A stretch of DNA of 62,759 bases, the filler included, from Dugesia japonica (Eukaryota): NCBI GenBank assembly GCA_001938525.1. It is 5 parts of 5 records of this genome, joined end to end, with 100 filler letters (N's around TTAATTAATTAA, not from the genome) between each part and the next. Parts side by side here need not be neighbours in the genome. Positions count along the whole stretch, not along the records: positions 1 to 14,799 come from MQRL01597883.1; 4 more parts are not named here. One strand, given 5' to 3'. A program made the translations under genes and the position numbers. Shown piece by piece: positions 1-62,759 of the stretch (its first letter is position 1; the number at the start of each line of letters is the position of its first letter). A model generated the notes under the pieces. It searched no databases. It saw nothing but the letters and a program-made list of their open reading frames with translations, and was not told where the DNA came from.

Positions 1-239
1 ATATATATATATATATAGCTTTTGAGGAATCTGTCATGTACTCATGCCTGAGCACTAAAATCATACACACATACAAACAGTCAATCACGCATTCACCTAT
101 TATTACATACATGTCAATTTACTTATATAAAAGTCAATATGCAAATATTATATTATTCTTAGTCATATTTCACACTGGTATTTACACTTATAGAAAAAGC
201 AAGAAAACAAGTTTTATTTCCCATAATAAGGGAAACATT

Positions 240-490
240 TAATCGATAATAATCGACAAATGGGAGTGTATCCGTCTTTGTAACCTCATTTAACCTTTGA
301 TAGTCCACACACAATCTGATTTCTCCATCTTTTATCTTTACTGACACTACTGGAAATGCCCATGGAGAGAGACTATGTTATTATTATTACTTAACTTCTT
401 CTGTTAATTTGTATGGTGCTACATATGTCTTTTGTTTAATAGGTTTAACGTTGCTTGTGATGTCTACTTTTTTCAGACCAAGTGTATGTT
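240..490 (-). mobile_element. Ty3/Gypsy reverse transcriptase N-terminal fragment (decayed)
   Basis: Minus-strand translation KPIKQKTYVAPY...SPWAFPVVSVKIKDGEIRLCVDYQRLNEVTKTDTLP matches the Gypsy RT motifs SPWxxPxxxVxKKDGxxRLCVDYRxLN; stops present. Confidence 0.85.
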
Positions 491-544
491 TTGCTAAGAA
501 AAATCTCTAGTCTCTTTCAAAGATGAATGAACACAGTTTTAATA

Positions 545-890
545 GATGTAGAACACGTTATCGTCTTTATGAATGACATCTTAATTGCTTCAAAATCATT
601 TGAGCAACACTTAGTTAACATAACAAATATGATGTCGAGATTACAAAAGGCTAACATAAAATTAAAGTCAACAAAATGTAAGTGAGCTAAAGAATAAGTA
701 CTATTCTTAGAATATATAGTATCTTCAAAGGGTCTACAACCAAATCCTGATAAAATAGAAGCAGTGAATTATTTTTTTATACCTAAAACAGTACAACAAT
801 TCCATAATTTCAACGGATTAGTTGGTTATTACAGGCTATTAATAAAACATTTCGTTAAAATATCCGCTTCATTAGTAGAATTAACAAAAG
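545..890 (+). mobile_element. Ty3/Gypsy reverse transcriptase C-terminal fragment (decayed)
   Basis: VFMNDILIASKSFEQHL...KCK...FLEYIVSSKGLQPNPDKIEAV...GLVGYYR...ISASLVELTK; YxDD-like motif degraded to FMND; cut off at 890 by the TGTTGGGG element. Confidence 0.85.
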
Positions 891-1161
891 TGTTGGGGTG
901 AAACGCGCAGTTAAGGAAGAAAAATACAGACCGAAGGTCAAAACTCAGAAATAATGTGGGGAAAGCTTGAACGGCAAATGAACCAGAATACATAGCGAAT
1001 TAGATAAAATTATGGCAGTTATGTTGAAGAAAAGTCAAGGGGAAAATGTATGACAGAAAGAAAACCTCAAACGGAATAAATTCGATATCGATCATTCATG
1101 TTAATTAAGGAAAAATAGAATTTATCATGAAAAAACAGGAAAATTACTATTAAGAAAAAGT

Positions 1162-1198
1162 CAATTCCTGACGAAGACAAGGTCGAAATATCGAATTG
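1162..1198 (+). ncRNA. Minimal type I hammerhead ribozyme (Penelope-like element type)
   Basis: CAATTC-CTGACGA-A-GAC(AAG)GTC-GAAA-TATC-GAATTG: stem I CAATTC/GAATTG, core CUGANGA and GAAA, 3-bp stem II, loopless palindromic stem III, predicted AUC cleavage after 1192. Confidence 0.8.
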
Positions 1199-1397
1199 TT
1201 ATCCAATATCAATAATTTTGATTTGATCTAAGCTTTTATATTATATGAATTAAGAAAATAATTAATTAGTAAAGAAATATTAATTAATTCTATCAGAAAA
1301 TAAATTAAAATTAGTCAAAAATTCGTTTTTTACAAATAACTTTGCTCAGGAAAATCGCAGAAGCTGGTAATAAGAAAAACTGAAAAAGAAAAGTACC

Positions 1398-1636
1398 TGG
1401 GCAATAGGATTTCTGCAAGGGTTCAAAGATTGGGCCAATAAGGTGTTAAGAAAAGAAAATGAAACAAAGACCCGAGCATCACATGGTGATTTAAAAATAG
1501 CGGCCAATAGGAGTTCTAAAACTCTATGGAAAAAATTTGGAAATTAGCACCAGAGCCAATGAAAAGTAAGAAATTTGAATCAAAAATAGTAACCAATGGC
1601 GATGATGCCGAGTTGCATCAGAAAATCCTATATAAA
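1398..1636 (+). promoter_or_regulatory. Pol II promoter of element copy A: CCAAT-box cluster plus TATA box
   Basis: GGCAATAGG (~1399), GGCCAATAAGG (~1433), GGCCAATAGG (~1502), GCCAATG (~1555), ACCAATGG (~1592), then TATATAAA at 1629-1636. Confidence 0.7.
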
Positions 1637-3463
1637 CCCCCCTAAATTCAGAAGAAAAAACTAACAATTTTTATTTTTTGGTATTACGCCAATACGATAC
1701 AAATTTAGTAACCTACTTTGCAGAAAAACCTACTAGAAAATTTTGTCAACTCTTACAGCTCGTAAGATCACGTTTTTTCAAATTATAAATTAACTGTGTC
1801 TATTTCGAATTATAGCTGAAGAATAATTATCAAGTAAACGCGGAAGGTTGCACGAGAATAATCCACATCTAAATCGAGAATCAGTCTGCTTTTCTGAAAA
1901 TTAACCGCTGCATAGAACCCTAAATTAAATCAGCAAGTATTTTAATTGTTCATATCAATGTTTAATAGTGAATGTAATATGTTAATAATGAATTATAATT
2001 GTGACTATTGATAATTAAATATAACGTACCTGATGTGATTTTAATTTTAATTTTTAAAAAATTGATCCATTATTCAGAGTATTATTGATAAATTATTCAT
2101 TGATTTATTTACGAAATTAGGCTTTATTTCAGGAAGGAAACATGCTAAATTAAGAAATTCCCTATATCAGTTATTATTTTTTAACTCTCATAACATATAT
2201 TACTTGTCCCTTATATCTGACACACTATGTCGACATAAATGTCCTATTGCACACACACCATCTAACATGACCGAACAACTATAAAAATGAGGTGTAGAAT
2301 ACTCAGTATTCACAAGAGCCGACAAACAGAACCCGCAATGCATGCATGTCTGTCTGACATCTCCAAATCAGTGTGCGTATGCTCATTGTGATACCAGAAC
2401 GACCCGTGAGTCATCGCGATGTAATTACAATTCGAAAAATGGAAATTATTCTTATCTCTAACAGTTAGAATATCGTCGTCCCGATTGGCTTGTATTATTG
2501 TTGCTCTATTAGAATAGAAACAGAGACCGTTTCATATTTCATTAAAATAAGATAAGGCTTCGATCAAAACAAAACAAAATTTATTTGTAAAACAAGTTCA
2601 AATTTTCGACAATATTAAACCGTTTCATATCTTTAGATTTGGAGTGGCATAGCCTACTCCACCAAGTAAAACGATAGCTGCACATTGGAAACGTTCTTCG
2701 ACCGAGATATGAATCCTGTAACTTAGAGGAAAAATCTACACTTCAATCTACTCTTATATGAACGTGTAAGCGGAGGACCCATTTGCTTTGACTACTTTTG
2801 TAAAGGAACAATTGGACTTATTCCACTTTGCGAAATCCAATAGACATGGTTAACCAGTTCTGATGATAACCACACTGAATAAAATGACCTCGAATTTAAT
2901 GCTATTTTACTTACGCTGATTATTGACAAACATTTTGTCATGTTTATTTTGGTTTTTTAATAATAACTATTAACCTAAGGTTATTTATTCTTTTGTTTAT
3001 TAAAAAATCAATGTTAATTTTATTACATTTTTTTATTAACTTTTTGATCTCTTACTTATTATGATCCCCAATATTATTGACAAGAGGTGGGCTAACTATG
3101 GCCAAAGACTAAAATGTACACTCTCAAAAATATTTTGTCATTATAATTGTGATCGTTTAGTACAGTCAAAGTGTTCTTAATGCAAACATCAGCTCAACTA
3201 AAGTGGTGCTCAATTTTTTTATTTTTTACATTTCAAAACCGAAATCGTTTATCACTCTTAGCAACCTTAGCATGAGGTTAATACTTTTGATTTTAACCAC
3301 GGCTACCATTATATTAATCAGCGTTATTATTACTATTATGAACATTAACATTAATATTACGATAAAATGAAGGTACTAGTAAATCTATTTTATAATTGAT
3401 GGGATTAAGAACCTCATCGTGATATTAAGAGGAGTTGATGTTGTACTTTATATTGTCTAGGGT

Positions 3464-3658
3464 ATGCCAGGAGAATAAAGGGATACTCTGCGCCTCATAC
3501 GGAAGCAACGTAGAACAGTCAGATTGTGACAATTATTGGCACACATTTTGTCACATGGTAAGGTTGAGCATCACGACGAAACGGATTTGCAATGTTTCGC
3601 CGAGTGTTTCCCACTAAAATTGGACGTGGATCTAGACAAAGAATCCAAACCAGCGTAA
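3464..3658 (+). pseudogene. Cassette ORF-a, copy A (DETDLxCFAExFP protein), two in-frame stops
   Basis: Acceptor TTGTCTAG at 3460; MPGE*RDTLRLIRKQRRTVRL*QLLAHILSHGKVEHHDETDLQCFAECFPLKLDVDLDKESKPA*; homologous to 16544-16729; AATAAA at ~3698. Confidence 0.7.
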
Positions 3659-3811
3659 CAAAAAAAATAATAATAACTCATTTGTTTGTCTCATTTAAAT
3701 AAAATTTAATTAGATTTTTTTATCCATTTATGCCCATAAGGCTAAAATTAAACAATTCCTTCTTTTTCATATTCATGTGTTATAAATTCGATATTATTAC
3801 AGGATTAAAGA

Positions 3812-4099
3812 ATGGACTATAAATGGGAAACCCTTTATGATCGGCGAACCGACCGGTCGATTTTTAAAAGGTATAAGAACACCCATGGCCGTAACGATGG
3901 GGTGTTCGCGGATTATACCAATTTTTCAGAAAAAGATGCCGAGAATGAAAGAGAATGGGACGCGGTCGAGCGGCACGCGTATTACGAGTGGACTGGCCAG
4001 AAAGATCCAGAGAAGTGCTTCACACAGCCACAGCGTTTTCCCCAATTAACACCGAGGAATTCAGCACTATCAGTGACTGGAGAGAAGGCCCGTCAGTGA
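3812..4099 (+). CDS. Cassette ORF-b, copy A (hypothetical 95-aa protein)
   Basis: Acceptor TTACAG at 3802; WETLYDRRTDRSIFKRYKNTHGRNDGV aligns with WERIIDRRTRHIIFRRYRNPHNRDAGI at ~16866; AATAAA at 4272. Confidence 0.65.
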   Translation: MDYKWETLYDRRTDRSIFKRYKNTHGRNDGVFADYTNFSEKDAENEREWDAVERHAYYEWTGQKDPEKCFTQPQRFPQLTPRNSALSVTGEKARQ

Positions 4100-4428
4100 T
4101 CCCAGTCTCGGCGGCTCACCATCCACCCTTCGCTATCTTGAGAACGTCGATCGGCGACACGTTATGGGATCTACGTAATACAGGGAGTGGTGCTCACAAC
4201 GAAAATGCCGATGTTATAGGCAATAATAACTCTTGATCATCTTTCTTATCTCGTGTCATCATTTTAGTGTTAATAAATTGTAGGAATCAGGATTGTTACA
4301 AATATTTCTTAATCTGATTTTTAGCATGCGTTAGTAAAACATCTGTTATATGATTTATACAAAATTCTGTTTAAGCAATGTTTCACTATACATTAAATAG
4401 TATGATTTAATAATATCTATTCTTTCAG

Positions 4429-4773
4429 TGCATTCGTCGCTAAATAGAATCCCCGCGCCAACTAAGAAAGTACGTGAGACTAGCGAAGACCAGACTAGCG
4501 AAGATGACCTGGGACCTCTATCGCCTCACCAAACGTAGATGGAAGACCGACACAGCAAACGCCAATAGCAAAGTGGGTCGATACAAGAGGAAATGCCCAG
4601 CTTTTAAAAAGGAGGTTGAGACCTTTCATGTCCAGGAGAGAGTCTGGAAGACTCAAGTAGAATCTTTCGCGGAGATTATCCGGTCCCTCCATGACCGTGA
4701 AAATAAACTGGTGTCGGACATCTTACTACTTCGTAAGGCCATACCTCTTGAACCTTTTAAAGTTGATAAATAA
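4429..4773 (+). pseudogene. Cassette ORF-c, copy A (coiled-coil-like DREN protein), frameshifted by a short tandem duplication
   Basis: Acceptor TTTCAG at 4428, then TG CAT TCG...; HSSLNRIPAPTKK...TWDLYRLTKRRWKT...QERVWKTQVES...DRENKLV; homologous to 17402-17758; AATAAA at 4817. Confidence 0.7.
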
Positions 4774-4923
4774 CCAGACATCGCGGTCTTGAGGCTTATT
4801 ATTTTGGTTAATTATAAATAAACAATACTTTAGGGTTAATAACTTTTATATCTCCATTCATTTAATTAATTAATAACTCATATTCTAAGAGAAATAAATT
4901 ATCTAATTGTGCATCTTGTTTAG

Positions 4924-5190
4924 TGCCACGTATTACATTCCCCAACAGTATAAGAAGCTGCCATAGAATAATCCGGCGACTTCTATTAGAACGGCACCAC
5001 AAACGCCAGACCGAGCGTGCTTTGTTGAAGCATCTGGCACAAAGGAATAAGCTGATTAAGAAGCTAAAAAAAACAACTTCTCCAAAACAAAAAAAACTTT
5101 CTAAAACTGTATATCTCAGATTTGTCCCGCCAATTAGGCAATGCGTCGTGGCTTAACTGGGAAATTAACGATGACACCGCGTCATTTAAC
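4924..5190 (+). pseudogene. Cassette ORF-d, copy A (basic FPNSxRxCHRI protein), internally deleted
   Basis: Acceptor GTTTAG at 4923, then TG CCA CGT; PRITFPNSIRSCHRIIRRLLLERHHKRQTERALLKHLAQRNKLIKKL aligns with the 17883 ORF; AATAAA at 5253. Confidence 0.7.
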
Positions 5191-6785
5191 TTTATTCCTG
5201 AGGAGCCGACCCAGTGGTTAGACCCCGGGGCTCTGGAGGAGATGTAATATAGAATAAAATACTTCTTAATAATAGTGTTTTCGTGTATTTATTTACTGAT
5301 TGAAGTAATAGGGAAATAAATAGGAACCCAAACCAAAGGTGTATGAGTGTGAACCTCAAATAAATTTTGGAGGTCAACCACTCTAAACTGAATATCTAAT
5401 CTAGGGACATTAGATTTAAATTCTTGAAGGGGTACCCTTGAGGGCCACTTTTCCCCGGTCAGCATTCTTTTCAACATCAACTCAGGATTAACACTACTGA
5501 ATTCGAACCCACCACTGAATATTCAAAAAAAATTTTACCCGATTTTAACATTACAGTGCGTATCTATTAGATAGAGGATTTAACTACGAGTAAGAATAAC
5601 ACGGTTAAAAATTCTCAAACCTTATCCCTATAAAAATAAATTGAAAAACAAGTGATTAATATTAGTCGCTCCCCTGAAGAACATTAAAATTCAAAGTTAA
5701 CACATAAATTTATAAATCATCATATGAAATTTAAATTTAAAACATTAAAATTGTAATAAATTAATTGTAATTATTAACTTACTCATCCTGAATTTCATTC
5801 AACATTAAGTAAAAATCGACAAATTAAATATAAAAATATTAAAAATAAAAATATAAACTTATTCTTATATAATTTTAAAATAATTTAAAACAAGAATGGG
5901 TGCAAAATTCAAATTTGATATTAATTACCTTAAATTTAAAAATAAATCAGTAAAAATTTAAACTAGGCATAAAATACGAGCAAAATTTACGTAATTGCAC
6001 ACATTTTCATCACCGCCTAAACACATTGAAAATTTACTAACCAAATACATCATCAGCTGAACTCAGCTGATTCGCTGGCGAGAAGGGAGACTTCTATTCC
6101 AGTGCGCAACTATCTCCTTACTATTTTTAATGACAAGAATATCATAGAGATTTCTTTTGGAAATTATTCCACAATAATTGTATTCGTGTTTGAGTTTAAC
6201 TTGTCTTACAATATAAACTAAATTTTTGCTGCCTTCAAAATTACAGTAGTACAACAAACGGACTCTATCTCTGCTTACTACGTTAAAGGCAACATTTTCA
6301 AAATCTTTAATCCTTATGTATTCACTTCCTTCAACTGTTTTTAGAGTTTAAATGATGCATCTTTGATAGTGTCAGTTTGAAAGATTTACTTTTACATAAA
6401 TTAAAGTAGAAATGAAGATAATTCTTTTCACAAATAAGACTTTATTGAAAAACTGACATGTTGATATATTGTTTTTTGTTTCGTGTAAATTTTAAAAATA
6501 TTCATTTTAAATGTTGGGTAATTGAGTAATTTTGAAAGTATATTTAAGGTATTTTGACAATTTTAACATAAAATTGGAGAATTTAGGAATTTAATTTATT
6601 AAAGTTGGGTATTATGGTGTTTTATAATTTTCTCGAGTATTATTTCTTTAATATTTATAAGAAACATTTGAAGTAAAATTAATTTTAAATATTGTTTTAA
6701 TTTTATTATACTTTGAATATTGTGTAAACGTAATTGTCAATAGTGGAATTTTTGAATTAGCGCGAATTGTAAACTTTCACTGAAA

Positions 6786-7315
6786 ATGGATGGACTCAGT
6801 GAATTCAAAGCGAAAGTAATTACATTTTTCTAATTTTTAAAGTTTTTTAAATTAATTTTTTAATACAATTTGATATAGATATTTGAAGTAACCGGTAAAC
6901 GAAAAATTGATTATAAGGAATTATCAAGAAAAGCTGCTGAAACAGTATAAAATGATTATATTATTTTCAAAATAACAGTTATTCAGGGTGATTATAGTTA
7001 TTTATTTGACGATTTACCCTACGATTCTAAATATCCCAACGTTGATCAATCAAGGTAATTTTTATAATTTTTATATGATTATATAATATTCACATATCCA
7101 ATTTAGAAATTGTTTTGATAATTATGCAAGTTATCATAGATGTCTTAACAAGTATGGTGAAAGTTTTAAGCCTTGTAACGGTTTCAAAGTCTTATATAAA
7201 ATGAATTGTTTTGATTTTCAAGTTAATAATAATAATTTCCTTTAATTNTATTACTCTTTTATAGATTGAGGAATGGAATTCGGATATAACTAAGTTTCCA
7301 GCTGATTTAAGTTAA
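6786..7315 (+). CDS. COX6B: Cytochrome c oxidase subunit 6B (5 exons, ~109 aa)
   Basis: Exons 6786-6815, 6879-6944, 6987-7054, 7107-7221, 7265-7315; GT-AG introns of 63, 42, 52 and 43 nt; PYDSKYPNVDQSRNCFDNYASYHRCLNKYGESFKPCNGFKVLYKMNCFDFQIEEW has the CX9C...CX10C pattern and the PxDxxxPNxxQ motif. Exons 1-2 are less certain than 3-5. Confidence 0.9.
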
Positions 7316-9300
7316 CATATAGTTAGATCGGTTTTATTAGTTGAATTACAAATTTAGAATTGTTATTTTTTTGAAGTTCAATAATCAAAGTTAATTTTAT
7401 TTAACTATTTCTTAATTCAAATAATAATGTTTATCTGGAATTTTAAAATTTTATTAATTGATTAATTTATTATATTGATTTATATTTATTATAAAGTTAA
7501 AATTTGGGTAATTAACAATGTCATGAAATTTCTCTCAATTGTTTGTTATCTATTTGCCTATAGTCAACATTAGAATCGCTATTAAAAAATAAAAACCACA
7601 GAAATTGTTGAACGTGTAATTGATTTGTTTTGGTGTACTGACATTGAAGGCTTTGAAAATACAAAACTCTTATTAGCTGGAACGTAATATAGTTCACAAT
7701 ATTTATTAGTGTTGGGCACCCAGGAGTGTTGATTGTATGTAACTATTTCGGTCTTAGTTACCATTAAGAAGAGGCTCTACCTGTGGATCTCCATCCGTAT
7801 TAGTATGCATGTTCCTGACTCATCGACACAGTTCCTTACTCAAATAAAATGTCCTCACAAAGATAAATCAATATTGTAAAAACGGGATGAGGAATTAATT
7901 CTTGATTTTCGGTTGGTCTTAATTCCTCATCTTTATTACATAAACCAGTGGTGGGTAAACTGTTCGAGCCGTTAGACATCTAAGGAAATTTAAAGCGGTA
8001 CCAAAAACATTTATTTAAATTCTTCTTGAAAAGTTAAAGAAAATATACGAAATGACAGAAAGCATAAAAAAATAAAATCTTATTATTCTTTGTGTAAGAT
8101 TGAAAATCAATGCGATGTATTGGTTTCGCGTTGTGAACAGTTTTAAAAAATATTTTCTCGACCCCATTTCCCAACAACTGATATAAGCAATCCTTTTGCA
8201 ATACAAAGTGACCCCATTAAAATTTGAGTATTCTACTATTGTAATTTTTATAATAAGGTACATACATACATAATGTGTAATAATCAATAATTACTGCAAG
8301 AAATGAGAAAAATATCGCCTGGAATTACGATAAGGTACATTTATATTTTCTCTCCATAATAAAAAGAGCGGAAATAAAGAATTATTCACAAAAAATTTAA
8401 TGGTAAAATAAATTTCAATCTGCCCTAAAAAACTAAGAGACAATTGAGCCAAATTTGTATGACNNNNNNNNNNNNNNNNNNNNNNNNNNNNNNNNNNNNN
8501 NNNNNNNNNNNNNNNNNNNNNNNNNNNNNNNNNNNNNNNNNNNNNNNNNNNNNNNNNNNNNNNNNNNNNNNNNNNNNNNNNNNNNNNNNNNNNNNNNNNN
8601 NNNNNNNNNNNNNNNNNNGATTTGCAAAATGAATTAACAATTGAAGATCTACCTAAAATACACAACGATCAGGCACTCGCCAATGCACACCATGACAACT
8701 GATCGAACACACATACGCAAACATGAGTAAAGATGCGTGAACATTTCTTGCACAATATGGTATTTAATAAATACTATTTATTATACAAAAACATCGATAC
8801 TTTATTATCTCTTAATATTTTCAATTTTTTCGCATTTTACTCATAGTTATATATTTTCATACATTACAATAAATATCATATAGATACTTTTCGTATTTCA
8901 CAAAATTTTAAAATAATAAGAATTAAAACCCCAATTAGTGACGTGATAGTTAGTAAGCAGAAATAGCAATCATACAAAAAATTACAATTTTTGGGTTTTT
9001 AGGATTTTTGATTTTTATGAATCTATCACTTTCTGTTCTCGCTTCCGTATTTATCAATTTGTTGCATCGTCTAGGAGCATACCTAAAAACCTCACGCGNT
9101 TATGGCACATCTGTACCATACTTCTCTTTCCACGGGTCCAGCGCGACTTTGCGGTATCGCGTCTTGCACTTGCTCAATTAGTGCTTATTTTACAGTTAAC
9201 TACGATAATCATTTACTGAATACACAAGCAGATAAAACCAAATAATTCAGTACCTATCGGTGAACATTTATTTATACATTTGTTGTTTGTTTAGTGACTG

Positions 9301-9603
9301 CTATGCATTCAGATCTACAGTATTATTATTCTCACTCGAGTCCTCTGATATGGGACTATAGTTCAGCCATAGTGTTCTCAAGGTGGCGAACAAAGAATTT
9401 TCGCGATCTGCGTACGTTATAATCACGTCCGCCATGAGCCGGTTTGCATGTTGGAGGGACAATTCTTTTTCTTTCAGCTGAGCGTACTTGGCAGATGATT
9501 TCAGCGTCTGTCCGTTCAACCGTAGGATCTCATTCATAACTCTCGTCGCTCCTTAGCTCATCTTTTCTGTGCAGCGACTAATTCTTGATTTTTTGCGGTT
9601 CAT
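9301..9603 (-). CDS. Cassette ORF-c homologue, copy D (5' part disrupted)
   Basis: MNEILRLNGQTLKSSAKYAQLKEKELSLQHANRLMADVIITYADRENSL shares the DREN motif and spacing with ORF-c; AATAAA downstream on the minus strand (~9270). Confidence 0.55.
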
Positions 9604-10053
9604 NNNNNNNNNNNNNNNNNNNNNNNNNNNNNNNNNNNNNNNNNNNNNNNNNNNNNNNNNNNNNNNNNNNNNNNNNNNNNNNNNNTAAGATGTTGATTCA
9701 GGATTTTAAATTTTTTTATTAAATTTAATACAAAATCAAAGAACGATCTGCACGCAATAATAATCAAAACTCTAGCCACCTCTGCAGACCATAATCAAAA
9801 TTAATATAGTGACATCCATATCACTTTAAATTAACATTCCATTAACATTAAATACACTAGAAGAAGATCCTTCATAATCAACATTCATTCACTGATTTCT
9901 GTAACGATTCTACTTTCATTATAATCGGAGTCTGATGACTCTCAGGCTCCTCGACCTACTCAAGTGTCAGAAACAGAACCTGATCCTCGAGTTGACTCAA
10001 CAACACTCCGTATTCCATTTGTTGTCCAATCAATTTACCAGTACTCTCCTTGA

Positions 10054-10287
10054 TTAAACTCTTCCCTCTACGGAGTTGCACAATCTACTGCTGGTGAAGT
10101 TTCTGAACGTCCTGCACCTTTCCACTAATTTTCCGCTTCGATATAGCAGATCTATCTTTTCCTTCGCGTATTTGTATTTTTGCTCGTTCAACAACTCTAC
10201 TGCGCATCTCCAAGGAATCCAAAATGCTCCCACCTCATCGTCGTTGGTGAGTACTAGAGGGATATCTGGCCGATAATATTCTGTCAT
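10054..10287 (-). CDS. Hypothetical 77-aa cassette ORF in copy D
   Basis: GC-richer ORF with ATG (MTEYYRPDIPLVLTNDDEVGAFWIPWRC...) inside AT-rich spacers; no recognisable domain. Confidence 0.4.
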   Translation of the reverse strand: MTEYYRPDIPLVLTNDDEVGAFWIPWRCAVELLNEQKYKYAKEKIDLLYRSGKLVERCRTFRNFTSSRLCNSVEGRV

Positions 10288-12255
10288 TTTTAAGTACGGA
10301 AAATTAACAATTTTAAGAACAAAAATAATTAATATTAATTTACAGCAACAGAATTAATCATCACAACGATTTCTTTGACCTACGGCCTATTATTTCTTCT
10401 ACCCGCTTCTGTAACATAGACCAGGGAAGATGACCAAGGAAATAGCCATTTTCCCTCGTCCTTGCTAGTACGAAGCTTTAACAAAAATTTCCCTATTTTA
10501 TTAACTGCGTTTCAATACTGGCGGAGCCAAGTCGTAAAATAAGCAGGCTTAATCTTATTGGTGAAGTACGTGAAAATGCATTTAAAATGTTACAATTACG
10601 AAATATAATTTGAAAGACATAATATGTAAAAATTATTTCCTCAAAAGAAAAATTTAAAATCTGAATAACAGATTACTAATAATCAATTTTACTTATTTTA
10701 ATCCAATTCTTATTATATTAATTGACAATTTAAATTTAATAAATAACAAAATCTAAACTAAATTCTGAACGAATATTATTTATTGCTTCCAGTTATCAAA
10801 ATAATATATGTTAGTTGGGTTTTTAAAACTCATCGAACCATTAAAATCAGAATTCAAATTCATTACAACGATTTATTAATATAAAAAACTATAACATCAT
10901 TAGTTAATTAAACAAAGAAATTTAAAAATTCATATTCAAAAACGGAAAAATCAAATATTTAATTTTACATTTTATTATATTTAAATTATTTTATTTTTTA
11001 AAAAAATATATTAAATAAGCATCTTTTATTCATTTCATTTAATATTTTATTCTTTTTTAATTATATTTAATTTTCAAAAAATACGTTACAATAGAAATTT
11101 AATTTTATATTTTATTCTTAAAATATATTTGATTTTTTTTACAAAAATAAATTACAATTGAAATTTAATTTTATATTTTATTATATTTAAATTGTATTTG
11201 ATTTTTAAAAAAATATATTAAATAAAAATCTTTTATTCATTTCATTTTATATTTTAAAAAATCCTTAAATTTTAGTAATTTGTTTTATAGTTTTAAATAT
11301 ACTTTTGATTTTACTAAATTCCGTTTTTAAAGATAAAAGTTTAAATCTGTTTTTTTAAAAAACTATCTTATAATATACAAAATAAAAATTAAAAGAAATG
11401 ACAATAATAAGATTACGACTCATTCCACGAAATAGCATATGCAAATATTTGAAAGCGTTTAAGTTCAAAATAATCGAGCTCCTGCACATTTAACTATCTC
11501 ACCATCTTCTCCTTCATTACTTTTCTCGGCCTCATGCGTATGTCGTTTTTCATACAACACTCAAGATGTCGACTTTCCGTTCACAGCTGCATTTAATGAT
11601 GATTTCTCTTAAATAATAATTGTCTCCTTTCTCTCTAGCCCCAATTTATCACTATATTGAGCATTTTCAATAGTAATTTGTTGTTTAGATTAGCAAGTTC
11701 CTCCAACCATCATTTGTCATTTCATCGTTCGCATGCTTCTATAGTAATTTGTCGTTTGATTTAGCCATTTTCAACAATCATTTGTCATTTCATCGTCTTT
11801 TACTATCGTTGGTTCGTTTTCCGATTCATTCGCCACTCACACTTATATCGTTTAAGGGAGCTCGACAACTGAATCTTATGGGCCCACTCAGATCATATAT
11901 TTTAATAGTACTACGTTATTAACATTTCAATTAAAATTGACTTTATAGTGATTCTGTTGTTCTCCTTAAAAGTTAAATTGGTTTTCGTTTGTATTGGTTC
12001 CGGTGGAACAATATCTCTTCAATATTAGTAGTAAGAATAACAAAGTGTTTAATAATTTTTTGGTTGAATAATAACGATTAATTGTCAAATTTGTATTATT
12101 CGAATTATGCAAATTTTAAAAATTTGTGAAATAGAAATTGTAAATGTGTCTTATTTTCTTCAGTAGACTGGTTTTATTACCAGTGCATCTACAATCCACG
12201 CACCGTTGATTAACTATCCAACCCCAATCGAACTTTGCAGAATCAGGCCCTCTGA

Positions 12256-12441
12256 TTAGAATGTCGGGTATTTAATTCTCTCCCTCCTTACTTCGGCAGG
12301 CATTATCCTGCACACCAACTTGTACTTTGCCGTGATTCCTGATATGTGGTCAGCCACCTCATATAACCGTTGGATACTCGGATAGTAGCTGTGGTAAATA
12401 CTTGTCTGAATTAGGGTGGGTAAGTTGTTTTTATCATTCAT
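12256..12441 (-). CDS. Hypothetical 61-aa cassette ORF in copy D
   Basis: ATG-initiated ORF with AATAAA downstream (~12175, minus strand); no recognisable domain. Confidence 0.35.
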   Translation of the reverse strand: MNDKNNLPTLIQTSIYHSYYPSIQRLYEVADHISGITAKYKLVCRIMPAEVRRERIKYPTF

Positions 12442-13639
12442 TTTAGATTTTAATCACCCGATTCAGACAAGGAATGATGACAGGACCAGAATTAATTAAA
12501 ATATTAATAATATGAAACTGAAAATCCTGTTATTCATAATAAATAAAACTGGTCGTAAAGACCCTTCTAATATAATATTATATTATAGTACCTTATTTTT
12601 ATTATTTATTTAATTATTTTTCTCATTTATCGTAAAAGCAATTCTTGTCCATCATATTTAGGTTCTCTACGCTCAAATTGCATTTTCTCGCATTTATATA
12701 ATAATTCCACAATAATTATATCCATAATAATTATATAATAATAATGATAATAATAATAACAATGATCGAATTTCTGGCCCAGTCTTAATAAATTTCTTAA
12801 TTTTCCGCTCATTTTTTATATTTATCCTGCATTATTTTGGAACATTTTATAAAATCTTGTATTCGCAATTTTGGCGTTCTAGCCCAACACAATCATTCAT
12901 GAATAACATTCCAAAATAATGAGCTTTGGAAGTTCCTGAAAGAAATCCATTCAACTAAAAACTATTGGTCATTAACTGACTCAGTTCGACATTAGTTATG
13001 ATTTTATTTGTGTGCAGTAATACAAAAATAAATACATAAAATCCCTCCTAGAAAACTTTCATTCATTTAATCGATTAATATTCAAATTACTCACCAAAAA
13101 TTAATGCACTTTAACAAATAATTCAAACTTCCCGCTATAGGAGAAAAAAACTCCTGCAATCTGATTGGTGCATATTGATCAATTTGGACAGAAAATTTTC
13201 TTCTTGGAAGTAATGGCTCAAATAGACCTGGGTTTCTTTGTGATTTGATAAATTTTTATAATAAAATCATCACGAAACGTGGCTACATTTTTACAAGAAT
13301 TGTTTTGATAATAATAATGTTTGGATTTTAGGCTTTTGACGCTTCATATATTTTAATCGCACTGTCATTTATCATTCCACTGTATATTAAAATTTCACTT
13401 TTACTTCTGTATAGGGGCAAACCTAAAATCTTCAAGTATTTATGACCACTCTGTGCTATGTCTCTTCTTTCAGAGTTCAGCAAGACTTTTTGATATCACT
13501 TCTTGGATTGTTTAGATGTATTGGGCAACCGTAAATACTCTCTGTAATTATTTTATTGTTATTGCAAAATTAATTTGTAGACAAAAACACTCTAGCTTAC
13601 TAACATTACTCAGCCGAAAAATTATTAATTCTAACAACA

Positions 13640-14340
13640 TACATGATAAGGCTAAAAAGTCCTTAGACTCTACCAGAAATATTAAAGATATTTAAATAAA
13701 ATTTTGCCCGTAAAATAATAATTATATATAGGTATGAAAAGTACGATTTCTTTTAATATGCTAATTTTTGTTTGCACTGGATTAAAATAATTCAAAAGAA
13801 AAGTTCAATAATGTTGAATTTCGCAGTGTGATCCGATTTTTACTTATCAAGAGAGCTGGTAAGAAGGAAATTATCAATCAAGGTATTTAGTGAAGAAGCC
13901 CCATCTAAGGCCACCATTTATAACTAGATTCGAGAATTTTCATCTGGTTGAATAAGAGTTTTCAATGCAACCAAATGTGGAAGACCTATGGAAATTAGTG
14001 AAGAAATGACTAAAAATTTGAAATATATTGGGACAAATGAACGAAATATTACTCAAATGCAGCTATCTGAGAGATTAAATGTATGCAAGAGAACCATCAA
14101 GCTACTTCTAAAGCAAATGAGAATCCGAAAGTTGTGGAGCAGGTTCGTGGCAAGACTTTTAACAGCTGAGATGATGACCAGACGCAAAATAGCTTGTGAA
14201 AGGAATTTTCGTCTTGTGGATGTATTCAGACATAATTTTTTGTCTAATATAATAAATACAGACGAGACGCCATTGAGTCTCTACCTTTCTTACTCTAAAA
14301 GAGAATCAAAGGAATAGATTTTCAAAAATGAGCAGCCATC
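13640..14340 (+). mobile_element. Mariner transposase 5' remnant
   Basis: EFRSVIRFLLIK...VFSEEAPSKATIYN...GRP...KLWSRFVARLLT...INTDETPLSLY: mariner HTH, WVP-like linker and first catalytic D; stops and frameshifts; truncated. Confidence 0.85.
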
Positions 14341-14344
14341 CGAG

Positions 14345-14490
14345 GTTTGCTGCAATGCCGATTTTCTTTCCTTTAATTGAATCCTTCTAGTTTCTGATTT
14401 TGTTTGTACAGCTTTTAAATGGAGCACCTCAGTTCTTAATTCCCGCTTCTCTTCCTTCCACTTTCTATGTAAGACTAGTACATTTTTCTT
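14345..14490 (-). pseudogene. Fragment of an ORF-c homologue (copy F)
   Basis: HRKWKEEKRELRTEVLHLKAVQTKSETRRIQLKERKSALQQ resembles copy D NEILRLNGQTLKSSAKYAQLKEKELSLQH. Confidence 0.45.
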
Positions 14491-14799
14491 TATTCAAAAT
14501 GAAATTGAGAATTACAACATGATAATTTTGGGGTTTCCAGCTTTATTTATCACAAAATTTATTCTAACTTTAAATTAAATCTGCTCCACGCTCAGATTAA
14601 AATCCATCTGAGGCTTCTAATATTCTCTAAAATCTCACGCATTTTAACTATTAGGGATATAATTAATTAACTAATTAATTTAAATAATATATGTATTTAT
14701 ATTTATATATGCATTTATATTTGTGTCATAATTCGCATCATAAACTCTTCGGAAGATAATTAATATTCCATCTTATGTAATAATAAGAAATGGAAATTA

Positions 14800-14899
14800 N
14801 NNNNNNNNNNNNNNNNNNNNNNNNNNNNNNNNNNNNNNNNNNNTTAATTAATTAANNNNNNNNNNNNNNNNNNNNNNNNNNNNNNNNNNNNNNNNNNNN
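14800..14899. other. Artificial scaffold linker (44N-TTAATTAATTAA-44N)
   Basis: Exactly 100 bp; TTAATTAATTAA gives stop codons in all six frames. Confidence 0.95.
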
Positions 14900-15989
14900 T
14901 ATCACGGTCAAATACAAATACTTTAGGCACTTTTGCCATGCTGATACCTCATTGGTCAACATTTAAACTTTTGAGAGGGGGGTACAGAAAAATCTGATAA
15001 TTTCAAATATAAATAAAGTAAATCTAAATGATAAAATTTGTAATTTATAAAATATTTAATTAAGTAAGAATTTTTTTTTTAAAATCAAAATATTTAATAA
15101 TTAATTAATTAAAAGTATGGAGAAAATATACAGGACAAATGAATTTTATGCAGAAGCTGATCGAACAATCATGGAATTACTAGGAAATAAACGTTCGGTT
15201 TTTATTTCNNNNNNNNNNNNNNNNNNNNNNNNNNNNNNNNNNNNNNNNNNNNNNNNNNNNNNNNNNNNNNNNNNNNNNNNNNNNNNNNNNNNNNNNNNNN
15301 NNNNNNNNNNNNNNNNNNNNNNNNNNNNNNNNNNNNNNNNNNNNNNNNNNNNNNNNNNNNNNNNNNNNNNNNNNNNNNNNNNNNNNNNNNNNNNNNNNNN
15401 NNNATGTTTAGTGTGTATGATTAGCATATATAAACGAATGTAATTTTGCAAAAATTTGACAAATTGGTCGAAGATTTATCTTTTAAAAATTGATGTATTT
15501 TAGTTTAAAATTAAACTTTGTGGATTTTCGAGTTTGTATTACTGAGGATAAAGATTTTTTAAAGTTGGGTAATCGAGTATTTACGTCTATTCAGTAGACG
15601 CATTTAAATTTAACTTTGTGGAGTCAGCGGAACCCAACAGTAGTAACGCTATCAATTTAGCTAAAAAGTCTGGTTAGATAGTTACTTATCGGCATTATTT
15701 GATGTCAATTAAGCAGTGATATTGTCTGTAGTTGAGGAATGAAATTTTTGGTAACATGACTAATTATCATTATTCGTACTATTATTGCTCTTAGTGTGGC
15801 TATTGATATTAATATTGTTATTATGGTNNNNNNNNNNNNNNNNNNNNNNNNNNNNNNNNNNNNNNNNNNNNNNNNNNNNNNNNNNNNNNNNNNNNNNNNN
15901 NNNNNNNNNNNNNNNNNNNNNNNNNNNNNNNNNNNNNNNNNNNNNNNNNNNNNNNNNNNNNNNNNNNNNNNNNNNNNNNNNNNNNNNNN

Positions 15990-16052
<63 letters not shown>
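15990..16052. repeat. (ATT)n microsatellite
   Basis: Pure ATT run beside a gap; degenerate ATT-rich flanks 15760-16200. Confidence 0.95.
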
Positions 16053-16055
<3 letters not shown>

Positions 16056-16543
16056 AATATTCTTGATGTTATTAATGCGAATATTATGTGGAGATGGATA
16101 GTAGTATTACCACTTATGTTATTATCATGGCTATCATTCTCATTAGGATTATTATTAATATTATTATCGTTATTATGATTACCATTACTGTTATTAATAG
16201 TGACGGTATTAACCGGAATAACATTAGAACATTTAACGTTGATAACCCCTTTATCCTCGTGTTAGTATTAAAATATTTGTCTTGCTGCTGGGCGTAAGGG
16301 TGATGGCATTATAATTGGGGAATAGTATTACCCTTGAACTAATTATAACCATTAATTCTAATCTTAATCTCCACTACAATGCTGTTACGAGCAACCACAT
16401 ATTATTAGGTGACTTTCTGTCAGCATTATCGCCACCACAACAAGTGAAGTCCCCATCATAGTCTCGGAATATAACCCCCAAATCACTAAAACCTTTGAAA
16501 TTCCGTTATTGCATACTAATGCTAAATCTGATTTAGGTATTCT

Positions 16544-16729
16544 ATGTCCGATATCTTGACAAAGACACTCCTGATAATTCATCAAGACCGCGAACGAACT
16601 CGCAGACGCAAATTGATTGGACATCTTATAGCACCAAGCCTTATGATGCATTCCGACGAAACTGATTTAAGTTGCTTCGCAGAGATGTTTCCGTTTCCAA
16701 CGAAAGTAGACATAAATGAGGAATGGTGA
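16544..16729 (+). CDS. Cassette ORF-a, copy B (intact, 61 aa)
   Basis: Acceptor ATTTAG at 16536; ...HSDETDLSCFAEMFPFP; AATAAA at 16759. Confidence 0.7.
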   Translation: MSDILTKTLLIIHQDRERTRRRKLIGHLIAPSLMMHSDETDLSCFAEMFPFPTKVDINEEW

Positions 16730-16853
16730 CCTTTTCGACAATGCAATTTGTTTAGTTAAATAAAAAAATAAGCCTGAGTAAATCTCTAATTCAATTTTTT
16801 CGTATATTGATGTATAGACTAGCACCTTAAATTAAATCAATTTTGTGTTACAG

Positions 16854-17205
16854 GATTGAATTCATTTGGGAGAGAATTATAGACAGGCGAACCCGCCATA
16901 TCATCTTTCGACGGTATAGGAATCCGCATAACCGTGACGCGGGTATTTTGTCTGATCGATTAACCTACCCCCAGTCGAGGCCATGGTAGCCAGAATACAG
17001 GACTTTAGTGAGCAACAAAATTACCAAAGCTGAACGGGGCCTGACCGGAGCCTCGTGACTTCATTCCATTACCAATCTCCAACCCCACCACAAGCGGTGC
17101 AGACGTTTATTAACAACTTACCATGGGGGGTAAGAGAACCATCTGGTGCTGAGGATTCTGAGAATACCGCACCCGTAATTGACTCGGCACCCACCCAATA
17201 GTGAT
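16854..17205 (+). pseudogene. Cassette ORF-b, copy B (disrupted)
   Basis: Acceptor TTACAG at 16853; IEFIWERIIDRRTRHIIFRRYRNPHNRDAGILSD; AATAAA at 17225. Confidence 0.6.
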
Positions 17206-17401
17206 CCATCTTATTTTTAGTTTCAATAAAATATAAAGTTGTTTTCCAGACTCATAACAAAATCTCTTTCTTGTAAAAGTATTCTCGTTTTAAGGATAAA
17301 AGTAATGGCGGATGAATGTTCACTGGGTAACATCAGGTGTAAGTGGTCGATGCAATTCACCAAATCTTTGTATAGTATTTTATGAATTTCGTTTATTCTA
17401 G

Positions 17402-17758
17402 TGCACTCATCATTGAATCGCGCTACGGCCCCAACCAAGAAAATGAGAGCTTTCAGTGATGAAACTGAAATCACTTGGGATCTCCATAGGTTGGCCAAGC
17501 GACGTTGGGAAGCTGATGTTGCATTCATTGATGCCAAAGTTCGGCGCTTTAAAGAAGTGCCTGGCCTTTAAAGTCGAAGCCGAGGCATCCCATTAGCAAG
17601 AAAGGGTTTGGAAAGCCCAATTGGAATCCCTTACCCTCATTTTCCGGTCCTACCAAGACCGAGAGAATAAACTGGTCGGTGAAATTATGAATTTAAGAAA
17701 AATCATGCCACTGACACCACTTATGGTGGACAAGGGAGTCCAGACCTCTCGTCTGTAA
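17402..17758 (+). pseudogene. Cassette ORF-c, copy B (one frameshift, one stop)
   Basis: Acceptor TTCTAG at 17401, then TG CAC; HSSLNRATAPTKKMRAFSDETEITWDLHRLAKRRWEAD...QERVWKAQLES...DRENKLVGEIMNLRK. Confidence 0.7.
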
Positions 17759-17882
17759 ACCTTGTTTAAAAACGGTTTAATTAAATTTTCTTTTGTGTTC
17801 ATTTTCGTCTAAATTGTTCTCACCTTACATTTAATTAACATCATAAATGAAAAATGAATGTCATTAGTGTCCTTTTATTTAG

Positions 17883-18199
17883 TACCTCAAATTATTTTTC
17901 CTAATAGCCTACGACGATGTCACAGAATAATGCGCCGTCTTTTAGTAGAGAGGCACCTTAAACGAAAAGCAGACAGGGCACTCTTTAAGCATCTTGACCG
18001 GCGAAACAAACTCATAAAAAATCTCGATCTGATTGTTAAAACACAGAGCGAACTGGCTGTTCAAACCAAAGCTCTCGAAAACGAAACTAAGCAATTGCTC
18101 CAACGAAAAATAGATTTTTTAAAGCAATACATTTCAGATCTCTCTCGCCAACTTGGCAACCGATCCAGCCCAGTAATTAGGCCCTGGCGCTTTGGATGA
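17883..18199 (+). CDS. Cassette ORF-d, copy B (open, ~105 aa)
   Basis: Acceptor ATTTAG at 17882; PQIIFPNSLRRCHRIMRRLLVERHLKRKADRALFKHLDRRNKLIK...YISDLSRQLGN. Confidence 0.7.
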
Positions 18200-19139
18200 G
18201 ATATAAATGTTATAATAATAGACGTTTTAAAATGATGTCTTGTTTGAGTTATTTAAGGGAAAATAATGAACCCAAATTAAAGGTGTACGAGTGTGCACCT
18301 CCCAAAAAGTAGGAGGTCAACCACTCTACGCTGAATACCAAAACTAGTGGCTTTAGGTCAAATTCTTGAAAGGGTCCCCTGAGGGCTGTTTTTTCCCCAG
18401 CCAACCGTATTTCGATACCCAATTCAGGTGGAATCTCAACAAATGTTATTATTAAATATCAGAAAATATTGTTTTGAAATTTAAAATTTTTTTGCGATGT
18501 AATTTTTACATAATAATTTGTTTAAAAGATGACGTCATAATGTGCATAAGTGATCAGGAAAAGTTTCCAGTAATCAAAAGTGCACCGCGACTTCAGGAGG
18601 GTTAGGAAACATTGTTATAGACATATTATTTGTCAATTTAGTAGTAAATAATTGCATTTTATGGATAACCTATTTTTAAATTAAATTTAAATGGATTCAA
18701 TTAAAACAATAAAATAGATATAAAAAATTGGTTTTAAAGCACTAAATCTGATGTTATAGATGCAAATAATTTTATATATGCAAAATTAACCATAAATGTA
18801 TGTATGTGTGTATGGTTTAAGGATATCTCTTGTATACACCAACTCTTCTGTTTAGCTCGTTTTTAAACTATTATTCTTCTCTTCCAAAGGATTTTAACGT
18901 CGTTTGATGTCAAAACTGACTTCTTTACGCCATACACTATCCACCTTTTCATAAGACTTAATTTTTGAGCTTATAAATCCAGATATAGTCATTTTTGTCA
19001 ATTTAATTTGATTTATTTGTGTTGCGTAAAACTTAATAAAAAATCAAATAAGTCAAAAAATGTATTTACGCAATTTCAAATCGATCAGTTCGTCCATAAT
19101 CAGAATAGTTAAAAGAAATCCCAATCATTTTATATATAA

Positions 19140-19457
19140 GACACCCTCATAATCTCAAGATAACTCAAGTCCATAATCAGCCAAATGCGTTGGTAAACGT
19201 GTCGTCCGTTCTGGTAGCACTCACCTATGAGTTGTTGAAACTTTTACTTCATAATCGTCTCACATGGAGTTATCGTAAACTTCATCTTCACTCTCCGTCT
19301 CTCTATCTTGCTTGTATCCCACGTTTGCCTCTCTTAGACAAGCACAGCTTTATATTGAAACTTCCGAATATGGGATACGTGTCTTGATACACCACACATT
19401 CTGTTAAACTTCGTATGTCTTCTTATCCCACTCCTTATTAAAGACACACTACTATTT
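19140..19457 (-). mobile_element. Possible 3' end of an LTR-retrotransposon pol (integrase tail)
   Basis: Decayed frame ending ...LPERTTRLPTHLADY, the RxxRxPxxLxDY pattern typical of Gypsy pol C-termini. Confidence 0.3.
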
Positions 19458-19544
19458 NNNNNNNNNNNNNNNNNNNNNNNNNNNNNNNNNNNNNNNNNNN
19501 NNNNNNNNNNNNNNNNNGGAACTTTTATGACCACCTTCAGCGGC

Positions 19545-20877
19545 AATCAAGAATCTCGTTTTATTGAACTAATGTAGCATTTTATAAGAATTCACATCAC
19601 CACGTCCTCTATGAATTCCAATAGACTTACCCAAACTGGAGAATAATAGTTATGATTGATCGGATGTTCTCTTTTGTAGTTTAAAGCTGTCTTGCAATTT
19701 TGCCTGATATGAACAACATCGTCACATCATACCCTTTGCATGGCGCCAAGCTCTTTGCTGGCTGATTCCTTAACTTCTTCTGATACATTGCACATCACTT
19801 TTATCTTCATACGAAAGATTCTTCCATGTGTCATATGGTGATCCTATGGTGAACCCTATTTATAGCAAAATGTCTGCTCTAGTACTCCTCGCACTATTCC
19901 ATCTGGTTGCAATGTTTCAATTTAATCAATGCTTAGGTATTCCTAATGCAAGCTACTCTTTTGCTAACGCCAAATTGGCAGTAGTACTATGCTTAAAATG
20001 TTCAGCCAATATTCAGTATGCAGTTCCTGAATTTCAGGCTCACCAAGGCCTGTTTGGACAACAAATTGCAATGTATGTGCACTTTATAAAACACAACCAT
20101 GTTTTACAATTCTTTTCTTCAAGAAGTAGTTGTTTCATTCTTGTGACATTTCTTGCATTATCATGAACAACTACACAAATTATTTCTCTTGTAAATTCAT
20201 ACTCGCCAACTACAACTGAGAAGATATGGTTTGCGAGGTTTTCTGTTGAATGCTTTTCATCAACGCTCCTGGTCGGCAAAACACATAATCTCATTTTCCA
20301 TTCTTCATAAATAAAATGTGCAGAAATCGTAAAAAGCATACAGGAAAAACCAAAAACGGTATAAAAGAAGATACAGTTATCTAGATTTAAACAAATGCTT
20401 TCATGCTGTAGCTTGTCCAGGAATCTAGAGCTAAGGCTATTGCTTCACAAGTGTTAATTATACCTTTCTTTTTTTCTTTTGCAGTAGCAGTATTACTTGT
20501 CTTACATGTGTATGAAAAAGCAGTTTGTAGCAAGGCTCTAAAAATTGAATTAGATCTCTGAAACCAGCACCATTTACAGTGTAAAGAGGTCTCAAATCTT
20601 GAACGATAAAGTTAACTATATGATCTGTAATCCTGGAGGCCCGATTTTCAGTAAACCTTAACTTGTAGAAATTCTGTAACTTTGGGTTGCTGGGAATTTT
20701 TTTATTAGTAGTTACTGATGCACATTGAAGAGAGTGTACATTTCTGAAATGATTATGGAGATTTGTTGTGCCACCATGAAAGGCAAACTCTTTCACACAT
20801 AATAAACCTTGACAGATTTTTATCCACTCGAGTATCTTCATAAACTTTCATACCTCACTAAATGTAGATAATGACAT
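19545..20877 (-). mobile_element. hAT (ZBED-type) transposase pseudogene
   Basis: BED finger C..LC...GGTTNLHNHFRNVH, DLRPLYTVNGAGFRDLIQFLEPCYK, TISAHFI..EWKM, HSTENLA, VVHDNARNV, ATRWNS; multiple frameshifts. Confidence 0.9.
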
Positions 20878-21830
20878 TGGACAGGCTTTTTATTTATAAT
20901 GAATAGGCGGTGTAAGATAAACACAAAATCATTATACTGTAATAACTTTTTTTTTTGATAGGCGAGAAAAAGAAAAAACACACGGAAGAAAATTGTGTTA
21001 ACCAATCTTTATTTGTATAGATCTTTTATGGAAGTTATGATTAACTGATGAATAAAGATAACTAATAAACTGTAAATCTATTCAAACAAGTAACTAGAAA
21101 TAACATGGCTATTTTCCTTACTCACAACCACATGCTAATGCAATTATTTTATAATTGCCACCAAACAGTCACTATACTTCGTATATTAATAAACTTCATT
21201 TAAATAATATTTTAATATGTTATCGATTGTTTTTAAAATTTCTGCAAATGCTAGATTCTTGGGACGAAGCTTTGTTTCAGCCCCAAAAGAATACATTATT
21301 CAACAAGCTATATTAGATTTTTTAGTAGAATAAGAATAGTTATTTAAAGACGATAAATCCAACAACTGCTTGTTTATTTTTAATTGTATTTCCTTTAACA
21401 CATTAATTTCAAAAGCATTTTAAACGTTATAATTTAAAGAATTTGTAAAAATTCAGTTTTTATGTTCCAAATATCAGGATTTTTCTAAAGTCAGCAAATC
21501 ACAAAATGCCCAAAAAATAAAGGTAAAGAATCTTGCTTTATCAAAGCAAACATAAAAGGATGATCACAAAGAAACTCAATTGGATCATTTGGCATCAGGA
21601 ATATACATTGATGCCTCATCCCTANNNNNNNNNNNNNNNNNNNNNNNNNNNNNNNNNNNNNNNNNNNNNNNNNNNNNNNNNNNNNNNNNNNNNNNNNNNN
21701 NNNNNNNNNNNNNNNNNNNNNNNNNNNNNNNNNNNNNNNNNNNNNNNNNNNNNNNNNNNNNNNNNNNNNNNNNNNNNNNNNNNNNNNNNNNNNNNNNNNN
21801 NNNNNNNNNNNNNNNNNNNNNNNNNNNNNN

Positions 21831-22389
21831 AAATGTTTTATTAATTATTACAAGTTGTTGTTAACTAAAATTTGATGTGGAAAAATTTGCGATTTTTTAA
21901 AATTCAAATGTTCAATGTCTTAAAAAAAATCAAAATTACAAAATGAACCATGAATTTAATTTTGAACAAATAATGTTGAAAAATGAAAAACAAACTTATC
22001 GTAGACCGGTTCATCTATTNNNNNNNNNNNNNNNNNNNNNNNNNNNNNNNNNNNNNNNNNNNNNNNNNNTATTTATATTTCAATTTATAATTAAAATCGA
22101 AATAACACGTGTTTCAGCACAGAAGCATACGGTTTAGAAGCATACGAAAATTACTGAAACTAAATTATTAGTTAAAGCAAAATTTACATAATCTTCCATA
22201 AATGTTTTATTAATTATTACAAGTTGTTGTTAACTAAAATTTGATGTGGAAAAATTTGCGATTTTTTAAAATTCAAATGTTCAATGTCTTAAAAAAAATC
22301 AAAATTACAAAATNAACCATGAATTTAATTTTGAACAAATAATGTTGAAAAATGAAAAACAAACTTATCGTAGACCGGTTCATCTATTA
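21831..22389. repeat. Near-identical ~190-bp direct duplication (21831-22019 and 22201-22389) next to gaps
   Basis: Identical text apart from an N; flanked by N runs, so probably assembly redundancy. Confidence 0.8.
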
Positions 22390-23811
22390 CAAAAGTCAAT
22401 TGAAGCTAAGGATATGCCTCTTTCAGAACGCTTAATTTTTGTAAGTAGTTTGTGCGTTCTTAATCTCATTCTTCTCATATCAACACTGGCCTCTCAGTTT
22501 CTCACTCACCTTATCATAAATTCTACATCTGTAATAACATCTGACTAATCTTTATTCGTTTTTATCTTGCAAAGTTATGTAAATAGAATCTTTTGTAGTT
22601 CCAGCTTGTCTTTCGATTAGTCCATTACTAGAATGACTGGAGAATTTTAACTCAATTTCATGTTTTTCTGTCAATTTTCTAATCAAATTCGATTTAAATG
22701 GTCTTTTTCAATCACATATATTTGTTTTAAGTGCCCCAAATTTCGAAAACCGCATATTTTTTAATTTATTATTACAGTTTTTTTCAATTTAACCAATTAC
22801 TGATGTTACTGAAATGTTCTTGCTAAATTGATCTATAATACTCAATACCCACGCAAATATTAGAACGGTAGTATAAGAAAGCAAAAAAAATGATTAAAAA
22901 CAATTTCGTATCTAAATGTCAAAATGAATATGATAAAAATATTGTCAAAAGTAGATAGATACGTTTTAGCGATTTCTACCCATGTTATTCTTACTCAGCA
23001 TAAAATCCTCTATTGAATAGATAGGTTCATGATAAAATTTGCAAAACTTAAAATGACCTCCGTCAAATTCTAAACTGATAGGTATAAAAGTTTTTGAAAT
23101 CTGAGCACAAAAATTATTTTGGAAAATTTTTGAGTAATTTTGGCTGTTCATCAGGATCCCCATGAATTAGTTATACTAATTATTATTTATAAAATTGGTT
23201 TTTGTTTATGGTGAAAGTTACGATTTTGGTAATTATTCAGTTAAAAATATTTAATCATTTATCTCTCAATTAAATTAACTGTTTTCAAAATTAAGAAAAT
23301 AGATTAAAAAATGTTTTTTCTAAAAAATTTATTAAGGTTAAAAATTTCAAAATTTTAACTCCCCTCCCCAAATTTTCGATTTTATCTTCTTCAAGAGTAG
23401 TGATTGATTTATTCAATTTATTTAATCACAACTCCCAAATAAGATAAAATCAAAAATTTGAGTTGAAAAACATTAAATTTTTAACCTTAATGAAAATTAA
23501 AAAATTTTTTTTTATCTAAGCCTTGATTTTTTTCTTAATTTTAAAAATATTTAATTTAATTTAAAAAAAAATTAAAGATATTAACAAAATGGACTTTTAT
23601 ACCGGATTTCCATAAAAATTAATTAAAAATTATTAATTTTAGTAAATTTAAACAAAAAATCATTAATTTCACTTTATTTAAAAAAATTAAAATTCCCGGT
23701 TGATTAAATAATAATTTACGTAATTATATTTGTATCGCCCCCACCATGAAAAATTCCTGGATCTGTCACTGATTAAATATAGGTATGTAGTTTATCTGTT
23801 TTTTTTACTAA

Positions 23812-24467
23812 TGTTGGGGTTTCATATGGGTTTTACGTTTTACTTCTACGGTCTGTTTCTGTAGAACCCCACCAAGAATTTAATCTAGCGTCCCTTTGCT
23901 AGATCTTCGGAATAAAACCGATGACTCACAAACCGTAGTTGGAGTGCTTGTCCGCATTTCTTTAGATTCGGGTTTAACAGTTCCCCTTATTACTAAACTT
24001 ATCAAGATAAGAGCATAACAAAATCTTTGGATATATAACATTTATTTATTAATAAAATTGATGCTGAAAGGTTAGCCGAAGATTCTTCATTAAAGCCGCT
24101 TCATCGTCGGCATCATTCCAGTGATTTATCGCCTGCTAGCTATGAATTTCTGAATTGTGTAAGGAATGCCATCTTACGGAAGAGTCGGTTTGCAGTGGCA
24201 TTCGCAAAGGCTATCTGTTTTTTGCAGACGATATATATTTGCTTAATTAGTTGATTTTTTCTTTGCATATGGCACAGGAAAATTTTTTGTCGAGGTTTAT
24301 AATAATGTCTTTCCATGCGCAATCCGCGTAGTAGACAATAGCAATTATGCATTGATCGTGACAGCCACTGATTATACACTAAAAAAAGAAGAAGATTAAC
24401 TGGTGATTCTGCAGGTAAGATGAAAAGTTAATTTCAATGTATAACATTTATTTTAATAACAAAATTT
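23812..24467 (-). mobile_element. Copy C (3' end) of the multi-cassette element
   Basis: End reads ...GAAACCCCAACA on the minus strand (inverse of copy A's TGTTGGGG start); the 3' block CCCC..CAAGAATTT.AATCTA..GTCCCT...TAGAT is shared with copy A; cut by a linker. Confidence 0.7.
24140..24378 (-). pseudogene. Cassette ORF-d homologue, copy C
   Basis: Acceptor TTTTTTAG, then TG TAT; SRSMHNCYCLLRGLRMERHYYK...HMQRKNQLIKQI aligns with ORF-d. Confidence 0.6.
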
Positions 24468-24567
24468 NNNNNNNNNNNNNNNNNNNNNNNNNNNNNNNNN
24501 NNNNNNNNNNNTTAATTAATTAANNNNNNNNNNNNNNNNNNNNNNNNNNNNNNNNNNNNNNNNNNNN
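24468..24567. other. Artificial scaffold linker
   Basis: 44N-TTAATTAATTAA-44N. Confidence 0.95.
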
Positions 24568-25594
24568 TCAATTTTTTTTATAAATAATTTTTGTTCCAAA
24601 TTGATATAAATGAATTCCTCAATTTTTTAAAAACTAATAATTAATTAATTGTGTTCAATTACTATTAAAATGTGGTTTTTTTCATAGCAATATTTCATAG
24701 AGACTCAGAGGCACTGTTGTTCGCTAACGTTAGTAAAATAGTTGTGCTTTTTAGGGTTAAATTGTTTTAAAATTTAAAAAATTATTTTTTAAAAAAAAAA
24801 CCATTGATCTGTCAGTAAATAAACTCGTTTTCAACAACAAATAATTTTTTATTTCAAAACATTATTTATTGGAAGTTTAAAAAGAAAAAAATATTAAATT
24901 AACATAAAAGAAAAAAAATATTAAAATGAATAACTAATTTTTTGCGGAGCTATTGTTTAGATATATTTTTATCAAATGAATAATCAAATAAATTGATTTC
25001 ATTTGGCTTTAAAATCAATCATCAATAATTTCTATCATTAATGTTATTAATAATGGATTTATTTTTATAATTTTAATTGATATACAAATTTTGATTGGGT
25101 TGCCTTGACTAGTCTTGACTGTTTTCACCCACGTACACAATTATTAAAATTAATATTGAAAAATTCCATTTTATTATTAGGAAATATTTTCTGCACAAAC
25201 CAGTGGAATTTCAGTAAACTGTTGATAGAGATAATGAATTATTTTCATAAGATAACTTTTTCTTCAATGACAGCTAATATTAACTATGATAAAGTCAGAT
25301 TATAATTGGCATTGATGGCACTGTAAAGTTTATGAATTCCAATCAATAAAGAAATCTATCTATTAAGTTAAATTAAATTTTATTTTTTTATCACTTCCTG
25401 TATATCAAATACTAATTTGATCAACGAAGTAATTCGATCTAAAATAATACTTGATTTGTTTGAGAGTGTAAAATTTGCAAACATTTCATTTGATAAAATG
25501 ACTTGATAAAATATTTTTACTTTTTTTTATCGCAAATATTTCGATATTGTATTAGTTAAACTAAAATTACTTTATAATCAATTAATCTAAAATT

Positions 25595-25802
25595 CAGCGG
25601 CGTAGCGAGGGAGGAAGGGATTCAATAATGTCCCGGGCTCCACTTGCAGAGTGGTACCAAATGGTTTCCTAAAAGATTTGCTGAATTCACAAAAAAAATT
25701 TTTAAAATTAATTACTGCTGTTTTTCTGGTTTTCGGGGTGTGGGTGAGTTTGCGCCTAAAAGCTGTTGTGCCCGGGTGCCAGCTATGCTCGCTACGCTAC
25801 TG
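25595..25802. mobile_element. hAT-type MITE
   Basis: TIR CAGCGGCGTAGCGAG / CTCGCTACGCTACTG; 8-bp TSD CTAAAATT/CTAAAATC. Confidence 0.85.
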
Positions 25803-26558
25803 CTAAAATCCATTTTTATTATTTTAAAGAGGAAAGTTTAAATTTGACGGAAAATCTCTTAAAGAAAAAATTTACGATATTGAAAAATAATTTAGTAATA
25901 GTTTTACATTTTAACAATTAAATCTTCATCTCCATAAATCTAATTAACTATAATTTATTTGAAATTCTACACTAAATATTGATCTTATTATTATATAATT
26001 CAAAATATTTTTTCCAATAATTTTAAAGTGATTATTTATCAATTTTAATTTTACAATTAAAATATAATTTTCGTAATTGATCTGTGTAACTATACTTTTA
26101 TGCTACTAACAATTGTCAGTAGATAATTTATTTAAAATCTAATTTATTAATTACAGAGATAATTTACGAAAATTATATAATTATACTAAGATTTATTTTA
26201 CTTCGGAAATTTATGATAGATTACTGAACTAGTTTTAAATATTAAGCAATTTTCTTATTATTTTCTGTTTTTTCATAAATATCTAAATATGACAGCTCTT
26301 TTACATAGATTAAAAACTTATGTTTGATAGTCACTATTAGCAAGAAAAACGCTATCCTCATCTAACATTTATTTAAGAAAAAGTTGCTATTAAATAAAAA
26401 ACTAATTAGAAAAGTTTTAATATTCAAGCAAATATGAGCAACAATTATTTTAATTATTTTCTTGAAATATTTTAAATTTCAAAGATTTTATAAATATTTT
26501 AATTGCGTATATAAATTTGAAATTAAAAAATTTAAATATCATTCTCACAGTCACAATA

Positions 26559-27758
26559 CGAGGGTGAGTCAAAAAATAATAGGATAAATAATGTATGAAC
26601 CTTCTTCATCAAGACACTTGTATCCGATGATTCCACTTTTTTAGACCATCTCTGAAAAAACAGGATCCTTAGATTTGAACCAATTCAGAACTACTTTGGT
26701 GTCATAATTTATAGATTTCCATCTTATTCCTTTGATGNNNNNNNNNNNNNNNNNNNNNNNNNNNNNNNNNNNNNNNNNNNNNNNNNNNNNNNNNNNNNNN
26801 NNNNNNNNNNNNNNNNNNNNNNNNNNNNNNNNNNNNNNNNNNNNNNNNNNNNNNNNNNNNNNNNNNNNNNNNNNNNNNNNNNNNNNNNNNNNNNNTGAGT
26901 TTTTCAGGGTGTTTTTCCGGATTGCAGCCTTCAATTTTTCCAACACTGTTACATAATAAGTTGACGTGACTGCCTTTTTTTCTTTCAAAAAGCCAACGAG
27001 GATAACTCTTCCAGTCTCACAGAAAACCATGGCCATAACTTTCTTGACTGACCTCTTGGATTTGAATTTAACGGGTTCTGCATTCCCCTTTAGTAACCAC
27101 TGCTTTGATTGTAATTTTGATTCAGGATTTTATTAATAGATCCATGCCTTATCTCCAGTTGTGATTCTATGAAAAAGATTTTGTGTATCCATTTGAATTC
27201 TGGTAAAAAATGACATGACCGTGCTAAAAGCTTTGTAGTCCAAAATGATCATTAGATATAGCATGAACTACTCCATGAGAAATCTCCAAATTCCTAGCTA
27301 TCTTATTAATAGTAATTCGCCTATTCTGGTCCAACAATAACTGAACTTTGGATATTATTTCAATATTGGTCGATGTTGACGTGCGTTCTGGGCGTTGGTT
27401 ATTGTTGAGCTCCTCTGGGTCTTCTTTGAAACGCTTAATCTACTCATAAATTAAACTCAGATTTGAAGAATCATTCATATAAACTTTTTGCAATGCATCA
27501 ATAATTTATGCGCTACTTCATTCAAGTTTAACCAAGAATTTGATGTTCGCACGAATTTGAACACGCAAATTTTCCATAATCTAAAAAAGTAGGCTTTGTA
27601 AAATACTAGGTTCCATACAAATATTACGAGAATCATCTCGAAATTTTATAGACAAAATGTTGACATATTATAATTTCAGAAAAATTACAAGCTTTTATAA
27701 TTAAATTGCTACCCACAGAATAACTAATACATTCCTCTTATTTTTTGACTCACCCTCA
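26559..27758 (-). mobile_element. Mariner element with both TIRs and a disrupted transposase
   Basis: TIRs (C/T)GAGGGTGAGTCAAAAAATAA flanked by TA; ATG at 27577; QIRANIKFLVKL, ITTGDKAWIY, KKVMAMVFCETGRVILVGFL. Confidence 0.92.
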
Positions 27759-28887
27759 TATTGATCTTTGTTTGTTATTTCAATAATCAAAAAATAATGC
27801 CAACTGTTTAATAAATAATATCAAACGACATTTTCAAATATATTTTACTACAACATACATCACCTAATATTGAAATTAAATTTATAACTTAATCAAAACG
27901 GTGTTTTGGGTTTATTTCGAAATATAAATAGTATTTTGTTGACCCGAGAAACAACTTTCAATTTAATTTCATCTTTTACAACATGCTAACGAATTTTAGA
28001 AAATTTTTAACCCATTGTCATAAACTAATAAAGTACACACAATGTTCACTTGCTGCACCGAGCTCAAATGTAAATACTAAGACGTTGCATTTATAATCTA
28101 CGATGGTAGCGAGTATGTTAAAGATTATTTAGCATTTTCAGAACAGTGATAAATTAATACTCAAAGTAATATTGTATATTAGCACAATTAAAAGGAAATA
28201 GTATAAAGTCATAAGTTATCAGCGATAAATGAGAATAATAAATTAAAGTTAAAATTACGAATAGGTCTGAGTATCATCCGGTGAAGTAATATATAATACA
28301 ATAGTAAAAATAAAAACGATAAATCAAATTAATTTAATTATGTGACAGCTTAATTACAATGAAAAATTTTTTAAAAATTGGAACATCCACAATTTTTCAT
28401 ATTTAAATAATAGTACATGAAATTATGGCAAATCCTATCGTAATGAATATTATCACAAAAATTTACAATTTTTTAATGTACTTTTTTCATAATGTCTTCG
28501 TTTTTAATACGAGAAATGAAAATTTTATAAGACAAGTGCTTTTTGATTGCATTTTCTTCGTTGATTCTCATATATTGATAATATTTGCGCGAGAAATTTA
28601 TTTTAGGAGAGATTTTATTATTAATTATATGGTTGTTTATATATTCCTTACTGTTGATTCTTGTTTCACTTATAATGAAAAAAAGTACTTCAAAATTCTT
28701 ACCCACAATTTCATAATAAATATTAATTTATAAATATTACATTTATTATATATTTTATCCCACTTAAATGCAACATTAAATCATGATAAAGTCATAAATA
28801 TTGTAATATTCGTTATTTGGAATAATTATTACTGTTATATTTAATTATTTAATAATTAATTAATAAATAAAATACATTTGTTTAAAC

Positions 28888-29246
28888 CAGGGGTGTCAAA
28901 CTCGCTGCCCGCGAGCCGCATGTGGCCCTCAACGAACATTTTTGCGGCCCAGCCAATATATCGACACACAATAATATATAATAAAATAATAAACCGACGC
29001 AGAATAATAATAAGATAGGTAGAATATAATACAAAATTTCTCCCGAAATAGGAAAGATGCTAGCAAAGAAGAGATGTCAAATGTCACGACGTAACCATTA
29101 AATTTTTCTTGTTCTTTTATATATGTTTATTATAATGTATTTTTCGAAATAAACCTGCTTTTCTATGAATATTGATTGTTTGCGGCCCACCTAAAGTTAA
29201 ACCTAGTTTGTTTGGCCCAAGTTAGCCTTTGAGTTTGACACTCATG
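28888..29246 (+). mobile_element. Non-autonomous hAT (Buster/Charlie/SPIN-like) deletion derivative
   Basis: TIR CAGGGGTGTCAAACTC / GAGTTTGACACTCATG; perfect 8-bp TSD GTTTAAAC; GCGGCCC subterminal motifs; residual transposase tail LAKKRCQMS. Confidence 0.9.
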
Positions 29247-29330
29247 GTTTAAACTATTTCATTACAAATGTAAATTGTTTTATTGAAATTTGTTATTTTA
29301 TTACAGGGTGCATTCAATTGTGCAGATTAA

Positions 29331-29657
29331 TTAGATTAAATCTCCAAATACATAAAGAGTTTGACCTTGTCGTTTCAAAGCATACATTATAGCCGTCGAA
29401 GTTAAAGATTTCTATTTAACGTGTTTGGTGTATGTAACTGCATCTTTAATTACATTTTCAAGGAAAACTTTTAAAGCATCTCGAGTTTCTTCGTAAATTA
29501 CATCGAAAAGTCTTTTAACTCGCTTCTATGAGCTAATTTCATGATTTCTGGTTTAGTAATACCTTGAATGTTATCTCTCAACACTTTTCTGTGCCGTTTA
29601 GCTCTTTCTTTTCCTAATCTTTTTTCATTTTTTTCCAAAGTTTGCGTAACCACTCAT
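29331..29657 (-). pseudogene. H4: Histone H4 pseudogene
   Basis: MSG...[29 protein letters not shown] / [39 protein letters not shown]...YALKRQGQTLYVFG; two frameshifts and a stop. Confidence 0.92.
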
Positions 29658-30857
29658 TTTCATTTGAATTTATAAATAAAATAAAATAAATTTAAAATAA
29701 AGATATAAAAATAATACAATTACTTTTGTTTACGAAAGTCACTGAAATCATTCTCAGAATCACTATTATCATTAACAGAGTCAACAAGAACTTAGTAAAT
29801 TTTTTATTTTTATAATTATATTTATAGATATCATGTTAAATTAATTATGTAAAATAATTGTTACTAATTATATGATTGATAAAAATGTTTACAAAGAATN
29901 ATTAATTATCAGTAGAAATGATCTTGAAATATAAGAATTACAATGTTTATAAATCTAAAGTAAGAAAAAGTATTCTGATTTATCAAGTTACATTTTTTTT
30001 TTACAAAAAATAGTAAATAAATTTTTTAAAAAGTTAAGAATAATTGTTGGATTAATATTTAGTAATTAAAATTTATATTGAAAGTTTTATACATGAAATA
30101 AATTACAAATTTTTTAGTAGTTAAGAATAATTATCAAAATTCCATTCTGCAATATAGTTAACCATTTAAAAATTTGTTTTAATGTAGCAATAAAAAATTC
30201 AATTTGATAACAATTTTATTTTTTATATATGGAAAATATTAAATCTATTTTGTTAACCATATGGAAAAATATTTATTTACTATAATTTGTTTATTTTATC
30301 TTTTTCATTTTAAGTTATGACAGAAAGCAATTTTTTTATCAATATTCTGTAATCTGTTCACTTGGAAAATTAAAAAATCTATTTTATAAATAAAGTTTTC
30401 TATTTCTATTTTGAAATTTTTATTTCATTCTTTTACAATTATGTGCTCATACTTTTACTATTTCACATTTTATTATCACATCTCGATAGTNNNNNNNNNN
30501 NNNNNNNNNNNNNNNNNNNNNNNNNNNNNNNNNNNNNNNNNNNNNNNNNNNNNNNNNNNNNNNNNNNNNNNNNNNNNNNNNNNNNNNNNNNNNNNNNNNN
30601 NNNNNNNNNNNNNNNNNNNNNNNNNNNNNNNNNNNNNNNNNNNNNNNNNNNNNNNNNNNNNNNNNNNNNNNNNNNNNNNNNNNNNNNNNNNNNNNNNNNN
30701 NNNNNNNNNNNNNNNNNNNNNNNNNNNNNNNNNNNNNNNNNNNNNNNNNNNNNNNNNNNNNNNNNNNNNNNNNNNNNNNNNNNNNNNNNNTTAAAATAAA
30801 AGCTTCGATCAAAGGTTTGGTTTTTTGATTGATATTTGATAACATAATTGAAAAAGT

Positions 30858-30894
30858 CGATTCCTGAAGAAGACAAGGTCGAAATATCGAATTG
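30858..30894 (+). ncRNA. Minimal type I hammerhead ribozyme inside a foldback repeat (30799-30940)
   Basis: CGATTC-CTGAAGA-A-GAC(AAG)GTC-GAAA-TATC-GAATTG; enclosed by inverted arms AAAGCTTCGATCAAA / TTTGATCGAAGCTTT. Confidence 0.8.
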
Positions 30895-31146
30895 TTATCC
30901 AATATCAATAAAAAAAACAAAAATTTTGATCGAAGCTTTATTATTAAATGAATTCTATAAAACGATCNATGGTTATGTCCAACAATTATTCTCGCAATAA
31001 TTGCAATTGTAAAACTATTATTATTATTAGTAATATTAACATGCTGGTCTTAAATTAAATTACAATTGTTTGGATAAAAATATTTATTTTATAATTTATA
31101 AGTTTAACAATATTTTGAATGCGCATTAAATTTTAAATTTTTCCAG

Positions 31147-33636
31147 CTATTCAAGTTTCATCCATAAATAGACGAGATTCCAAAACGCCAGAAAAGAATA
31201 CAGTAAGATTTAATTAATTAACATATTGGGCTCATTAATCTGAATGTTATCATAATGAATTCAGCTAAAATTAATAACGGTTATATAAATATTGAATCAG
31301 TTTTCTATTGTTGACAAATTTAATTATCCATCTGAAATTTGATTTAATAAAATATTAGGAAAGATTTGCAATGAAAACAAATAAAAATAAAAGTGCATTT
31401 TATAAAACGTTTAATTAATTTTTTGAACTGTTATGAATCATCGTTCGTGTATTTCTCGTGAGATGATGAATCATTGCCCGCTTGCACAGATATTAAAACC
31501 GTTGTAAAATAGCAAATGAGCTCAGCGCACAAATGTCAAGATGTCCGTTTAATCACTACTACTAATCAATCTCTGAAAACTGGTTTCATTGAAAAAACAG
31601 ACAGCACTTTTTAGACATTTAAACAAAATTCTGGTATCATTTTTTTTCACGAAACGATACCTGGATAAAGTCTATTTTATCATAAATTAACCGATAATTT
31701 ATCTGTGAATTAATAAACAGTAGATTTATAGAATCAGGTATCTTCAGCTTATATGAAATTGAACGCGTAAATTAGTTTATTGATTAAATTAATGATTTAT
31801 TTACAATTCAAATCAGCTAGTTGAATAATGAATGATCGAAAATTAATAAATTGATTTTATCAGTTACTAGACAAGAAATGTTTGTTTCAGATGTTTTATA
31901 AATTTTAAGTTAAATATTTATTTAATTACTTTTATTATAATTATTATTATAATAATTATTATTAGAATTTTACTGTTTTCATTATTTAGCTGGCATCAAT
32001 ATATAAGTTAGTATAAAAGAAAAATACGTGCAACTTAACCATCTTTTTTATACTGACTTCTAGCATTGTTTAACAGATTCAAATCACAGATTTTTTCCAG
32101 TAACCCAACTATTATATGATAGGAAGGAAACCTGTATTGAAATTCATTAAACATCTGCTACATATTATGAATATGAATTTTATTCATTTTTTATTGTTTG
32201 TCGATATTTAACAGAAAGCAATAAAATCCAATGTACCTAATAAATTTTAATCCTTTCAATACCGTAAAAAATTTCCAGAAACCTGGGAAATTATGTGAAA
32301 TTTTAAAAAAAATTCACAAGTGAGTAAGCAATATTTCCGCCGAATAATTGTTAAAAATTTTCACAAATAGATTTCTTTGTTTATAGTAACTACAACTCTG
32401 AAAGATGATCACAAATGCTCCAAGAAATTTCAAAATAATAAATAATAACCTCAAAACTCCAAATATTATAAATTTTACAACTGTAGCATAGATGTAAAAT
32501 AAAATGAAACATTAGACAGTAGCGACCACACATTTTACAATGTCAGTGCTCCTATAATAATAACTTTAGTCCACATTATAATATAATACTCAGGTTGATG
32601 ATGTTTTCTATTCGCAACAAATAATAAAACAGTTTTATAATTGTTGTTTATTTTCGGTTATTTGGTGNCCCTTAATTTTGCGCTTAAATGTTTTTCAAGT
32701 TTTTACGTGCTGGATATATCCGACACATTTTGGGATTGAAAGGGTTAATGCATTATTGAGTAATTTTTGTAATTTTTATTTTATTATTCTTATAATATAA
32801 GAATGCTTTTGTAATTCCTTTGTATTGCCTTTGATATTGTAATACGGTTTCAGCTTATAACTTGGGAATAATAAAAAGAATTAAAATTAATAATTTTTTT
32901 AATTTATTATAAATTTCTTAATTTTAGGTTGACCATTCGTCCCGTATTAATATATATCCCGGAGAATGTCCCGAATTAGATAGTTCATCATATCATGTGA
33001 ATATTCTAATATTCGATTATAAATTTTTGTTTTAAAATAACACTNTAAAATATTTTTTTCAAAAAAAATTTCCACGCGCACGTATTTACGTGTGCTTCGC
33101 ACGCAATGGACGTTTTCTGTCCCTGCATTACGTTACGATAAAAATGGCCACCTTGCTTAATTTATAATTTTAATTCATGCATAAAAATTTCTAAAAAATT
33201 AAAAGCATTAATTTTATATATTGGTATTAAAATTATGATGGAATTATTTTTAAGAATTTCTGTGATTTTTCAGAAATCGATTCGTTCGAAAATAATGCAA
33301 AATGGACAAGGGACAGATATTGAAGAAATAGCCTCCAAACTTTCAAACATTCCTACTTCATATTCTCAAAAGTCATCAGTTCATGGTAAATCTCTTCCTG
33401 GTAAAGTCAAAAGACGTTCATCTTTACAATTACCACGACGACCAGATCTCACAATTACTCCAAAAATCAGAGGATCTAAAATTCCTATTTTATGTTACAA
33501 AAATCTTAAATCTATTAGAGAACTTCCTATATCTAAATTTAAAACGAACTTTGAAGATATTACTGAAACAAGCTCAGCTCCATGCTCAAGACAGCAATCA
33601 CCAACATTAAAAAAACGAAGTTTACCTAAAAAGTAA
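31147..33636 (+). CDS. 3' exons of an unknown host gene (Ser/Lys-rich, probably disordered C-terminus)
   Basis: Candidate exon 31147-31202 (CAG|...|GTAAG) joins in phase to terminal exon 33274-33636 (acceptor TTTTTCAG, 120 codons open to TAA; AATAAA at ~33673). Upstream exons not identified. Confidence 0.5.
32251..32744. mobile_element. piggyBac-type MITE
   Basis: TTAA on both sides; TIR TCCTTTCAATACC / GGGATTGAAAGGG. Confidence 0.8.
32925..33155. mobile_element. hAT (Tip100-like) MITE
   Basis: TIR TAGGTTGACCATT / AATGGCCACCTTG; perfect 8-bp TSD CTTAATTT; TCCCG subterminal motifs. Confidence 0.85.
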
Positions 33637-33986
33637 TTATATCATTCAGAGAGATCATTTTTTCATTTTTTTAATAAAGTGACACTGTGATAAGATTCCT
33701 TTTCATTTCTCACCGTTTACTGATGGCTGGACTCATCATTAAATTGGTTCAAAGTTTTGTTTAAATATTATTATTATTATTAAAAATGATTTAGAATAAA
33801 TTGATTTCTATTTCTTATTTAAAGAATATTTCACGCATTGTTCATTGTACAAAATATTTATTAATTTTACTAAGAATTTTGTAGAAATTTTATTAAATAG
33901 TTTATTTTAACTGTAATTTATATATTTAATATATTATTTTAGTTTTATTTTAAATGGTCTTATTTATTTTAAGTTACTATTTTTAA

Positions 33987-34236
33987 TACGTTAACTGCCG
34001 CACGAGACATTTGTAAAGTTGTTGTGGAGCCACACTACTTTTTATGTTTTATTTATTTATCATTTAGATAAATAAATGATCTGGATAACACGTTAAATGA
34101 ATCCAATTGTCTCTAAGGCTTTTATTGTTTGAAAGTTTATGTTTTAACAATTAGCTGTGAAACGTTTAAGAATCATGTGGTTATACTAGTTATATGNATA
34201 TGAGTATTTTAATTACCTCGTATGGCAGTCAATGTG
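33987..34236. mobile_element. piggyBac-type MITE
   Basis: TTAA flanks; TIR TACGTTAACTGCCGCACGAG / CTCGTATGGCAGTCAATGTG. Confidence 0.75.
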
Positions 34237-36067
34237 TTAATACTTTATTTAGTTTCATTATATTTTAATTTATAAATTTAGTCATTTTTTTTCGCTTTTT
34301 GATAGTGCAAGAATTTCATGATGCCATATTGCAGTCTATTTTCTGCAACCTTATTTACGCCAAAAACGCCTATTGTGACTCGAATTTAGTATCGCAATAC
34401 TGAGTGAATGCATTAATGGCTGTAGTTAAATTAGCGTGCACAAAGGTTAAAGAAAATAAGTTGGCTTTGATTGGTCAATGGATTATTAATTAATAATTCT
34501 GATTAAATTGGGAGATTTTGTAATTTTTTGATTTTTTAAAATTTAATTTGGCGCTAATAGAGTTAAATGGATTAGATATTACATTTTTAAAGACTTCTTT
34601 CTCGCTTTTATTTACATATAACTGCATAGTTTATTGTATAATTTATAAAATTCTTCCATATTAGATGTCATTTAATTATTTCTGTTTCACATAGATATGA
34701 AATGTAGTCGAATTCTTTCCTTGTTATTCCAACGATAAAGGTATTAAAATTACACTACAAATTGGTTTTCAATTATTTTTTTGTGTCGAATATTTCTTGG
34801 TATTTATCAATAATTTTTAATCAGTTTCTTTGAATCTCATTGCGGAGTCAAAAAGAATTTTTTATTGATCAGTGAAGTTCAATTTCGGTTATAATTCTCA
34901 TTTCAGGTTTTATAAGTTAGAGTCATCCTAAAGAGTTAGATTCTCTCGATGATTTCAAATATACCTTCTTTATGTTTTATGTTTTCATATAATATACTAA
35001 AAATTGAAAAAAGTCTTGAAATAATCAATTTCTTAAAGTTTTGGTAGTCATATAAAGCATGTGATGTCGTCTCTATTTCATTTGGTTCACCATGATAAAA
35101 CTTTATCTAACAATAATCAAACATTTCTATAATCTTAAAAATAAGTCAAATTTAACTGATGTAAGCTAATTTATTTATCAAATTATAATAATATTAATAA
35201 TCAAATTATATTAACAATAAAATACCCGACCAAATCTTCGTCATCATCATAAATAAAAACTTTCTCATGCCACCCATAAATAATTTGAAACTAAGGGAAA
35301 AGACATTTAAAATCTATAATCATAACGCTTCTTCAAAACAGGGTAGGAGACTTCATTGTCTCAGAATTAATATCTCTTTTATAATTGTGTAGCAATAATT
35401 TTTAACATTTAATCATATATTTTCGAGTGGACTTGTGGCCGGAGACATGTAGGCCATTATATGATTTACATGAAAATTAGCACAATTAGCAAAGGAAAAT
35501 TCTTCTTTTTACAATATCCATTGATCCACGAATGACTCTACGTCTAATTCAATTCGATTAAAAGAACTTCACACAATAATTGTTGAAATAATAATGACTA
35601 CTATGTGTCGATAATTCAATTCAATTCAAAATTTTTGAATAACTAAAATAATAGTTGAAAAATGGTAAAGGCTGACTCTTTAACAATAATATCTTCAAAA
35701 ATTAGTGAGATTATAGTTAGGGAGAGTCTGATTTTCTAGGAACTATTGTTGCTTTTAAATCAGTGTGTTTGTTTGCCTCTACCATAACTTAATTACTTTG
35801 GAAAAACCAGAAGTTATTCAGCCATGGACTTTTCAGATTTTTTCTGCTAATCTCACTGGTTACCTGGGCAACTCATTCTAAAATCATCCGGCTCCGATTT
35901 TACACGATTTACGTCCATCAATCCAGCCGGTGATTACTTAATAACTTTCTTACTAAGTTTTCTAAGAGTCTTATGACTCATGTAAATAACAATAATTTAT
36001 TTTATAAATAATGAAATTTTAATTAATTAATTTTCTACAATAATAATAATTTTAAATAATATTTATA

Positions 36068-36167
36068 NNNNNNNNNNNNNNNNNNNNNNNNNNNNNNNNN
36101 NNNNNNNNNNNTTAATTAATTAANNNNNNNNNNNNNNNNNNNNNNNNNNNNNNNNNNNNNNNNNNNN
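36068..36167. other. Artificial scaffold linker
   Basis: 44N-TTAATTAATTAA-44N. Confidence 0.95.
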
Positions 36168-49599: not shown

Positions 49600-52500
49600 T
49601 TACAATTATTGTGAGAATAATTGTAGGACTTAACCATTGATTGCATTTGAGATTTCATTAAAATAAGAAAAAGTTTCGATCAAAATAAAAATTATTTGAA
49701 CCTTTTTACAAATAAATTTTATTTTGATCGAAGCTTTTTCTTATTTTAATGAAATTAAAAGTTATATTGAAAAAATAAGTACTTCATTTTGGGAGTCAAG
49801 GAAGAAATTATGAATTTTAGAAAGAGTAACTCGAATTTTAACATCAAACAACAAAAACATATAAATCTTGCAATTTTTAATGAAAAGTCTCATTAGCGTT
49901 GTAATTCTAATAAAAAATAAACCAATTTTTGTAAGTAGGCCCTACTAAAATATAATTAATTATGTAGAACAAGATTTTGACAAACGAATAATACTTATTC
50001 AATTATTTCCTGTTCAAACTATGGTTTACTTTATTCTTTAATATGTTTTATTGTATTAATTTAGATAAATGATAAGTAAGAACAAAAGTTGAGGAAACTG
50101 ATGCTAATAATAACAAGAAAGAGTGTGATAGTATTATCAAATTTACATAAAGTCAAAGAATGTTATCTGAAACTTACATAAACTTTTTAATTATCGTTGA
50201 AAAATTACACAAACATTGAAAACATTGTTGAAAATTTGCTAGAACTTTTTTAAAACTAGTCAAAATTTACATGAACTTTTCTAAAATCAGAAAATCCATT
50301 GCTAAAGAGTAGGAACACTGATAACTGAGGACCTACAAACAGCATTTTAATCGAAATGAAATATATACAATCAAATTCCTTAATTAATCATAATATCAGG
50401 CATACATAGATGCACAGGCGTAGCTAGGGAGGCAGGGGGCAAGTGTCCCCGGGAGCCAGACCAAGGGGCGCCAAAATGGGATTTGAAATATTTTTATTCT
50501 GTATTTTTTGTACCGTTTTAATATGATATCTATCAAGATTGAAGGTTCATCACTCTCTTGCAGTCAAATTTCTGTTATGCACTATCTATCTTATTGTGTA
50601 AATTTAATATTGTTAAACCTAGTCTATAGACTATAGATTTCGTAACCTATGACTTGAAACATACATCTTATTTGGATATCGATCTATCGGGCTGTATTGA
50701 CAGTACTATACTAGTGGCCTACTACTGACTACTCGGAAATCAAAAGAGACATAAATATAATCAGATGCGCTCAGCAGTTAGCAGCAACTAACCGGCCTCG
50801 CCTGCATCCAGGATCCAAATTCGTTCTGTCTTAATCTGGGAGACATAGAAAGCAATCCAAGTTCCAACACATATAGGAGTGAATGCAGGCAGCTGGGCTC
50901 ATTGGCTTGACATACTTGGCATCAGATTTGGCATTGAACTCATGCATCTCGAGATGTGCTTCACTCGTGGACCCGCGGCCAGTCACTGTGTTGAACCTTA
51001 GACTGGCATTTCACTTATATACCTTAAGAATATTTCTACTTTTATTAAAATTATATCAGTTATAAAAAATAATATATTCTATTTTTCTGATTGTATTTTC
51101 GCCGATTTTCTTATATTTCCGATATCTTGATTTGATCCTTTTTCTTTAATTTGTTGCTATAATTTCTTCACAGTTTATTTAATTAATTATTTTCCCTAAT
51201 ATTTGCTTTTATCCTAATAGTTGGATGAGTTTGATAATTTTCAAAATTAATTATAGTATTGATTTTCCGAAAAATGAATAGTACATAATATTATTTAAGT
51301 ACCCGAAGGGGAGGGGCTCAACAACTGCTAACGATTTTTTGTGAAGGTTTTTGTAATGTGTATTTTTTCTTATATTTTTAGAATCAAAAAATTTTTGATC
51401 GGATCCAATTTTTTTAATCAGATTGGTTTTATTTTTTTTATTTTAAAATTTTAAAATTTGTGTGTTTGGGTTGTTAAGGTGGTTTTTCAAAAGTAGGTCA
51501 AGTTTAGTTTGTGTGTGTGAGTGTGTGTGTAAGAGGGGAAAAAAGGAGGAGGAGCTGGAGATTTTTTTGGAGTTTTTATGATTTGGTTGTTGTTGGACAA
51601 AAATTTAGTCTATATATTGTCTAAAGAACTTATGAGTTTTGATGGTTGGTTTCTCCTAGAAGTGTGGTAGCACGCTGGCACAGGCATTTGAGTTATCATG
51701 GGCTGTTTTTTGGGAGGTTGTAGGTTTGTTAGGGGCCTTTTGGATTTGGATGGTTAATGGGTTGTTGGAAAGATAATGTGATGGTAAATATTTGGGGTGT
51801 CGAATATACCAGAATTTATGATTTTTTGTGCTTTAATTTGATTGGTTGATATTTGTAAGTAGTATAAGTGTGTTAACAAAATTTTTTGGGCTGGGGAGAG
51901 TGGTATGTGTGGAAAAACAATTAGTTATCAGATTTTTTGATGATTATTTGAAATTTTTCTGGCGCGTGGGTGTGACATCATAATGGTTTGAAATCTTTAT
52001 TTTTGTTAAAAAAGCCGTATTTTGCTTAAAATGATGAATTAGATGAAAGTAATGTATTTTTGTAAAAATGATTTATTTTTGAGTATTTTCGATATTTTTG
52101 AACAGGGATGTGTTGTTTTTAATATCTTTCGAACGGGGAAGAGGGGAGTCTTGATATTTTTTGATTATTGGCTTGAAATTCAAAAAAAAATTTTGGCGGG
52201 AAATTTAAATTTGATATTTTAATGTAGGGTAATCTTTTAAATATAATTAAATTAAATTAAATTAAATTTTATTTAATTAAATTTATTTAAGAGACGGGAC
52301 AGTCTTGATATTTTGCATGAGATGAGGGGAGTCTCTATATTTTACATAGGACGAGGGAGTCTAAAATTCATAAGCGCATGATTTTCAGTGTATGTGTGTT
52401 GCATTTGAGTTGCATCTGAGTTAAAAAAATTCAAAATGGCGGTTATATTGAGTTTTAAAAAATAAAAATGGTAGCTATCTTGAATTTTAAAATTCTGAGA

Positions 52501-53231
52501 CTTGTGATTTTCAGTGTATGTGTGTGGTAGCTGTAATGCTGCTGAGTTACATTTATGGAAATATATCTATCAAAAAACTTCAAAGAAGAGAGTCTTTGTG
52601 AAATTTTGCACGATACAATATTCAAATTAAAACTTTTCTTTACAAGATGATAAAAACAGAATTTTTTTCATAAAAAAAATATTAACTAGGTAATTTTCTA
52701 TAAGTCTCATTATTGTTGCAATATTTAATGAAAAGTCTCATTAATATTGAAATTTTTAATAAAAAGTATCATTAATGTTACAATGTCTAATAAAAACATT
52801 TTGGTTTAGAACATTTCTGAGAACAAAATGATATAAAAAACATAGAAATTATCCATATATAAGACTATATAAATAAGACTATAAAAAACCTATAAGAAAA
52901 TACTTTTATGATTGTATAAGGTTTATGAGTATATTATTTACATAGTTACTTTGTATTATTTACATAGCAGCCATGTATTATAGGGTTTATGAGTATATAA
53001 TTTACATATCAACTGTGTAATATAATGCTTATGAGACTAATATTTATATAGTAACTCTTTATTTCAGGGTTTATGACTATATCATTTACATATTAACCGT
53101 GTAATAAGAGGTCACCATGCAAAATGCATGTTCATGAATATAAAACCTTATTTAGTTACTAAATTTAAAAAATAAAAGAAAACAATTATCCAATAAAACT
53201 TTTATTATTATTAAATTTATAAATTAAACAT

Positions 53232-53716
53232 TTATTTCTTATATTTTTCAGTCATATTCAAAATCTTTTCTTTTAATATTTCGTAATGGTTCTTGATTTC
53301 ATTGAAAGGGATATCCGATTGAAGTTCTTTGATGAAATTTTTCATAACTTGAAACATGTATATTGCTTTGTTTGCAATAAAGGTTTAAACTATTCATTCA
53401 TCATCAACAGCATATATTCATGAAGTAATTCTGGCAACCTTTCATGAAATATCTTTAAGGCTAATTCTAAANNNNNNNNNNNNNNNNNNNNNNNNNNNNN
53501 NNNNNNNNNNNNNNNNNNNNNTTAAGGCTAATTCTAAAAACAAAATTAAATAAAATAATAATAAATTAAACTCTTACTATAATAATTTTCGTAATCTTTG
53601 TCTTCAATTTCAAAATAACCGCCATCACCATCACTGTCATTACCATGACATGTATCTTTAAGTTCTTTCTCTCCTTACACAGAGTTTTCAATAAACAAAA
53701 TTTCACAAGTATTCAT
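53232..53716 (-). pseudogene. Two-exon hypothetical gene in the Polinton region (two premature stops)
   Basis: ATG at 53716; the 44-nt GTAAG..TTTTAG intron (53577-53534) keeps the frame into KLALKIFHERLPELLHEY...TEKYKK* once the gap overlap is collapsed; TATA-like TTTATATAAA upstream. Confidence 0.6.
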
Positions 53717-53749
53717 TTTGTAAAAGTGAATTTATTTAAAAAAACAAGT

Positions 53750-53852
53750 CTTATTTATATAAACCCAATAACCAATCATATCAATTATAGTAAATATTAA
53801 CCAATAGGAACTCACAAATAACGAGTATGTGTGTATTGCAACTAGTATATAA
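53750..53852. promoter_or_regulatory. Bidirectional promoter: three CCAAT boxes between opposed TATA boxes
   Basis: TTTATATAAA (~53754), CCAAT at ~53765, ~53772 and ~53801, TATATAAG (~53846); lies between divergent ATGs at 53716 and 53893. Confidence 0.6.
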
Positions 53853-53892
53853 GCAAAGGTTTACATAACATTAATCACTGTACAACTCACAA

Positions 53893-54236
53893 ATGCAAGA
53901 AAATCAACTCACTAAAGAAAACGTATCAAAAATAACTGTGGGACTTGGAAAAATTACAGATTTCCATAATTGCAAGATGTTCTTTTTAAAGACTTCAATT
54001 ATATATGAATTCAAAGTAATTTTTTTTATTAAATATTATAAATTAATATATTATTTTAGAAACCAAGTTCAATAAAAAGATCAAAATTTAGTTTGGTTCT
54101 ATCTGGAATTCACGAGAAGGATAGAAATATACTGGAAGCTATGTTTGCAAAATTGAGTAGACAAATTGAAGTCAATGAAACTATTTGCATAGCCGTTAAA
54201 GAAAAGGACGAGAACCAATATGAAGACGACAATTAA
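53893..54236 (+). CDS. Intact two-exon hypothetical gene (99 aa) in the Polinton region
   Basis: Exon 53893-54015, 44-nt GTAAT..TTTTAG intron, exon 54060-54236 open in phase (KPSSIKRSKFSLVLSGIHEKDRNILEAMFAKLSRQIEV...DDN*). Confidence 0.65.
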
Positions 54237-55004
54237 TATATGATTCAAGTTGAGATTAAAGGCTTCAAGAATTCCATTAATTCAGTCGGAATCGTTTGGA
54301 AAGTTTAAAATATTGCAAAGAAGATCTAAATTTACTTTATGTTTACTTGATGTTTTCTTTGTTATTTTTTTATTGAAATATATATTTGCGTAGTAAATAT
54401 TGTTAATGTTTTTTAAAACTAAAACAAAGTAAATGAAAAAACGTATTAAAAAGAAACTTAAAAAATAATACAAAGATTTTATAATAAAACATTTATTTAA
54501 AATCAAAAATAAAAAAAATAATTGTTGTATTCATTCAATTCAATCTGGTGTCTCTCCATTGCAGCATAGAAGATAAACTCTGCTCACCCGATACAATCAG
54601 GTTCGCAACATTTAGCATCCATGTACTGATTGATACTAGAATCCGGGAGCATTGGTTTTCTTTCTTCATCAACCTTCACTTGTTCTCCAATAAGCATTCC
54701 AATATACTATATCTCCAATATACTATAAGCATTTCTAAATTAAATTTATTAATAAAATTATAAAATTGATAAAAAATCAAACCTCGTTTACTAAATTATT
54801 CTTCCATTATTTTCATTTTTCTAGTATTTGAAGAATTCATATTTAAAAATGACAAGAAATAATAATGAAATGCATTAAATATATATATGCATAATAAAAA
54901 ACCACAAAGTAATATTTTAATTATTTGAAATTTAACTTTCTAAATTTAAATTGATATATTTTGTACTTGATTTGTAAATATTTTGCATCCGCGTTGCAAA
55001 TTTT

Positions 55005-55475
55005 CTAAATTTCATCAAGCAAATTAAACAAATCTGAAGTAATGTTATTCACAAATCCTTGAAAATACAAATTGTTAAATCCAAGTATCACTTGTTTTCC
55101 TGTTGAGAACACATTTACACATAAAGCGTAATATTTTACAAACACCAGGAAATAACTCTGGTTCGAACCAACAGTTAGCTATTTTTGCTAATTTATACAA
55201 ATTTATTGAAACTTTAATATTTACGACAATGTATAGTGATTGTAATTGTACATTTTTATATCATAAGAGTTCAAATCACACGGTTTCAATTGTTTCTTAC
55301 AACACATTATTCTACATTTTTCTGAGCTGAAGAGTATAATTGTAAATTTGTCACTTTTTACTTGGAATTGACATGGTTTGCTTGTAGGAAAGCTAATTTT
55401 CTGTGTTACTTCTTGCGACACGTTACCTCTGTAATTAATATTGGTTATCATAACTAAAGAATTAATGAGGAACAT
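55005..55475 (-). pseudogene. TATA-binding-protein-like gene (compact two-repeat core), frameshifted
   Basis: ITNINYRGNV...KFTIILFSSEKCRIMCCK (repeat 1) / QLQSLYIVVNIKVSINLYKLAKIANCWFEPELFPGV / ALCVNVFSTGKQVILG (repeat 2); compare TBP ALIFSSGKMVCTGAK, YEPELFPGL, LIFVSGKVVLTG. Confidence 0.78.
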
Positions 55476-55519
55476 TAGGGTTTTGATGAAGTTAATTTAA
55501 TTGATTCGTTAAAACGGAT

Positions 55520-56148
55520 ATGAACAATATAATTAATTATGAATAAATTAAAGAAAAATATACAGAAAACTAAAACATGACGTAGTCTATCAAATTGTAG
55601 GATCTAGTGGTAGTGGGAAAACTTTGTATGTCAATTATTGAAATCAAAGTTATTTAAGTCGAAATTTAAAAACATATACTGGCTTAGAGGCGCCGATGAA
55701 GATCATGGATTGGCTAAATCTGAATTTTGTAACATTAAAATTAAAGTTATAAATGGTTTTGATTCTATTTGGAGCAAAAGATTAAGACTAGGTGATGTTA
55801 TTGTTGTTGATGATCTGTATCATGAGGGAAACAAAGAAACAGATTTCAATAATTTATTCACAAAGATATCGAGACATCGTAATGTAACTGTTATATATAT
55901 ATTACTCAAAATCTATTTCATTAAGAAGGTACTCATGGAACTCGTAACTTAAACGTACAGTATTTCTAGCAAGACAAGCTTATCCAAATAACAGACAATT
56001 TCTTATTGAATCTTTTCAAGATGCACCAGAAAAATCACATGTATATCTATTTCTTGACTTTATATAACAATGTCCAGATGATTATAAAGATATATTCAAT
56101 TACAGATATATTTAATCCAAATGGTATCACAACATATAAACAAAATAG
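55520..56148 (+). pseudogene. Polinton FtsK/HerA-type packaging ATPase
   Basis: Walker A VGSSGSGKT (~55597-55623), Walker B VIVVDDL, LFTKISRHRNVTVIYITQNLF, LARQAYP..FL.ESFQDA....YLFLDF; frameshifts. Confidence 0.92.
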
Positions 56149-56432
56149 GTAATTTTTCATAATATTTCAAAGAATGACAAATTTAAAGAAATTTGTATTT
56201 GATCAAATTACTAATGGTGTTGTTAAAAGTCAAAAAATACCTTTTGAGAAGAAATAGTATGTAAAAAAGAAGAAACAATCACATAAGAAACAACATGTAA
56301 ATAAGAAGCAACGAGTAAATAAAAGAAATATGTTAAAAAAACTTGCAAAAAGAAGTGGAAAAAAGCTGCGAATATTGAACAGAAAAAGAAATAAAAAAAA
56401 ATAAATGGTATGTATTATTTTAATAAATAAAG

Positions 56433-56753
56433 ATGAAAATACAAAGTAGCATTCAGTTTTTTACAGCTTTGATTAAATCATCAAAACCTTTTAGAATGAG
56501 AATTTTACAATCATTTCCACCATATGTTATAGATGATTTACTTTATATTATTATAAAGATTGTTCGGGGTAATGTAGATTTGAGTGCAGCCAAAAAGATA
56601 AAATTGAAGAAACATAAAAAAACTTTATTAACTCTTGTAAACACACAAAATAGAAAATCAACAAGACGAGTAATGAACAATCAAGGTGGTGGTTTTATAG
56701 TAGCATTTTTATCAATTGCATTAGCTGAATTAGGCTTAACTCATTTCAAATAA
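56433..56753 (+). CDS. Small basic Polinton virion protein with a C-terminal QGGGF motif and amphipathic helix
   Basis: IVRGNVDLSAAKKIKLKKHKKTL..LV.....RRVMNNQGGGFIVAFLSIAL follows the pattern of the small conserved Maverick/adintovirus ORF downstream of the ATPase. Confidence 0.75.
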   Translation: MKIQSSIQFFTALIKSSKPFRMRILQSFPPYVIDDLLYIIIKIVRGNVDLSAAKKIKLKKHKKTLLTLVNTQNRKSTRRVMNNQGGGFIVAFLSIALAELGLTHFK

Positions 56754-56869
56754 ACAATGGTTGAAATATAACAATAACCTGAACCCAAATGAACAATGTG
56801 TTGATTGCAATCATTACTTAATTTTGACTTGAAATTTGCATCAAATTGTTGTAATGGAGAAATAAATGA

Positions 56870-57120
56870 AGACAATAAAGACGTATCTAAAAACCCTAGC
56901 CAGATTTGGAAGCATAGAAAAATTATGAAAGCAGCTCAAAAATCGAAACGACAGACAAAAAAGTGGTTATATGGACAGCTAGTATATAGTCTAAACAAGT
57001 CAATGTTGAAAACATTTCCGACAAGAGCATATAAAGCATATGGTATTGATGATTTATAGAAAATGTATCTAATAGAAATGGTTTCATATTCAAAACTTCA
57101 TAAAGTTTACAAGCTTTATT
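56870..57120 (+). pseudogene. Polinton retroviral-type integrase, N-terminal remnant
   Basis: KKWLYGQLVYSLNKSMLKTFPTRAYKAYGIDDL*KMYLIEM matches WL..Q..YTLHKP.RK.FPRR...GIDDLWQADLVDM; catalytic core deleted. Confidence 0.82.
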
Positions 57121-57276
57121 TTTGTTATTAATCGTTTGTATTTAATAAATTTTCAAGAGTGTTTCCATTTTAATGAAAGTGAATTAAAAGAATTAACAAT
57201 AATATGTAAAATTATATGAATACAAAAACCAATTTGGATAGTAACAACATAAATAAAATATCAAGACGAAATTCAG

Positions 57277-58322
57277 ATGAAATCAAATAATTTCTTTACT
57301 ATTTTATCTAGTAATTGTAGTCCACTAGTTCATTCAAATAATTTTGCTAGTAATTACATTGTTGAGCTTCAAAATCTAATTAACATGGATGTTAGATGGG
57401 AATTTGCCATGATAAGTTTTGCCTTTATATATTCAGCCATGCCAATTTATAGTCAATCTCGGATTGAATACGAATTATTTCAAGTAATTGAGAAGGACCT
57501 TATACTTGATGTTAACAATAAAGAAAGAAAAGTTCATTTAACTGTTAATAGTAAAGACCAATATAAAAATAATACGGAAACAGTTATAAAATTTTCGAAA
57601 GAAAACATTTCAATTTTTACTAGTGATATTACCTACCACAGTTTATTCTTTGATACTAAGGAAACTTTAAAAAGATTTACATATTTTAGCAATGAATATG
57701 TAAGTGGAAATATTAAATTAACTTTTGATACTACTAAGAATTTTGGGGATAAAACATTTTTTCTAGGCTTTCAACACTTTAAAGACGATGATTTCATTGA
57801 AAAAATAAAAATTAAATATTTTTATCCGATTGTAACTAAACATTCTTTACAATTCAAATCTGAATTGTATATAAAGGATTTAAATCAATTAAATGTCTTT
57901 TTTAAGAAACATCTTCCACAGTTATTTAAAACATTTTCATTAAAGCAAGTTGAAATATTTGAATTCACATTAGCAACTAGATTTAAAAGTGTTAAATTCG
58001 ATAAAATCTTAACAAAAACATTAGGATTTAAAAAATCGCAATATACTCGATTACAATTGAATGATAAAGAAATATTATATAAAAGTAATAAGAAACCTAG
58101 AATATTAAAGTGTTACAATGAAATGTTCATTTATTGTAGTATTGTTGAACCTATTATTGTTTGAGATGTTAATGTTTCCTTATTGAAATCAGTATGGAGA
58201 GAAGAACATGAAAATGATGAGGTAATACAAATAATCGTTGATCATCCAATGTATTTACATTTTTTTCGTCATATATAAACAATATAGAAATTAACATACG
58301 TGATGATATTGGAAAACTAGTA
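57277..58322 (+). pseudogene. Polinton minor capsid (penton) protein
   Basis: FFTILSSNCS....NNFASNYIVELQNLINMDVRWEFAM...MFIYCSIVEPIIV*DVNVSLLKSV...HPMY...INNIEINIRDDIG; stop at 58162 (GGA>TGA) and a later frameshift. Confidence 0.85.
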
Positions 58323-58361
58323 GGACATGGAATAGGACATAGAACAATATTTGAAAAAAGA

Positions 58362-58478
58362 TTTGCGATAAAACTGAATTGTATTTTTGATCGACCATCT
58401 TCACAAGCTGTAATTGAAAATGGTACATTCGAATATGTTTTTCCTATGAATTCAATTTTCGAATCACAAAGCGATGTA
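58362..58478 (+). pseudogene. Polinton major capsid protein, N-terminal remnant
   Basis: CDKTEL / FDRPSSQAVIENGTFEYVFPMNSI matches the CxKSELDLFxxPPTQxxIExGxxxxxxPxxS start of Maverick MCPs. Confidence 0.7.
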
Positions 58479-58509
58479 TTACTAGATGCAAAATTAATGT
58501 TTTATAAAA

Positions 58510-59080
58510 ACATTGTGACTAGTAATATGGGTTTTATAGAAAAACGTCAGGACTAATAGGTTTTTGATAGAAATATCACATGATTAATGTTTTTTTTTCA
58601 AAGAAACATTGTCACTAGTACTATGTTTTTTATAGAAATATTGTCACTAGTTATGTTTTTTAAAGAAAAACTGCATGACTAATATGTTTTTGATAGAAAT
58701 ATTAGATGACTAATATGTTTTTTATAGAAACACTGTGTAGGTAGATAGTAGTACACTAGTATAGAACACAATTAGTAAGCTCCCCCCGTGTGTAAAAATG
58801 ATTACATAACTTTCCTAATGCAAATACCGGAAGACACACATTGGTATGTATTACGTAACTGCTTTTCATATTATCGGATTTTATACATCGATACACATTT
58901 GTGTGTATTACGTAACTGTTTCTCGTATTTTTTGAAAAGTTTAGCGAATTATTGGGTTTTTAATGGACGAGTAAATTTATGTGTATTACATAACATTTGC
59001 TCATATTTTTGAATAGTTTACAGAACTAATTGAATATTCTACAGAATTATTTGAATAGTTCACTGAATTATTTAAAGGTT
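58510..59080. repeat. Degenerate tandem repeat tracts around a candidate Polinton terminus
   Basis: ~30-bp units GACTAATATGTTTTTTATAGAAA (58510-58730), AGTAGT at 58747, repeats of GTGTATTACGTAAC (58845-58995). Confidence 0.6.
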
Positions 59081-60074
59081 TATATTTTCTGGGCGTTTTG
59101 GTAAGAAATTTTCACGTTAAGAGTAATCTTGAATCATTATTTACTCACAAGGATCAATTTCCTATAATTTGTGGTAATACTTTCCTCAGGAATAGTCAAT
59201 TTAGGTCAGTTTTGGACGATTTGGTCAATTATTTACTCGGTTTGGATGATTAAGGTAAATTATTTACTTTGTATGGTTAAACTTGGTTGATCATTTAATC
59301 ACAAGAGTCAATTTTCTATGATTTTTGAGCAAACTCTCGGGTCGGTCTATTTGGGTAGAATTCTTTACAAAATATCGAGGGAAATAGACGAATTTGTTTA
59401 AATAATTCAAAATATTATACTTTGTATAGGAATAAGGGTGTGATTTTCTCAAAATAGGTGAAGAAAATGTCTTTTGATAGAAAATGTTTTGCTGATATGC
59501 TAACCTCAAATCACCAAAGCTAATACTTGATGAAATAAATGAGGTTGGGTGGTGGAAAAAAAATTTCAAAATTGAGAGATTATGCTCAGATCTCTATGCA
59601 CAGATAACAGCTATCGACTCAAATTTGGTATTATTTTACTCAAGAGAAAAACGTGACTGTACAAAGTTAAAATATCGTCTCGGGTAAAATGCTTCTTAAC
59701 TAATATGTATAGCTGACCTCCCAAAATTCGGTCACATTTTTCAAAAACAACAAAAGTACCTCAAAATGTATCGAAATTTATACTATTCGACAGGAAATCT
59801 TATACTAATTAAAATTTTATTAACCTAAAATTAACAATTTTTATTCATAAAAAGTTATAAAGAAACAATTACTTTATTTGTGGATTCCTAGTATCATTAA
59901 AAAATAAAAAAACACACTATGAAAACTTAATAATAAGATAAAGTCATTTTTTAAAGTAAAAGATCTATTTAATAAAAATCTGATCAACCTGTCTATTGTT
60001 TGATTATTGAACTGCTTGAAAATATTGAACAAAGCAATTAATTAATCAATTAAAATTAAATAAATAACAAATCA

Positions 60075-61240
60075 TTGCCTTTACAATTTCTGATTTGATT
60101 CTGATTCGTCTTCCATACAAGATACTGTAAGGTAAACTTTCATTCTGTTTTACCCATACTCGTTTATCGTCTGTGTTTGTTAATGCTACTTTTGAATTAT
60201 TTGAACTATATATTGTGTGGTTTTTTGTAAAAATTCTAAATTGATTTACTGAGACCTTTTGATTATTATTATAACAATCAATGTATGACTGAGGATTTAT
60301 GCCAGTACCTTTAAATATTACACCCTTCGCCTTTATAGAAGTTTTTTTCGCTAAGACTGATCAACCTGTCTATTGTTTGATTATTGAACTGCTTGAAAAT
60401 ATTGAACAAAGCAATTAATTAATTAATTAAAATTAAATAAATAACAAATCATTGCCTTTACAATTTCTGATTTGGTCTCAGGAAAATCCATTTTTTATAC
60501 CTTATGCCTTTGGACTCGTCTTTAAATTTCCCTACAACAGAATTCAAGTCATTATTGAAAAGTGGATGNNNNNNNNNNNNNNNNNNNNNNNNNNNNNNNN
60601 NNNNNNNNNNNNNNNNNNGAATTCAAGTCATTATTGAAAAGTGGATGATTTTTAGCATAATTTGATGTGTCAAGAAGATTATCTTGAACCATAAAGTATA
60701 ATAATTTCTCTAATTTAATATCTTTACCTCTAAAAAGAAGCTATCTGTGTAGCCTGCAACAATATTTATACAACATTTCTCTTCCTTACGGTATTTTTGT
60801 AAATCTATATACTGAAGCCGATACATTCTAAGCTTAGATAAATCAAGTACAGATTGCCAAATATAACTCGGACGATCCAAACAAATAACATTTTTATTAA
60901 GTTGAACAGCGATCAGATCTTTATCAATTTTAAATTTTTTCCTAAAACTCGGTTTGGAAGTATAGGTTACCAACTTTTTATCAGATTTAAAAAGACGGAG
61001 ATTCAACAGTATTACCGTAAAGACTATTATTGAGAAGTTTATAATAATTTTTATATAACTTATTTTTACTTTCAAATCTTAATGCAGTATTTCCATCTAC
61101 ATATGCCTTAAAGATATAGTCTAGATCAAGTTTTACAGACCTATAAATTTTAGTCACTTCATCCCCGATTTGTAAAAAAAAACTTTTTAAATTTTGTACC
61201 TGGCACAAATTTTTGTTCAGCAGCAACTGGCAAATCACTT
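60075..61240 (-). pseudogene. Protein-primed DNA polymerase B (pPolB), C-terminal half
   Basis: YKLLNNSLYGNTVE, LDRPSYIWQSVLDLSKLRMY, AGYTDSFF (DTDS motif), AKGV, KVALTNTDDKRVW...SLPY; frameshifts and an internal duplication. Confidence 0.9.
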
Positions 61241-61329
61241 AAATAGTTATGTGTTAAATAGTTAAAAAATTTCCTGTTATAATTACAAATTCTCAAAAAA
61301 GTTCGTAACTTCTTCACACAGTTAGATTG

Positions 61330-62400
61330 CCAAATGTTTTTATTGGTTTTATTTTAGACGGATCAGTTCTAACACCACCCCTGCTAATTATGTGTCCAAG
61401 AAACTTGATTTTGCTTTGAAAAAACTGACACTTTTCTGAACTAATTCTTAGACCAGCCTTCATTATTTCCATCAATACACTTTAAATTACTTCATAGTGT
61501 TGATCTTTATTGTTCGTAAATATTAGGATGTCATCAAAATAAACCATAGCTCCATTGATTCCGCCTACCACTTTTGCCATCATCTCCTGAAATGTCTCTT
61601 GTTCAACTACGATGCTAAATGACATTCTTTTAAGACAATATTGTCCATGTTTCGTTGAAATCGCCGTTTTCTCTAGAGATTCTTATTTGAGCTCTACCTG
61701 ATAGTATGCGTTTTCCAAATCTATTGAACTGAAATATTTTGCTCCATCTAACCTGTCCAGCATTTCATCGATATTAAGCATCAAAAAGGTTTGTGTTTTC
61801 GTAACTGCATTCAGTTGCCTGAAATCCAAATATACTCATTTGTCCTTTTTCCAAACACAGATCAGTGGAGTATTCCATGAAGAGTTGCATTTCCGGATAA
61901 TGTTATTCTCGAAAACGTTTTATATAGCTTCTACAATTTTAGATTGTAAGTTCATTGCTTACCTATATGGTTTTACATTTATTGGTTCATCACTTGTGAT
62001 TATTTTGTGTCTTATCAGATGTGTGCGTCCTACATCCCATTTATCTGCCAAAAAATCATCTTCTTTACTTTCAGTTATTTTCAATGACCGTTGATCCTCT
62101 TTAATGTTCAAGATATTTAAAGCTCTTGTCAATCGCTCTCCATTTTTAGTTTGTCTTCCGAATTTTGCTTTAATATTACAAATGTAATTTTCAACTTTTT
62201 TATTTGCTTTGTTCCCAACTTCTTGCATAAGCTGGTATCCAAAACTCCTCTGCATAGCTAGTCCTCCTATCAGATCTGGTGTTACTCTTTCAGCAACTAA
62301 GAAGGTAATTTCTTTGCAAACTTCATCAATTATCACTCCAATTTTAACTTGTCCAACAATTTCAAGTGTACTATTATTTGCATAACGCAATCATTCTGTA
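61330..62400 (-). mobile_element. Ty3/Gypsy pol fragment (protease end + RT) truncating pPolB
   Basis: DLIGGL, HKIITSDEPINVKPYR, SSWNTPL, LDFRQLN, YFSSIDLENAYYQV, VYFDDILIF, FLGHIISRGGVRTDPSKI. Confidence 0.93.
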
Positions 62401-62759
62401 AGGTTACTGTTTTTATTTTTTTTGTTTGTTTTGGTCGGGAGTATATATATATGTATATATGTGTGTATGAATATATACACACATGTATTTAAAATAATAA
62501 TATAGAAAAATATAAGATATAAAAAAATCAATAAAAATATTGACAGAAAAATTGTTACTAAAAAATTTATATTCTTGGCAACCGATGAAATTTACATTTC
62601 TACTTTCCAACCAACAATTCAAGATTTAACAATAAAGATTCGGTCTAAGCTTATCAGATAATATTTGTTATTATATGGTGAAACGACATTCTTGTTGAAG
62701 AAGAATTGATTATAAAATAAAATCTTGGCAACCGCCAAAAGTTAGATTTTTGTAAAGGA

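Follow-up and report, generated by a model that had tools for sequence, protein, structure and literature searches.

A probable splice-made start codon for two small genes of an LTR-like cassette in Dugesia japonica

How does an open reading frame begin when its exon opens with TG directly behind the splice acceptor? The question is raised by a locus in Dugesia japonica (assembly GCA_001938525.1), where the whole stretch of 62,759 nucleotides that was analyzed (the window, filler included) is animal-type DNA, AT-rich with N gaps and many repeats, and holds a cassette of small ORFs three times, in the diverged copies A, B, and C, each of them decayed by stops or frameshifts (Table 1). We consider it likely that the start codon of two of these ORFs, ORF-c and ORF-d, is made by splicing, with the last A of a shared leader joined to the TG of the exon to give A/TG, where the slash marks the junction. 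This model draws on the selection acting on the first codons, a nearly invariant G, a leader that is free of ATG, and a conserved donor that is preceded by A.

Table 1. Features of the cassette copies in the window (a slash marks a putative splice junction)
Feature	Position	Strand	Remarks
Copy A (LTR-like, ~4.6 kb, decayed)	891..5500, right end uncertain ~5495-5515	+	Start at reverse-transcriptase break; 3' end aligns with B and C
TATA box TATATAAA, copy A	1629..1636	+	From sequence; putative promoter
Putative noncoding leader, ending in A at 1932	1640..1932	+	Without ATG
Putative shared splice donor	1933..1938	+	GC-type in copy A, GT in relatives
ORF-a exon, copy A	3461..3703	+	Acceptor, own ATG 3464, internal stops, AATAAA 3698
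ORF-b exon, copy A	3803..4277	+	Acceptor, own ATG 3812, frameshifted, AATAAA 4272
ORF-c exon, copy A	4429..4822	+	TG start, phase 1; frameshift near 4480-4500; stop 4773; AATAAA 4817
ORF-d exon, copy A	4924..5258	+	TG start, phase 1; frameshift near 5065; last stop 5247; AATAAA 5253
Noncoding 3' end of element, conserved	5300..5500	+	Aligns across A, B, and C; run X1 contig depth 3781 in bin 5300-5483
Copy B	16537..18441	+	ORF-a 16537, ORF-b 16854, ORF-c 17402 (TG), ORF-d 17883 (TA); 3' end ...CAACA
Copy C (ORF-d only)	23812..24380	-	Exon from 24378 (TG), AATAAA 24050, 3' end CCCCAACA
ORF-c exon start, copy A	4429	+	CAG/TG CAT
ORF-c exon start, copy B	17402	+	TAG/TG CAC
ORF-d exon start, copy A	4924	+	TAG/TG CCA
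ORF-d exon start, copy B	17883	+	TAG/TA CCT
ORF-d exon start, copy C	24378	-	TAG/TG TAT

Layout of the cassette and its exon starts

All four ORFs of copy A are followed by AATAAA, as are ORF-a and ORF-b of B and ORF-d of C, and inspection of the sequence of copy B found no such signal after its ORF-c or ORF-d. In B, ORF-a (ATG at 16544) is 41.5% identical to its counterpart in A over 53 aa, and ORF-b has ATT at about the place of the ATG in A. Ahead of ORF-a there is an ATT/AAT-rich low-complexity stretch in both A (3270-3400) and B (16060-16260), which reads as Ile-rich or Tyr/His-rich on the plus strand and as Asn-rich on the minus strand, and which may be one more decayed ORF. The interval 2133-2900 of copy A contains more acceptor-like sites (2133, 2465, and 2637), GC-richer stretches, and an AATAAA at 2878, which suggests one or two additional decayed genes, and a Pfam search of this interval returned no match. 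Two very high-copy short repeats are also inserted in A, at 1154-1251 and 2530-2620, with a depth in run X1 of about 400,000-560,000, and more copies of them lie near 30850 and 49650.

The sequence-only reading had pointed to TG right after the acceptor in ORF-c of A and B and in ORF-d of A and C, and this is borne out. TG stands at four of the five ORF-c and ORF-d exon starts in the window, compared with 6.4% of 519 pyrimidine-preceded YAG sites in the same window, an enrichment that represents at most two independent events since the copies of one ORF are homologous. Kinship of ORF-c with ORF-d was not detected when 3-row alignments of the two were compared in hhalign (probability 0.3%, E 0.23). 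The coding frame starts two bases into the exon in all five cases, with ATG absent from the exon start in each, and in ORF-c of copy B the TG frame continues into TWDL, as had been claimed. The exon of ORF-a shows the same type of acceptor in A and in B, followed there by an ATG of its own. A further claim placed the onset of the homology between A and B exactly at the acceptor, which holds approximately: the ungapped identity is 18/40 ahead of the acceptor and 25/40 past it in ORF-c, and 16/40 and 25/40, respectively, in ORF-d.

Selection on the first codons and the TA exception

Comparison of copies A and B indicates that the codons directly past the TG are under purifying selection. Over the first 13 codons of ORF-c, differences amount to 10 for 10.0 synonymous sites and 4 for 29.0 nonsynonymous sites, and over the first 15 codons of ORF-d they amount to 10.5 for 10.0 and 4.5 for 35.0, so that pS is ~1.0 and pN 0.13-0.16; over 46 codons of ORF-d, pS is 1.01 and pN 0.16. 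The remaining two frames contain stops at the starts of both ORFs. There is no conserved downstream Met, the first Met of B being Val in A for ORF-c and Ile in A for ORF-d. Purifying selection from the first codons onward, combined with the lack of a conserved downstream Met, argues that translation starts at or before the TG, and it is from this selection that we infer translation of ORF-c and ORF-d from the first bases of their exons.

The TA at the start of ORF-d in copy B had been recorded as an exception, and it is indeed present, but it is private to B rather than a feature of the family. At position 17884 the relatives of B read G in 759.1 of 787.5 depth (96%; 33 contigs of run X1) and in 159.7 of 159.7 depth (100%; 9 contigs of run X10), figures that apply to ORF-d of the B lineage and not to ORF-c, that include only contigs 80% alike, and in which summed depth does not equal copy number. 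Because the reference carries A at this position, alignment bias acts against G. Copy B, the bearer of the TA, also has a stop and frameshifts. Inspection of every difference row of 17830-17975 in the public runs found no change of at least 10% at 17881-83, while six of the eight four-fold degenerate third positions within the 20 codons that follow vary by 11 to 60% (X1). In four more distant contigs, the loose ends match the same register. A Val or Leu codon lets the base in question drift and a Met codon does not, and the G, near-fixed while four-fold sites vary, behaves as it would in a Met codon. Between A and B, too, the G of TG is retained in both ORFs though synonymous sites are saturated.

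These data bear on the idea that the TG is a chance occurrence or a relic, the true starts having been lost from decayed pieces. The stops or frameshifts in all three copies, and the count of only two independent events, speak for it; but the TG has been kept between lineages whose synonymous sites are saturated and in 33 and 9 contigs of relatives, from a background of 6.4%, and we regard this explanation as very improbable.

Promoter, leader, and assembly of the start codon

The TATA box at 1629 would be the promoter of the cassette, judging by its sequence, and several CCAAT boxes lie upstream of it, at about 1430-1600 in copy A. The 293 bases from 1640 to 1932, limits that were set after the TATA box and the donor were known, contain no ATG compared with 4.4 expected, a lack seen in 0.9% of 5000 shuffles and in 43 of 2102 equal-length stretches of the window. 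A 54-nt mini-intron (1762-1815, GTAAGA...TTATAG) may be removed from this putative leader. At the donor that follows, five of six intron bases in copy A match the U1 consensus, and the base before the donor is A, with another A at -3 of the codon that would be built. The sequence-only reading had identified the leader donor as CAA/GTATTT, with its GT at 1937-38; that site does exist in A and does end its exon in A, but the conserved donor lies four bases upstream, at 1933. In relatives of A (7 contigs of run X1), the entire depth (146.6 of 146.6) has T at 1934, which makes a GT donor at 1933, and likewise C at 1938, for which reason the donor at 1937 was rejected. Among the difference rows listed for these relatives none falls at 1932-33 (611 further rows exist), and the conservation of the A at 1932 is thus only partly shown. 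Both leader and donor have been identified solely in copy A and close relatives of it, and a search of the window found no homolog of the leader upstream of B or C, with N gaps lying upstream of B.

In the mechanism that we propose, one TATA promoter would transcribe a row of small genes, each with a splice acceptor and stop of its own, by way of a shared noncoding leader ending in A, and in any one transcript splicing would join this leader to a single gene. Joining the A of the leader to the TG of the exon would build A/TG for ORF-c (1932 to 4429) and for ORF-d (1932 to 4924), with ORF-a and ORF-b supplying an ATG of their own; the predicted N termini are Met-His-Ser-Ser for ORF-c and Met-Pro for ORF-d. 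The transcription start and both joints are putative, as are the function of the AATAAA signals and the translation of the ORFs. As a consequence, production of the ORF-c and ORF-d proteins would require RNA to which the element's own leader has been spliced, and none would arise from RNA that is unspliced, read through, or trans-spliced to a host leader.

One alternative is an ordinary phase-1 intron, in which an upstream coding exon would have its own ATG and the N/TG would be an internal codon. Phase-1 introns are common, whereas introns that split a start codon, although they exist in cellular genes, are described as relatively rare (PMC1626468), and the region between 1933 and 4429 offers short ORFs and several donor-like sites (2406, 2421, 2718, 2766, 3379, 3558, 4092, and 4330). 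However, the near-fixed G would then demand that two unrelated proteins each keep an invariant Met at an internal position. ORF-a and ORF-b each close with a stop and an AATAAA, the donor-like site at 3558 after an ATG in ORF-a is in phase 0 and has no counterpart in the aligned B, and the conserved upstream exon lacks an ATG in A. We hold an ordinary intron of this kind to be unlikely, though it is the most credible of the alternatives.

A second alternative is a near-cognate GTG start, either at the genomic GTG of unspliced RNA or at a G/TG formed from a donor ending in G. Every TG exon reads GTG in the genome, and splice donors usually end in G. On the other hand, the same T-rich tract and AG stand before a normal ATG in ORF-a and ORF-b, which identifies the AG as an acceptor, the A precedes the conserved donor in copy A, and an unspliced RNA would hold 33 ATGs in 1933-3460 alone. 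Even though animals are described as using non-AUG starts (PMC9851317), a GTG start is in our judgment improbable.

The sequence-only reading had allowed the codon to be completed by a common cis-spliced leader or by a trans-spliced one. The cis core of this proposal is supported by the selection, the G, the ATG-free leader, and the donor, but the trans option is out of frame. Planarians do trans-splice, flatworm leaders can provide the initiator AUG (PMC12582326, PMC9851317), and the presence of an acceptor at each ORF resembles an operon; yet flatworm leaders are described as ending in a whole AUG (PMC12582326), which, joined at the AG, is in the wrong frame in all five ORF-c and ORF-d exons, with wrong-frame stops after 4, 4, 9, 15, and 43 codons. 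A noncanonical acceptor ending in TG would be needed, and we give a start codon provided by the host's trans-spliced leader very little credence.

The preferred model, a cis-spliced A/TG, predicts joints that RNA runs X2, X3, and X6 could have contained. These runs were aligned to 700-6200, with 6 to 25% of each run covered; depth was zero in the bin 1804-1987 and at most 0.83 in the bins of the ORF-c and ORF-d starts, and no joints appeared at such coverage. For ORF-d of copy B, X3 and X9 gave no records, and X10 gave 23 contigs, several of which cross the intron, with no junction among the loose ends listed, to which 52 further rows belong. The mapping of spliced reads proposed in the sequence-only reading thus yielded neither a joint nor a leader-like loose end, at a coverage near zero where blanks count neither for nor against the joint. 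The segment 4678-4712 of ORF-c has a match in a related family of far greater abundance (X1 depth 26602 in bin 4564-4747; X3 RNA depth 5.6 and 9.2), which points to the existence of a more active lineage of the cassette. In planarians, knock-down of PIWI is described as increasing the RNA of LTR elements (PMC8532177).

The element, its proteins, and known systems

Decayed Ty3/gypsy reverse-transcriptase fragments lie at 515-890 and at about 61300-62400 (minus strand). The first of these belongs to an older element that is interrupted by copy A, which begins with TGTTGGGG at 891, right where the reverse-transcriptase frame ends (890); this frame was not seen to resume past copy A. The 3' end of C, CCCCAACA, is the reverse complement of the first 8 bases of A, and the 3' end of B is CAACA; no single copy has both ends clean. 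Neither candidate right end of A, near 5495 or 5513, shows a repeat of its left flank (..AAAAG), the exact right end being uncertain. By its sequence the element is LTR-like: its termini are inverted over 8 bases across A and C, its promoter has CCAAT and TATA boxes, and its 3' end is conserved. It is most likely, though this is not proven, an isolated LTR of giant size from a planarian Ty3/gypsy element. No TGG primer-binding site was found directly after the 3' ends of A, B, and C, but none is expected for a solo or 3' LTR, so that only a 5' LTR is excluded. Since the analysis revealed neither a target-site duplication nor a primer-binding site nor any gag-pol linked to the element, we do not assign it to the Burro family.

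The proteins of the cassette belong, by sequence searches, to no known family. No relatives of ORF-c and ORF-d were found among proteins of near length, of ORF-c among 1.84 billion representatives, of the ORF-d alignment among longer proteins, or of the cassette proteins among metagenome and viral contigs; in the ESM Atlas the best value for ORF-d was 0.76, and ORF-c had no usable match. ORF-d also had no Pfam match at the curated cut-off, with weak sub-threshold matches to coiled coils. Its structural model, from a 3-row alignment, is a single helix spanning residues 7-93 (87 residues; mean pLDDT 92.7, pTM 0.49), and the prediction for ORF-d is a long uninterrupted helix whose N-terminal half is basic; it would likely be a dimerizing regulatory protein of the element. 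A bZIP-like identity is not supported, as no family model with a basic region plus leucine zipper matched. A 101-aa ORF at 37469-37774, charged and coiled-coil-like, showed no match to ORF-c or ORF-d in a search of the window.

A start codon made by splicing is in itself already known. In the available account of Epstein-Barr virus EBNA-LP, promoter exon C2 or W0 is spliced to acceptor W1' to create the AUG (bioRxiv 10.1101/2025.04.23.648900), and, similar to what we propose for the cassette, a single viral promoter drives several ORFs, with more than one poly(A) site in use. EBNA-LP, however, is described there as a unit of a herpesvirus in which the choice lies between two acceptors of one exon for one protein, whereas in the cassette a single leader would supply the missing base to two terminal exons that are separate from each other, and the comparison implies no sequence kinship. 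The env of the springer subclade of Drosophila errantiviruses, in the portion of the report at hand, likewise has a spliced RNA that builds the Met codon over the junction (bioRxiv 10.1101/2023.08.03.551782), and springer is a Ty3/gypsy element. There the split is AU/G ahead of one large env ORF following pol, whereas the cassette would split A/TG ahead of two small ORFs that belong to an array lacking env, gag, and pol.

Other comparators share single features with the cassette. The MDG1 group has accessory ORFs, sORF1 and sORF2, of ~70-110 aa near the 5' end of the LTR element, along with an internal poly(A) site, but these are described as unspliced (bioRxiv 10.1101/2025.03.14.642691). The giant gypsy elements of planarians, Burro/GYPSM1, have an internal region of up to 25 kb and a total length of >30 kb, with room for LTRs of some kb and with known accessory ORFs; no gene array inside the LTR is described in the available text (PMC6431247). 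The flatworm spliced leader resembles the cassette in that the start codon comes from another exon, but, as characterized in the sources available, it brings a whole AUG in trans, out of frame at the cassette exons (PMC12582326, PMC9851317). Titles and abstract openings gave no published description of the cassette, though the Grohme 2018 Burro paper, bioRxiv supplements, and Repbase may cover genes in LTRs. What appears to be new is the use of one leader by several terminal exons within an LTR-like element; the resolution of the TA exception, the correction of the donor position, and the frame test applied to the spliced leader are new as well.

A broader reading, which we offer tentatively and would put at somewhat short of an even chance, is that of a flatworm retroelement whose terminal repeat holds a whole accessory-gene unit and in which the last A of the leader licenses two regulatory proteins. 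The unit would have a single promoter and a single ATG-free leader for at least four terminal exons; the licensed proteins would never be made from genomic RNA, and RNA trans-spliced to a host leader would fall out of frame. If this is true, the accessory proteins of a transposon are controlled through the choice of splice, in the way of complex viruses, and ORF finders based on ATG would miss such genes, which may be why these have no relatives in databases. It would also point to helical proteins of no known family in an abundant repeat family.

Other mobile-element remnants occur elsewhere in the window. ORF fragments at 55600-61100 look Polinton-like by eye, with stretches resembling a packaging ATPase and DNA polymerase B, and transposase-like fragments at 13952-14317, 26641-27129 (minus strand), and 45097-45519 look mariner-like and IS1595/Merlin-like by eye.
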